Source: an uncultured Planctomycetales bacterium (GTDB lineage: Bacteria > Omnitrophota > Gorgyraeia > Zapsychrales > JANLHA01). Taken from it: a stretch of DNA of 55,738 bases. Positions 1 to 55,738 of this stretch are shown here, piece after piece. The position numbers and the translations under genes were made by a program. The notes beneath the pieces were generated by a model, which saw only the letters and a list, made by a program, of their open reading frames with translations, was not told the DNA's origin and searched no databases. Within the stretch, counting starts at the first letter, position 1. Every line of letters begins with the position of its first letter. The stretch is from positions 1 to 55,738 of the forward strand of contig CAZQQI010000012.1 of assembly GCA_964595465.1 (NCBI GenBank), read 5' to 3'.

Positions 1-27
1 CTTTAATAACTCTTGTCCAAGAAGATG

Positions 28-56
28 TTTACAATTAAAACCCGGTATGATAGAAT
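28..56 (+). promoter_or_regulatory. sigma70-like promoter of the sugar ABC operon
   Basis: TTTACA-17 nt-TAGAAT with extended -10 TG. Confidence 0.45.
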
Positions 57-133
57 AATCGCTCATTATGATATGGTGTCCTGGATTGTCCTAGTTGTTT
101 AATACTGATTTGAGTGATATCAGGGAGGTAAAA

Positions 134-1429
134 ATGAACCGTATAGCTGCGATTTTCATGTGTGCCTGCGGGCTGGTTTTGGCCGGGTGCGGAGTAATGG
201 AAGAAGATCCGAATACGATCACTGTATGGCACTGGATGAACGACCGGCATGACGCCCTGGAAGAATTGGCGTCCCGTTATCAGCAGAAGACCGGGATCAC
301 GGTCAATTTTCAGTTATTTGCCCCTTCCGATGTTTATTCTCAGAAAATTACGGCAGCGGCCCAGGCGCGCATTCTGCCGGACATCTTTGGGATCCTGGAC
401 AAAAAATCCGTTGTCGGGGATTTTATCAACGCTGGTTTTGTAGCCAATCTTAAAGACGCCTATTCCGCCGACAACGACGCCTGGCACAAAAGGATATTCG
501 AAAAGGCATTGGTGCCTAATCATTTTGCTCCGGGAAACCCGTACGATGTTGAGCCGGGGTATTACGGAGTGCCTCTGGATGTTATGAATATTCAGATGGT
601 CTATAATAAAGATCTTCTGCAGCAGGCGGGAATCGAAAATCCACCGCAGACGTTTGATGCCTTTCTGCAGGCCGCGGAAAAACTTAAAGGCCTTAATGTG
701 ACGCCCTTTGTCACCGGCTGGGGTGAGCTCTGGCTGATCGATTGTTTCTCTTCAAATTATGCCTTTAATATCATGGGGAAAGAAAAGGTCATGGAGACCT
801 ACCGGGGAAATGTCGCTTATACCGACGAAGACTGGATCAAGGTTTTTACGATATTTCAGACCCTGGCCGGACAGGGCCTTGTTGATAATGATATTGTGAC
901 CAAATCCAATAAGTTCGCGGAGCAGGATTTTGCCCTGGAGCGGGCGGCGTTCGCTTTTAACGGTTCCTGGGGCGTTAATGTTTATCACGGTATGAATCCG
1001 GACCTGGACTATGGTGTTATGAGGCCGCCGCCGATCAGCCGGGAACATGAATTAAAGATCTGGGGCGGTCCGGGAGGATCATTTATGGTGAACGCCGCGT
1101 CCTCCCGTAAAACAAAGGCCATTGATTTCTTGAAATGGCTGACCGCAAAAGAACAGCAGGTCTACCTTTCTGAAGAGACCAAGAATCTTCCCGCCAACCG
1201 TCATGCTTTGGCCGACCTCCCTCCGGAGCTGGCGGAATTCGGTAAAGCGATGGATCAGACCACCCATCCTTCGATCTGGCCGGTAGAAGAAGACGCTTTG
1301 GTTAAAGAGAAGTTCACTAAGGGGATCCAGTCCATTCTGATCGGAGAGAGGACCCCGGAAGATGTGGCTCAAGAGGTCCAGCGGGTGAAAGAACGTCAAA
1401 TGGGGCGGGCCGAGCGCCGCGCACGATAA
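134..1429 (+). CDS. sugar ABC transporter substrate-binding lipoprotein
   Basis: GGAGG RBS before ATG134; lipobox LAGC; CUT1 SBP-like motifs (LPDIF, YYGVP, YNKDLL, KAIDFLKWLT); followed by two permeases. Confidence 0.9.
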   Translation: MNRIAAIFMCACGLVLAGCGVMEEDPNTITVWHWMNDRHDALEELASRYQQKTGITVNFQLFAPSDVYSQKITAAAQARILPDIFGILDKKSVVGDFINAGFVANLKDAYSADNDAWHKRIFEKALVPNHFAPGNPYDVEPGYYGVPLDVMNIQMVYNKDLLQQAGIENPPQTFDAFLQAAEKLKGLNVTPFVTGWGELWLIDCFSSNYAFNIMGKEKVMETYRGNVAYTDEDWIKVFTIFQTLAGQGLVDNDIVTKSNKFAEQDFALERAAFAFNGSWGVNVYHGMNPDLDYGVMRPPPISREHELKIWGGPGGSFMVNAASSRKTKAIDFLKWLTAKEQQVYLSEETKNLPANRHALADLPPELAEFGKAMDQTTHPSIWPVEEDALVKEKFTKGIQSILIGERTPEDVAQEVQRVKERQMGRAERRAR

Positions 1430-1451
1430 ATTGGCCGTAAGGAGATCGAGC

Positions 1452-2378
1452 ATGAACGGGGTTAAAGCCAGAACAAGTTCCTTCTATCTGCATCTGGATA
1501 GATTCACCAGTTTCCTTTTTGTCTTTCCTGCCATTATTATCTTTGCTGTATTTTACATATATCCGTTTTTCGAGACATTCAATCTGGCTCTCAGGGAGTG
1601 GAACGGGATCAGTCTGGCCCGTCCGTTTGTCGGTCTGCAGAATTTTATGGACCTGGCGACGGATAAGATCTGGTGGCAGTCGGTCTGGCACGCTTTTTTC
1701 ATTACGTTGTTCGCGCTGACGATCCAGAACGCTCTGGCCTTTATGCTGGCGATGGCCTGTGACCGGGAGATCCGGGCCAAGAATTTTTACCGCGTGGTCT
1801 TTTTTATTCCTCCTGTCTTGTCAGAAGTTGTGGTCGGGCTGGTCTGGAAATGGATCCTTGACGGGCGGATGCAGGGCGGACAATATTTCGGATTATTGAA
1901 TCATTTTCTGGACGCAGTGGGTCTGGACGCCCTGGTCAACAATTGGCTGTCCGATCCGCAGACTGCCTTGACCTGTATCGCAGTGGTCCACAGCTGGAAA
2001 GGGTTCGGCTGGGGGTTTATCATGTTTCTGGCCGGTCTGCAGACCATTGACCGCCAGCTGTACGAAGCGGCCCGCGTGGACGGAGCCGGAGCCTGGAGGA
2101 CGTTCTGGAATGTGACCGTTCCCATGATGCTTCCGGTTATTGTGGTGGTTGTCATTTTGACGATTCTGGGTTCGATGCAGGCGTTTGTTCTGGTTTTATC
2201 GATGACCAACGGCGGGCCGGGATATCACACGGAGGTTCCGGTGACCCGGATTTTGGCCGCTATGACCGGGACCAAAGAGTATGGTCTGGCCTGCGCGATG
2301 GGGGTAACCTTTGGTGCGATCCTGATCGTGATGTCCGGGACGCTCAAGAAGATAGAAGGTAAGATCAAAGGCTCGTAA
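1452..2378 (+). CDS. carbohydrate ABC transporter permease (MalF/UgpA-like)
   Basis: FVGLQNF, EAA loop LYEAARVDGAGAWRTFWNVTVP; AAGGAG RBS before ATG1452. Confidence 0.92.
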   Translation: MNGVKARTSSFYLHLDRFTSFLFVFPAIIIFAVFYIYPFFETFNLALREWNGISLARPFVGLQNFMDLATDKIWWQSVWHAFFITLFALTIQNALAFMLAMACDREIRAKNFYRVVFFIPPVLSEVVVGLVWKWILDGRMQGGQYFGLLNHFLDAVGLDALVNNWLSDPQTALTCIAVVHSWKGFGWGFIMFLAGLQTIDRQLYEAARVDGAGAWRTFWNVTVPMMLPVIVVVVILTILGSMQAFVLVLSMTNGGPGYHTEVPVTRILAAMTGTKEYGLACAMGVTFGAILIVMSGTLKKIEGKIKGS

Positions 2379-2399
2379 TAGACCAAGAAAGGTGATCCG

Positions 2400-3275
2400 A
2401 TGCGGTTCAATAAATATATTGCCATCAGGTGGAGTAAGGCGACAATTCTGCATATCTGCCTGCTGGTCGTGACCCTGACCTGTTTGTTTCCGCTTTTCTG
2501 GATGCTTCGTTCATCTTTTATGACCCAGGAAACGATCTTTACGGACATGACCCTGCTCCCGGCCAAGCTTAATCTGGAAAATTATATCCGGGCCTGGACC
2601 GAAGGAAAATTCAATCTTTATCTGCTGAACAGTGTGATCTATACGACCTTTGTTGTCGGCGGAATTGTATTGATCGCCTCCTGGGCCGCTTACGCCTTTT
2701 CCCGGCTGAATTTCCCTGGGAAGAACATTTTTTTCGTGATGTTTATTCTGGCCATGATGATCCCCCTGCCGGGAAGCTTTGTTCCGCTGACCGTTATGAT
2801 GACCAAGCTGGGCTTCATTAATTCCTCTTATACCTGGGTGCGTCAGCTGGGGTATATTTTCTGTATGATCAATGTCGGCCTGTCGTTGAGCATTATCTTG
2901 CTGAAGACATTTTTTGATCAGATGCCGCCGGACCTGGAAGACGCCGCCCGCATCGACGGTTGTAATAAGATGGGTATCTGGCGTCATGTGGCGCTTCCCC
3001 TGGCCCGGCCGGCGATCGCCGTGATCGTGATCTTCAACGCCCTGAATGTCTGGAACGAATATATTCTGGCTATGCTTTTGTTAAATGATATCCCGGGCAA
3101 ACCCACCATTATGCCCCTGCAGAGAGGCGTGATGGTTTTTGCTAACGCTAATAATGTTGATTATCCGCTGCTGATGGCCGGTCTTACGATCGCGGTTATT
3201 CCGATCGTACTCGTTTATCTGGTCATGCAGAAACATATTATCAAAGGCCTTGCCGCAGGTGCGGTCAAGGGATAA
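2400..3275 (+). CDS. carbohydrate ABC transporter permease (MalG/UgpE-like)
   Basis: AAYAFSRLNFPGK, EAA loop LEDAARIDGC, WNEY motif. Confidence 0.92.
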   Translation: MRFNKYIAIRWSKATILHICLLVVTLTCLFPLFWMLRSSFMTQETIFTDMTLLPAKLNLENYIRAWTEGKFNLYLLNSVIYTTFVVGGIVLIASWAAYAFSRLNFPGKNIFFVMFILAMMIPLPGSFVPLTVMMTKLGFINSSYTWVRQLGYIFCMINVGLSLSIILLKTFFDQMPPDLEDAARIDGCNKMGIWRHVALPLARPAIAVIVIFNALNVWNEYILAMLLLNDIPGKPTIMPLQRGVMVFANANNVDYPLLMAGLTIAVIPIVLVYLVMQKHIIKGLAAGAVKG

Positions 3276-3295
3276 AAAACAAGGAGTTGTCTGTT

Positions 3296-5761
3296 TTGAG
3301 AAAAAATACGTATTTTTTTGTTTTTTGTATTTTAGCAACCATTAGTTTTCTTCCCTTTGTGAATGCCCAAGAAATTTCAGAAGAGAAGCCTGATCGCGCG
3401 GTCGGTGCTGTTATCAATGAGGAGATCCCTGCCGGGGTGCCTCAGCCGGACCCGATTTTACTGCCAGGCGAAGAGCAGGCCGATCCTGAAGTTCCTGAGT
3501 CGGTTAGAGAGCCGGACATTGATCCAGACGCTCCCGACTCGGCAGCCTGTGTTCAGCAGGCCTGGGAACTATCCAACCAGGGAAAACTGGAAGAGCTTAA
3601 CGATCTGGTGGAGGAATGCTTGAAATATTACAAGGAGGCTGCCTTGGTTCAGCAGAAAGGCCTGGAGGATTTTCCTACGGTCACTCAGCGGGCTGAATAT
3701 CAGATCCTGAATGACGTGGGCACGATCCTGTTTATCCGCGCCGAGGCCCTGATGAATTACGGCCGCACGGAAGAAGCTGTGAAGAGGTTTGAAGAGATTA
3801 TTGAGCAATTTCCCTGGGCCCAGGCCTGGGACCCCAGAGGATGGTTCTGGTCGGTCAAGGAAAAAAGTCAGGACAGTATCAAAGTGATCAAAGGTATTGT
3901 TGATGATGATGCGGTGGAGGATCTTCCCAAGCTGGAGCGCACGACCCCGACATTGGCTTTTCCTGGGACAGAAAATGTTGTCAATTACCAAGAATACGGC
4001 GAATTTAAAGGTGTTGGGACGCAGAACTATGAATATCAGGCAAATGATCCCGAGGCGCTTTCGAACGCCGTCGGCCAAGGGATCTATCCGAATACTTCGG
4101 CTGTATACCGTGACCCGCGTTATCAGGAATTGAAAGAAAGCGGGCGGTTTGACGGCCTCAGCCATTGGGATTATGTTCACAGCAATGACCTGGAAACGGC
4201 GTTCTATCTCTGGGCGACAGCCAGGGAGCCTTGGGGCGTTAAACAGTTTTATATTGCCCAGATCTTTGAAAAGGCCGAGATGTATTATGAAGCGTTAAAG
4301 GCCTATCATGCTATTGTCGTTCATTTTCCTCAAACCGTGGCCTGGACCTATTGGCAGACCCCCTGGTATCCCGCTCAGGCCGCTATTGCTAAGATCGAAC
4401 ACCTGATACGCTTTCATCCCGAACTCAATCTCGGTGTCAAATGGATGAGTTTGCGGGTCAAGAATGGGTTTGATAATGATGTCAGCAATGATATCATGAT
4501 CACTTATCCCGGCGTGATCTATGAACGCAATTGGTGGGAAGACTTAAAAGAAAGCGTGCAGGACTGGATCGATAAAGAGGAATTGGGTGATCCGGTCAGA
4601 ACGCTGGGCGAGGGAGAGGTCCGTCTGGTACAGTATGAGAACGGACACTGGCAGATGCTGGTCGACGGTGAGCCGTATGTGATCCACGGGATCACCTACG
4701 CCCCGACTAAGATCGGACAAAGTCCGGATAAAGGGACTTTGGTATCCTGGATGCGTGAGGATACGAATGAGAACGGCCTCCCTGACGGTCCGTATGACGC
4801 CTGGGTTGATGCCAATAGAAATAATGAGCAGGATGCTGATGAGCCGGTGGTCGGTGATTTTCAGTTAATGGTGGACATGGGCGTGAACACGATCCGTGAG
4901 TATCACCAGCCTTTTCATCCGAGCAAAGAGGTGCTGCGCAAGATGTACGATGAATACGGCATCCGCGTGATCATGGGGGATTTTCTTGGGAAATATACTC
5001 TTGGTTCCGGCGCGACCTGGTTTGAAGGTACGGATTACGAAAATCCCGAACACCAGAAAAATATGATGGATTCTGTGCGGCGCATGGTCGAAGAGTTTAA
5101 AGATGAGCCGTATATCTTAATGTGGCTGTTGGGAAATGAAAACAATTACGGTGTGGCCTCTAATGCTGACCAAAAACCAGAGGCGTATTTTAAATTCGCC
5201 AACCGGGTGGCCAAGATGATCAAGGAGATCGACCCGGATCATCCAGTGGCCTTATGTAATGGAGATACCCTTTACCTCGACATATTCGGTAAGCATGCCC
5301 CTGATATTGATATCTTTTCGGCCAATGTTTACCGGGGAGATTATGGTTTTGGAGCATACTGGGAACAGGTGAAGGACGCCGCGGACAGACCGGCTTTTAT
5401 CACGGAATACGGGGCCCCGGCCTTTGCCCGTCATCTGACGCTGAAAGAGGCGGAGGAAGCTCAGGCGCTGTATCACCGCGGGAACTGGCTGGATATCGAA
5501 GCGAATATGGCCGGGAAGAAAGACAGCGTGGGCAATGCCCTGGGCGGTGTGGTATTCGAATGGACCGATGAATGGTGGAAGAATTATGAGCCGTTTTATC
5601 ATGACAAACGTTCTGACGCTATAGGGCCGTTTCCCGGAGGATATTATTATGAAGAATGGTTCGGGATCACCAGTCAGGGCAAGGGACGTCATAGCCCCTT
5701 CATGCGGCAGCTGCGGGATGCCTATTTCGCCTATCAGGAAATGTGGAACGCAGAGGACTAA
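3296..5761 (+). CDS. secreted clan GH-A glycoside hydrolase (GH2-like TIM barrel) with N-terminal TPR-like region
   Basis: Signal peptide; MGVNTIR, WLLGNE (acid/base), ITEYG (nucleophile), FEWTDEWWK. TTG3296 fits the AAGGAG spacing better than 3287. Confidence 0.7.
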   Translation: MRKNTYFFVFCILATISFLPFVNAQEISEEKPDRAVGAVINEEIPAGVPQPDPILLPGEEQADPEVPESVREPDIDPDAPDSAACVQQAWELSNQGKLEELNDLVEECLKYYKEAALVQQKGLEDFPTVTQRAEYQILNDVGTILFIRAEALMNYGRTEEAVKRFEEIIEQFPWAQAWDPRGWFWSVKEKSQDSIKVIKGIVDDDAVEDLPKLERTTPTLAFPGTENVVNYQEYGEFKGVGTQNYEYQANDPEALSNAVGQGIYPNTSAVYRDPRYQELKESGRFDGLSHWDYVHSNDLETAFYLWATAREPWGVKQFYIAQIFEKAEMYYEALKAYHAIVVHFPQTVAWTYWQTPWYPAQAAIAKIEHLIRFHPELNLGVKWMSLRVKNGFDNDVSNDIMITYPGVIYERNWWEDLKESVQDWIDKEELGDPVRTLGEGEVRLVQYENGHWQMLVDGEPYVIHGITYAPTKIGQSPDKGTLVSWMREDTNENGLPDGPYDAWVDANRNNEQDADEPVVGDFQLMVDMGVNTIREYHQPFHPSKEVLRKMYDEYGIRVIMGDFLGKYTLGSGATWFEGTDYENPEHQKNMMDSVRRMVEEFKDEPYILMWLLGNENNYGVASNADQKPEAYFKFANRVAKMIKEIDPDHPVALCNGDTLYLDIFGKHAPDIDIFSANVYRGDYGFGAYWEQVKDAADRPAFITEYGAPAFARHLTLKEAEEAQALYHRGNWLDIEANMAGKKDSVGNALGGVVFEWTDEWWKNYEPFYHDKRSDAIGPFPGGYYYEEWFGITSQGKGRHSPFMRQLRDAYFAYQEMWNAED

Positions 5762-5784
5762 TCCGCTTCATTAACAAGGCGGAC

Positions 5785-5814
5785 TTGCAAAACGGTTCGT
5801 TCAAATGGTATACT
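5785..5814 (+). promoter_or_regulatory. sigma70-like promoter
   Basis: TTGCAA-18 nt-TATACT with extended -10 TG. Confidence 0.4.
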
Positions 5815-5899
5815 TATATAAGTATTACAGACGCAAAGATACAGTTATAGGTGCTTTGAGTCGATTTTGGATCAAATTCACAAAAGAGGAGGTTGTTGC

Positions 5900-6751
5900 A
5901 TGAGAAAATGGATGAGGGGAATTTTAGCCGGGCTCATGGCAGTTGCTATGATTTGTCCGGTTGCCAGCGCGTATAATTTCGGGGACTACCGGTCATCGAC
6001 ACTGGTTAGCAAAGCCTGGGAGGCCTTGAATGACAAGGATCTGGACGCTGTTCTGGCCTACACGAATAAATGTATTGAACTGTATGAATCAAAGGCCAAG
6101 GAAATGCAGGCCGGTCTTGAAGAATATCCTGCAGGTGATAAAGATGAGGTTTTCGCTTATTGGGCCCTGAATGATGTTGCCACGGCTTATTATATTCAGG
6201 GTGAAGCTTATCGTCAGGGTGGAATGGAAGAAGAGGCCCAAGAGGCTTATCAAAAGGTTGTGAATGAGTTTACCTATGGACAGTGCTGGGATAATGGCGG
6301 ATGGTTTTGGAAGCCGGCAGAAGCAGCAAAAGAAAAATTGGCTATGCTGGAATCCGGGACAGAGGTCGACTTTGGAGATTATTCTTCATCAACCTTAACT
6401 GCTAAGGCCTGGCAGGCATTGAACGCCGGTGATTTCGATGCGGTCAAGGCCTATGTGGATAAGACCCGCGAATTGTACGCGGAAAAGGCAAAAGAGATGG
6501 AAGCGTCATTGACCGAATATCCCTGGGAATCCAAGGAAGAGGTCTTTGAATACTGGGCACTGAACGATGTGGGAACAGCTTTATTCATTCTCGGAGAAGC
6601 CTACCGCAAATCCGGGGAGATCGAAGAAGCCAAAGAAGCGTACCAGACACTGATCGATGAATATCATTATGCGCAGTGCTGGGACCCGCAGGGCTGGTTC
6701 TGGAAACCGGCCGAAGCGGCCGCGGAAAAGCTGGCTGTTCTGGAAGACTGA
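5900..6751 (+). CDS. secreted TPR-like protein made of two 131-aa repeats
   Basis: GGAGG RBS; signal peptide ending ASA; FGDY.SSTL..KAW...WALNDV...QCWD..GWFWKPAEAA occurs twice. Confidence 0.85.
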   Translation: MRKWMRGILAGLMAVAMICPVASAYNFGDYRSSTLVSKAWEALNDKDLDAVLAYTNKCIELYESKAKEMQAGLEEYPAGDKDEVFAYWALNDVATAYYIQGEAYRQGGMEEEAQEAYQKVVNEFTYGQCWDNGGWFWKPAEAAKEKLAMLESGTEVDFGDYSSSTLTAKAWQALNAGDFDAVKAYVDKTRELYAEKAKEMEASLTEYPWESKEEVFEYWALNDVGTALFILGEAYRKSGEIEEAKEAYQTLIDEYHYAQCWDPQGWFWKPAEAAAEKLAVLED

Positions 6752-6780
6752 TTGACTTCAGCATGAAAACTGTTAGGATG

Positions 6781-6816
6781 GGAATCCTCGAGCACCAGCT
6801 TGGGGATTCCTTTTTT
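6781..6816 (+). terminator. intrinsic terminator
   Basis: GGAATCCTCGAGC-ACCA-GCTTGGGGATTCC followed by a T run. Confidence 0.75.
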
Positions 6817-6858
6817 CTGATCCCCCGAGCAATATTAAAGAAAAATTAAGAGAAAGGT

Positions 6859-7491
6859 ATGACAATGATGTATTGGTCTGTTGGTTTATTGAGTCTAATT
6901 CTGGTCTGTTCAGCTTGCGGACAAAAGCCGTCTGTCCCTGAAGCCGGCATGTCCGAACAGGAGGAGTCGTCCTTTGATCCGTTCATTGTTTATGATGATA
7001 AGGGGTCGCCGGAGAATCACTTTGTTCCGTCGGGGTTTATGCCGACCGGAGAGTGTATTTCTTTTAATGACCGCTGGCAGGAAAACTGCTATGACGGAGA
7101 GACCTGTATCAAGATCATTTATGACGGCGAGTGCTCGAAGAATGGCCAGCAATGGGCCGGAGTTTACTGGCTTAACCCGGCGAATAATTGGGGGTCCCGT
7201 GAGGGCGGCTTTAATCTCGAAGGCGCGCAGGCGCTGACTTTCTGGGCCCGCGGCGAGAAAGGCGGCGAACGTATCGAAGAGTTTCTGGTCGGCGGAGTGA
7301 CCGGAGATTATCCTGACACGGATTCGGCTATGATCGGTCCGGTTGTTCTTACGGACGAATGGAAGCAGTATAAGGTCGACCTGCGCGGCAAAGATCTATC
7401 GTATATCAGCGGCGGGTTCGCCTGGACGACCAATGTTAAGGTCAATCCCAACGGTGCAACGTTTTATCTGGATAAAATACAGTATGAATAG
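6859..7491 (+). CDS. lipoprotein with carbohydrate-binding (galactose-binding-like/CBM11-like) beta-sandwich domain
   Basis: Lipobox CSAC; WAGVYW, LTFWARGEKGGE, LTDEWKQYKVDL, FYLDKIQYE are typical of CBM-like modules. Confidence 0.6.
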   Translation: MTMMYWSVGLLSLILVCSACGQKPSVPEAGMSEQEESSFDPFIVYDDKGSPENHFVPSGFMPTGECISFNDRWQENCYDGETCIKIIYDGECSKNGQQWAGVYWLNPANNWGSREGGFNLEGAQALTFWARGEKGGERIEEFLVGGVTGDYPDTDSAMIGPVVLTDEWKQYKVDLRGKDLSYISGGFAWTTNVKVNPNGATFYLDKIQYE

Positions 7492-7516
7492 TTTCGGCGG
7501 TCTGGCGGTATTATTT

Positions 7517-7560
7517 CAGAAAGAAGGCCGGCAGAATCAGCCGGCCTTCTTTCTGTTTTC
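7517..7560 (+). terminator. intrinsic terminator, possibly bidirectional
   Basis: 16-bp perfect stem CAGAAAGAAGGCCGGC / GCCGGCCTTCTTTCTG followed by T-rich tail. Confidence 0.75.
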
Positions 7561-7748
7561 CGCGCGCTTTAAATCCTTGTCCTGCATAAATTTATTACAT
7601 TTTCTCTTGTCTTGAAAATCATCCTTTGATATAGTCATAATAGTTATACATAACATGGATATGCTGAAGGCCGTGTTTGTATTTTTTTGGCTGCTGATCC
7701 GTCGAGATTCTTACGGCAGCCGAACCGCAAAAAGGAGATGTTCCGTCT

Positions 7749-9047
7749 ATGTCCAAGAATGCTAAATTGATCATAGCGCTTACTGGTATTGTGCTGTTGG
7801 TTGTGTTGGGTCTTTTATTTTTTGTGATCATGCAGAAGCAGCAGGCAGAAACCACGGCCTCTTCTCTGCAGGAGCAGATCGAGGATTACAGCCAGCGGGA
7901 AAAGACCTATATTCTGGAAAACAAAAAGATCAAGGATCAGATCGCAGAGATCGAACAGGCTAAGGCGGAACTGGAAGAGGAGCTGGCGGCATTTGAAGGT
8001 GTTGATATCAACGCACTTCAGGTCAAGGTGAAGACGTTAACCGAACAGAAGGAAGAATGGCAGCAGAAGGTGGAGTCCTTAAAACAGCAGAGAGAAGACC
8101 TAGTCGCTAAGCTCGAAGAAAAACCGGAAGAAAAAATTGTCTATAAATATGTGGAATCACGGGAACAGATCCCGGAAGGAGCTTCTTTTGAAAAAGAGGA
8201 ATCCCCGGAAGGGTCAGCGGTTTCTAAACGGGAAGCGGTGAAACCTTTAAATGAGAACGAAGATTTTTATTGGGCTCAGGTCCTGAAAGAAAAGACCGCT
8301 TTGCAGCTGCAAGTTGAAAAGCTTGAAAATGAACTTAATCAAAAGACTGTCAAAGTCACGGAATTGAAAAAGGCTAACAGTGATCTTCAGTTGGAATTGA
8401 GTGATATGATCAACCGGAAAGAAGAGATCGTGCGCAAGATCAAGCACGGGCATGATCTCTCGGATAGCCTGTCTTTAGAATTGGCCCGCGCCCAGAATGA
8501 TAAAAAATTTCTGAACGATCGTTTGGTCAAGATTAATCAAGAGAATGACGGCCTGCGTGAGCAGATCAAGAAACTGACATCCACTAAGATCGCACTGGAG
8601 AAGACCATCGTGCGGATTCAGGATGAAAAGCAGGACGTGGAGAAAAAATTGCATGAGACCGAGAATGTTATCCAAAGCCGCATCGACGAGATCTGGGATA
8701 TTAAAAAGAGCCTGGATCAGACCTTGTCATCAAACGCGCCGGTTGACGGGCAGGTTGAACTGCCGCCGATCGTGGTCTCTGATGCTGATTCTCCGGAAGA
8801 TATGGAACGGCAGGCCGACGCCGGGGCCGTCCGTAACGGTAATGTGGTATCTATTAATCCGGACAACAATTTTGTCATCGTCGACCTTGGCCAGGAAGAG
8901 GGTGTTGAGTTGGGAGACTCCCTTAATGTTTACCGCGGAGCTGAATATGTGGCCGGATTGGAAGTTATTCAGGTGCGTGAAGGGATTGCGGCCGCGGATA
9001 TCGTGAGTAAAGACGCCAAGATTCAGATAGGTGATGCTGTTCGTTGA
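7749..9047 (+). CDS. membrane-anchored long coiled-coil protein with C-terminal beta domain (FlgT C-terminal-like)
   Basis: AAGGAG RBS; N-terminal TM helix; heptad-rich E/K/Q region; C-terminal FVIVDLGQEEGVELGDSLNVYRG. Confidence 0.7.
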   Translation: MSKNAKLIIALTGIVLLVVLGLLFFVIMQKQQAETTASSLQEQIEDYSQREKTYILENKKIKDQIAEIEQAKAELEEELAAFEGVDINALQVKVKTLTEQKEEWQQKVESLKQQREDLVAKLEEKPEEKIVYKYVESREQIPEGASFEKEESPEGSAVSKREAVKPLNENEDFYWAQVLKEKTALQLQVEKLENELNQKTVKVTELKKANSDLQLELSDMINRKEEIVRKIKHGHDLSDSLSLELARAQNDKKFLNDRLVKINQENDGLREQIKKLTSTKIALEKTIVRIQDEKQDVEKKLHETENVIQSRIDEIWDIKKSLDQTLSSNAPVDGQVELPPIVVSDADSPEDMERQADAGAVRNGNVVSINPDNNFVIVDLGQEEGVELGDSLNVYRGAEYVAGLEVIQVREGIAAADIVSKDAKIQIGDAVR

Positions 9048-9070
9048 GTGTGATGATACGGTTTTTTTCG

Positions 9071-9105
9071 GCCTCACTGCGGGATCTGCAGTGAGGCTTT
9101 ATTTT
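9071..9105 (+). terminator. intrinsic terminator
   Basis: GCCTCACTGC-7 nt-GCAGTGAGGC followed by TTTATTTT. Confidence 0.7.
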
Positions 9106-9121
9106 CGAAAGGATCAGAGAT

Positions 9122-10138
9122 ATGGCAGAGAAGAGACGTTCCAGTATCCATGATGTCGCGCATCGCGCCGGGGTCTCGATTACCACTGTATCCCGCGTAA
9201 TCAATAATGTGTCGACGGTAACTCCGCAGAATCAGGCGAAAGTGGAAAAGGCGATCGCTGAATTGAATTATCAGCCGGATGCCAACGCTCAGCGTCTTGC
9301 GCGCGGATTGAATAACGCCATCGGTTTTGTGATCCCGGGGTATCCGGGAATCTTTCATTCTTTCTACGCCGTAGAATTGATCCGCGGTGTCGGGCATGCC
9401 TGTGAATCGTTGCGGCTGGATATGATCTTTCACATCACGAATGGGTTTAACGATCTTAAGACCAGCAGTGTCGGGGGATTGATCTTCGCCGACATTATTG
9501 AGAACGAACGGCAGGTCAAATCCGCGTTAAAGTCCGACATTCCCTGCATGGTGATCAATCATGTTGTCCCGGATGTGCCGGTGCATTATATTGCCGTAGA
9601 TAACCGCAAGGGGGGCGCACTCGGCGCGGAGTATCTCTATCAGCTGGGACATCGCAGGATCGCGATGATCACCGGAAGTCTGCGTATGCAGGCCGGACAG
9701 CAGAGGCGGAAAGGGTTTTTAGAATACCTTACGTCGCAGGGGATCTCTGTCCCGGATCAGTATGTGGCCGAAGGGGACTATTCACGTCAAAGCGCGCGTG
9801 CAGCCATGGAACAGCTTTTAGACCTTGCAGATCCTCCGTCAGCGGTTTTTGTGGCGTCTGATGATATGGCTCTTGAGGCCATGGCCGTGGCGATGGAGCG
9901 CGACCTGAGTATCCCCGATGATATTTCTATTGTCGGATATGATGATAATCCTGCAGCCCTTTACGGGCCAGCAGCTTTGACGACTATCCGTCAGCCTTTA
10001 TTCGCGATGGCGGATCAGGCTGTGCGTGAACTCAACCGGATTGTACAGAAAACCCCGGAAAAACGTCTGCAGAAGATCCTGGAGCCGGAGTTGGTCATCC
10101 GGGATTCCTGCGCCGGGCCTTCCCAGCGGGCAGATTGA
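9122..10138 (+). CDS. LacI family transcriptional regulator
   Basis: HTH SIHDVAHRAGVSITTVSRVIN; LGHRRIA; IPDDISIVGYDD; LTTIRQP. Confidence 0.96.
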   Translation: MAEKRRSSIHDVAHRAGVSITTVSRVINNVSTVTPQNQAKVEKAIAELNYQPDANAQRLARGLNNAIGFVIPGYPGIFHSFYAVELIRGVGHACESLRLDMIFHITNGFNDLKTSSVGGLIFADIIENERQVKSALKSDIPCMVINHVVPDVPVHYIAVDNRKGGALGAEYLYQLGHRRIAMITGSLRMQAGQQRRKGFLEYLTSQGISVPDQYVAEGDYSRQSARAAMEQLLDLADPPSAVFVASDDMALEAMAVAMERDLSIPDDISIVGYDDNPAALYGPAALTTIRQPLFAMADQAVRELNRIVQKTPEKRLQKILEPELVIRDSCAGPSQRAD

Positions 10139-10163
10139 CAAAATCAGGCTTTAGCGCTAGAGT
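10135..10163 (+). promoter_or_regulatory. sigma70-like promoter for the small ORF and mnmG
   Basis: TTGACA-17 nt-TAGAGT. Confidence 0.5.
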
Positions 10164-10193
10164 ATGTCCGCTGATCAGCAGGAAGAAGGTAAT

Positions 10194-10367
10194 ATGGGCC
10201 GATTCATGAATATAATTATGTATCTCTTATGGACCCTGACCATTATTATGGTTCTGGCGGCGACCTTTACGGAATTTGAATATACGGATCTTAATGCCAT
10301 TGCGGTTGTGTTGTTCCTCTTTTCCTTCTTGAATTCTTTTCTGATGATCACACGTAAAAACAAATAA
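10194..10367 (+). CDS. small two-TM membrane protein
   Basis: Two hydrophobic helices and a basic tail. ATG10164 abuts the -10 box, so ATG10194 (GAAGG upstream) is preferred. Confidence 0.55.
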   Translation: MGRFMNIIMYLLWTLTIIMVLAATFTEFEYTDLNAIAVVLFLFSFLNSFLMITRKNK

Positions 10368-10388
10368 TTTTTTCCAATCGGGGACGAT

Positions 10389-12296
10389 ATGGATAGAGAA
10401 TACCACTGTCTGGTTGTCGGCGGGGGTCATGCCGGCGTAGAGGCCGCACTGGCTGCGTCCCGCATGGGATGCCGGACAGCTATGATCAATTTAACCCGTG
10501 AGACGATCGGCTTGATGAGCTGTAATCCTGCTGTCGGTGGTGTCGGCAAAGGGCAGCTGGTCAAGGAGATCGATGCTTTAGGCGGTGAGATGGGGCTGGC
10601 GGCTGACAAGACCGCGATCCAGTTCCGTCAGCTGAATGCCTCAAAAGGTCAGGCTGTCCGTTCATCGCGTTGTCAGTCGGACCGCCGCCGGTATCAGCAG
10701 TATATGCAGCAGGCTGTCTGTTCTCAGCAGGATCTGACTGTGATCGCGGATATGGCTGAAGAGATACTGGCCGTTTCTGGCCGCGTCACCGGCGTCAAGA
10801 CAGCTTCCGGCCTGATATTATCGGCGCCGACTGTGATCCTGGCAGCCGGAACGTTTTTAAAAGGACGTATGCATATCGGTCCCCGTATCATTCCCGGAGG
10901 GCGAGCCGGAGAGCCTTCAGCGGTGCGTCTGACCGATAATTTAAAAGATCTGGGATTTGAGATCGTGTATTTCAAGACCGGTACGCCCCCGCGCATCGAC
11001 GGGAAAACCGTGGATTTTTCCCGGATGCACATTCAGCATTCCGACCCCCGTCCGGTGCCGTTTTCCTTCCGCACGGATCATATACCTGATGATCACCCGT
11101 TGCGGCCCTGTTTCATCACCCGGACCACGGAACAGACCCATGAGATTATCCGCAGAAATTTTCATCTTTCCCCGATGTATTCCGGTCAGATCGAAGCGAC
11201 CGGGGTGCGGTATTGTCCTTCTATCGAGGATAAGCTGAAAAAATTTCCCGATAAAGGGACGCATAATGTCTTTATGGAGCCTGAAGGGCTTGAAACGGAA
11301 CTGTACTATCCTAACGGCATTTCTACCGGCCTTCCGGAAGATGTTCAGCAGGAGATGGTCCATTCTATCCCCGGCCTGGACAAAGCCGTGATCACTCAGC
11401 CGGGCTACTCTATCGAACACGGTGTTATTCCGCCGACACAGATTACGTCATCGTTGGAAAGCAAACAGATCAAAGGGCTGTTTCTGGCCGGACAGATCAA
11501 CGGCACCACAGGCTATGAAGAAGCCGCGGCCCAGGGTTTAGTGGCCGGAGTCAACGCGGTGTTAGCCTTTCGGAATGAAAAACCTTTTATCCTTGGACGG
11601 CATGAGTCATATATCGGAGTGCTGATCGATGATCTGACCACCAAGGGAACGGAAGAGCCATACCGCATGTTTACGTCCCGGGTGGAATACCGCCTGGTTG
11701 TTCGTGAAGATAATGCTGATGTCCGCATGGCGCCTTATGCCCGGCAACACGGTCTGATCCGAGAAGAAGAATTTGATCAAATTATGAAAAAATATGACCG
11801 GGTGGAGAGTGAGATCGCCCGGCTCAAAGCTAAAAAGGTTTTTCCGGGTTCGGATGAAGGAAAAGCACTCAGCGCGATGCTCGAGGCCAACGGCAGTACC
11901 CGTCTAAGTCAGCCGGCATCTCTGGCTGATATTCTTAAGCGTCCCCAGGTGCATTATACCGATCTGCGTTCGTTTGGGGCCTCCTTATCAGAGGATGAGC
12001 GTGTTCAGGTCGAACAGGTGGAATATGAGATCAAGTATGAAGGGTTCATCGCCCGCCAGCAGAAGGATATAGACCGTCTGCGTTATGTCGAAAATATTAA
12101 GATCCCGGAAGACATGGATTACACCCGCATTCCTGGTCTTTCCATAGAGATCCAGCAGAAACTCGCCCGATTTTCTCCCCATACGCTTGCCCAGGCCCAC
12201 CGTATTTCCGGCGTTACGCCGTCTGCGGTTTCCATTCTGATGGTATATTTGAAGAAGCTGTCTCTGGCCCGCCGTGAACAAATGCGTAATGAATAA
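10389..12296 (+). CDS. mnmG: tRNA uridine-5-carboxymethylaminomethyl(34) synthesis enzyme MnmG (GidA)
   Basis: GGGHAGVEAA, MSCNPAVGG, KTGTPPR, RYCPSIEDK, AGQINGTTGYEEAAAQG, EPYRMFTSR. Confidence 0.98.
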   Translation: MDREYHCLVVGGGHAGVEAALAASRMGCRTAMINLTRETIGLMSCNPAVGGVGKGQLVKEIDALGGEMGLAADKTAIQFRQLNASKGQAVRSSRCQSDRRRYQQYMQQAVCSQQDLTVIADMAEEILAVSGRVTGVKTASGLILSAPTVILAAGTFLKGRMHIGPRIIPGGRAGEPSAVRLTDNLKDLGFEIVYFKTGTPPRIDGKTVDFSRMHIQHSDPRPVPFSFRTDHIPDDHPLRPCFITRTTEQTHEIIRRNFHLSPMYSGQIEATGVRYCPSIEDKLKKFPDKGTHNVFMEPEGLETELYYPNGISTGLPEDVQQEMVHSIPGLDKAVITQPGYSIEHGVIPPTQITSSLESKQIKGLFLAGQINGTTGYEEAAAQGLVAGVNAVLAFRNEKPFILGRHESYIGVLIDDLTTKGTEEPYRMFTSRVEYRLVVREDNADVRMAPYARQHGLIREEEFDQIMKKYDRVESEIARLKAKKVFPGSDEGKALSAMLEANGSTRLSQPASLADILKRPQVHYTDLRSFGASLSEDERVQVEQVEYEIKYEGFIARQQKDIDRLRYVENIKIPEDMDYTRIPGLSIEIQQKLARFSPHTLAQAHRISGVTPSAVSILMVYLKKLSLARREQMRNE

Positions 12297-12332
12297 CTCA
12301 TTGTTCTATGAGTGAGAGAGGGCATGGTGTGT

Positions 12333-12483
12333 ATGGGTCATAGTGTGTTTTTCCGGAGCGTTCGTTTTTCCCCAGCGAGGAAAAACTCACTCAACGAAAA
12401 TCCTGCGCTCTCATCACGCTGACGCGTGATGAACCGTGCCCGCTCCGGATTTCTGAAGTCCGTCAAAACACACTATGATCCAT
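12333..12483. repeat. ~150-nt nested inverted-repeat element (MITE-like or structured RNA)
   Basis: 19-nt terminal arms ATGGGTCATAGTGTGTTTT / AAAACACACTATGATCCAT; inner TCCGGAGCG/CGCTCCGGA; two internal hairpins. Confidence 0.6.
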
Positions 12484-12632
12484 GATCGACAGCAACACTT
12501 CTCCAGGAGTTGTCTTCGGCGACGTGTCTTGATGAGATTTTTATGCCGCGCCGTTCAAAGAGGTGATTCTTGATTACTCATTAAGTTGTGCTAAAGTTAG
12601 GTAAATAAAGAATGCCTGAAAAAGGAGTCATT

Positions 12633-13565
12633 ATGCCTATTGCACAGTCTATTTTGGAATTGATCGGAAAAACACCCCTGGTCCGCCTTAACCGCATGGC
12701 CGCGGATGTCCAGGCTGAAGTTTTTCTTAAATTGGAGTTCTTCAATCCCGCGGGATCGGTTAAAGACCGTATCGCCCTGTCCATGCTCGAATCAGCGGAG
12801 AAAGACGGTACGATATCTCCGGACAAGACCACGGTCATCGAACCGACATCCGGAAACACCGGTATTGGTCTGGCCATGGTGTGCGCGGTTAAAGGCTACA
12901 AGCTCAGGATCGTGATGCCGGATACCATGAGTCAGGAGCGGCGTATGCTGATGCAGGCCTTCGGCGCGGAATTGGTTTTGACCCCGGGCAGTGAGGGGAT
13001 GAAGGGCGCTGTTGCCGAAGCGGAACGCCTGGTCTCCATGGATGAGAACTGCTTTATGCCTCAGCAATTCAATAATTCCGCTAACCCTGAGGCCCATCGC
13101 CGGACAACGGCAGAAGAGATCTGGCAGGATACCGAAGGGAAGGTTGATGTTCTGGTCGCCGGGGTCGGCACGGGAGGGACGATTACCGGAGTCGGCAGTG
13201 TTCTTAAAGAACGGAATCCTGATATCCAAGTCGTTGCCGTGGAGCCTGAAGATTCAGCTGTGCTTTCCGGTAAAGGACCAGGCCCGCATAAGATCCAGGG
13301 CATCGGCGCCGGATTTGTGCCGGAAAACTGCCGGCAGGAGATCATTGATGAGGTTGTTACTGTCAGCAACGAAGAGGCCTTTGATTATGCCCGGCGCCTG
13401 GCGCGCGAAGAAGGGCTTCTGTCCGGGATCTCCTCGGGCGCCAATGTCTGCGCGGCGCTGAAAATCGCCGCCCGTCCGGAAAGCGCCGGGAAACGCATTG
13501 TGACATTTGCCTGCTCGACAGGGGAACGCTATTTGAGTACGGAATTGTTTCGACGGCAAACGTGA
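12633..13565 (+). CDS. cysK: cysteine synthase A
   Basis: NPAGSVKDR (PLP lysine), [30 protein letters not shown]; AAGGAG RBS before ATG12633. Confidence 0.97.
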
Positions 13566-13835
13566 CGTGTGAAAAGTGACGGGAAAAGTGAACCGGAGAA
13601 CGGGAAACGGAGAACGGAGAACGGGAAACGGGAGACGTGAAACCGAGAACGAGAAACGGGAGACGTGAAACGCAAATTTTGAAAACCCATAACTCAAACG
13701 TTTCACGCTTCACGTATCCCGTTGTACGTTAATCCAATAAACCCAATAAACCCAACAAACTCAATGAACTCAACAAACCCAATAAACCCAACAAACCCAA
13801 CAAATTCAATGAACTCAACAAACCCAACAAACCCA
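13566..13835 (+). repeat. intergenic low-complexity array: GAAACGG/GAAACGT heptamers, a complementary arm, then AAACCCAAY nonamers
   Basis: Direct reading; 13654-13742 is the exact reverse complement of 17945-18033. Confidence 0.9.
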
Positions 13836-13843
13836 CACCTCCC

Positions 13844-14563
13844 ATGTCCAAGACCGCGCTGAAATTTATTATTTTTATAGGTTTTGTCTGCCTTTTCGTT
13901 TTCCTCGGCGGTATGCTGAATTTCAACCCCGAGCCTTTGCAGGAATTTTTCACTGAAAAAACGCCTGTTCTTTCCAGTATCATCTTTATCGTTTTATATG
14001 TTGTCGGAACATTTTTTATCTGGGTAGGGCCCAAGGATGTTCTGCGCGTGGTCTCGGCTGTGGTCTTCGGCGCGGTTTGGAGTTCGGCCTTGATTTATAT
14101 CGCAGAAATGCTCAACCTGCTGGTCCTGTTCAATTTCAGCCGCTGCATGGGACGGGCGTACTTAGAAAAAAAGATGAAGGGCAAGATCAAGAAGATGGAT
14201 GAGGCGGTGTCCCGGACCAGTTCTGCGGCGATCTTTTTCATGAAGTTTTATCCCATTATTCCTTTCCGGGTGCTGGATCTGGGCTACGGTTTGACGAAAG
14301 TCAACCTGTCCCGCTATTTTTTTGTCAGTGCCCTGGCCGCACCGGTCCGCCTGTTCGTGATCCAGTATTTTTTGGCTCTGGGTCTAGACACGGCCATGAA
14401 CCCTATGAAATTACAGGAATATTTGCTGGACCGTCCCCGGGTCTTTTTCGCCATGTTCACCTATTCGGTTTCAGCGGTTATTTATCTAATCGTACTGTTG
14501 TTCCGTCGGGGCCGGCGGCGGGATGAATTCGCAACAGGATCTGCTGCAGAGGCGGGTGAATAG
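13844..14563 (+). CDS. TVP38/TMEM64 (VTT/DedA) family membrane protein
   Basis: Multi-TM; VVFGAVWS, FNFSRCMGR, FYPIIPFRVLDLGYGLTKV resemble the SNARE-associated domain. Confidence 0.75.
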   Translation: MSKTALKFIIFIGFVCLFVFLGGMLNFNPEPLQEFFTEKTPVLSSIIFIVLYVVGTFFIWVGPKDVLRVVSAVVFGAVWSSALIYIAEMLNLLVLFNFSRCMGRAYLEKKMKGKIKKMDEAVSRTSSAAIFFMKFYPIIPFRVLDLGYGLTKVNLSRYFFVSALAAPVRLFVIQYFLALGLDTAMNPMKLQEYLLDRPRVFFAMFTYSVSAVIYLIVLLFRRGRRRDEFATGSAAEAGE

Positions 14564-15172
14564 ATGAATGCCTTTTTGAAAAGTTTACGTGTCTATTTTT
14601 CTGATAAAGACCTCCTGCATCTACAGTCTTTGAAGGTTGGCATCGCGGGAACCGGAGGGTTGGGGTCGAATATCGCGGTCATGCTGGCCCGCAGCGGGTT
14701 GTGTCAATTCTGCTTGCTTGACCGCGACCGGCTGGAGGCAGCCAACCTCAACCGCCAGCATTTTTTCCCGGAACATATCGACCGTCCCAAGGTGACCTGT
14801 CTGAAGGAACAGCTGGTGACAATTAATCCTGATATTTCCTGCAGAGAATATTATCTGGAGTGGTCTCCGGGCCAGCCTAATGATCCTTTTCCGCAATGCG
14901 ACATTTTATTTGAGGCCTTTGACGGCGCCGAAACCAAGGCCCGTTTTATTGACTATTACAGCGGCATGGTGCCGTGTTTGATCTCAGGTAATGGTATGTG
15001 CGGGCTGAATCCGCTGGAACCTTTGCCGGTCCGTCGGGTGGCAGATGTCTTTGTTGTAGGAGACGGCGTGACGGATGTGTCGCCCGAACAGCCGCCGTTG
15101 GCTCCCCGGGTCACTGCCTGCGCGGCAAAAATGGCTGAGATCGGCCTGGCCTGGGCGTTGGGGAAGATCTAG
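14564..15172 (+). CDS. thiF: sulfur carrier ThiS adenylyltransferase ThiF (short family)
   Basis: GIAGTGGLGS, LARSG, NLNRQ, EAFD, VVGDG, LAPRV; thiSGH nearby. Confidence 0.85.
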   Translation: MNAFLKSLRVYFSDKDLLHLQSLKVGIAGTGGLGSNIAVMLARSGLCQFCLLDRDRLEAANLNRQHFFPEHIDRPKVTCLKEQLVTINPDISCREYYLEWSPGQPNDPFPQCDILFEAFDGAETKARFIDYYSGMVPCLISGNGMCGLNPLEPLPVRRVADVFVVGDGVTDVSPEQPPLAPRVTACAAKMAEIGLAWALGKI

Positions 15173-15216
15173 CTGCTGAATGTCAGGTTCCTTTATTATT
15201 AAAAAGGAGGGGTATT

Positions 15217-15744
15217 ATGGAATGTCCGGCTTGTGATAATACACTCACGGAAAAAGAATTCGGCGGCATTGCTGTGGATGTCTGCGAAAACGGCTGCGGC
15301 GGGATCTGGTTTGACAATTTTGAACTGGAGAAATTTGACGAACAGCATGAGCATGCCGGAGAAGCCTTACTGGATGTGGCGCGCGATCCTGATGTGCAGG
15401 CTAACATTCAGGAAAAACGGCAATGCCCCCGCTGTCAGGATGTGGTGATGCGTCAGCGTTTTTTCAGTGTGAAGCGCGGTGTAACAATGGATGAATGTGC
15501 GGGCTGCGGCGGGATCTGGCTGGATGCCGGCGAATTGAGGGATATCCGTAAAGCCTTTGAGAATGAAGAGCAGCGTCATCAGGCGTTCGACACATATTTT
15601 CAATCGGTTCTGGGGGAACAGCTCTCATCCGAAATTTCCGGCCAGCGGTCTGAATTAGCTGATGCACGGAAATTTGCGCACGCATTCCGCTATATCCTGC
15701 CAAGTTATTATATTCCGGGAGAGCAAAAGGGAGGGGCGTTTTAA
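15217..15744 (+). CDS. tandem zf-TFIIB-type zinc-ribbon protein
   Basis: AGGAGG RBS; CPAC...CENGCGGIWFD and CPRC...CAGCGGIWLDAGEL. Confidence 0.85.
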   Translation: MECPACDNTLTEKEFGGIAVDVCENGCGGIWFDNFELEKFDEQHEHAGEALLDVARDPDVQANIQEKRQCPRCQDVVMRQRFFSVKRGVTMDECAGCGGIWLDAGELRDIRKAFENEEQRHQAFDTYFQSVLGEQLSSEISGQRSELADARKFAHAFRYILPSYYIPGEQKGGAF

Positions 15745-15762
15745 AAAGGGATGGGCGGCGTC

Positions 15763-15984
15763 TTACTCTGCCTGTTCTGCGTAGAGGATGCGTTCCAGCT
15801 TCTTGGAAATCAGTGTTTGGGTATAACCGCTGGCAAAAATATAGATGCCGTACTGAACGACCAGATAGTTTTTATTCATCAAGTTGAAGAAAATGATAAC
15901 GATCCCGACAAAAACCAGGATCACACCGCTTAAATGACACATCCATGATAAGGATTCCAGCGACCGTATGTTTTGTTTGTGCAT
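15763..15984 (-). CDS. small membrane protein
   Basis: AAGGAGG RBS on the minus strand; hydrophobic segments. Confidence 0.65.
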   Translation of the reverse strand: MHKQNIRSLESLSWMCHLSGVILVFVGIVIIFFNLMNKNYLVVQYGIYIFASGYTQTLISKKLERILYAEQAE

Positions 15985-16057
15985 GCGTCCTCCTTTATAA
16001 GACTCACCTTCTTATTTATTATACAAATATCTCGGCGAATAGGAAGATTTTTTCAGC

Positions 16058-17074
16058 TTAAATGGTCAGATTGCGCCAGTCGGTCAGGACGGGATCAAAG
16101 TTTTTCTTCTTGAGCATGGTTTTGATTTCCTCAACAGAGCGGTGATCAGCGATATCGAATTGCGGGTCCTGATGTTTAGGCTGTCCCGGGCTGTAGGCGC
16201 CGACCGCGGTGCGCGAGCCGGCCGAGATCCGGGTTACTCCAAGGCCGAGGGTGTGTTCTCTGAAGGCGGCGGATTCACGGGTGGAAAGGTTGATCCCCGC
16301 GCGGGGAAAGGCGATTCGGGTCAGGGAGAGGATGCGGACTAACGTGACATCAGAAATTTCGGCAGGGATGAATCCCTGTCCTTTGATCGTGCGCAGACGC
16401 GGATAAGATAAGCTGTATTCCACGCCGGGATAATGTTTTTCTAATGCACGCAAATGCTGAAATAAGGCATAGATGTCTCCGGCAGGATCGGTTAATCCCA
16501 GCAGAATTCCCAGTGATAAATGATGAAATCCGGCACGGGCGATGCGTTCTGGAGCGCCGAGGCGGAAATCATAGTCTTTTTTTTCTCCGGCCAGATGGAC
16601 TTGGGCATAGCGGGAGCGGTTATAGGTTTCCTGGTAAATGGTGACGCCGTCAGCTCCTGCCGCGTGCAGACGGCAGTAGCCGTTCTCTGTCAAAGGGTAG
16701 ATCTCCAGCGCCACATTGGGAAAAAACTCCCGCGCGGCGTGAACGGCTTTCTCCAAATATTCCAGGGGAGTCTGCTGCGGGGATTCGCCGGTGAGCAGAA
16801 GGATATTCTCGATGCCGGTGCTGGCAATGGCCCGCATTTCCTGCCGGTATTCTTCAGCAGTGAGTTTTTTGCGCTGGATGGTATGAGAGCGGTTGAAGCC
16901 GCAATAAACGCAATGGGATGAACAATAGTTCGATAGATACAGCGGGGTGTAGAGCGAAATGGTTCGGCCGAAATACTGCCGGGTCAGTGAAGCGGCCCGC
17001 CGGGCCAGGTCTTCGGTCAGTGCCGGGCTGGGGTCGGACAGGACCATTTGGATGTCGGAGAGAGACGGACGCAT
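16058..17074 (-). CDS. thiH: 2-iminoacetate synthase ThiH (radical SAM)
   Basis: LYTPLYLSNYCSSHCVYCGF, YQETY, LSTRE, ISAGSRT, QFDIADHR; downstream of thiG. Confidence 0.93.
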   Translation of the reverse strand: MRPSLSDIQMVLSDPSPALTEDLARRAASLTRQYFGRTISLYTPLYLSNYCSSHCVYCGFNRSHTIQRKKLTAEEYRQEMRAIASTGIENILLLTGESPQQTPLEYLEKAVHAAREFFPNVALEIYPLTENGYCRLHAAGADGVTIYQETYNRSRYAQVHLAGEKKDYDFRLGAPERIARAGFHHLSLGILLGLTDPAGDIYALFQHLRALEKHYPGVEYSLSYPRLRTIKGQGFIPAEISDVTLVRILSLTRIAFPRAGINLSTRESAAFREHTLGLGVTRISAGSRTAVGAYSPGQPKHQDPQFDIADHRSVEEIKTMLKKKNFDPVLTDWRNLTI

Positions 17075-17088
17075 GATATTTGCTATCC

Positions 17089-17862
17089 TTAAGTATTATA
17101 TAAAAATCCCGTCAGCGGAGAAGAGGGCTCGGCCGTATGACGGCGCGCGGGCAGTCCGCTTAGATAGGCCCGCCGTCCGGAGCAAATGGCTTCGGCGAAC
17201 GCGAGAGCCATTTCCGCGGGGCGGCCTGCTGTGGCCACGGCCGTGTTGACCAGGACTGCGTCGGCGCCGAGTTCCATGGCTTCGGCTGCTTGAGACGGCG
17301 CGCCAAGGCCGGCATCTACGACAATGGGGATATCAATTTCATTTTTGAGGATGCGGATAAATTCGCGGGCCAGCAGCCCCTGGTTCGATCCGATCGGGGA
17401 TGCCAGAGGCATCACGGTTGCGGCTCCGGCGGCGGCGAGTTCGCGGGCGCAGTACAGGTCAGGGAACATATAGGGCAGAACCACAAATCCATCGTCGACC
17501 AGCAGGCGAGTTGCCTCGACCGTTGCGGAATTATCCGGGAGTAAATATTTTGAATCATTAATGACCTCGATCTTGATCCAGTTCCCGCAGCCGCTTTCCC
17601 GTGCCAGGCGGGCGATACGCAGCGCTTCCCGGGCGTTACGGGCCCCGGAGGTGTTGGTCAGTAAGGTGATCCCGTCGGGAATATATTCCAGGATATTGTC
17701 TTCATGGCGTTCCAGGTCGATGCGCCGCAGCGCCACGGTTACGATCTCGGTTTCGGAGAGACGGATGCTTTCGGCCAGGTCCTGTTTGTTGGCAAATTTC
17801 CCCGTCCCCAGTAGAAACCGGCTTTCAAATGTTCTGTCTGCGATTATCAGGGGGTCGTTCAT
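17089..17862 (-). CDS. thiG: thiazole synthase ThiG
   Basis: LGTGKF, VTVALRR, WIKIEVI, MPLASPIGS, VVDAG, AVLVNTA. Confidence 0.97.
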   Translation of the reverse strand: MNDPLIIADRTFESRFLLGTGKFANKQDLAESIRLSETEIVTVALRRIDLERHEDNILEYIPDGITLLTNTSGARNAREALRIARLARESGCGNWIKIEVINDSKYLLPDNSATVEATRLLVDDGFVVLPYMFPDLYCARELAAAGAATVMPLASPIGSNQGLLAREFIRILKNEIDIPIVVDAGLGAPSQAAEAMELGADAVLVNTAVATAGRPAEMALAFAEAICSGRRAYLSGLPARRHTAEPSSPLTGFLYNT

Positions 17863-18150
17863 GGTTTGTTGAGTTTATTGAGTTTGTTGGGTTTGTTGAG
17901 TTTGTTGGGTTTGTTGAGTTTGTTGGGTTTGTTGGGTTTATTGAGTTTATTGGATTAACGTACAACGGGATACGTGAAGCGTGAAACGTTTGAGTTATGG
18001 GTTTTCAAAATTTGCGTTTCACGTCTCCCGTTTTTCGTTCCCCGGCTCACTTTTCACGTCTCCCGTTCTTCGTTTCCCGGCTCACTTTTCATGTCTCCCG
18101 TTCCTCGTTCCCCGGTTCACTGTTCCCGTAACTTTTCCTAGTTCACGATC
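17863..18150 (-). repeat. intergenic heptamer/nonamer array between thiS and thiG
   Basis: Same architecture as 13566-13835 when read on the minus strand. Confidence 0.9.
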
Positions 18151-18152
18151 TA

Positions 18153-18353
18153 TTATCCCCCGCCCACAAAGGTTACCAGTTCCAGAACGTCACCGTCTTT
18201 TACCTCTGTTTGAGGCCAGTGATCGCGTTTAATGATCGATCCGTTGAGTTCAGCAACGACCCTCTTTTGCTCTGGACAATGTTTTTGCAGAAGGGACTGC
18301 AATGTACGGGATTCCCCCAGGCTATGTTGTTTTCCATTTATTGTAATAGGCAT
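18153..18353 (-). CDS. thiS: sulfur carrier protein ThiS
   Basis: 66 aa; ITING, ELNGSII, DGDVLELVTFVGGG with C-terminal GG. Confidence 0.95.
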   Translation of the reverse strand: MPITINGKQHSLGESRTLQSLLQKHCPEQKRVVAELNGSIIKRDHWPQTEVKDGDVLELVTFVGGG

Positions 18354-18848
18354 AAGAGATCCTTTTAAGTGCCCTACATAATAGTACTATTCATAATGAA
18401 ATGCAAATAGCGCGGGAAGAGAAAATAAAAGAAATTCAGCCTCTTGGGAAATATGCGTGCGTGAAAAGGAAGGGTGATGCTTTCGCGTTCACCCATTTTT
18501 GGCTTGAATGGCGTTAACGAGCACCTCCCGATCTTTTTTATCGCCATTCGTGCGAGGACTGTCTGAGCGAAGAACACATAACACAGGATCAAAATCGGCA
18601 TAATTCGTGAGCATAAACACGGGACACGTTCTGGATCAAACGGCTCATTTTCATGAACATTCAATGAGGGGGTTTGAAGGAATAGCTATCTTTTATAGTC
18701 ATTCCGTCGTGAAACTGTGCGCGAAAGCATTACAGTATCCTTTGATTGAGGCGCTCAAAACTTCATGGAGACAAAATAGCAAAATTTCTATTTTTGCTGT
18801 GCTGGCCGTTGTTCTAATAGCAAATTGATATGATATATTTTTTGTCCT

Positions 18849-18877
18849 TTGACAAACCACATGACCGGCGGTAAACT
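18849..18877 (+). promoter_or_regulatory. sigma70-like promoter
   Basis: TTGACA-17 nt-TAAACT. Confidence 0.55.
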
Positions 18878-18902
18878 GCATCATAAGTCAAGGAGGACAG
18901 CC

Positions 18903-19520
18903 ATGAATGCCGCAGCAACAGAATTTGTCGTGTTTGACGTCGAGACAACCGGTCTTTCTCCGGTTGACGGTGACCGGATCATTGAGTTGGCTGCGGCCCG
19001 TGTCCGGGGCGGGCGTATTGTCGAGACCTTTGAGTCCTATCTTAATCCTCAGCGGGATATTCCTGAGCAGTCGCAGCGGATTCATAATATTTCCGCAGAG
19101 ATGGTCGCCGATGCTCCGCTGGCTGCCGATGTTCTGCCTCGGTTTATTGAGTTTGTCGCCGGAGCCTGTCTCTGCGGACAAAATGTCAAATTCGATCTGG
19201 ATTTTGTATGCTACGAGGCCGGCCTGGCCGGCTGTGCCCTGCGTGCTGAGACCCCGGCGATCGATACGATCAAGATGGCGCGCTATTTTCTCCCTCAATT
19301 AACGACCTATCGGCTGTCTAGCCTGGCGCAGGCTGTGGGCCTTAAAGTCGGCACGACCCATCGCGCGATGGCGGATGTGGAACTGACAGTAGGTGTCCTG
19401 AACCGTCTCATTATGCTGGCAGAAGAGCAGGGGTTTACCCAGTTTAAAGACATTTTACGGGAATTTGGTGTGCTGAAACCTAAATTCCGGCTTGCCCAGA
19501 ATCAGGATCTGCTGTTTTAG
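18903..19520 (+). CDS. DEDDh 3'-5' exonuclease (DnaQ/PolC exonuclease-like)
   Basis: FDVETTG, RIIELAA, NVKFD, HRAMADV; AGGAGG RBS. Confidence 0.92.
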   Translation: MNAAATEFVVFDVETTGLSPVDGDRIIELAAARVRGGRIVETFESYLNPQRDIPEQSQRIHNISAEMVADAPLAADVLPRFIEFVAGACLCGQNVKFDLDFVCYEAGLAGCALRAETPAIDTIKMARYFLPQLTTYRLSSLAQAVGLKVGTTHRAMADVELTVGVLNRLIMLAEEQGFTQFKDILREFGVLKPKFRLAQNQDLLF

Positions 19521-19574
19521 CCTGATTTTTTGCCTTTTTATCCCAAGAGTGCTATAATTTGACTTCATAAATTG

Positions 19575-19712
19575 GGGTTTAGCGAATAGAGGATGGAGAA
19601 TAGCAAATATAAAACTACTTAGATGCTTTGCAGGATATAAGATGCACGTGTCTAAACTATTCGCCATTCGCTATTTGCTATTCGCTATTCACTATTTACT
19701 ATTTATCTTTAA
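19575..19712 (+). repeat. GAATAG/CTATTC-type self-complementary heptamer array
   Basis: AGCGAATAGAGG...GAATAGCAAAT followed by CTATTCG/CTATTTG/CTATTCA units. Confidence 0.75.
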
Positions 19713-19715
19713 TCT

Positions 19716-22187
19716 ATGCCTTATACGACCCACGAAATCCAGCGGATCGAAAAAAAATGGCAGGCCTACTGGCGCGAGCATAAGACCTTTGCTGCCCAGG
19801 CGGATCCGGCCAAGGAAAAATTTTACTGCCTGGAGATGTTTCCCTATCCGTCGGGGCGCATCCATATGGGGCACGTACGCAATTACACCATCGCCGATGT
19901 GGTGGCCCGGTTCAAGGGCATGCAGGGATATAATGTCCTGCATCCGATCGGCTATGATGCTTTTGGTCAGCCCGCCGAGAATGCCGCCATTAAGCATGAT
20001 ACGGATCCCGGAGAATGGACCCATCATTGTATTGACCAGATGCATAATGATTTTATCAAAATGGGTTTTTCCTACGACTGGGACCGCGAGGTGGCCACCT
20101 GCGACGCGGATTATTACAAATGGAATCAGTGGATCTTTACCAGGATGTTCGAAAAAGGCCTGGCGTATAAAAAGGCCTCTCCGGTCAACTGGTGTCCCAG
20201 CTGTGAGACGACTTTGGCTAATGAAGAGGTGATTAACGACGCCTGCTGGCGGTGTAAGAACGAAGTCGTGCAGAAGGATTTGGACCAGTGGTATCTCAAG
20301 ATCACAGATTATTCTGAACAATTGCTGGAAGATCTCGCCGAATTGAAAAATTGGCCGTCACGGGTCTGTGCTATGCAGGAGAACTGGATCGGCAAGAGCT
20401 ACGGCGTGGAGATCTTTTTTAAAGAAAGAGATTCCGGAACGACCATTCCGGTTTTTACCACCCGGGCGGATACGATATTCGGCGCGACCTACGTTGTTTT
20501 AGCGCCGGAACACCCTCTGGTGGAAGAATTTATCCAGGGACGCCCTGAAGCTGGTCAGGTCCGTGAGTTTGTCAAGAAAGCGCAGAATATGAGCAAATCC
20601 CTGCGTATGTCCGGTGACCAGCGCAAAGAAGGCGTTTTTACCGGCGCCTACGCAGTCAATCCGGTTAACGGGGAAGAGGTTCCGGTCTGGGTTGCGGATT
20701 ATGTCTTAATGGAATACGGGACCGGCGCCATTATGGCGGTTCCTACGCATGATCAACGCGACTTTCAGTTCGCCAGAGAACAGGATCTCCCCATGCGCAT
20801 CGTGATTCAGGATCCTCAACGTCCTGAACTCAAAGTCGAAAATATGGAAGAGGCCTATGTGGATGCCGGGCTGTTGGTGAACTCCGGCGAGTTCAATCAT
20901 CTGCCTAATGAAGAGGCCAAAGAGGCCATTGCCAAATGGATGGATGCCGAGGATATCGGCAGGATCACAGTGCATTGGCGCCTGCGGGACTGGCTGATCT
21001 CGCGTCAGCGCTACTGGGGCACCCCGATCCCCATGATCTATTGCGATAACTGCGGTGTGGTGCCGGTCCCGGAAAAGGACCTGCCGGTGACGCTTCCCAA
21101 AGAGGTTGAGATCACCGGTGAGGGGGGCAGTCCTCTGGCGCAAAGCGAGGATTTTATCAGCACGAAATGTCCGCAATGCGGTAAGCCCGCTCGCCGGGAA
21201 ACCGATACCATGGCCACCTTCTTTGATTCGTCCTGGTATTATCTGCGCTATTGCGACGCGCATAATGATACGGCTATTTTCGACAAGGATAAGGCCGCTT
21301 ACTGGATGCCGGTGGACCAGTATATCGGCGGGATCGAGCACGCCATTCTGCATCTTTTGTATTCCCGCTTTTTTACCAAATTTTTGCGGGATATTGGATT
21401 GCTGGCGATCGATGAGCCTTTTGACCGTCTTTTGACCCAGGGTATGGTGCTGAAAGACGGTGAAGTTATGTCCAAGTCCAAAGGAAATGTTGTGGATCCG
21501 GGCAGTGTGATCAACCGCTACGGCGCGGATACTCTGCGGCTGTTTATTTTATTCGCTGCTCCGCCGGAAGATCAGCTGGAATGGAACGACGGCGCGATCG
21601 ACGGGTCCTGGCGTTTTCTGTGTCGGATCTTCAACGCTGCCCATGACCGCTACCAAACCTCCGCGAAACACTATGACCCCTGCAGATTTGATGATCAGGA
21701 TCAGGCCCTTTACCGGGAGATCCATGCCGCGGTCAAAAAGGTCACGTCAGATTTCGGCGATGATCTGAAATTCAACACAGCGATCTCACAGATCATGATC
21801 CTGATGAATGCCCTGGAGAAATATGATCCGGCTACGCCGGAGAAGCAGGCCCTGCTGAACGAGGCGATCTGCACGGTGGTTCTGCTGATGGCCCCCATTA
21901 CCCCGCATGTGTGCGAAGAGCTGTGGGAGGCCATGGAACAGGACGGCCCGATCGCGCGCGCGGAGTGGCCGCGGTATAAAGAAGAGGCCCTGCAGGTTTC
22001 ATCCGTCACTGTGGTGGCCCAGATCAACGGCAAGGTCCGCGGAAAATTTGAAATGCCGGTCGACGCTCCCGAAGACCAGCTGCGGGAGATCGTTCTTTCT
22101 GATGAAAAGATTAAAGAGTATGTCGACGGCAAACAGATCCGCAAGTTCATTGTGGTCCCCAACCGTTTAGTGTCGATCGTGGTTTAG
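19716..22187 (+). CDS. leuS: leucine--tRNA ligase
   Basis: MFPYPSG, HMGH (HIGH), [16 protein letters not shown] (KMSKS). Confidence 0.98.
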
Positions 22188-22199
22188 CGCCGGACAGCG

Positions 22200-22380
22200 C
22201 GAAAATGGTGAATAGTGAATGGAGAATAGAAACTGGCAAACAGTCGAATCATTGTGCTGTCAAGCTTCTGCCATAAAACCGTAATGTATACGCATTTTAT
22301 TTACTATTTTCTATTCTCTATTTTCTATTCGCTATTTTCTATTTACTATTCTCTATTCTCTATTTTCTATTCGCTAATAT
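22200..22380 (+). repeat. GAATAG/CTATTC-type self-complementary heptamer array
   Basis: GTGAATAGTGAATGGAGAATAGA, then about 11 CTATTYT/CTATTCG units. Confidence 0.8.
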
Positions 22381-22422
22381 TTCCATCCCCCTCCTGTAAC
22401 CGATCCCCCTAAAGTTCAGCCC

Positions 22423-22767
22423 ATGTTCGCTTTAACACAGCCTGAACGGCGCGCGCTGTATTTTGTCTGCGCGGCAGTTGCCGCGGGGAGCCTGCTGAAG
22501 ATCGCCTTCTGTTTTTTCCCGGCGTGGACCAGCGCGGTCTATCCTTCTGTCCAAAATTCTCTGCCGCCGGTTAATATCAATACAGCTTCGCAATTGGAGT
22601 TGGTCCGCATCAGCGGCATCGGCCATCGTCTGGCTGTGCGCATTATCCGTGAACGGCAGCAGCGTCCCTTTGAACAATGTGGAGAGCTTTTACGTGTCCG
22701 GGGCATCGGTCCGGTTCTGCTTGAGCGTATTTCCCCTTATATCCGCTGTCGGAGGGGTGCGTCATGA
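22423..22767 (+). CDS. comEA: ComEA family helix-hairpin-helix DNA-binding protein
   Basis: N-terminal TM; VNINTASQLELVRISGIG...LLRVRGIGP; upstream of comEC. Confidence 0.8.
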   Translation: MFALTQPERRALYFVCAAVAAGSLLKIAFCFFPAWTSAVYPSVQNSLPPVNINTASQLELVRISGIGHRLAVRIIRERQQRPFEQCGELLRVRGIGPVLLERISPYIRCRRGAS

Positions 22768-24293
22768 AACGCTGCCGGTATCCGTTTCTTTGTGTGCTTT
22801 GCTTGTCGGCAATGGTTATTCTGGTGAATCAGGCCGGAACAGCAGCGGCGGGAATCTTGTTGGCATGCTGTTCAGCGGCTCTTCTGGCCGTGTGCCGGTA
22901 TGGTAACCGGGAGTGGGTTTTTTTGCTGACCTGCGTCTTAAGCATTGCCCTGGCAGCCACTGTCCGCTGCGGTGCCGAATATTGTTCTGTGGAGAAGCGG
23001 TTGATCCGCTCAGAGATCAGGGACGAGATACGTACGCTTTACGGTAAAGTGTGTCCTCCGGTCACGATGCATGCATCGGCCCGGGGTCCCAAAGTCACGT
23101 TTCATTTTTCAGCGCTTGGTTATGAAGATTTTCAGGGACGTTTTTTCCGGATCTGTGATCGGGTCCGGGTGAAGGTTTTTTTCGACGCGGATGTTTTTCC
23201 CGGCGATCTGATCGCGCTCCGGGGCCGGCTTCACCCGCCCAGCGATTTCAATTCCGCCGGGCGTTTTTCTTACCGCCAGTATCTGGCCCGTCAGGGCATT
23301 CATTGGCTGTTGAGTGTCGGCAAAGAGGGGAAGATGACTGTTATCGCGCCCGCGACCCGCCGGGGATTCCCTGCCTGGCGAGCGCACTTTCAGAAGAAAT
23401 TCAGTCTTTATTTAAGGCCGGTTTCCGCCGGCATTATGCGCGCCGTTATCCTTGGCGACCGCGCGCACATTCCCCGCTATATTTACGATGTCTTCCGCCG
23501 GACAGGAACAGCCCATGTCTTGGCTATCAGCGGACTGCATATCGGGATCGTGACCGCGCTGATCTTTCTGCTGGCCGCCGCGGCCGCACCGGGTATTAAA
23601 CGGCGGGCTTTATTAGCGGTTGTTCTGCTCTGGCTGTTTGTGGGCCTGACAGCGGGAAGGGCGTCTGTTTTGCGTTCGGCGATTATGGCGACATTGTTTT
23701 TACTGGCCTTTAGATTGGAAAGGCCGGCTCACGGTATGAATATTCTGCCAGCCGCGGGATGTATCTTGCTGGTACTGGATCCGGACCATCTCATGAGCAT
23801 TGGGTTTCAGCTGTCGTTCAGCGCCGTGGCAGCGATTCTGGTCTTTTTTCCGGTATGGCAGAAATGGGGTTCTGAGAGAGGAGTTATACAGAACAGGCCC
23901 TGGGTTGCGGCGTTCTGGTCGTCTCTGGGAGTGAGTCTGGCGGCCTGGTTCGGAGTCGCCGGATGGGTGGCGTATTATTTCGGCATGCTCGCGCCGGTAG
24001 CTGTTGTCGCCAACCTGTTCATCGTGCCTCTCATGGGGCTAATCGTGACCTTAGGGGTGATCCTTATGATCATACCGTCAGGGTGGCCCGTTCTGCTGGA
24101 AGTGATCGCGGTGAATGCCGAAGTGATTATCCGGATCGTGATTGCGCTGGCAGGATTTTTTGACCGCCTTCCCGGTGCCGCGGTGAGGGTGGGATATGTC
24201 CCGCGGGCAGCGGTGGTCGGCTATTACGCGGTCCTGGTGGTGCTGGGGTGTGTCTGTCACAAAGTGACAAAAAACGGGAAACGTGAAACGTGA
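22764..24293 (+). CDS. comEC: ComEC/Rec2 competence protein (no beta-lactamase-like domain)
   Basis: ILGDR, GTAHVLAISGLHIG, SVLRSAIM, GFQLSF, ANL. Confidence 0.92.
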   Translation: MKRCRYPFLCVLCLSAMVILVNQAGTAAAGILLACCSAALLAVCRYGNREWVFLLTCVLSIALAATVRCGAEYCSVEKRLIRSEIRDEIRTLYGKVCPPVTMHASARGPKVTFHFSALGYEDFQGRFFRICDRVRVKVFFDADVFPGDLIALRGRLHPPSDFNSAGRFSYRQYLARQGIHWLLSVGKEGKMTVIAPATRRGFPAWRAHFQKKFSLYLRPVSAGIMRAVILGDRAHIPRYIYDVFRRTGTAHVLAISGLHIGIVTALIFLLAAAAAPGIKRRALLAVVLLWLFVGLTAGRASVLRSAIMATLFLLAFRLERPAHGMNILPAAGCILLVLDPDHLMSIGFQLSFSAVAAILVFFPVWQKWGSERGVIQNRPWVAAFWSSLGVSLAAWFGVAGWVAYYFGMLAPVAVVANLFIVPLMGLIVTLGVILMIIPSGWPVLLEVIAVNAEVIIRIVIALAGFFDRLPGAAVRVGYVPRAAVVGYYAVLVVLGCVCHKVTKNGKRET

Positions 24294-24455
24294 AACGGGA
24301 AACGTGAAGCGGTGTTTTCGGCTTATCGGGTTGCGTGTTTATTGTGTTTTGGGTTTGTTGCGTTTCACGTTTCACTCTTCCCGTTTCACGTTTTACGTTT
24401 CACTCTTCCCGTTTCACGTTTACCGTTTCACGTTTCACGTTTCACGTTTACCGTT
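24272..24455 (+). repeat. self-complementary GAAACGT / ACGTTTC heptamer array overlapping the comEC stop
   Basis: GAAACGTGAAACGTGAAACGG...spacer...GTTTCACGTTTCAC units. Confidence 0.85.
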
Positions 24456-24492
24456 GAATGTTAACCCAACAACCGATAAAAAGGAGGATGAC

Positions 24493-25197
24493 ATGAACGA
24501 TAGAAACACAAAAGGATTGCAGGTCAGGGAATGGCCGGCGGATGAGCGGCCGCGGGAGAAATTGCTGGCCCGGGGAGAGCAGGCATTGAGTAATGCGGAA
24601 TTATTAGCGATCCTTTTGCGGACCGGCAGCCGGGGGGAAGACGTTGTTGCTCTCGCCCGCAGGATCTTGCACGCCTGCGGGGGGTGGGGCGGTCTGCTTC
24701 GGGCAGAAAAGGGAGCATGGGGCGGGTTCCGCGGGCTGGGTCCGGCGAAAATCGCTCAGATCAGGGCGGCGCTTGAGATCGGGAGACGGTTCCGTTATCA
24801 GGAGGCGCGGCAGCGAAAAGAGAAAATACGGTCCGCAGCGGACGCGGCGCGGTTATTGTCGCCGTTGATGAGGGAGCGGCCGGTAGAAAGTTTTTGGATG
24901 ATGTGCCTGGACAGTGACCATCGGGTGATCGATATCCGTGAAGAATGCCGGGGAACAGTGAATTTTGCCGAACCAATCCTGCGTGAGATCATGCGGCGGG
25001 CCATTCAGGGATTTGCCGCAGCAGTGATCTGTGCTCATAATCACCCTTCCGGGCGGCCGGACCCCAGTCCGCAGGACCGCGCTTTTACCCGGCGACTGGT
25101 GCAGGCCGGGGAATGCCTGCAGGTCAAGGTTCTGGATCATTTGATCATAACAGATCAGACGTATTACAGCTTCGCTGATCAGGGAGTGCTCAATTGA
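24493..25197 (+). CDS. radC: RadC/JAB domain protein
   Basis: AAGGAGG RBS; ERPREKL, AELLAILLRTG, AHNHPSG..PS..D, VLDHLII. Confidence 0.95.
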   Translation: MNDRNTKGLQVREWPADERPREKLLARGEQALSNAELLAILLRTGSRGEDVVALARRILHACGGWGGLLRAEKGAWGGFRGLGPAKIAQIRAALEIGRRFRYQEARQRKEKIRSAADAARLLSPLMRERPVESFWMMCLDSDHRVIDIREECRGTVNFAEPILREIMRRAIQGFAAAVICAHNHPSGRPDPSPQDRAFTRRLVQAGECLQVKVLDHLIITDQTYYSFADQGVLN

Positions 25198-25222
25198 CAA
25201 AGACCCGCCGCTATGCTAAATT
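25194..25222 (+). promoter_or_regulatory. sigma70-like promoter
   Basis: TTGACA-17 nt-TAAATT with extended -10 TG. Confidence 0.55.
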
Positions 25223-25266
25223 GCAAAATAAGCTTATCAGTAAAAGTATTAATATATAGAGGACGT

Positions 25267-26226
25267 ATGAAGAAGATTATCTTATGTTTATGGCTGTGTG
25301 CGGCCTGTGTGGCTGCTCCGGCGGTGACCGCTCATGCTTTCTGGATGTGGACCCCGGAAAGCGGGAAATGGGTCAACCCCAAATACGCGGTTAAAGATAC
25401 CCCTCAGGAACAGCTTGAATACGCCCTTGAAGTCTATCAGGCCGGCGAGCCGGCAGACGCTGAAGACGAGATGCGCAAATTGATCAAGCATTATCCCAAA
25501 GCCCGGGAAGCCGCGGAGGCACAGTTTTATATCGCGCAGTTTCAGCAGGAGCAGGGAGATCTGGCCAAGGCCTTCAAAAGTTATCAGCTGGTGCTGGAAA
25601 AATATCCCTTTACCGAGCGGACCCGCCAGATTATTGAGCGCCAATATAACATCGCGGACCGTCTTCTGCAGGGCAAGGCCAAGCGGGAAGAGGAGAGCCT
25701 GTGGGCCCGGATCGGGGTGTCGTATATTGACGTGGTGGATATGTTCCGGCAGGTGATCAAGAATGCGCCCTACGGAGAATTTTCCGCACCGTCCCAGTAT
25801 AAGATCGGTTTATATTTTAAAGAAGAGGGGCTGCTGCAGGAAGCCCGTGATGCCTTTGAAAAAACCTTGAACGATTATCCCGAGACTGAATGGGCACAAG
25901 CCGCGCGTTACCAGATCGCTGCGTCTGACGCCGAGCGTTCGGCCGCGGCGGCCTATGACCAGAAGATCACCGCGACAGCCATTGAAGAGTTGGAAGATTT
26001 TGTGCAGGATTACCCTGAAGCAGAACTGAAGGATAGCGCGAAACAGCAGATCCGGGAATTGCGTGAAAAAGAGGCTGAGAACAATTTTATTATCGCGGAA
26101 TTTTATGAAAAACAGGAAGAGTTTGAGGCGGCCAAAGTTTATTATCATACGATCGTTGATGAGTATGATAAAACCGAATGGGCGTCCAAGGCCCTGGAAA
26201 AGATCCGAAAGCTAAATACACAATGA
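25267..26226 (+). CDS. outer membrane protein assembly factor BamD-like TPR protein
   Basis: Signal peptide; TPR-like repeats (LIKHYP, VLEKYP, LNDYP, FVQDYP); YDQ..T..AIEEL and IAEFYEK resemble BamD/YfiO. Confidence 0.75.
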   Translation: MKKIILCLWLCAACVAAPAVTAHAFWMWTPESGKWVNPKYAVKDTPQEQLEYALEVYQAGEPADAEDEMRKLIKHYPKAREAAEAQFYIAQFQQEQGDLAKAFKSYQLVLEKYPFTERTRQIIERQYNIADRLLQGKAKREEESLWARIGVSYIDVVDMFRQVIKNAPYGEFSAPSQYKIGLYFKEEGLLQEARDAFEKTLNDYPETEWAQAARYQIAASDAERSAAAAYDQKITATAIEELEDFVQDYPEAELKDSAKQQIRELREKEAENNFIIAEFYEKQEEFEAAKVYYHTIVDEYDKTEWASKALEKIRKLNTQ

Positions 26227-26774
26227 GCCGAAATAATTGCGCGAAAATATTGGGCAGCATCACTGTCGCGGCATGTTTGCTGATCCCCGCCTGCGGGTAT
26301 ACGACCAAATCAGCCCTCCCGGATCGCCTGCAGACCGTCTATGTCGATCATTTTGATAATAAGATCAATTACGCGGCCGATGCTACCGGCGGACGCAATG
26401 TGTATTTTCCTCTGCTGGAAGTGGAATTGCGTGACGCGGTGATCGAACGTTTTCAGTTTGACGGGAATTTAAGTGTGATCGATTCTCCGGAAGATGCCGA
26501 TCTGGTTCTTGACGGGGCACTGGTGCAGTACCGCAGGGATGCGCTGCGGTTCACGGATGATAATGATGCTCAGGAATACCGCGTTCAGATCGTGGGGAAA
26601 TTGGAACTGATGGATAACGCCGCCGGTGAGCCGCTATGGCAGTACGACCGTTTTATAGGAGAAGCAACGTATTTTGTCACCGGGGCGCAGGCCAGCAGTG
26701 AAGAGTCTGCTGTTGACGAGGCCACAACAGATTTGGCCCGGCGTATCGTTGAACGGACCATCGAGAACTGGTAG
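26223..26774 (+). CDS. lptE: LptE family lipoprotein
   Basis: Lipobox PACGY; VYVDHFDNK, DADLVLDG, LARRIVERTIENW; located upstream of holA. Confidence 0.75.
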   Translation: MSRNNCAKILGSITVAACLLIPACGYTTKSALPDRLQTVYVDHFDNKINYAADATGGRNVYFPLLEVELRDAVIERFQFDGNLSVIDSPEDADLVLDGALVQYRRDALRFTDDNDAQEYRVQIVGKLELMDNAAGEPLWQYDRFIGEATYFVTGAQASSEESAVDEATTDLARRIVERTIENW

Positions 26775-26823
26775 CCGGCCGTGAACCCACTTCCGGCCGT
26801 TGAGGCCGTCTTTCCGAGGCAAT

Positions 26824-27468
26824 ATGTATTATGTGATCCTGGGGCCGGACAGCCCGCAAAAATCTTCCCGCATGCAATCCCTGAAAGACGCCTTCCTGGT
26901 TTCAGCTGAAGCCCGTGAATTTGATCACGATGTCTTTTATGCGGCAAAGCTCGCCGTGGATGATCTCAAAAGGTCTCTGGAGGCTCTTCCCGCGGTCGCG
27001 GGAAAGCGGCTGGTCCTGGTCCATGAACCGGAAAAATTCAAAAAACCCCATAAAGAACTGCTCAAGAGATATCTGCAGTCCCCGGGGAAAACGGTTGTGA
27101 TCCTGGAGTCTGCGGTCCTGTCGGCCGGCGACCGCTTTCTTGCTTCGCTTCCTCCGGCTGAGGATGTGATCGACCTGTCTTCCAAATCCCGCCAAAAGAA
27201 TGTCTTTGATATGACACGCATGATCTCCTCCCGGCGGGGATCTGACGCGTTAACTCTTTTACATCAATTGCTGGAACGGGGGGAAGCTCCGGTCAGGATG
27301 CTGGGCGCCTTGGCCTGGTTTTGGGGGCAGGAACGCACCAAAGTGTCGGAAGCGGTCTTCAAAAAAGGCCTCCTGTATTTACAGGAGGCCGATCGAAATG
27401 TGAAACGCAGCCGGTTGACGCCGGTGCAATCCCTGGAATTGGTCATCACGCAGTTGAGCGCGTTATGA
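26824..27468 (+). CDS. holA: DNA polymerase III subunit delta (shortened)
   Basis: YVILG, LP...KRLVLV, VFD...ALTLLHQLLERGEAP, LQEADRNVK; synteny with lptE and rpsT. Confidence 0.7.
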   Translation: MYYVILGPDSPQKSSRMQSLKDAFLVSAEAREFDHDVFYAAKLAVDDLKRSLEALPAVAGKRLVLVHEPEKFKKPHKELLKRYLQSPGKTVVILESAVLSAGDRFLASLPPAEDVIDLSSKSRQKNVFDMTRMISSRRGSDALTLLHQLLERGEAPVRMLGALAWFWGQERTKVSEAVFKKGLLYLQEADRNVKRSRLTPVQSLELVITQLSAL

Positions 27469-27478
27469 TTAACTTTGG

Positions 27479-27742
27479 TTATTTAGCTGTTTTCAACAGG
27501 CTGGAAAGCTGGGATTTGCGGCGGGCGGCGGTATTTTTATGCATAAGGTTGCGTTTGGCCGCTTTGTCGATCTTTTTGCAGACGGTCTTGAGCTGTTCTC
27601 TGGCGTCGTCCGTTTTTTCGGACTGCACCGTTTCCCGGAAACCTTTGATCGTCTTTTTCAGATCGGTCTTCACGTCAAGGTTGCGAAGGTGATTTTTGCG
27701 GTTTTTCCGCAGTTCTTTAATTCCTGATCTACGTTGTGGCAA
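27479..27742 (-). CDS. rpsT: 30S ribosomal protein S20
   Basis: TTG start with GAAAGGAG RBS; IDKAAKRNLMHKNTAARRKS. Confidence 0.95.
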   Translation of the reverse strand: MPQRRSGIKELRKNRKNHLRNLDVKTDLKKTIKGFRETVQSEKTDDAREQLKTVCKKIDKAAKRNLMHKNTAARRKSQLSSLLKTAK

Positions 27743-27794
27743 TGGTCTCACTCCTTTCCGATTGAGTGGAGTAATATAACAAAAGGCCTGAAAT

Positions 27795-29363
27795 ATGTCA
27801 AATGAAAAAAAACCGGGTCTGGATTCTCTGCGGGCGATCGTGCAGAACATGTCTATCGTTTCAGCCGGGACATTGACTTCGCGGATTCTGGGGTTTTTCC
27901 GGGATGTGATCCTGGCAAAATTTCTGGGAACCGGACTGCAGGCTGACGCCCTTTTCGTGGCTTTTCGTATCCCCAATTTATTTCGGGATTTTGTGGGAGA
28001 GGGAGCGGCGAATTCCACTGTGGTACCGGTCTTTTCGGAATACGCGCACCGTGATCAGCCCAGGGAATTCTGGCGTCTGGTGGCTGTGGTTCTGCTGATC
28101 GCGACCGGAATCCTGACAGCGCTGACCGTGGCGGGGATGCTTTTGGCTCCGTTCATTGTGCGTATTCTGGCCCCGGGATTTATGGCGGTCCCGGAAAAGG
28201 TGGCACTGACGGTGCAGTTGACCCGCATCCTGTTTCCGTATTTGATCTTTATCGGGCTGACGGCCTATACCATGGCGATCCTGTACACGTTCCGGCGTTT
28301 TGCTGTACCGGCATTCAGTCCCTGTCTGCTCAATATTGCTATTATTGTCTGCGCGCTGCTGGCCGCGCATTATCAATGGACTCCTGTTTACGGTGTTGCT
28401 GCCGGGATCCTTTTAGGAGGCCTGCTGCAGCTGGCTGTGCAGATCCCTCCGGTCATTAAGGCGGGTTTTCGTTTTCCGCCTCCGGCTCCTGTCCGTCATC
28501 CCGGGGTGGTGCAGATCGGGCGCCTGCTTGTTCCGCGCCTGATCGGGGCGGGGGTCTATCAGCTGACGATTTTTATTGATACGTTCTGCGCGTCGCTGGC
28601 TTTTATTGTCGGGGCAGGAGGGATTTCAGCGATCTATTATTCCAACCGGATCATTCAGCTGCCTATGGGAGTTTTCAGTATCGCCCTGGCCTCCGCAGTC
28701 CTGCCGACGTTGTCTTCGCTGGCGGCGAAAAAAGATATCACCCGTCTGAGGGATACTGTGATCTTTGCTCTGGAGAACATCTTTTTTGTCATGATCCCGG
28801 CGGCGGTGATGACCATGGTGCTGGCCCGGCCGATCATCCGGGTTCTTTTTCAGCGGGGAGAATTCGGTGAATATTCGACCATGATCACTTCATCGGCCCT
28901 GACTTTTTACGCCATCGGTTTGTTCGCCTTCGGAGGGATCAAGATCCTGGTCTCTTCGTTCCATGCCCTGCAGGACACCCGCACCCCCGTCAAGGTCTCG
29001 GCGTCCTGCTTGGTGATCAACGGCGTGCTGAATGTCGCCCTGATGTTTCCTTTGAAGATCGCGGGGATCGCTTTTGCCAGTTCGGTGGCCGGACTGGTGA
29101 ATTTTACCGCGCTGCTGCTATTGCTGGAAAAACGCATCGGCAGTCTGACCGAGACGCTGGGCGCCTTTGTCCTGCGGGTTCTGCTGAGCGCGGTCTTGAG
29201 CGGGTTCGCTGTGGCCTGGCTGTGGAATACGGCTCCTGCGGCGGAATGGCTCAAACTGTCGGTCCTTCTGCCGGGAGGGATGATCGTCTACCTTGCCGGA
29301 TGTTATTATCTTAATGTGCCCCAGGCCAGGAAATTGATCATATGGATATTCGGGAAAAAGTAA
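27795..29363 (+). CDS. murJ: lipid II flippase MurJ
   Basis: SRILGFFRD, AFRIPNLFR..GEGA, RIIQLPMG, DTRTP. Confidence 0.96.
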   Translation: MSNEKKPGLDSLRAIVQNMSIVSAGTLTSRILGFFRDVILAKFLGTGLQADALFVAFRIPNLFRDFVGEGAANSTVVPVFSEYAHRDQPREFWRLVAVVLLIATGILTALTVAGMLLAPFIVRILAPGFMAVPEKVALTVQLTRILFPYLIFIGLTAYTMAILYTFRRFAVPAFSPCLLNIAIIVCALLAAHYQWTPVYGVAAGILLGGLLQLAVQIPPVIKAGFRFPPPAPVRHPGVVQIGRLLVPRLIGAGVYQLTIFIDTFCASLAFIVGAGGISAIYYSNRIIQLPMGVFSIALASAVLPTLSSLAAKKDITRLRDTVIFALENIFFVMIPAAVMTMVLARPIIRVLFQRGEFGEYSTMITSSALTFYAIGLFAFGGIKILVSSFHALQDTRTPVKVSASCLVINGVLNVALMFPLKIAGIAFASSVAGLVNFTALLLLLEKRIGSLTETLGAFVLRVLLSAVLSGFAVAWLWNTAPAAEWLKLSVLLPGGMIVYLAGCYYLNVPQARKLIIWIFGKK

Positions 29364-30610
29364 AACAGCTGCCCAATACACCGGGTGTGTATTTGATGAA
29401 GGATGCCGGCGGGGAGGTGATCTATGTCGGCAAGGCCGTAGACCTGCGCAAACGGGTTCAGTCCTACTTTAGAAAACGCAAGACCCGCTCTAAAACCGAT
29501 TTTTTGGTCGAAAATATTGCGGATATCAGAGTTATTCAGGCGCAGAGTGAAGCCGAGGCCTTAATCCTTGAAGCCTCCCTGATCAAAAAATACACGCCGA
29601 AATACAATATTGATCTCCGTGATGATAAAACATATCCCTATATCGAGATCACCGGGGAGCGTTATCCCCGTATCTGTGTTGTGCGGCCAAAATGGGGACG
29701 GAGCCCTATTTTCCAAAAAAACGAAAAAAATAGGGCTCCGTCCCCTATATATTACGGCCCGTATACGAATCCCCGTCTGATCCGCGAGGCGCTGGGCATT
29801 ATGCGCCGCGTTTTTCCGTTCCGCACCTGTGATCCTTATCCGGACAAGGTCTGTCTGGATTATCATATCGGTCTGTGCGAAGGGCCCTGTGAAGGGTTTC
29901 AGACGCGGCGGGATTATCTCAGCAATATCCGCAATGTCCGTCTGATCCTGGAGGGGAAAAAAGATACGCTCTACCGCAAATTGACCCGGCGGATGGAGAA
30001 GCTGTCCCGGGAACAGCGCTTTGAAGAAGCGGCCAAGGCACGTGATCAGTTGAGGGCTTTGGGGGCGCTATATTCCGGGACTAAAGATATCAATTATTTT
30101 AAGGAAGCTGAACAGTTGAAGAGGGCGCTGGACCTTCCGCGTGTGCCCGAACGGATCGAGACCTTTGACATATCCAATATTATGGGCCAGCAGAGCGTAG
30201 GGTCGATGGTCGCCTTTTTCAACGGCAAGCCGGATAAAAACAATTACCGCCGTTTTCGGATCAAAACCGTTAAGGGCATCGATGATTTTCAGATGATGGC
30301 CGAGGTGGTGCGCAGGCGCTACAGCCGTCTGAAGCGCGAAGGACGGGCTTATCCTGATTTGATCGTGGTCGACGGGGGAAAAGGCCAGTTGTCGGCCGCG
30401 TTCGGCCAGCTGGATCAGCTGGATATTGATATTCCTATGATCGGTCTGGCCAAGCGGGAGGAAGAGGTTTATCTTCCGGCACGCCGGGCGCCGGTGGTTC
30501 TGCCGCGCAATTCTTTGGGTCTGCAGTTGTTACAGCGCTGCCGGGATGAGGCGCATCGGTTTGCGGTTGCCTATCACCGGAAGCTGAGAGATAAAAAGAC
30601 ATATGAGTAG
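29342..30610 (+). CDS. uvrC: excinuclease ABC subunit C (compact form)
   Basis: GIY-YIG (PGVYLM...IYVGKA), Cys cluster, FEEAAKARDQ, FDISN, PDLIVVDGGKGQ, RDEAHRFA. Confidence 0.93.
   Translation: MDIREKVKQLPNTPGVYLMKDAGGEVIYVGKAVDLRKRVQSYFRKRKTRSKTDFLVENIADIRVIQAQSEAEALILEASLIKKYTPKYNIDLRDDKTYPYIEITGERYPRICVVRPKWGRSPIFQKNEKNRAPSPIYYGPYTNPRLIREALGIMRRVFPFRTCDPYPDKVCLDYHIGLCEGPCEGFQTRRDYLSNIRNVRLILEGKKDTLYRKLTRRMEKLSREQRFEEAAKARDQLRALGALYSGTKDINYFKEAEQLKRALDLPRVPERIETFDISNIMGQQSVGSMVAFFNGKPDKNNYRRFRIKTVKGIDDFQMMAEVVRRRYSRLKREGRAYPDLIVVDGGKGQLSAAFGQLDQLDIDIPMIGLAKREEEVYLPARRAPVVLPRNSLGLQLLQRCRDEAHRFAVAYHRKLRDKKTYE
29694..29745. repeat. perfect 19-bp palindromic (REP-like) element inside uvrC
   Basis: GGGGACGGAGCCCTATTTT-14 nt-AAAATAGGGCTCCGTCCCC. 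Confidence 0.85.
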
Positions 30611-30614
30611 GGAT

Positions 30615-30966
30615 GTAAAGCGTGCAATGTAAAACGTGAAGCGTGCAACATGAAACGTGAAGCGTAAAACGTGAAGCGTGAAGCGTAAAACGTGAAACGT
30701 AAAACGTGAAACGTAAAACCCTATAAACCCAAGTAACTCAATAAACCCAAGCAACCCAACAAACCCAAGTAACTCAATAAACTCAAGCAACTCAACAAAC
30801 CCAAGCAACTCAATAAACCCAATAAACCCAATAAACTCAAGCAACTCAATAAACCCAATAAACCCAATAAACTCAAGCAACTCAATAAACTCAATAAACC
30901 CAAGCAACTCAACAAACTCAATAAACCCAAGCAACCCAACAAACCCAAACAACCCAACAAACCCAA
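30615..30966 (+). repeat. intergenic array of AAACGTG/AAGCGTG heptamers and about 27 AAACYCAAY/CAACTCAAT nonamers
   Basis: Direct reading of tandem units. Confidence 0.9.
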
Positions 30967-30968
30967 TT

Positions 30969-31274
30969 ATGAAATTCAAATTTTCTTCTGAATTGCCAGA
31001 CCTTACAGACTTTCAATGGCAGGTGCTCAAGGCGGTGATGACCATCCCTTTGGGTGAGACGCGGAGTTATGCCTGGGTGGCGAAAACGATCGGCAGGCCC
31101 GGTGCGGTGCGCGCGGTGGGAACAGCCTTGCGTAAAAATCCTTACCCGTTGATCATTCCGTGTCACCGGGTGGTGCGCAGTGACGGAACGGTCGGCAGGT
31201 ACGGCGGCCGCGACGATGACCGCAAACAGCGAATATTGGATTTGGAGCAAGGTATCCGAAAAAAGATGCCTTGA
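30969..31274 (+). CDS. MGMT/Ogt family protein (C-terminal domain only)
   Basis: TDFQWQV, IPLGETRSY, RAVGTA..NP..IIPCHRV with active-site Cys. Confidence 0.9.
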   Translation: MKFKFSSELPDLTDFQWQVLKAVMTIPLGETRSYAWVAKTIGRPGAVRAVGTALRKNPYPLIIPCHRVVRSDGTVGRYGGRDDDRKQRILDLEQGIRKKMP

Positions 31275-31370
31275 TGCTATTTTTTCTTTTTTTCTGGCGG
31301 GCGGCCCGTCGAGATGATATTCTCACAAAGAGAGCATAACGATCATTTTTCGATCATAAAGGAGAGACGA

Positions 31371-32453
31371 ATGGAGATCCGCAGATTATTTAAAACCATG
31401 GTTGAGAGGGAGGCCTCTGATCTTTTTTTAAGTGTGAATTCCGTCCCCCGGGCGCGTATCAACGGCATTGTTCAGCCGATCGCGGAAGATAAGGTCACTC
31501 AGGAAGATATGCGCGCATTGCTCAAGATCATGTTTGATCAGGAACATACCAGGCGCAAGGCCTATGAGGAAAGCAAAGGCGTGGATTTCATTTTTGTAGC
31601 TGAAGATATCGGGCGTTTCCGCATCAATGTCTTTGTCCAGCGCGGTTCACCGGCTTTGGTGGCCCGTCATGTGCGTTCGGAAATCCGCTCCTTTAAAGAG
31701 CTGCATCTTCCCGTCGATGTCCTGACTAAATTCTGTCAGGAATGCAACGGCCTGGTTCTGATGTGCGGGCCCGCAGGCAGCGGAAAATCCACGACCATCG
31801 CCACCATGCTGGAAAACATCAATCAGACCCAGCAAAAGCATATCGTGACGATCGAAGATCCCATCGAATTTTTATTTACGCATAAACAGAGCATGATCAA
31901 TCAGCGTGAATTAGATGTGGATGTCATGTCTTACGCCGAGGCGCTCAAACATGTGACCCAGCAAAGCCCCGATATTATCTATATCGGCAATATCCGCGAT
32001 GGCGAGACCATGCGCGCAGCTATTAATGCCACAGAGCTGGGCACCTTTGTGGTCAGCACGTTTCATACCATTAACGCGGTGCAGACCATTACCCGTATGG
32101 TCAACTTTTTTCCTCCTTATCTGCATGAAGAAGTGCTGATGCAGCTGTCCACCATTTTGAAAGGGATCATATCCCTGCGCCTTCTGCCTTTAAAAGACGG
32201 CTCCGGCCGGGTGCCCGCCTACGAAACTGTTGTGGTCACGCCGACCATTTCCCGTTTGATCCGCGAAGGTAAGATCACCGAGATCCAGCAGTTCATTGAT
32301 GAAGGAGAGCTCTTCGGCATGCAGTCTTTTAAAAAATCTCTGGTTTCTCTGGTGCGGGCGGGACTGGTCGATCAGGCTGAGGCCAAGCATCGCGCCGACA
32401 GCCGGGATGAATTTGACCTGGAAATGAAGGGCATCCGCCAATTTCTGGATTGA
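31371..32453 (+). CDS. PilT/PilU family type IV pilus ATPase with atypical Walker B
   Basis: ASDL, GRFRINVF, Walker A GPAGSGKST, TIEDPIE, INQRE, GNIRD (normally GExRD), STFHT, GMQS. Confidence 0.9.
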   Translation: MEIRRLFKTMVEREASDLFLSVNSVPRARINGIVQPIAEDKVTQEDMRALLKIMFDQEHTRRKAYEESKGVDFIFVAEDIGRFRINVFVQRGSPALVARHVRSEIRSFKELHLPVDVLTKFCQECNGLVLMCGPAGSGKSTTIATMLENINQTQQKHIVTIEDPIEFLFTHKQSMINQRELDVDVMSYAEALKHVTQQSPDIIYIGNIRDGETMRAAINATELGTFVVSTFHTINAVQTITRMVNFFPPYLHEEVLMQLSTILKGIISLRLLPLKDGSGRVPAYETVVVTPTISRLIREGKITEIQQFIDEGELFGMQSFKKSLVSLVRAGLVDQAEAKHRADSRDEFDLEMKGIRQFLD

Positions 32454-32499
32454 TCTGCTGGAATTCAGTTTTTCCAGGACATGTTGTATAAAATTCACA

Positions 32500-32512
32500 T
32501 AAGTTATTGATT
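32500..32512 (-). promoter_or_regulatory. IHF consensus site upstream of the giant gene
   Basis: Minus strand AATCAATAACTTA matches WATCAANNNNTTR, in an AT-rich intergenic region. Confidence 0.35.
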
Positions 32513-32663
32513 TATAAAGACTTTTATTCCGCGTCTTGACCTTGTTTTTCTCTCCTTTGTAGGTTATACTTTCCGAAATAGCAATTCTTGCCGTATATTC
32601 ATAAAATTCAGCAGGTTTTTTTATATTTCTTTTGCACACTTCAAGAACCGAAAGGACTGTATT

Positions 32664-35600
32664 ATGGCCGGGATACGATCATCTCATAGCATTTTGAAGA
32701 AAGCGCTCTCTGCAGTTATCTGCATCTGTTTTCTTTCATCCGTGGTGCTTCCACCGCAGACCGCGGGTGCGCAGGTCTTACCGACCCTGCCGATGCCCGG
32801 GGCGATGCTTAACCCCACACCGGGCTATCTGCCGGCCCTGATCAAAGGGATCACGGTGCATCCGGAAAATCCGCTGGAATTCGATTTTATCATTGATCCG
32901 GGACAGGACGGCCTGCGGGGTGAGGCCCTGCGTACTGAGGCTGACCGCATGATCCGCTACTTTTTGGCGTCATTGACCGTTCCCGAAGATCAGATGTGGG
33001 TCAACCTGTCCCCGGAAGAGCAGGACCGTATTATTTCGGACCATTTCGGCCGGACCGCTATGGGGATGGACATGCTGGCGCAGGACTATCTGCTTAAGCA
33101 GCTGACCGCGAGTCTGATGTACCCGGAAGAGGAATTGGGGAAGGAATTCTGGCAGCGCGTGCATAAGCGGGCGCAGAAAGAGTTCGGCACGAGCGATATC
33201 CCGGTGGACACCTTCAACAAGGTCTGGATCGTGCCGCAGGACGCCTCGGTGTATGTCAAAGACAACCATGCCTTTATCATCAAGAGCCGGATGGACGTCA
33301 TGCTGGAGCAGGATTATGAGGCTCAGCAGGCCGGCCGGACAGCTCAGGAGAGTGCCTCTGTTAAGAATATTGATGACCAGATCATCCGCGAGATCATCAT
33401 TCCCGAGATCAAAAAAGAGATCAATGAAGGCAAGACCTTCGCCCGTCTGCGTCAGATGTATCAGGCCATGGTGCTGGCGGCCTGGTACAAGCTGAACCTG
33501 CGCGAGTCTTTATTGGGAAAGATCTATGTGGACCGCAATAAGACCGCTGGGGTGGAGACCAAGACCCCGGAGGAAAAGGAAAAGATCTACGAGCAGTATC
33601 TCAAGGCCTTCAAGCAGGGGGTCTACAACTATATTAAGGAAGAGCATGATCCGGCAACGGGCAAGACCATTCCGCGTAAATATTTCAGCGGGGGATATTC
33701 CAATACCGGCCCGGACCAGGCGCAGTTGAGTGATAAAGTGCGTCAGCAAGTGGTGCGATTTCCGAACGCGACACCGGCGCAGAGGAGTGCGGCGCGCCGT
33801 GCGATCCCTATTGGGGATGATCGCAGCGCGGACGGTCCGGTGGTGGTCCGCGTGGGTCTTCTGGATGATACCCGCGACTCTGCCCAAAAGATAGCCGCAG
33901 AGTCCGCGCGTCTGGCATTTCTGGATCAGACCGATGATCTGGCCATGCTGAGCGGGGAAAAAGGACAGGCGTTCAGATCTGTCTGGAAGAAAATGGGTTC
34001 AAGTTTTCAGAAAGACGGGTCATTTATTAACGGTATGAGCGAGACGTCTTTCAGGCAGCTGATCGCTCAGGCTGTTGAACTGATCCCAGCTGTTGCACGT
34101 GAGGAGAATGAAGCGGCTTTGAGCACTTTGGCAAAAAATTTGAAAAAGGTTTACGATAACGATACTTTGCCCGATGTTCTCAGAGACGGCGCGGAGATGA
34201 TCCGCCGTATGGTGGCCCAGCAGGTTTTGGCCATGCGTGAACAACGACGTAAGACCGCTGAGCAGGCGGAACACGATCCGTCCGACCCCTCCTGGGCCAG
34301 GCTCGCGGCTGAGGCGCAGGAGACAGCGACCACGCCTGAAGAGGCACTGCGCCGCATGTCTGATGAGGCGATGCTTACAGTAGTTGACGCACAAAGAATG
34401 TTCTTTGATTCTGTTCAGGAGTTAGCCAGAGAAAAAGGTTTTTCCTGGGCAAATAAATCTAAAATTGTCGATAAGGTTGCCAGTTATGTGGACGCCGGCA
34501 TGTGGGATCATAATAGGGAGCAGGCGATTAATTTGATTAAAAAGCGTGGCCGCTTTTCTTCTGAGGAGGAAGCGGAAGGTTTTTTTGCTGAAGCGGTTCA
34601 GGCTTATGAGTTGCGAAGGGATGTCAGGGAGCAACTACATGCTAAGATGGGACGGCTAGGGTTGATGGTATCTGAAGATGCGTATAACAAAGTGATCATG
34701 GATGAGCTTTTGCCGAAAGCGATGGACATGGTTCAAAATGGCAGAGATTTCCTGCTGTTAATAACGCAGAATGAAGAAACTGCCCAAGGTGAGTATTTAG
34801 GGACTTTCGATGGGGAATATTCACGTTATTCAACAGGGGTCGGGGAAGGCCGTGCTAATTACGCGAAAGAACTGGTTCAGCCGGCTCAGCTGGCTGTGAT
34901 TGACGGTGGAAAAGTGTATGACCCGGAAGGCTCTGTGCTGCAGGTTTTGCAAACTTTGGATCGTTCACGAAGTGATTCTGCGGAATATCAAAAAGCTAAA
35001 GAAGCACTCCAGGAGTCTCACAAGCCGGATTTTGTCCTGGCGCGCAAGGTACGGAACGAGATACGAGAGAAGGTCCCGCCCAAGACAACTGTTGATATGG
35101 ATAGCGGCGAGGAAATTGAGAACAACAGAGACAGGAATGAAGAATATCACTTAACATCGATCTTGCGAGAAGCCTGGGAGCTGCGTCTTCAAGGGCAGGG
35201 CTTTGATATCCGTTATATGCCGGCCCAGGGTTTCGTGCGCACGGACTACAGCTCGGTCATACAGCAGACTCTTACGTTTACGCAAGAAGTAGAGTCAGAG
35301 CAGTTCCAAGTCGTAAGTAATGGTGAAAAGGTCCAGGACCTGCCCGAAGGGGTGAACCCCGCGGCGCGTACAATCGGTTTAGAAGTCGATAAAAAGTTAG
35401 AAGCGGATCAGGAGGAAGAAGCCGACCGTGCCATGCTGGGCTACGGGCTGAGTTTTCTTTCAGAAAAGGATTGGCGTCAGCTGATCCTGCAGATCGAATT
35501 GCCGCAGGGTGATGAGCAGTCTGTGATGCTGGCGGACAGGACAGTTTTTGTTGGCAGAGGCCTTACGGCTGATGACGTCTCAAGCATATTGGGACGGCTG

Positions 35601-38600
35601 GGTTCTTCCAAAGTCGATCCGGCGAAGGTTCAGCGGATCGTTCTGACGGATTTTGAAAAGCCTGATGCCGTCTTTGAGGCCCTGCATAACACCTTATTTC
35701 TGGATAGACGCGCTATCAGGAGCGGAGGCGATTTGATCGTGGCGGGTGTTTCAGAAAACGTCATGAAACTCGACCGCCAGACATTTTTTGACCTAGTGCG
35801 TGAACATTTCGGCATTAAGCTGTCGATGACGGATGTCTGGAAAGACTCTGAAAAAGGCCGAACCGACCGGGCCATGCTGACCAAACTGGAAATTGCCGCA
35901 CCTACGGCCAAGCAGGTTTTACGTGCGGGGCTTGACCGTTCCGACTGGGATGCACAGGCAGCGGCCGCTGCCGTGATCAGGTTATACGGAGAAGATCCCT
36001 TGTTCCAGTCTTTGCAGAATAAAGCTGAGGACAGGGTTATCAGTTTTTTTCGGCGAGCGAGCCGTGAGTCCGGGGCGATCGTTCTGGCCCTTTTACTCAC
36101 ACCGGAATTCCGCAGCGAACAAGGCGATCGAGTACTCGCGGAGAAGGTGAAATCCATTTTTGAACAGAATGATTTCGAAGCGGCAGCGATCGCAGCGCTT
36201 ACGATGCTGAACCATGACGATATTGAGGCGTTTGATGAGCTTTGGAACCCGGTCGTCGATGTGATCGAAAATTTTCTTAAGGAAAAGGCTTTTGAAACCG
36301 CCGCTATATCCGCGTATGCTGTTTTAACGCATCCCGAGATAGAGGAGTTTGAAAAATTACGCGACCTGGCCTACAGGAAACTGGAAAAGCTGGTGCGCTC
36401 AGATAAAACACTGACCCGCGCCACGGTGCTGTCTGCCGGCGCCCTGCTGGGAAGTGATATCTTTCTGGGAGGCAATTCCCCGTTTTCTCAGGACATGCGT
36501 GAGCGGGCTGTTGATGTGCTTTCCCATGCTGTCGTCAAAGGAGAAGGACGGCCTAACGTCAGGGTCTATGCTTCGGCCATTACAATCTATTTGGTGAATC
36601 AATTAAAAGAAAGCCGTAATGATGCCGCCATGCTGGCCCGCCTGAAGAATGAAGGACATAAGCCCATCATTGATTCGATCGTCCAGGCTGAAACAGATAT
36701 TGAGCAGGGGGATATGATCATGGCGCTGCGGGATGCGGCGCGGGATGCGGAAGATGAAAATATCCGTGCCAAGGCGGTCTATATTTTAAACAAATTGTCG
36801 AATCAATCTGGTATTAATCATATGCTGCATCAAGCCAACCAGAGTTTTCCGGCAATAATGCTGGGAAAACTCAAAGAGGATGTGCCTGATCCTTTTTCAG
36901 TTGATGCTTCTATGCTCAGCGCTGAGGATAGCGAGTGGGAACCGCTGGCAGGGCTTGGCCCGGAAGAACAGAGAGAGGTTGAGACCCTGGTCCGGGGATT
37001 GCTGCCTCCGCAGTCTGATGCCGAAGATGCAGTGCTGGATTTTGTGGGTAAATATCTGCACTCAGAGGACGGGATGTATCCGTTCATGAATGCTTTGCTG
37101 TATTTCTTGAAGGAAAATGATCTGCCCCGTGTCGAAAAGTTTTTGGGCCAGCTCCATGCTTTGGGCATCAAACCGGGAACCGAAGAGGAATCTTCCGATG
37201 AAGCTATCTTGACGGATATTCATTCGAATGCTCGAGTTTCAACATTGACGCCGATTGACGAGACCCGGCCGGTCAAGTTCGGGACCAGCGGGGACCGCGG
37301 CAAGCTCAAGACAGAGGAGAACCCGGACGGGGATTTTAATACGAACCATGTCGCGCGCCTAGCGCAGGGCACGGCTAACTGGTTTAAAAAGGCCCACCCT
37401 GACGGGAAGGTCCTGGTCGGGTATGACCCGCGCCAGGGAAATCCGGAGTTTGCCCGTTTGACCGCGCAGATCATGGCTGCCAACGGGATCCGGGTCAAGA
37501 TCGTGGCGGCCGAGCCGACACCGACGCCGGTCTTGGCCTATCTCGGGGGTTCTGATGCCGAGGTCGAGGGCGTGATCAATTTCACGGCCAGCCATAATCC
37601 TTATACAGATGACGGGATGAAGTTTTCCCCGGGACATGGCGGGGCATCAGATAAAGAGATCACCGACGGGCTGACCGCGGAAGCGAATGCGCTGGATGAA
37701 TATGCGGCCCTGGATTATGACCAGGCCGTCGAAGAAGGCCTCGTTGAGATCGTCACCGCTCAGCAGGCCCGGGACCGATATCTGGACAGGTATTTGATCC
37801 CGAGACTGCAGGAGATTGGGGCCTGGGATGATATTGTCTCTTTTTTGAAAGAGAACGGGGATTTTAAGCTGGTCATCGATGCCATGAACGGGACCGGAGG
37901 GCCGTATATGGATGCGTTGTACAGCCGCATTGCCCAGGCCGTCGGCCGGGCAGATCTTTATGAGATCATTCATGCCATGTCCGACCCTCAGTTCGGTGAG
38001 GTCAATAATGAGCCCAATCCGACCAAAGAAAAAAGCAGGGAAGAACTGGTCCGGCGGGTCAGTGACCTGGGAGGGAAAGCCATGGGCCTTTCGGTCGACG
38101 GGGATGCTGACCGTTTCGGCAATGTGGATGAGAGCGGGGAATTTGTCTCCGCCAATGATATGATCGCCCTGATCGCCTGGTTTTTAAAGAAGGAGATCGG
38201 TCTGGACGGCGCGATCGGCAAGACGGTGGCCACCAGCAATTTTGTCAACGCTGTGGCAGAGGCTTTGAATATCGAGATCGACGAAGAAGGCGTCGGGTTC
38301 AAGCATTTTGTGGCTAATGTTATTAAGAACGGCCGCAAATATTTAGTCGCGGGCGAAGAAAGCGCGCATGTCGCCGTGGGGCCGTTTATGGAATCCTGGG
38401 ATGACGGGATCGTGGTCGGGCTGATGGGGCTGTGGATCAAGGCGCGCACCGGCAAAGGCCTGGTAGAATACCGCGATGAGATTCGGAAGGAATTGAATAT
38501 CAATACCAAGATCGAAACCCTCGGGCTGGGCGAAGGCGATCAGGCTATGAAGGATCAGGTTGTTGCCATGATCGCCTTGACCAATGAACAGCTGGACGCG

Positions 38601-39731
38601 GGGACAGTGTTGGGAGAATTATCGATCGTGAAGCGGTTCAAGGAGCAGGGCAGCGGGGAGGCGATTGACATTATCCGCAAAGACGGCATCAAACTGGTCT
38701 TCGAGGATCAGAGCTGGATCCTTCTGCGTCCCAGCGGGACCCAGCTGGTAACCAAATTTTATGTCGAGAGTATGGGCAATTACGCCGCGGAGCAGGAGGT
38801 GTTAGAGCGGCGGTTTGACCAGCTGCGCGCGATCGGCGAACAGGTCGCGGAAGAAGGCCTGGCCGACGCAGCTATGCTGGCGAAGGCGGCGCAATTGCAA
38901 CAACAGGGCGATGACCTTGCCCGGCGGAAAAACCACCGCGGGGCCTGGCGGGCGTATCAGCAGGCGCGGGAAGTGTTGGAAGGGCTGCCCATGACCAGTG
39001 AAGAGAGGCGGGGGCAGATCACACGTCTGGAAGATAAGGTGAAGCAAGAACGCGCGGCTTTGTCTGTAAGCTGGCGGACCGAGGCCGCAAAATGGCTAAG
39101 ATCACAGAATGTTAAATCCAGATCCGATGCCGCCCGTCAGCAGATAGAGGTCATCATTGACGGCGTTCTGGATCATATCTTTGCGTCCGAAACCTCCCAG
39201 GCAGCGACCGGGATGAACGTCTTAAGGGCTGTGTTCGTTCAAGAAAGCGAGAACATGCCTGCAAAAGATATTCTAAAGAGGTATCTGCGGAATACCGCAG
39301 CCCCGCTGTCGGTCGATGAATTGATTTTCCGTTTTAGGGCTTTGGAAATGGTCGATATTTTGAAGATAAAGCTGAAAGAAAGGGACGAGGCTATGCTTTC
39401 AGCGGATAGGCCGCAACAAGACTCTGCCGAAGCAGAGCCGGTCGGGGGTATTGATTTCAACTCCGATCAGCTGGACCTTAAGGTCAGGCGTGACGGCAGC
39501 GGCGTGCCTCTGCCTATGGACCAGCAGGTGCCGGCGGAGCTGATGCGCATTGACGGGTTTGTGCCGGTCATTATCAATGTGGCCCCGGCGCCCAATCTTC
39601 CTATGATGCTGGGTCTGGCTGACGAGCCGCTGGATGATACCCCCCGCCGTGCGGGCGGGGACCAGCCGGTCATGGACGAGCCCCGCGCCCGGCTGGAAAA
39701 TGTGTCTGTGTTGAAAAATGTGAAAAGTTGA
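32664..39731 (+). CDS. 2355-aa secreted modular protein with D-x-A-M-L-delimited modules, including a phosphoglucomutase/phosphomannomutase module
   Basis: Single open frame; AAAGGA RBS; signal peptide; nine D-x-A-M-L-like motifs; FGTSG.RG, TASHNP, DGDADR, GEES, RPSGT within aa 1517-2067; C-terminal GGIDFN. Confidence 0.9.
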   Translation: MAGIRSSHSILKKALSAVICICFLSSVVLPPQTAGAQVLPTLPMPGAMLNPTPGYLPALIKGITVHPENPLEFDFIIDPGQDGLRGEALRTEADRMIRYFLASLTVPEDQMWVNLSPEEQDRIISDHFGRTAMGMDMLAQDYLLKQLTASLMYPEEELGKEFWQRVHKRAQKEFGTSDIPVDTFNKVWIVPQDASVYVKDNHAFIIKSRMDVMLEQDYEAQQAGRTAQESASVKNIDDQIIREIIIPEIKKEINEGKTFARLRQMYQAMVLAAWYKLNLRESLLGKIYVDRNKTAGVETKTPEEKEKIYEQYLKAFKQGVYNYIKEEHDPATGKTIPRKYFSGGYSNTGPDQAQLSDKVRQQVVRFPNATPAQRSAARRAIPIGDDRSADGPVVVRVGLLDDTRDSAQKIAAESARLAFLDQTDDLAMLSGEKGQAFRSVWKKMGSSFQKDGSFINGMSETSFRQLIAQAVELIPAVAREENEAALSTLAKNLKKVYDNDTLPDVLRDGAEMIRRMVAQQVLAMREQRRKTAEQAEHDPSDPSWARLAAEAQETATTPEEALRRMSDEAMLTVVDAQRMFFDSVQELAREKGFSWANKSKIVDKVASYVDAGMWDHNREQAINLIKKRGRFSSEEEAEGFFAEAVQAYELRRDVREQLHAKMGRLGLMVSEDAYNKVIMDELLPKAMDMVQNGRDFLLLITQNEETAQGEYLGTFDGEYSRYSTGVGEGRANYAKELVQPAQLAVIDGGKVYDPEGSVLQVLQTLDRSRSDSAEYQKAKEALQESHKPDFVLARKVRNEIREKVPPKTTVDMDSGEEIENNRDRNEEYHLTSILREAWELRLQGQGFDIRYMPAQGFVRTDYSSVIQQTLTFTQEVESEQFQVVSNGEKVQDLPEGVNPAARTIGLEVDKKLEADQEEEADRAMLGYGLSFLSEKDWRQLILQIELPQGDEQSVMLADRTVFVGRGLTADDVSSILGRLGSSKVDPAKVQRIVLTDFEKPDAVFEALHNTLFLDRRAIRSGGDLIVAGVSENVMKLDRQTFFDLVREHFGIKLSMTDVWKDSEKGRTDRAMLTKLEIAAPTAKQVLRAGLDRSDWDAQAAAAAVIRLYGEDPLFQSLQNKAEDRVISFFRRASRESGAIVLALLLTPEFRSEQGDRVLAEKVKSIFEQNDFEAAAIAALTMLNHDDIEAFDELWNPVVDVIENFLKEKAFETAAISAYAVLTHPEIEEFEKLRDLAYRKLEKLVRSDKTLTRATVLSAGALLGSDIFLGGNSPFSQDMRERAVDVLSHAVVKGEGRPNVRVYASAITIYLVNQLKESRNDAAMLARLKNEGHKPIIDSIVQAETDIEQGDMIMALRDAARDAEDENIRAKAVYILNKLSNQSGINHMLHQANQSFPAIMLGKLKEDVPDPFSVDASMLSAEDSEWEPLAGLGPEEQREVETLVRGLLPPQSDAEDAVLDFVGKYLHSEDGMYPFMNALLYFLKENDLPRVEKFLGQLHALGIKPGTEEESSDEAILTDIHSNARVSTLTPIDETRPVKFGTSGDRGKLKTEENPDGDFNTNHVARLAQGTANWFKKAHPDGKVLVGYDPRQGNPEFARLTAQIMAANGIRVKIVAAEPTPTPVLAYLGGSDAEVEGVINFTASHNPYTDDGMKFSPGHGGASDKEITDGLTAEANALDEYAALDYDQAVEEGLVEIVTAQQARDRYLDRYLIPRLQEIGAWDDIVSFLKENGDFKLVIDAMNGTGGPYMDALYSRIAQAVGRADLYEIIHAMSDPQFGEVNNEPNPTKEKSREELVRRVSDLGGKAMGLSVDGDADRFGNVDESGEFVSANDMIALIAWFLKKEIGLDGAIGKTVATSNFVNAVAEALNIEIDEEGVGFKHFVANVIKNGRKYLVAGEESAHVAVGPFMESWDDGIVVGLMGLWIKARTGKGLVEYRDEIRKELNINTKIETLGLGEGDQAMKDQVVAMIALTNEQLDAGTVLGELSIVKRFKEQGSGEAIDIIRKDGIKLVFEDQSWILLRPSGTQLVTKFYVESMGNYAAEQEVLERRFDQLRAIGEQVAEEGLADAAMLAKAAQLQQQGDDLARRKNHRGAWRAYQQAREVLEGLPMTSEERRGQITRLEDKVKQERAALSVSWRTEAAKWLRSQNVKSRSDAARQQIEVIIDGVLDHIFASETSQAATGMNVLRAVFVQESENMPAKDILKRYLRNTAAPLSVDELIFRFRALEMVDILKIKLKERDEAMLSADRPQQDSAEAEPVGGIDFNSDQLDLKVRRDGSGVPLPMDQQVPAELMRIDGFVPVIINVAPAPNLPMMLGLADEPLDDTPRRAGGDQPVMDEPRARLENVSVLKNVKS

Positions 39732-39958
39732 TTTAAGGGGCGGCGGATTTTGGTGATTTTGACACGGTCCGGTCAGTCCCTTTTTGTGTATGGTGCATGG
39801 CAGTCCAGCGCTCTGTTTGCTGAAAAGCAGACGGATGCGTATGATTCAACAGCATGGCCGATCCAACCGGATTGCTGTGCACCATTTTTTAGCATACTCT
39901 CTCCGGTCATTCTTAGCGTGATTTTTTATTTTTGGTTTAACAGTGAGGCTTGAATTCC

Positions 39959-39986
39959 TTGACCCGCCCTAAGCCTGTGTTATAAT
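39959..39986 (+). promoter_or_regulatory. sigma70-like promoter of prfB-secA
   Basis: TTGACC-16 nt-TATAAT with extended -10 TG. Confidence 0.6.
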
Positions 39987-40074
39987 ACGTCCAAAATTAT
40001 TTAATAATATATATTTTAATAACAGGATATTGGGTTTCGGATCTTGATATTCGGATTCCGGAATTTTTTCATTT

Positions 40075-41167
40075 ATGTTCGAAGAAATCAAAGATAAAGC
40101 CCGCCTTTTCCGCCAGAAACTCTCGCAACTCAGGGGGTTTCTTTGACATTGCCGGCAAGACAGCTCAGATAAAAAAACTGCAGGAGACCATGAGCCAGCC
40201 CGGGTTTTGGGATGATCCGGACGCTGCCAACCGCATTCTGCAGGAATTGAAATATCTCCGTGGGGTGGTCGATCCGTTTGAATCTCTATCCCGGAAGGTC
40301 GCGGATATGGACGAGCTGGCGGATATCTGCAGCGAGGATGAAGAGTCTCTGCAGGAGCTGGCCGAAGATTTTTCCGGACTTGACCGCCAGATCGAAGCGC
40401 TCGAGACCCAGTCTCTGCTCAGCGGACCGCATGATAAAAACAATGTGATCCTGAGTATTAATGCCGGTGCCGGCGGAACCGAGTCCTGTGACTGGGCCAG
40501 TATGCTCTTGCGTATGTATACCCGCTGGGCGGAAAATCATGATTATAAAGTTAACCTGGTCGATATGCTGCACGGAGAAGAGGCCGGGGTCAAAAGCGCG
40601 ACGCTGAATATCGAAGGCAGCATGGCCTACGGTCTGCTGAAGTCTGAAAAAGGCGTTCACCGCCTGGTGCGGATCTCTCCTTTTGATTCCAATAAGCGCC
40701 GCCATACATCTTTCGCTTCGGTCGATGTGCTTCCTGAGATCGAAGAGGATATTGAAGTTGAGATCAGCAGCGACGATCTGCGTATCGATATTTTCCGTTC
40801 TTCCGGGCCCGGAGGGCAGAGCGTCAACACCACAGATTCCGCGGTACGCATGACCCATATTCCTACGGGGATCGTGGTCCAGTGCCAGAATGAGCGCTCG
40901 CAGCTGCAGAACAGGACCATGGCCATGAAGGTGCTGAAGTCGCGTCTGTATGAAAAGAAGCTGAAAGAACAGGAAGAAGCACTGGCTAAAGAGCACGGCC
41001 AGAAGCAGAAGATCGAATGGGGGAGTCAGATCCGTTCCTATGTGATGCACCCGTATTCTATGGTCAAGGACCACCGCACAGACGCCGAGACCGGCAATGT
41101 CGCCGCGGTTATGGACGGAGAGCTGGCATTATTCATTGACGCGTTTTTAAGGTGGCAGCCGGAATAA
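40075..41167 (+). CDS. prfB: peptide chain release factor 2 (programmed +1 frameshift at 40141-40147)
   Basis: ATG40075 reads 23 codons to AGGGGG-TTT-CTT-TGA-C; the +1 frame joins the ORF with SPF and GGQ motifs. Confidence 0.97.
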
Positions 41168-41171
41168 TGAT

Positions 41172-41290
41172 ACGCAAAGCGGACAACGTTAAACGTATAA
41201 CGTGAAGCGGACAACGTTAAACGTTTATTGTATTGCGGGTTTTGTGTTAAAGACCAACACGATAAACCCAGGAAACCAGAAGCGCGTATA
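41172..41290 (+). repeat. short AACGTT/AAACGT-type array with a duplicated AAGCGGACAACGTTAAACGT
   Basis: 20-nt direct duplication plus degenerate nonamers. Confidence 0.6.
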
Positions 41291-41333
41291 ATATTTTATT
41301 TTTTGCATTTCATTTTTTATAGAAAGGTTCGAC

Positions 41334-44300
41334 ATGTTTGATTTTTTGATCAGGGGGTTCGCGGTAAAACGTGCTCAGCGGTATATCGACCGGCTGGAGC
41401 CGGCGGTCAACCTGCATGTGCCTCAGCATCTTCCTCTTCCTTCGGTGGGGACTTTGAAACGCATGGCCTCGACTGCGGCTGAAATTAACGGCATGGAGGA
41501 GCGCATAGCGTCGCTGACCGACGAACAGCTTAAGGCCAAGACTGAGGAGTTCCGCCGCCGCTATCAGGAGGCGGTGAGAGAGCAGCAGGTTGCCTTGAAA
41601 CAGGCCGAAGAGGCTTATGAGGATTCCGAAAGCAACGCGGACCGTGAAAATATCATGCTGCGCATTGAGCGGGCGGAAGAGAATATGAAAAAGGCCAAGC
41701 AGGGCGCCTTGAGTGCCATCCTGCCGGAGGCCTTTGCGGTTGTGCGCGAGGCCGGTAAGCGGATCCTGGGGATGCGGCATTATGATATCCAGCTGGTCGG
41801 GGGCATGGTCCTGCATGAAGGGTCGATCGCTGAAATGGCTACGGGAGAAGGGAAGACCCTGGTGGCGACACTGCCGGTGTATCTTAACGCCTTGACCGGC
41901 GAAGGGGTTCATGTGGTCACGGTTAACGATTATCTGGCGGAACGGGACCAGGAATGGATGGGGCGTATTTACCGATTTCTGGGATTGTCCGTCGGAGTGA
42001 TCCTGCATGCTATGACACCGCCGGAGCGGCAGGAAGCCTACGGCTGCGACATCACCTACGGGACGAATAATGAGTTCGGGTTTGATTATCTGCGCGATAA
42101 TATGGTGAGTTTCAAAGACGATATGGTGCAGCGCCCGCATCATTTCGCGGTGATCGATGAGGTCGACAGTATTCTGATCGATGAAGCGCGTACGCCTTTG
42201 ATCATTTCCGGACCGGCCGAGGCTTCGACCGGGACCTATTTTCAGGCTAATGAGATCGCCCGCACCCTGCGGGGGGTTTATATTTCAGAAAGCGACGAGA
42301 TCGACGCCAAGGCGAGGGGAGAAGAGCTCAGCGACCTGTCTAAAGGCTACGACTATGTGGCCGACGAAAAATCCAAATCCATTTCTTTGACAGATGAGGG
42401 GGAGGAGCGCGTGGCGCAGGCCTTCGGGATCGAGAACCTGCACGATATGGCCACGGTGGAGTACCGCCATCATATTCTGCAGGCGCTGAAGGCGCGGGAA
42501 TTTTTCAAACGCGATGTGGATTATGTGGTGCGCGAAGGCCAGGTCATTATTGTCGATGAGTTTACAGGACGCATGATGCCCGGGCGCCGCTGGTCCGACG
42601 GTCTGCATCAGGCGGTCGAGGCGAAAGAGGGGATCAAGATCGAACGCGAGAACCAGACCCTGGCGACCATCACCTTTCAGAATTATTTCCGTATGTATGA
42701 AAAGCTTTCCGGCATGACCGGGACCGCCTACACTGAGGCCGGCGAGTTCAAGCAGATCTATGAATTGGAGACAGTGGTTTTGCCGACCAATAAGCCGCTT
42801 CAGCGCGCCAACCTCAACGACCTGATCTATATGACCATACAGGAGAAGTATCAGGCCGTGGTGGAGGACATCGCCGAATGTTATGAGCAGGGCCGTCCGG
42901 TTCTGGTCGGGACGGTTTCGATCGAAAAATCTGAGATCCTGTCCGAGCTGCTGAAGCAGCGCGGCATCCCTCATCAGGTCCTGAACGCCAAGTATCATGA
43001 GCGCGAAGCGCAGATCGTGGCCCAGGCCGGGCGCTACCGGGCGATCACCATAGCTACCAATATGGCCGGCCGGGGAACGGATATTGTTCTGGGCGGAAAC
43101 GCGGAATTCATGGCGAATTCTCTTGCTGAAGAACGGCGCGGGGAAGAGGACAGCGATCAGGCGCACGCAGGACGCGTGGAGCAGTTTCTTTCAGATTTTC
43201 AGAAGCAGGTCAAAAAAGAACATGAGCAGGTCGTTCAGGCCGGGGGACTGCACGTGATCGGTACTGAGCGTCATGAATCCCGGCGCATCGACAATCAGCT
43301 GCGCGGGCGTTCCGGACGGCAGGGGGACCCCGGTTCATCGCGTTTTTATGTGGCCCTGGAAGATGATCTTATGCGCCTGTTCGGTATGGACCGTCTGCGG
43401 AATATGATGAACTCCCTGGGGGCGGAGGCCGGAGAGGCGATTGAGCATCCCTTAGTCAGCCGCTCGTTGGAGATCGCGCAGAAACGGGTCGAGACCTTCA
43501 ATTTTGAGATCCGTAAACAGCTGATCGAATATGATAATGTCATGAATAAGCAGCGCGAAGCGGTTTACGGTCTGCGCCGCAGTATTCTGGAAAGCCGCAA
43601 TGTGAAGGACCGGACCCTCGAGATCGTCGAGGATGTTGCCGACAGGATGGTCGAGCAGTATCTTTACGGCGGATCCGCGGAAGCGGAATGGGATTTCGAC
43701 GGATTGCTTACGGCGTTTAAGAACCGGTTTCATCTGGACCTTTCTGCTGACCGCGATTCTTGGCAGGAAAAGGGGTACGACGAGATCCGTGACGCTGTCC
43801 GGGCGCGAATGCTGCAGTTTTACGAACATCGTGAAAAAGAGAATACTCCGGAAAATATGCGGCGTCTGGAAAAGATGCTGCTGCTGAACACCATTGACGC
43901 GAAATGGAAAGACCACCTTTATGCCATGGACCAGCTGAAAGGCGGAGTGGGTCTGCGTGCTTACGGACAGCGTGATCCGCTGATCGAGTATAAGCGCGAA
44001 GGCTTTCAGATGTTTGAAGAGATGTTCGTCCGCATTTATGAAGAGGTCGCTGAGATGATCTTTAAAATTCAGGCCGTTCCCTCCGGCGCTGAACGTCCCC
44101 GCGGCGTGTTTTCGTCCCTGCCGCAGAATCTGGTCCATAAGGATTTTTCTACAGTCGACAGTGTGCAGAAACAGGCCCGTCAGCAGGGACAGCCCCCGGC
44201 GCAGTCAACTCATCCCGGGCAGAGCGCGCGTCAGGCCCAGGATCCTGATGTTCCGCACGGTGAGGTCCCTAAGCCCGCGCCGGTCCGCCGTGATGGGGAT

Positions 44301-44369
44301 AAGGTCGGCCGCAATGATCCCTGCCCCTGCGGCAGCGGGAAAAAATATAAAAAATGTTGCGGACGATGA
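41334..44369 (+). CDS. secA: preprotein translocase subunit SecA
   Basis: [59 protein letters not shown] motif [18 protein letters not shown]. Confidence 0.98.
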
Positions 44370-44389
44370 GGATAAGGGGGCATGTCACA

Positions 44390-44590
44390 AGGGAAACGGG
44401 AGACGGGAAACGGGAAACGGGAGACGGGGAACGTGAAACGCACAGCGTGAAACGTGATACGTAAAATCCAATAAACCCAAAACGCCGTTTCACGCTTCCC
44501 GTATCACGTATCACGTTTCCCGTTTAACCCAATAAACCCAACAAACCCAATGAACTCAAAATCCCGTTTCCCGCTTCACCTTTCCCGGTT
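44390..44590 (+). repeat. self-complementary GAAACGG / CGTTTCAC array with nonamers, overlapping the lnt start
   Basis: GGGAAACGGGAGACGGGAAACG...CGTTTCACGCTTCCCGTATCACG...AAACCCAAC. Confidence 0.85.
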
Positions 44591-46139
44591 TTTTTTCTTT
44601 CCTGTCCTGTCCGCTTTTCTGCTTATTTCAGCCTTTCCGCCTTATTATCTCTGGCCTGTGGCCTGGGCCGCGCTGGTTCCCCTTTTGCTGGTTGTTCATC
44701 AAAGTTCTTACCGGCGGGCCTTCTGGTCCGGGTATTTTTTCGGGATCATATATTTTGTCGGAATGTTCTGGTGGCTGGTCCATGTGACCCTGCCGGGGAT
44801 GCTGATCCTCTGCGCGTACCTGGCGTTATTCCCGGGGCTATTTGCTGTGTCCGCGGCATATTTCCGTAGACTTCCGCAGATGTCTATCCGGATATTTCTG
44901 TTCGCCGCGTTATGGACCGCGGCGGAGTATCTGCGCGCGAATCTGCTGTCAGGGTTCGGCTGGGCGGCATTGGGTCATTCGCAGACGCCGTTTCTGCCGG
45001 TGATACAGATCGCGGATATAACAGGTGTGGCTGGTGTGAGTTTTACACTTATGCTGGTGAATGCCCTGATCGCGGAGTGGATAAGCCGGGATAGACCTGA
45101 CTTATTGATCGATCAGCAGGATAAGGTGCATCGGCGCAGAAAAGCAGGGTCTGTCCCTGCTTATTGGACCACGGGCATTGTAGGTGCTGTTTTGCTGTAC
45201 GGAGCCTGGTCGTTGTTAACAGGCCCTGTAAAATGCAGCGGGATCCGTGTCGGGGTCATCCAGCCTAATATTCCCCAGCATGAAAAGTGGGATACCCTCC
45301 GGTGGCCGGTCATTATGGCTGTTATGGAAGATCTGTCCAGACAGGCGGCGCGGGAGGATCCTGATGTGATCGTCTGGCCGGAAACGTCTGTCCCGGGATA
45401 TGCGTGGCTGGACCCGCAGTATATCGAACGGGCCAGAGAATTGGCCCGGGACATCGGGGTGCCGATCCTGGCCGGAATGGTGAATCTGCAGAACGCCCGG
45501 TACTATAATTCGGCCGAGCTGCTGATGCCCGGCGGAAGCCGTCAGCGTTATGACAAACTTCATCTGGTGCCCTTCGGAGAGTATCTGCCGCTGAGAACTC
45601 AGCTGCCGTTCTTGGAGAACCTGGTGCCGATCGCGGATTTTACCGCCGGAGAAAAAGAGACCATGTTGATCGTGCCGCGCAATAGGGAAGCTGCTGAAGC
45701 GGTCCGTCTCGGGGCGCTGATCTGTTTTGAAGATACGGTCGGACATGTTTCCCGCCGGCTGACAGACGCCGGTGCGCAGGTTTTGGTCAACATGACCAAT
45801 GATGCCTGGTACCGCCGGAGTAAAGCCGCGTATCTGCATCTGCAGAGTGCGGTGTTCGAAGCCGTCTCGGCCCGCCGGCCTCTGGTGCGGGCGGCCAATA
45901 CCGGAGTGAGCGCAGTGATCGACCGCTACGGGAAGATACGCCGACGGATTACCGGACCGGACGGTAAGGAGATCTTTCAGCGGGGATTCATGGTTGCCCG
46001 GGTGTGTCCGGCCGAAAAGAAAACCCCGTCAACAAAGTTCGGAGATGTTTTTACATATTTCTGTTTTGGCGCTATACTTATATCGGCATTCATTGTAAAG
46101 TTCAAAGGCAATGCAGAAAATCACGGAGGAGAAACATGA
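44550..46139 (+). CDS. lnt: apolipoprotein N-acyltransferase
   Basis: IQPNI, VWPETS, YDKLHLVPFGEY, LICFE, TNDAW, RAANTGVS; start site uncertain. Confidence 0.95.
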   Translation: MNSKSRFPLHLSRFFFFPVLSAFLLISAFPPYYLWPVAWAALVPLLLVVHQSSYRRAFWSGYFFGIIYFVGMFWWLVHVTLPGMLILCAYLALFPGLFAVSAAYFRRLPQMSIRIFLFAALWTAAEYLRANLLSGFGWAALGHSQTPFLPVIQIADITGVAGVSFTLMLVNALIAEWISRDRPDLLIDQQDKVHRRRKAGSVPAYWTTGIVGAVLLYGAWSLLTGPVKCSGIRVGVIQPNIPQHEKWDTLRWPVIMAVMEDLSRQAAREDPDVIVWPETSVPGYAWLDPQYIERARELARDIGVPILAGMVNLQNARYYNSAELLMPGGSRQRYDKLHLVPFGEYLPLRTQLPFLENLVPIADFTAGEKETMLIVPRNREAAEAVRLGALICFEDTVGHVSRRLTDAGAQVLVNMTNDAWYRRSKAAYLHLQSAVFEAVSARRPLVRAANTGVSAVIDRYGKIRRRITGPDGKEIFQRGFMVARVCPAEKKTPSTKFGDVFTYFCFGAILISAFIVKFKGNAENHGGET

Positions 46140-46909
46140 CGCAGAAAATAGCAGCCGTACGGACGATCAGTTATATCCTGGCGCTTTTATACGCCGTTTC
46201 CGGCATTTATTATCTTGGCGGGCTGGGGGGTATGCCGATCCAGAATTTTTCGGTGCTGATATCTACGATGTGCGGTATTTTGTTTGCCGGCGCGGTTGCC
46301 CTGGCTGTGGGGAAATCCTGGGGCCGGGATCTGCTGGTTTACGGGAACATTGTCTTTTTTGTCGTCGGTTTGTGGCTGCTGATCCTATTCCCTAACATGG
46401 CACGTCTGTATGCCTTTGACGAATTCATTTTTACCCGCAGTCTTTTTTTAGGAAGCCTTTTCCTGGCGATCGTGCTGTTTGCTTATTTCACTCAGAATCA
46501 GGTCAAGATGATGCTGCATCCTGAAGCAAGATATTCCTGGAAGAGCATTCTGGTCATCGATGATGATGAAGGGATCCAGAAAACGATCAAGAAGATCCTG
46601 CTTTCCCGGGGATACAGTGTCCTGTCGGCCATGAACGGAGAAAAAGGCATACAGGTGGCCAAGCTGCAGAAGCCCGATCTGATCATTCTGGATGTGATCC
46701 TTCCCGGGCTAAAGGGAAGAGATGTCTGCGCGCGGCTGAAAGAAGATGAAGAGACCCGTCATATTCCGGTCATCTTTTTGACGGCCAAAGGATCGCAGGA
46801 TGATATTCAGGCTGAGATGCAGGCGGGCGGCGCCGCGCACATGACCAAGCCGATCAAGGCCCGTGCCCTGATCGCAGAGATCAAGGCATTGGTAAACCCT
46901 TCCCATTAA
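46136..46909 (+). CDS. membrane protein (~4 TM) with C-terminal receiver domain
   Basis: GGAGG RBS and ATGA overlap with lnt; ILVIDDD, PDLIILD, IPVIFLTA, TKP. Confidence 0.85.
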   Translation: MTQKIAAVRTISYILALLYAVSGIYYLGGLGGMPIQNFSVLISTMCGILFAGAVALAVGKSWGRDLLVYGNIVFFVVGLWLLILFPNMARLYAFDEFIFTRSLFLGSLFLAIVLFAYFTQNQVKMMLHPEARYSWKSILVIDDDEGIQKTIKKILLSRGYSVLSAMNGEKGIQVAKLQKPDLIILDVILPGLKGRDVCARLKEDEETRHIPVIFLTAKGSQDDIQAEMQAGGAAHMTKPIKARALIAEIKALVNPSH

Positions 46910-46962
46910 TGGAAACACCGGAATAGCGGCCCGCTGTTTTACCGGGCTCTTCAATCGATGTC

Positions 46963-47874
46963 ATGTCACCAAATCTGAAAGAAATCCGCCGCGCTGTTCT
47001 GCGTGCTCTGATGATCGGTTTTCACCGCTCGGTCCGGTTTATTCCGTATGGGCTTTTTAAGCCGCTTACCCGGGCTGTGCAGGCCTGTTGTTTTGCGCTC
47101 TTCGGTGCGCGCCTGCGGAGAAATGCCGCACGGACGATAACTCAAGCTTACGGCGATCAGCTGAGCGAATCTGAAAAGAAAGAGATCATCAGCGGAACAT
47201 TCCGGCATTTCGGCAAGGTCTTGACCGAGGACCTTTATTACAGCCAGCGGCCGGAATATTCGGACCGGGTTGTTGATATCGCGGGACGTGAACATCTGGA
47301 CCGGGCCCTGGCCGCCGGGAAGGGTGCTGTCGTGGTGAGCGCGCATTTCGGCAATTTCCCCCTGATGATTTTTTACCTGCGCCGTGCCGGATATCTATCT
47401 AATGCTGTGATCCGCCCTTTGCGGGACCGCAAGATCGGGCGCTATGCCAAAGAGATGATGGCAGCCCATGGCGTCGGTACGGTCTACAGCAAGCCGGCCC
47501 GCAGGTGCGTGCGGGAATCTGTGGAGACATTACGTCAGAATAAACTGTTATTCGTTCTTATGGATCAGCATTACGGCACGGACGCCAGGGTGGAAGTGGA
47601 TTTTTTCGGACGTCCGGCAGCGGCGGGTGCCAGTCCGGTGGTCCTGGCCAGGAGGACCGGAGCGGCCGTGATCCCGGCCTTTATTGTGCGGGACCGGGAT
47701 GATGATGACCGGCACCGCATTGAGATCCTGCCTCCGTTGGACCTCGAACAGGGCGGGACTCAGGAGCAGGTCCTGCAGAAAAACATGCAGACGATCACTG
47801 ATGTGATCGAACGGTATGTCCGCCGGTATCCCTGCCAGTGGGGATGGATGCACCGGAGGTGGAAGGACGGATAG
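46963..47874 (+). CDS. lipid A late acyltransferase / lysophospholipid acyltransferase (LpxL/HtrB family)
   Basis: SAHFGNF, LMDQH, VDFFG, LARRTGA, YPCQWGWMHRRWK. Confidence 0.9.
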   Translation: MSPNLKEIRRAVLRALMIGFHRSVRFIPYGLFKPLTRAVQACCFALFGARLRRNAARTITQAYGDQLSESEKKEIISGTFRHFGKVLTEDLYYSQRPEYSDRVVDIAGREHLDRALAAGKGAVVVSAHFGNFPLMIFYLRRAGYLSNAVIRPLRDRKIGRYAKEMMAAHGVGTVYSKPARRCVRESVETLRQNKLLFVLMDQHYGTDARVEVDFFGRPAAAGASPVVLARRTGAAVIPAFIVRDRDDDDRHRIEILPPLDLEQGGTQEQVLQKNMQTITDVIERYVRRYPCQWGWMHRRWKDG

Positions 47875-47985
47875 TCATTAGCATTTAGCATCTGGCGGCT
47901 GGCATTCAGCAGTTAGGAGATTGCCTGCAGGGGTTGGCAAGGGGCTGGATGCGGGGTGGGAGGTGCTGCTAAAAAGGAGGGTGAC

Positions 47986-48162
47986 ATGGCAGACAAGGAA
48001 CGCAAAAAAGATGTACTGTTTTTAAGCGGAATCATCGTGCTGATCATCGGACTGATGATGGTCCTGGCCTGGTGGCCGGATGTGGTGTCGTTTTTTAAAG
48101 GGTTTGTGGGGATCGCGGTAGCCGTCGCCGGGCTGCTGATGATGTACGCGAAGAAGGTATAG
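47986..48162 (+). CDS. small two-TM membrane protein
   Basis: AAGGAGG RBS before ATG47986; two hydrophobic helices. Confidence 0.7.
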   Translation: MADKERKKDVLFLSGIIVLIIGLMMVLAWWPDVVSFFKGFVGIAVAVAGLLMMYAKKV

Positions 48163-48164
48163 AA

Positions 48165-48312
48165 AAGGACGCAAGACGCAAGACACACAACGGTGAACGT
48201 GATACGTGAAGCGTGAAACGGTCTTCCGAGTTTATTGGGTTTTGGGTTTATTGTGTTTTGGGTTCATTGGGTTTTACGTTTCACTTTTCACGTTTCACTC
48301 TTCACGGTTTTT
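48165..48312 (+). repeat. self-complementary CGTGAA / TTTCACG array with nested TTGGGTTT nonamers
   Basis: Direct reading. Confidence 0.8.
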
Positions 48313-48338
48313 CTTGTGACGGGTGACAGAGGAGATTT

Positions 48339-49334
48339 ATGATCTGGCTGGAATTTATAATCAGCGCGGGGATCATTCTGATCGCCGGGTCGCAGTTGAC
48401 GCGTTATGCCGACCGTCTGAGTGATGCCCTGGGTCTGGGTAAGGTCTGGATCGGGGTGGTCCTTTTAGGATTGGTGACCTCTCTGCCTGAAGCCGGCGCC
48501 AGTCTGGTCTCGGTGATCGGACTGGACGCGGCGGACCTCGCTGTCGGAAATATGGCCGGCAGCAATAATTTCAATCTTTTGCTGGTGGTCCTGCTGGACC
48601 TGGTGTACCGGCGGGGTTCACTGACCAATAGTGTGGTGTTTAACCGCGCCCAGGCGGTGACGGCCGCTTTCGCGCTGGGGCTTGCCGGGATCGCGGCTGT
48701 GGAGATCATGGCCGGCGGGCTGTTTACGATCCCGACGCTGTTCGTCTTCAGCCCGGGAAGTCTGCTGCTGATCGTGATCTATCTGCTGGGTATGCGGCGT
48801 ATCTATCAAAGCAATCTGCTGCCGGCGATCGCCCCGGGAGACAGGAAAGATCCGGGTATTTCATTATCACGGACGTATTTAGGGATTTTCATCAGCGGGG
48901 CGGTCGTTATCGCTGGGGCTGTCTGGGTGGCCCGTTCGGCGGACGTGATCGCTGTCTCGACTGGATGGGGCAGGACGTTTGTCGGTTCGCTGTTTCTGGC
49001 TCTGGCCACCTCTCTGCCGGAAATGGTGGTGACGTTATCGGCCCTGCGTCTTAAACAGGTCGACCTGGCGGTGGGCAATATTTTCGGCAGTAATATGACC
49101 AACATGTTTCTGCTGGTTTTTTGCGATTGGGCTGACGGCCCCGGGGCTTTGTTAAATGGTGTTTCTTCCGCGCATGTCTTTACGATCTTTGTCGGATTCG
49201 CCATGACCCTGGTCGTTATTTTAGGTTTAGCTCAGAATAAAAAAGAAAATTATTTTGGTTTGGGCTGGGATTCCTGGTCGCTGATCCTGATCTATGCCGC
49301 CGGGATGACCGGGCTGTACGGGATGGGGCGGTGA
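48339..49334 (+). CDS. Na+/Ca2+ (CaCA, YrbG-like) antiporter
   Basis: Two alpha-repeats: TSLPE...AVGNMAGSN and TSLPE...AVGNIFGSN. Confidence 0.92.
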   Translation: MIWLEFIISAGIILIAGSQLTRYADRLSDALGLGKVWIGVVLLGLVTSLPEAGASLVSVIGLDAADLAVGNMAGSNNFNLLLVVLLDLVYRRGSLTNSVVFNRAQAVTAAFALGLAGIAAVEIMAGGLFTIPTLFVFSPGSLLLIVIYLLGMRRIYQSNLLPAIAPGDRKDPGISLSRTYLGIFISGAVVIAGAVWVARSADVIAVSTGWGRTFVGSLFLALATSLPEMVVTLSALRLKQVDLAVGNIFGSNMTNMFLLVFCDWADGPGALLNGVSSAHVFTIFVGFAMTLVVILGLAQNKKENYFGLGWDSWSLILIYAAGMTGLYGMGR

Positions 49335-49342
49335 GGGGTAAG

Positions 49343-49472
49343 AAAATAGCGAATAGAGAATAGAAAATCGAGAATAGAAAGTCTGCTGTTTACTATTCGC
49401 TATTTTCTATTCTCTATTTACTATTCTCTATTTACTATTCTCTATTTACCATGCGCTATTCGTTAATTACCA
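49343..49472 (+). repeat. GAATAG/CTATTC-type self-complementary heptamer array
   Basis: AATAGCGAATAGAGAATAGAAA...CTATTCGCTATTTTCTATTCT. Confidence 0.8.
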
Positions 49473-49491
49473 TTTAGCAGACTTTAAGGAG

Positions 49492-50103
49492 ATGATCATG
49501 TGGCATAATCTGCGCAAGTATTTTATTTCAGGCCTGCTGGCATTTTTGCCTTTGGCGCTGACGGTGTATTTGTTCATTTGGACGATCTGGTTTGCCGACG
49601 GATTGTTGGGAAAATATATACAGCCTCTGCTGATGAAATTTCTGGGATTTTATATTCCCGGCCTGGGATTGATCGCGGCTGTGCTGATGATCATACTGAT
49701 CGGGGTGGTGGCGACCCGTTTCTTCGGCGGGCGTATTCAGATGATGATCGATAAGCTCGCCCTGCGCCTGCCGTTTTTTAAGCAGGTGTATCCTGCGTTT
49801 AAAGAGATCGCGAATTTTTTCTTTTCGCGTAACCGCCTGTCATTCCGTCAGGTGGTGATCATTGAATATCCGCGCAAGGGGATCTACAGTTTCGGGTTTT
49901 TGACCAATGAGTCCTCTGAACGGCTCAAAAAGCTGACCCGCGAAGACATCTGCAATGTGTTCATATCCAGTTCGCCTTCGCCGCTGACCGGGTTTGTGAT
50001 CATGGTTCCGAAAAAGGATATTATTGAGACGGACCTTACTGTTGAGGAGGCGGCGAAATTTGTTGTCTCCGGCGGGGTGGTGAACCCGAATAAACCGGTG
50101 TAA
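49492..50103 (+). CDS. DUF502 family membrane protein
   Basis: FISGLL..LPL..T, IEYPRKG, GFLT, SPSPLTGF, VSGG. Confidence 0.88.
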   Translation: MIMWHNLRKYFISGLLAFLPLALTVYLFIWTIWFADGLLGKYIQPLLMKFLGFYIPGLGLIAAVLMIILIGVVATRFFGGRIQMMIDKLALRLPFFKQVYPAFKEIANFFFSRNRLSFRQVVIIEYPRKGIYSFGFLTNESSERLKKLTREDICNVFISSSPSPLTGFVIMVPKKDIIETDLTVEEAAKFVVSGGVVNPNKPV

Positions 50104-50109
50104 GATTTA

Positions 50110-50225
50110 AGATAATAGTGAATAGAAAATAGCAGATGGATAATGACGAATAGGGAATAGCGAATGGAAAACAGCAGGTTTTCTATTCACCATGTTCGCT
50201 TTTCTATTCTCTATTCGCCATTTGC
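50110..50225 (+). repeat. GAATAG/CTATTC-type self-complementary heptamer array
   Basis: GAATAGAAAATAG...GAATAGCGAATGG then CTATTCTCTATTCGCCATT. Confidence 0.75.
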
Positions 50226-50241
50226 CCGTGCAAGATTTTTT

Positions 50242-50886
50242 ATGTATAAACTTATCATTTTTGATCTGGACGGGACGCTGATCGACGCGTACCCTGCTGT
50301 TCAGGAAAGCCTGAATTATACCTTGCGGCAATGCGGTCTCGCCGAGGTTGATGACGAGACGATCCGCAGGACTGTAGGCTGGGGGGACCGTCATTTGATC
50401 GCTTCGTTCACCGGGGAAGAACGTGCCGATGAGGCGGTGAAGATCTACCGTGAGCATCACGCCGGGTCGCTGACGCGCGGATCAGCTCTGCTTCCCGGGG
50501 CGGGGGAACTGCTGAGTGAATTGCGCTCGTGCGGTTATCGTCTGGCTGTGGCCAGCAACAGGCCCAAGGCATTTTCTCTTATTGTTGCCCGTCATTTGGG
50601 CATTGCGCGTATGTTCGACCGTATCCTCTGCGGGGATGAGCTCAAGCAGGGGAAGCCGCATCCCGCCATTCTGGAGGAACTGCTTGAGTATTTTGATCTT
50701 AGGCCGGAGGATGCGCTTTATGTTGGAGATATGGTGATCGACGTTCAGACCGGAAAGGGTGCTGGTGTGGCCACGGTGGCGGTGCCGACCGGGTCGCATC
50801 CCCGTCATATGCTGGAGCCGGCGGATCCTTTCGCTGTTGTGGAGAATGTGTTCGAGGTGATGGAGATCGTGAGGGGGGCATGTTGA
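50242..50886 (+). CDS. HAD family hydrolase (phosphoglycolate phosphatase-like)
   Basis: FDLDGTLID, ASN, KPHP, YVGDMVIDV. Confidence 0.9.
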   Translation: MYKLIIFDLDGTLIDAYPAVQESLNYTLRQCGLAEVDDETIRRTVGWGDRHLIASFTGEERADEAVKIYREHHAGSLTRGSALLPGAGELLSELRSCGYRLAVASNRPKAFSLIVARHLGIARMFDRILCGDELKQGKPHPAILEELLEYFDLRPEDALYVGDMVIDVQTGKGAGVATVAVPTGSHPRHMLEPADPFAVVENVFEVMEIVRGAC

Positions 50887-51042
50887 GTTGGTTGGGTTTG
50901 TTGGGTTTGTTGGGTTAGTTGAGTTGGTTGAGTTGATTGAGTTTGTTGAGTTGATTGGGTTGGTTGAGTTGCGGGTTTAACCCAACAAACCCAAATAACC
51001 CAAATAACCCAACAAACCCAAAGAACCCAAAGAACCCAAAAA
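50882..51042 (+). repeat. self-complementary nonamer array (GTTGGGTTT / AACCCAAAY)
   Basis: G/T-rich arm followed by a complementary A/C-rich arm. Confidence 0.85.
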
Positions 51043-51177
51043 AATAAGAGATTCATTCTGATATTTCTTTGCCGGAGGACTTGATTTTTTATGAAATTCA
51101 GGTATAAATAGTCGCATTAGTTCTATACTTCCGCAACAAACTTTACTAATATGAATAAGGAATTAAAGGAGCTCCGC

Positions 51178-51258
51178 ATGAGTAAGCGCAGACGCAGAGG
51201 GAAACTGAATTGGCGCGGAAAAAAAGCCAATCACGGGCGCAAGCCGAACAAAGGATAA
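51178..51258 (+). CDS. 26-aa basic protein, ribosomal protein bL37-like
   Basis: AAGGAG RBS; MSKRRRRGKLNWRGKKANHGRKPNKG; KANHG.[KR]P resembles actinobacterial bL37. Below the ORF-track cutoff. Confidence 0.7.
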   Translation: MSKRRRRGKLNWRGKKANHGRKPNKG

Positions 51259-51273
51259 GACAACGCGGCAGAG

Positions 51274-51341
51274 ATAGGGGGCAGCGCCCTATTTTTCTGG
51301 CAATTATTATCTGTTCACAAGAATAGGGCGCTGTCCCCTAT
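51274..51341. repeat. 20-bp inverted repeat (REP-like), related to the uvrC element
   Basis: ATAGGGGGCAGCGCCCTATT-28 nt-AATAGGGCGCTGTCCCCTAT (one G-U pair). Confidence 0.8.
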
Positions 51342-51361
51342 GAAAAAAGAAGGGGAGAGAC

Positions 51362-53413
51362 ATGGATTATTTATTTTGGTTGATACCGGTTTTTTCGGTC
51401 GGTGCGCTCGTTTTGGCCGGGTTTCTGGCTGCCAGTATTATGAAAAAGGATGAAGGGACCGACCGGATGAAAGAGATCGCCCAGGCGGTCCGCGAAGGCG
51501 CTTCCGCGTATTTGAGCAGTCAGTATAAAGCGGTCGCGGTATTTTTCGCGATCGTATTCGCTCTGCTTTTGGGCCTGGCGTTTTTGGGGAACGTTTCGTT
51601 TTTTGTGCCGTTCGCGTTTTTGACCGGGGGGTTTTGCTCGGGTCTGGCCGGATTCATCGGGATGAAGATCGCGACTGCGGCTTCTGCGCGCACGGCGAAT
51701 GCCTGCCGTTCTTCTCTTAATGAAGGCCTGCGGGTGGCGTTTTCTTCGGGTTCGGTTATGGGATTTTCTGTGGTCGGTCTGGGGCTGTTGAATTTGGTTT
51801 TGTGGTATTTCGGCCTGAAGATGTATTTCGGGGATGATCTGGAATCGATCACCAGCATTATGCTGACGATCGGGCTGGGTGCCAGTTTTATGGCTCTGTT
51901 CGCCCGTGTCGGCGGAGGGATCTTCACCAAAGCGGCTGACGTCGGCGCTGACCTGGTCGGCAAGGTCGAGGCCGGGATCCCGGAAGATGATCCCCGTAAT
52001 CCGGCGACGATCGCGGATAATGTGGGGGACAATGTCGGGGACGTGGCCGGTATGGGTGCGGACCTGTTTGAAAGTTATATCGGCTCGATCCTGGCCACTG
52101 CGGCCCTGGGGATCGTGAGCTTCGGTCTGGCGGGATTGCTGCTGCCGATGATTATTGCTTCTCTGGGTGTCTTGGCGTCGATGATCGGAATGATGTTTGT
52201 GCGTACCGGGGAAGAGACTTCTCAGGAGGTTCTGCTGAAGGCCCTGCATAAAGGGGTCTGGATCGCGTCAGGCCTGGTGGTTGTTTTGGCGCTGGCCGCG
52301 ATCAAGATCATGCTGCCGCCGGTCATGGCGATGGGCGTGTTCTGGGCCGTGGTGTGCGGTCTGGCTGCCGGTCTGATCATTGGTTTTCTGACCGAGTATT
52401 ACACGTCGGCGCATTTTAACCCGACGAAAAAGATCGCTAAGTCTTCTGAAACCGGGGCGGCTACGGTCATTATCGAGGGGCTGTCTGTGGGTATGATCTC
52501 GACGGCGCTGCCGATCCTGGTTATTGCGGTGGCGATCCTGCTGAGTTTTAAGTTCGCCGGTCTGTTCGGGATCGGGATCGCGGCTGTGGGGATGCTTTCG
52601 ACCCTGGGTGTGACCCTGGCGACTGACGCCTACGGCCCGGTGGCGGATAATGCCGGAGGAAACGCGGAAATGGCCGGCTTGGAGCCGGAGGTCCGCGTGA
52701 AGACCGACGCACTGGATTCTTTGGGCAACACGACCGCGGCGACCGGAAAAGGGTTTGCCATCGGTTCTGCTGCGTTAACCGCGCTGGCATTGATCGCCGC
52801 GTTTAAAGGTCAGGTTGTTCTGGCCGGCGGGGACCTTAGCCTGGATCTGCTGAACCCGACGGTTCTGGTCGGGATGTTCATCGGGGTTATGATGCCGTAT
52901 GTTTTTTCGGCTTTGACCATGGGGGCTGTGGGACGTGCCGGCGGGCAGGTGGTCAGTGAGGTGCGCCGCCAGTTCCGCGAGATCGCCGGGATCATGGAAG
53001 GCACAGCGAAACCGGATTACGCGACCTGTGTCAATATTGTGACCAAGTCGGCGCTTAAGGAAATGGTTATCCCGTCGATGCTGGCGATCGTGACTCCGGT
53101 CGCGGTCGGGCTCTTGCTGGGGATCGATTCTCTCGGCGGCCTGCTGATGGGCGCAACCGGGTCCGGGTTCGTCCTGGCGGTCATGATGGCCAATTCCGGC
53201 GGGGCCTGGGACAATGCCAAGAAGTATATTGAAGAGGGAAATTTCGGCGGAAAAGGTTCTGACTGCCACAAGGCAACGGTGGTCGGCGATACTGTCGGGG
53301 ATCCTTTTAAAGATACGTCAGGCCCGAGCATCAATATTCTGATCAAGCTGATGTCGATGGTCTCGATCGTGTTTGCGGGATTTATTCTGAGCAACGCTCT
53401 GAACTTGTTCTAA
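51362..53413 (+). CDS. hppA: membrane-bound ion-translocating pyrophosphatase (K+-dependent type)
   Basis: [45 protein letters not shown]. Confidence 0.96.
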
Positions 53414-53426
53414 TGGGTAACATCGT

Positions 53427-54959
53427 ATGACGAAACAGCCGCAACTCAGTGAACCGCATCATCCGCGTCCGCAATGGCGTTCGCGCATGGGTTTTATTCT
53501 GGCAGCGTTAGGGTCTGCTGTGGGGCTGGGAAATATTTGGCGCTTCTCTTATTTGTGCTACAAAAATGGGGGAGGCGCTTTTCTTATACCCTACGGAATC
53601 GCTTTGCTGGTGGTGGGGATCCCTCTGCTGATCCTGGAACTCGGGTTGGGACATAAGATGCGCGGCAGTGCGCCGATGAGTTTTGCCAAGGTGGACCGTC
53701 ATTGGGAATGGGTCGGCTGGTGGGCGGTCAATTGCGCGATGTACGGGATCATGCTGTATTATTCGGTGGTGATCGCCTGGTGTCTGAATTATGTCTTTTT
53801 TGCTTCGGACTTGAGCTGGGGAATGGACACACGCGATTTCTTTTTTAATACGTTTCTGCAGGTCTCTGACGGGCCGCTGCAGGTGGGGGATATCCGTACG
53901 CAGATCCTGCTGTCGCTGATGGCGGTGTGGGGGATCACCTGGTTCATTGTGTTCTTCGGGGTGCAGAAAGGTCTGGAGCGCGCGAATAAGATCTTTATGC
54001 CGCTGTTATTTGTTCTGATCGGTACGCTGGTGGTCTGGAGCCTGACCTTGACCGGCGCGGGGGAAGGTGTGGCGGTGTATTTGAAGCCGGATTTTTCTCT
54101 GCTGAAGACCCCGCAGATCTGGATCGACGCGTTTTCGCAGATCTTTTTCACACTTTCGCTGGCCTTCGGGATTATGGTAACGTATGCTTCGTACCTTCCG
54201 CGTAAGGCGGATGTGGTGCAGGACGCTATTGTGGTGGGCCTGGGTAACGGGCTGTTTTCGTTTGTCGCGGGGTTTGCGGTTTTCGGGACGCTGGGCTACA
54301 TGGCGCACACGCTGGGTCAGCCGGTGGGGGAATTGGTCACCGAGTCGATCGGGCTGGCGTTTATCACGTATCCTAAGGCGATCAGTCTGATGCCGGCGTT
54401 TTCGAAGGTCTTTGGGGTGGTGTTCTTTTCGGCTCTGGTACTGGCAGGGTTTTCCAGCGCGATCTCTCTGGTTGAGGCGTTCAGCGCGGCGGTGGTGGAC
54501 AAGTTTCATTTCCGCCGGAAAAATGTGGTCTCGGTGGTGTGCGTGACCGGTTTTTTGGGGAGTATGATCTTTACCGCTAAGAGCGGGATTTACTGGGTGG
54601 ATATTCTGGATCATTTTATGACCAATTATGGTCTGGTGGTGGTGGGGATTCTGGAATGCATCATTATCGGCTGGGTCTTCGGGGCCAAGAGGCTGCGGGA
54701 ACATATTAACCGTGCCGGCAATGTCCGTTTGACCAGGCTGTGGGATGTGTGTGTGAAGGTGGTCACTCCGGCGGTGCTGACAGTTTTGCTGGTCCGCAGT
54801 ATTTACACAGAGGTGACTGTGCCGTATGAAGGGTATCCCTGGGTGGCGATCATTCTGATCGGGCGGGATTGGATCATCTTGGCGCTGATCGTGGCGCTGT
54901 TTATTGCGATGTATCCGTGGCGGCGTCAGTTGGAAAAGGATGATGCGGAACAGCATTAA
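53427..54959 (+). CDS. sodium-dependent transporter, NSS (SNF) family
   Basis: GSAVGLGNIWRF, NGGGAFLIPY, QIFFTLS, GLAFITYP. Confidence 0.95.
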   Translation: MTKQPQLSEPHHPRPQWRSRMGFILAALGSAVGLGNIWRFSYLCYKNGGGAFLIPYGIALLVVGIPLLILELGLGHKMRGSAPMSFAKVDRHWEWVGWWAVNCAMYGIMLYYSVVIAWCLNYVFFASDLSWGMDTRDFFFNTFLQVSDGPLQVGDIRTQILLSLMAVWGITWFIVFFGVQKGLERANKIFMPLLFVLIGTLVVWSLTLTGAGEGVAVYLKPDFSLLKTPQIWIDAFSQIFFTLSLAFGIMVTYASYLPRKADVVQDAIVVGLGNGLFSFVAGFAVFGTLGYMAHTLGQPVGELVTESIGLAFITYPKAISLMPAFSKVFGVVFFSALVLAGFSSAISLVEAFSAAVVDKFHFRRKNVVSVVCVTGFLGSMIFTAKSGIYWVDILDHFMTNYGLVVVGILECIIIGWVFGAKRLREHINRAGNVRLTRLWDVCVKVVTPAVLTVLLVRSIYTEVTVPYEGYPWVAIILIGRDWIILALIVALFIAMYPWRRQLEKDDAEQH

Positions 54960-55019
54960 GCTTTTTTAAGGGTTATTAAAAAAATTTTCACAACGGGTTA
55001 TTTCAAAGGAGAACAGAGG

Positions 55020-55421
55020 ATGGGGTGTATTCGACGCCGGGGGTCGGCTGCTACGGTATTGGCGCTGGGTCTTTTATCTTTTTCGTTGAGCGGGTGTGTG
55101 TATGTTGTGGTCGGGAGTCTGGGGGCGATTGGAGGTTATGTGGTCAGCCCGGATACGGTCGAAGGTGTCGTTTCGGACCGCAGTCAGGCGGACGTTTTTC
55201 GGGCGGCTTTAGATGTGGTGGGGCAGATGGGTCTAGTGGAGGAGCAGAGTGAGGCGGCCGGGGTGATCCTGGCGACGGTAAACAAGGCTAAGGTGCAGGT
55301 TTCGGTATTTTATCTGAGTCAGTCGGCGGTCAAGGTCGCGGTCAAGGCGCGCCGTTCGTTTTTTCCCAAGATCAAGGTTGCGCAGGATGTTTATGTTAAG
55401 ATCATGAATCGTCTGCAGTAA
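55020..55421 (+). CDS. lipoprotein (DUF3568-like)
   Basis: AAGGAG RBS; lipobox LSGC followed by a Gly-rich hydrophobic segment. Confidence 0.6.
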   Translation: MGCIRRRGSAATVLALGLLSFSLSGCVYVVVGSLGAIGGYVVSPDTVEGVVSDRSQADVFRAALDVVGQMGLVEEQSEAAGVILATVNKAKVQVSVFYLSQSAVKVAVKARRSFFPKIKVAQDVYVKIMNRLQ

Positions 55422-55538
55422 ACCGGGGAAGCGTTCTGCTATGATTTCATTGTGAGCGGAGTGCTTGATCTTGGCGCGCGTTTTGATTCGTGATGTATTT
55501 TGGAATGCGTTTCTGGAGCGCGTTTCGGCGGGAATCGC

Positions 55539-55566
55539 TTGACAATTCAGACGGGCTTGATAAAAT
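55539..55566 (+). promoter_or_regulatory. sigma70-like promoter of tRNA-Phe
   Basis: TTGACA-16 nt-TAAAAT with extended -10 TG. Confidence 0.6.
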
Positions 55567-55644
55567 AAAAACTTCTTTCGGCCAAAATGATCATCGCCGG
55601 CTTTTTTGGGTTTGATGGCCTTATAATTTGAATATTTTTAGAGT

Positions 55645-55720
<76 letters not shown>

Positions 55721-55738
55721 TTTCTTTGATAAACCAGT

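Follow-up and report, generated by a model that had tools for sequence, protein, structure and literature searches.

The pentapeptide D-x-A-M-L is, judged from sequence, a real module delimiter under peptide-level selection in a family of large proteins that carry an export signal. One member of this family (P0001, 2,355 amino acids) is encoded in the window, the whole 55,738-nucleotide stretch of DNA that was analysed. We read the motif as a site recognised in a lineage-specific manner, most likely by a processing protease, and give this reading a probability of about 0.45. Its main rival is a docking motif that is not cleaved.

Layout of the protein and its family

The protein has the layout, as read from its sequence, of a Sec-type signal peptide, an N-terminal handle of ~310 aa, variable cargo modules and a C-terminal handle of ~65 aa. 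Its features are as follows.

32664..39731, + strand: coding sequence of the 2,355-aa family member P0001 (ORF call and translation)
32664..32774, + strand: signal-peptide-like N-terminus, aa 1-37, with basic residues, a hydrophobic core and PP...AGA followed by Q (sequence)
32775..33695, + strand: conserved N-terminal handle domain, aa 38-344, ending ...RKYFSGG (family alignment)
33714..33728, + strand: DQAQL, aa 351, weak delimiter copy 7 aa past the N-domain, in a linker with pLDDT <50 (AF2)
33936..33950, + strand: DLAML, aa 425, where AF2 confidence climbs from <50 to 69-79
34362..34376, + strand: DEAML, aa 567, within a long predicted helix, pLDDT 54-70 (AF2)
35424..35438, + strand: DRAML, aa 921, exact motif match
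35865..35879, + strand: DRAML, aa 1068, exact motif match, centre of the peptide in the N-handle complex prediction
36621..36635, + strand: DAAML, aa 1320, exact motif match, degenerate in homolog P0107
36903..36917, + strand: DASML, aa 1414, variant, pLDDT 26-30 (AF2, weak evidence), not conserved in P0107
37197..37211, + strand: DEAIL, aa 1512, N-terminal border of the phosphoglucomutase (PGM) module, aligned with DAAML of P0107 and matching the natural N-terminus of a solved PGM
37275..38813, + strand: phosphoglucomutase module, aa 1538-2050, Pfam PGM_PMM I-IV (Pfam, PDB alignment, AF2 pLDDT mostly >90)
38865..38879, + strand: DAAML, aa 2068, C-terminal border of the PGM module, aligned with DSSML of P0107
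39384..39398, + strand: DEAML, aa 2241, 20 aa ahead of the C-terminal handle, with many homologs occupied at the same position
39444..39641, + strand: conserved C-terminal handle domain, aa 2261-2326 (GGIDFN...PMMLGL), then an acidic tail (family alignment)

The nine pentapeptides of the preliminary description and its weaker DQAQL all lie at the residues and nucleotides given there, and the block sizes between the nine sites (142, 354, 147, 252, 94, 98, 556 and 173 aa) follow from these positions. At the place equivalent to DQAQL 351, the paralog C41 carries DEAML. The view of the protein as an exported precursor is likewise consistent with its sequence: the signal-peptide-like N-terminus contains the only hydrophobic segment of the protein (windows >1.4), none lies near the C-terminus, and the 'AQ' end of the signal peptide is conserved across the family alignment. 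Signal peptidase would be expected to cleave after AGA, in the context A-x-A followed by Q. The mature N-terminus begins with a conserved P-G-[TAS]-M-[VIL], which shares the small-M-aliphatic core of the motif.

By its sequence matches the family is very large, unannotated and unnamed, and its members that are named by source are almost all from Omnitrophota. Matches to the N-domain are found in 8,022 clusters (50% identity), and the gene is one of seven paralogs in its own genome. P0001 carries the signal peptide, the N-domain ending in RKYFSGG and the C-terminal GGID[FL]N domain by which the family is defined. The AF2 model of the N-handle has a mean pLDDT of 63.7, with block means mostly of 60-92 (range 51-92). 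No match to the N-handle was found in Pfam or NCBIfam, Foldseek against the PDB gave 0 matches at E<=0.001, its profile (alignment A1) retrieved only low-complexity Huntingtin and Mediator stretches among PDB sequences, and in the Atlas it matched only hypothetical Omnitrophota clusters. The C-handle had no Pfam match and no usable Atlas match. The handles, the six further paralogs and the SSPV delimiter described below are additions to the preliminary description.

The family cargo consists mostly of central-metabolism enzymes, and paralogs and homologs carry 2-9 metabolic families. The same genome also encodes a canonical stand-alone PGK (535 bits) and NDK (122 bits). In P0001, PGM is the only domain recognised by Pfam. 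Its domains I, II and III score above their cut-offs and domain IV reaches 19.4 bits, below the cut-off of 23.1, and the four-domain PGM_PMM I-IV architecture of the alpha-D-phosphohexomutase (PGM/PMM) superfamily is present. The module translation contains TASHNP, DGDADR, GEESAH and RPSGT, which we take to be the phosphoserine, metal-binding, sugar and phosphate loops of PGM and presume to be intact. Query residues 1529-2049 align to residues 16-514 of the 524-residue chain of a solved PGM (2z0f), and the motif brackets match its natural termini. AF2 places the PGM core at pLDDT >90, with block means of 37 at DEAIL 1512 and 72-65 at DAAML 2068. In 4 proteins whose PGM modules share only 25-42% identity, sites lie on both sides of the module.

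Frequency, form and placement of the motif

Exact D.AML occurs 7 times in the 2,355-aa protein vs 0.048 expected from composition, and 2,000 shuffles of the protein gave a mean of 0.051 and a maximum of 2. The six-frame ORFs of the genome that reach 80 aa or more (1,393,864 aa in total) contain 21 D.AML matches, and 7 of these belong to ORF 32664-39731. The enrichment extends to homologs, with 119 matches vs 2.49 expected in 149 proteins and 82 vs 2.84 in 60 longer members that form an independent set. D.AML also came first among the enriched patterns when 255 family middle regions were scanned without bias (198 vs 5.4 expected, in 71 proteins). A chance origin of the motif is rejected by the shuffles, the genome-wide count, the homolog sets and the unbiased scan. 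The strict motif is absent from 112 of 204 relatives.

A logo of 179 sites has unconserved flanks except for a small sixth residue (A, S, G or T, 70%), after which there is a weaker acidic preference. The extended motif is thus the hexapeptide D-x-[AS]-M-[LIVM]-[small], which lies in linkers. M is its most conserved position and L the commonest substitute; in the 149 homologs, D.AML occurs 119 times vs 10 for D.AVL, 2 for D.AFL and 9 for D.AIL. At positions 2, 3 and 5, sites of the same protein resemble each other more than expected by chance, to a degree that exceeds all 1,000 shuffles. Synonymous codons alternate at the sites (GAT/GAC; GCC/GCG/GCT; CTG/CTT/CTC/TTG), which places the constraint on the peptide, as the preliminary description had argued. 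Its statement that the blocks are mutually dissimilar also holds: the best pairwise BLASTP E-value among 10 blocks is 0.21. A repeat unit is rejected as an explanation, since the blocks share no relation with one another.

The motif sits at module borders. Pfam envelopes cover 31% of the sequence, and 1 of 38 sites falls inside one (binomial P = 1.3e-5); this is DNAMI 4254 of P0222, in Enolase_N. Homology among family members tends to stop at the motif. Only 26 of 396 mid-region HSPs span a site vs 87.9 +/- 8.4 after randomisation, while 38 begin directly after one (vs 11.5 expected) and 34 stop directly before one (vs 12.3 expected). The earlier claim that the motif falls at the edges of recognisable domains is borne out in P0001 for PGM, its sole recognised domain, between DEAIL 1512 and DAAML 2068. 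Some enzyme borders carry no motif: P0215, with at least 6 enzymes, has only 2 sites, and no site separates its TPI from its PGK. Two of the four query sites that could be aligned with P0107 are not conserved there. Three motif-rich homologs (P0006, P0157 and P0033) were unusable for border tests because they have no Pfam domain above cut-off, P0157 having just an RGS match below threshold; in the C4 giant frame, the part that bears the motif had no Pfam match. In the AF2 models the motifs form helices, some short and some long, at low to moderate confidence, and a short helix is predicted to begin at the D of DLAML 425 and of DEAIL 1512. Alignment A2 placed the initial ~43 query residues on unrelated N-handle columns, and the low AF2 confidence at DASML 1414 is weak evidence because of this misalignment.

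A second delimiter, [AS]-S-S-P-[VI], is found at the same junctions in other members, and some members have neither motif. The two types are nearly exclusive: 120 proteins have DxAM only, 59 SSPV only, 22 both and 54 neither. Both are concentrated next to the handles. Within 40 aa past the N-handle, DxAM-type sites occur in 54 of 240 proteins and SSPV-type sites in 20; within 40 aa ahead of the C-handle, the counts are 55 and 25 of 211 proteins. In the rest of the middle region the densities are 0.038 and 0.016 per 40 aa, respectively. The types also follow lineage. Genome G000 has 7 paralogs and 0 SSPV-type sites, and genome G079 has 9 paralogs and 0 D.[AS]M sites; 5 of these 9 have an xSP[VI] site, which in 4 lies just before the C-handle. 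Among the paralogs examined in G057 (8) and G091 (2) there is no DxAM-type site, and 1 of the 10 has an xSP[VI] match (TTSPI). Therefore, processing at the DxAM and SSPV motifs cannot be essential to the family.

Processing and its alternatives

Under proteolytic processing, a lineage-specific factor would recognise the motif as a short linear site; this factor would most likely be an endopeptidase that acts after export. It would cut near the junction of M-L and the small residue, freeing the cargo from both handles, and in motif-rich members such as P0001 the modules might also be separated from one another. The enrichment, the short self-contained form of the motif, its border placement, the hot spots at handle junctions, the lineage flavours and the extra enzyme copies all count for processing. 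Against it count the fruitless peptidase search, the enzyme borders and lineages that are free of motif, DNAMI 4254 inside Enolase_N and the lack of conservation in P0107. The preliminary description had proposed a cleavage or translocation signal that releases individual cargo proteins. Its delimiter stands; release of every cargo is disfavoured by the two sites for at least six enzymes, the relatives that lack the motif and the G057 and G091 paralogs.

The search for a peptidase covered several places. As noted before, none is recognised in the protein (Pfam or NCBIfam, E<=0.1), although the N-handle might conceivably be a new peptidase fold. None was found in the 10 neighbouring ORFs scanned, which are housekeeping genes (TPR/YfiO lipoprotein, MurJ, UvrC, PilT-like ATPase, RF2, SecA, Lnt, response regulator, lipid A acyltransferase and Na/Ca exchanger). 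Across the 7 paralog loci only a DtxR-type repressor and FeoB recur as neighbours, lying upstream of two paralogs, and no peptidase recurs there. No S8 peptidase was found in the genome (97% complete). The genome holds two S41 peptidases, and nothing ties either to the motif; a cut after the A of D-x-A would resemble the cleavage of the photosystem D1 precursor by an S41 peptidase. The co-occurring peptidase that the earlier proposal led one to expect was not found among the paralog neighbours or the S41 and S8 families.

The main rival, which we regard as a possible but distinctly less probable reading, is that the motif is a docking element in a linker helix, bound without cleavage by the N-handle, a scaffold or a chaperone that assembles or holds a multi-enzyme complex. 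The helical form of the motifs in the AF2 models suits docking no less well than protease cleavage. The similar core at the mature N-terminus, the dispensability of the motif in some lineages and the many enzymes fused with no motif in between also speak for docking. A complex prediction of the N-handle with a 41-aa peptide around DRAML 1068 scored 0.57 vs 0.00 for the best of 3 controls and lends weak support, but passes at this score are more often wrong than right, no contacts were given, so that the binding part of the peptide need not be the motif itself. In the calibration of these predictions, 58 of the 80 solved complexes passed the mark, as did 2 of the 110 mismatched pairs; passes at 0.60 or less comprised only 7 of the 80 solved complexes and both of the passing mismatches; the runs had contact agreement of at least 61% and partner pLDDT of at least 38. 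The N-handle is an unlikely reader of motif specificity, and was rejected as such, because motif type switches 15 times on the N-handle tree and no alignment column separates DxAM- from SSPV-type members (best single column 84% vs 68% baseline).

A purely structural element, such as a helix cap or hinge needed at the start or end of a module and served by no dedicated reader, seems unlikely. D is a common helix N-cap residue, and the short helices predicted from the D of two sites agree with such a role, but the AF2 confidence there is limited, and the chemically unrelated SSPV, or nothing, occupies the same junctions in other lineages. Moreover, M is strongly favoured over other hydrophobic residues, and the modules that come after the motif have unrelated folds. 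Internal translation starts at the motif ATG, which would make the modules separately from one mRNA, were rejected as very improbable. M is indeed the most conserved position with L as its commonest substitute; however, in the seven paralogs a Shine-Dalgarno-like tetramer lies 4-16 nt upstream of 0 of 16 motif ATGs vs 31 of 303 other internal ATGs. Non-M variants are coded by CAG, CAA, ATC and CTT, V (GTG) is not enriched (10 vs 6.9 expected), and D and A are kept as amino acids while their codons vary.

If processing is correct, a wider picture may be offered tentatively, and we consider it rather doubtful as a whole. In some Omnitrophota, entire sections of central metabolism, for example glycolysis, glycogen and sugar-nucleotide synthesis and NAD synthesis, would be exported as Sec-dependent polyproteins, which are routed by their handles and cut by a dedicated protease at lineage-specific delimiters, so that the enzymes are released into the periplasm or an attached host or prey cell. 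The handles define a very large unannotated family in which cytoplasmic-type enzymes occur as second copies joined to an export signal. If it is true that these enzymes act outside the cytoplasm or in a host cell, this would be an unusual metabolic strategy for a small host-dependent bacterium.

Comparison with known systems

MARTX toxins are similar in that one exported polypeptide carries unrelated functional modules in series. Release of MARTX effectors involves linker cuts after Leu with a small residue next, and the M-L followed by A, S, G or T at the candidate sites here resembles this specificity. In contrast to MARTX toxins, no RTX repeats, CPD or other peptidase domains were found here (Pfam/NCBIfam, E<=0.1), the signal is of the Sec type and N-terminal rather than a C-terminal type 1 secretion signal, and the cargo consists of ordinary central-metabolism enzymes instead of toxins. 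Viral polyproteins processed by 3C/3C-like or NIa-type proteases likewise have a short conserved peptide, followed by a small residue, where unrelated domains meet, and the variation of motif flavour by lineage is a further likeness. They differ in that the protein here is cellular and exported, that no protease is recognised within it, and that the motif is missing from many borders and whole lineages. A likeness to sortase LPXTG, exosortase PEP-CTERM and T9SS CTD signals is that many members have a short motif 6-30 aa before their conserved C-terminal domain. However, the C-terminus of P0001 has no transmembrane helix or basic tail, its tail being acidic, no sorting domain was matched in Pfam, and the motif also occurs internally and after the N-handle.

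There is also a likeness to the multi-enzyme proteins and 'Archaeovorins' of Omnitrophota, with which the family shares the phylum and the metabolic-domain theme. According to passages of two preprints, long signal-peptide-bearing Omnitrophota proteins string together glycolytic and sugar-metabolism domains that include PGM (bioRxiv 10.1101/2023.11.21.568195; 10.64898/2026.06.07.730766). Archaeovorin and dockerin-type giants are marked by lengths in the tens of thousands of residues, by numerous transmembrane helices and by dockerin/TSP3, C39 or SecA-like domains, whereas P0001 has 2,355 aa, one hydrophobic segment and, by Pfam, none of dockerin, TSP3, C39 or SecA. In 'multi-enzyme metabolic cluster' proteins many different metabolic Pfams tile a single polypeptide, and the length threshold given for them is far above 2,355 aa (bioRxiv 10.64898/2026.06.07.730766). 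P0001 itself has only the PGM set. In the same passages of both preprints (10.1101/2023.11.21.568195; 10.64898/2026.06.07.730766) the handles, the delimiter motif or a linker signal are not mentioned. In keeping with the preliminary description, no published account of the delimiter was found in the portions covered of the literature on the motif strings and Omnitrophota giant proteins. The cleavage of the long Omnitrophota proteins is presented as an open question, with cleavage points unknown, in the earlier preprint (bioRxiv 10.1101/2023.11.21.568195). The delimiter motifs give exact, countable candidate sites, and these are the first concrete candidates for testing if Omnitrophota multi-enzyme proteins are cut.

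The delimiter peptides and the protein that carries them

The delimiter peptides lie in a long protein encoded at:

32664-39731, + strand, CDS of the delimiter protein (2,355 residues, ORF translation)

A preliminary description divided this protein into unrelated modules by nine D-x-A-M-L-type peptides and listed a weaker tenth. Translation recovered all ten in place, a codon check bore out the claim that their codons differ synonymously, and the blocks between them are indeed mutually dissimilar (best pairwise E-value 0.21 among ten blocks). Exact D-x-A-M-L occurs 7 times in the protein, against 0.048 expected from composition and a mean of 0.051 (maximum 2) in 2,000 shuffles. When every six-frame ORF of 80 aa or more from the 2.05-Mb genome (1,393,864 aa) is counted, it is found 21 times: 7 in this ORF, 4 across three paralogs and 3 within 1,130 residues of an open frame on contig C4. 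That contig (104,114 bases) has one frame open from end to end (34,704 aa, both ends open), which is a predicted giant gene. A rough composition estimate gives ~0.7 D-x-A-M-L expected at aa 6818-7947 of the frame, where the 3 lie, and Pfam has no match in this stretch (locus L008, C4:19000-25000).

The N-terminus of the 2,355-residue protein resembles a Sec signal peptide with the end AGA|Q and is the only hydrophobic segment of the protein, from which we infer export. PGAML stands at 32796-32810 (aa 45-49), ~10 residues past the predicted signal-peptide cut. The family conserves P-G-[TAS]-M-[VIL] at this distance from the cut, with a small-M-aliphatic core like that of the delimiter. A PilT-like type II/IV secretion ATPase (31314-32453) is encoded immediately upstream on the same strand, and SecA (41334-44369) 1.6 kb downstream. 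The release factor 2 gene (40075-41167) has a classical programmed +1 frameshift site, AGGGGG ... CTT TGA C at 40141-40147, and the listed ORF 40190-41167 is just its downstream frame.

Family, hosts and cargo

BLASTP against the genome's own ORFs identified six paralogs of 801-3,539 aa. The first ~350 residues are common to all six (44-63% identity) and the last ~90 to five of them, the paralog on contig C41 being the exception. Their middles combine NDK with UDP-glucose pyrophosphorylase, an ARMT1-like phosphatase with a PEP-utilising enzyme and HIT, or PGK with HATPase, or consist of HEAT repeats. Since canonical stand-alone PGK (535 bits) and NDK (122 bits) genes in the genome score far above the fused modules, the latter are, judged by sequence, divergent extra copies. 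The genes upstream of two paralogs (L009, C10:3000-11400; L010, C17:27000-35300) form similar sets: a DtxR-type repressor and FeoB are joined in each by an outer-membrane protein, either an OprB-type porin or a TonB-dependent receptor. This likeness may be a coincidence.

Members of the family carry cargo between a conserved N-handle (~310 aa after the signal peptide) and C-handle (~65 aa near the C-terminus). Searched by itself, the N-handle hits 8,022 clusters at 50% identity (6,231 with E<=1e-30), and a set of 5.8 billion proteins holds 2,896 matching proteins of 1,295-4,122 aa and 61 of 4,123-5,000 aa. Where the source gives an organism, the hosts are Omnitrophica/Omnitrophota, save two MAG proteins labelled Bathyarchaeia. 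Within the phylum, 8 of 121 sampled genomes have the N-handle, with 1 to 19 matches each. For the N-handle, Pfam offers no model, neither fold nor sequence comparison found a PDB relative, and no Atlas cluster it matches is named; the C-handle has no match in Pfam or Atlas.

The cargo is mainly central metabolism, with near-complete pathways in some members. Homologs P0215 and P0222 carry a PEP-utilising enzyme, GAPDH, TPI, PGK and enolase, and P0215 also has a weaker class II aldolase match (29.5 bits, no single stretch passing) that is not listed for P0222. These two, P0238 and P0241 are single polypeptides of 4,100-4,800 aa that share the N-handle and carry most of lower glycolysis or NAD synthesis; they have just 1-4 delimiter sites apiece. 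Precomputed Pfam lists place Peptidase_M48 among the cargo of P0059, P0187 and P0218, and a T9SS-type C-terminal sorting domain (PF18962) in P0121 and P0221.

Enrichment, placement and types of the delimiter

Enrichment of D-x-A-M-L extends to 149 homologs (233,460 aa; 119 vs 2.49 expected), in which D.AMI, D.AMV and D.SML are enriched too and E.AML is not. In 60 longer members, taken as an independent set, the count was 82 vs 2.84 expected. An unbiased scan of four-letter patterns in 255 middle regions (498,411 aa) ranked D.AML first (198 vs 5.4 expected, 71 proteins) and also returned a second delimiter, [AS]-S-S-P-[VI] (SSPV 115 vs 4.5 expected, 55 proteins). In a logo of 179 sites the flanks are not conserved except for a small residue directly after the motif (A/S/G/T, 70%), followed by a slight acidic preference.

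The sites were proposed to fall at domain edges. Pfam coordinates were at hand for ten proteins; their envelopes cover 31% of the sequence but enclose 1 of 38 sites (P = 1.3e-5). In an all-against-all BLASTP of 204 members, 26 of 396 mid-region HSPs cross a site (200 randomisations: mean 87.9, minimum 63), and HSPs start just after or end just before a site ~3x more often than random. As HSPs are not independent, these figures show a trend rather than amount to a formal test. Either delimiter type is found at most 40 aa ahead of the C-handle in 80 of 211 proteins and at most 40 aa past the N-handle in 74 of 240; these junctions are the strongest hot spots, with several-fold the density of the remaining middle. 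AF2 gives the segments around DQAQL 351 and DASML 1414 a pLDDT <50, and places DLAML 425 and DEAIL 1512 at the starts of short helices where confidence rises, and DEAML 567 and DAAML 2068 within long helices of moderate confidence.

The only module recognised in the 2,355-residue protein by Pfam and NCBIfam is a phosphoglucomutase (PGM, aa 1538-2050), which aligns over its full length with solved PGMs, has a confident AF2 fold and contains the loops TASHNP, DGDADR, GEESAH and RPSGT, which we take to be the catalytic signatures of PGM. The motif stands on both sides of the PGM module in four proteins. In the 2,355-residue protein these brackets match the native ends of a solved PGM. They are kept between this protein and homolog P0107 (42% identity); two other upstream sites are not.

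The SSPV-type delimiter occupies the same place ahead of the C-handle as the D-x-A-M type, and the two are largely exclusive (D only 120, S only 59, both 22, neither 54 proteins). No SSPV-type site occurs in the seven paralogs of the source genome, and no D.[AS]M site in the nine paralogs of the related genome G079, five of which carry an xSP[VI] site, four of these just ahead of the C-handle. Neither type occurs in the ten paralogs fetched from the genomes G057 and G091, except for one TTSPI. Motif type changes 15 times on the N-domain tree vs 26-37 with shuffled labels, and no column of the N-domain alignment parts the types well. Within single proteins, the variable D-type positions differ less from site to site than they did in each of 1,000 shuffles.

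Proposed processing, possible docking and comparison with known systems

In these features the delimiter resembles a short linear recognition site whose reader would differ between lineages. It stands at cargo-handle and module-module joints. We prefer to read it as a candidate site of proteolytic processing, at somewhat short of even odds (about 45%), because sites coincide with the native ends of enzymes, the aliphatic residue is followed by a small one, and cuts at the handle junctions would release cargo from the N- and C-handle alike. Against processing, the motif is absent from many enzyme borders and from some lineages, and AF2 predicts it to be helical. No protease for the delimiter was found in the protein, the neighbouring ORFs or the paralogs' recurring neighbours. 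The main rival, a docking motif that is not cleaved, seems less likely than processing: a predicted complex of N-handle and motif peptide (score 0.57 vs 0.00 for the best control; runs agreeing in at least 61% of contacts, partner pLDDT at least 38) lends it weak support, but the tool rates a pass at such a score more often wrong than right. In calibration, 58 of the 80 solved complexes reached the mark, as did 2 of the 110 mismatches; at 0.60 or under it was passed by only 7 of the 80 but by both of those mismatches. Internal translation starts at the delimiter were rejected, a Shine-Dalgarno-like tetramer accompanying 0 of 16 motif ATGs.

In their accessible parts, two preprints (bioRxiv 10.1101/2023.11.21.568195, 10.64898/2026.06.07.730766) already describe long exported proteins of Omnitrophota that carry metabolic domains, and the former states the cleavage points as unknown. 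The two handle domains, the delimiter and its SSPV alternative are mentioned neither in those parts nor in what a motif-string literature search returned. The 2,355-residue protein differs from MARTX toxins in that Pfam and NCBIfam (E<=0.1) match it to neither RTX repeats nor a cysteine protease domain, and from Archaeovorins in its length, its one hydrophobic segment and the absence of their Pfam domains. Unlike proteins with sortase-type signals it has no hydrophobic segment near the C-terminus, and unlike polyproteins with their own recognisable protease it has no peptidase Pfam domain. By analogy, its nearest functional counterparts may be polyproteins and effector arrays.
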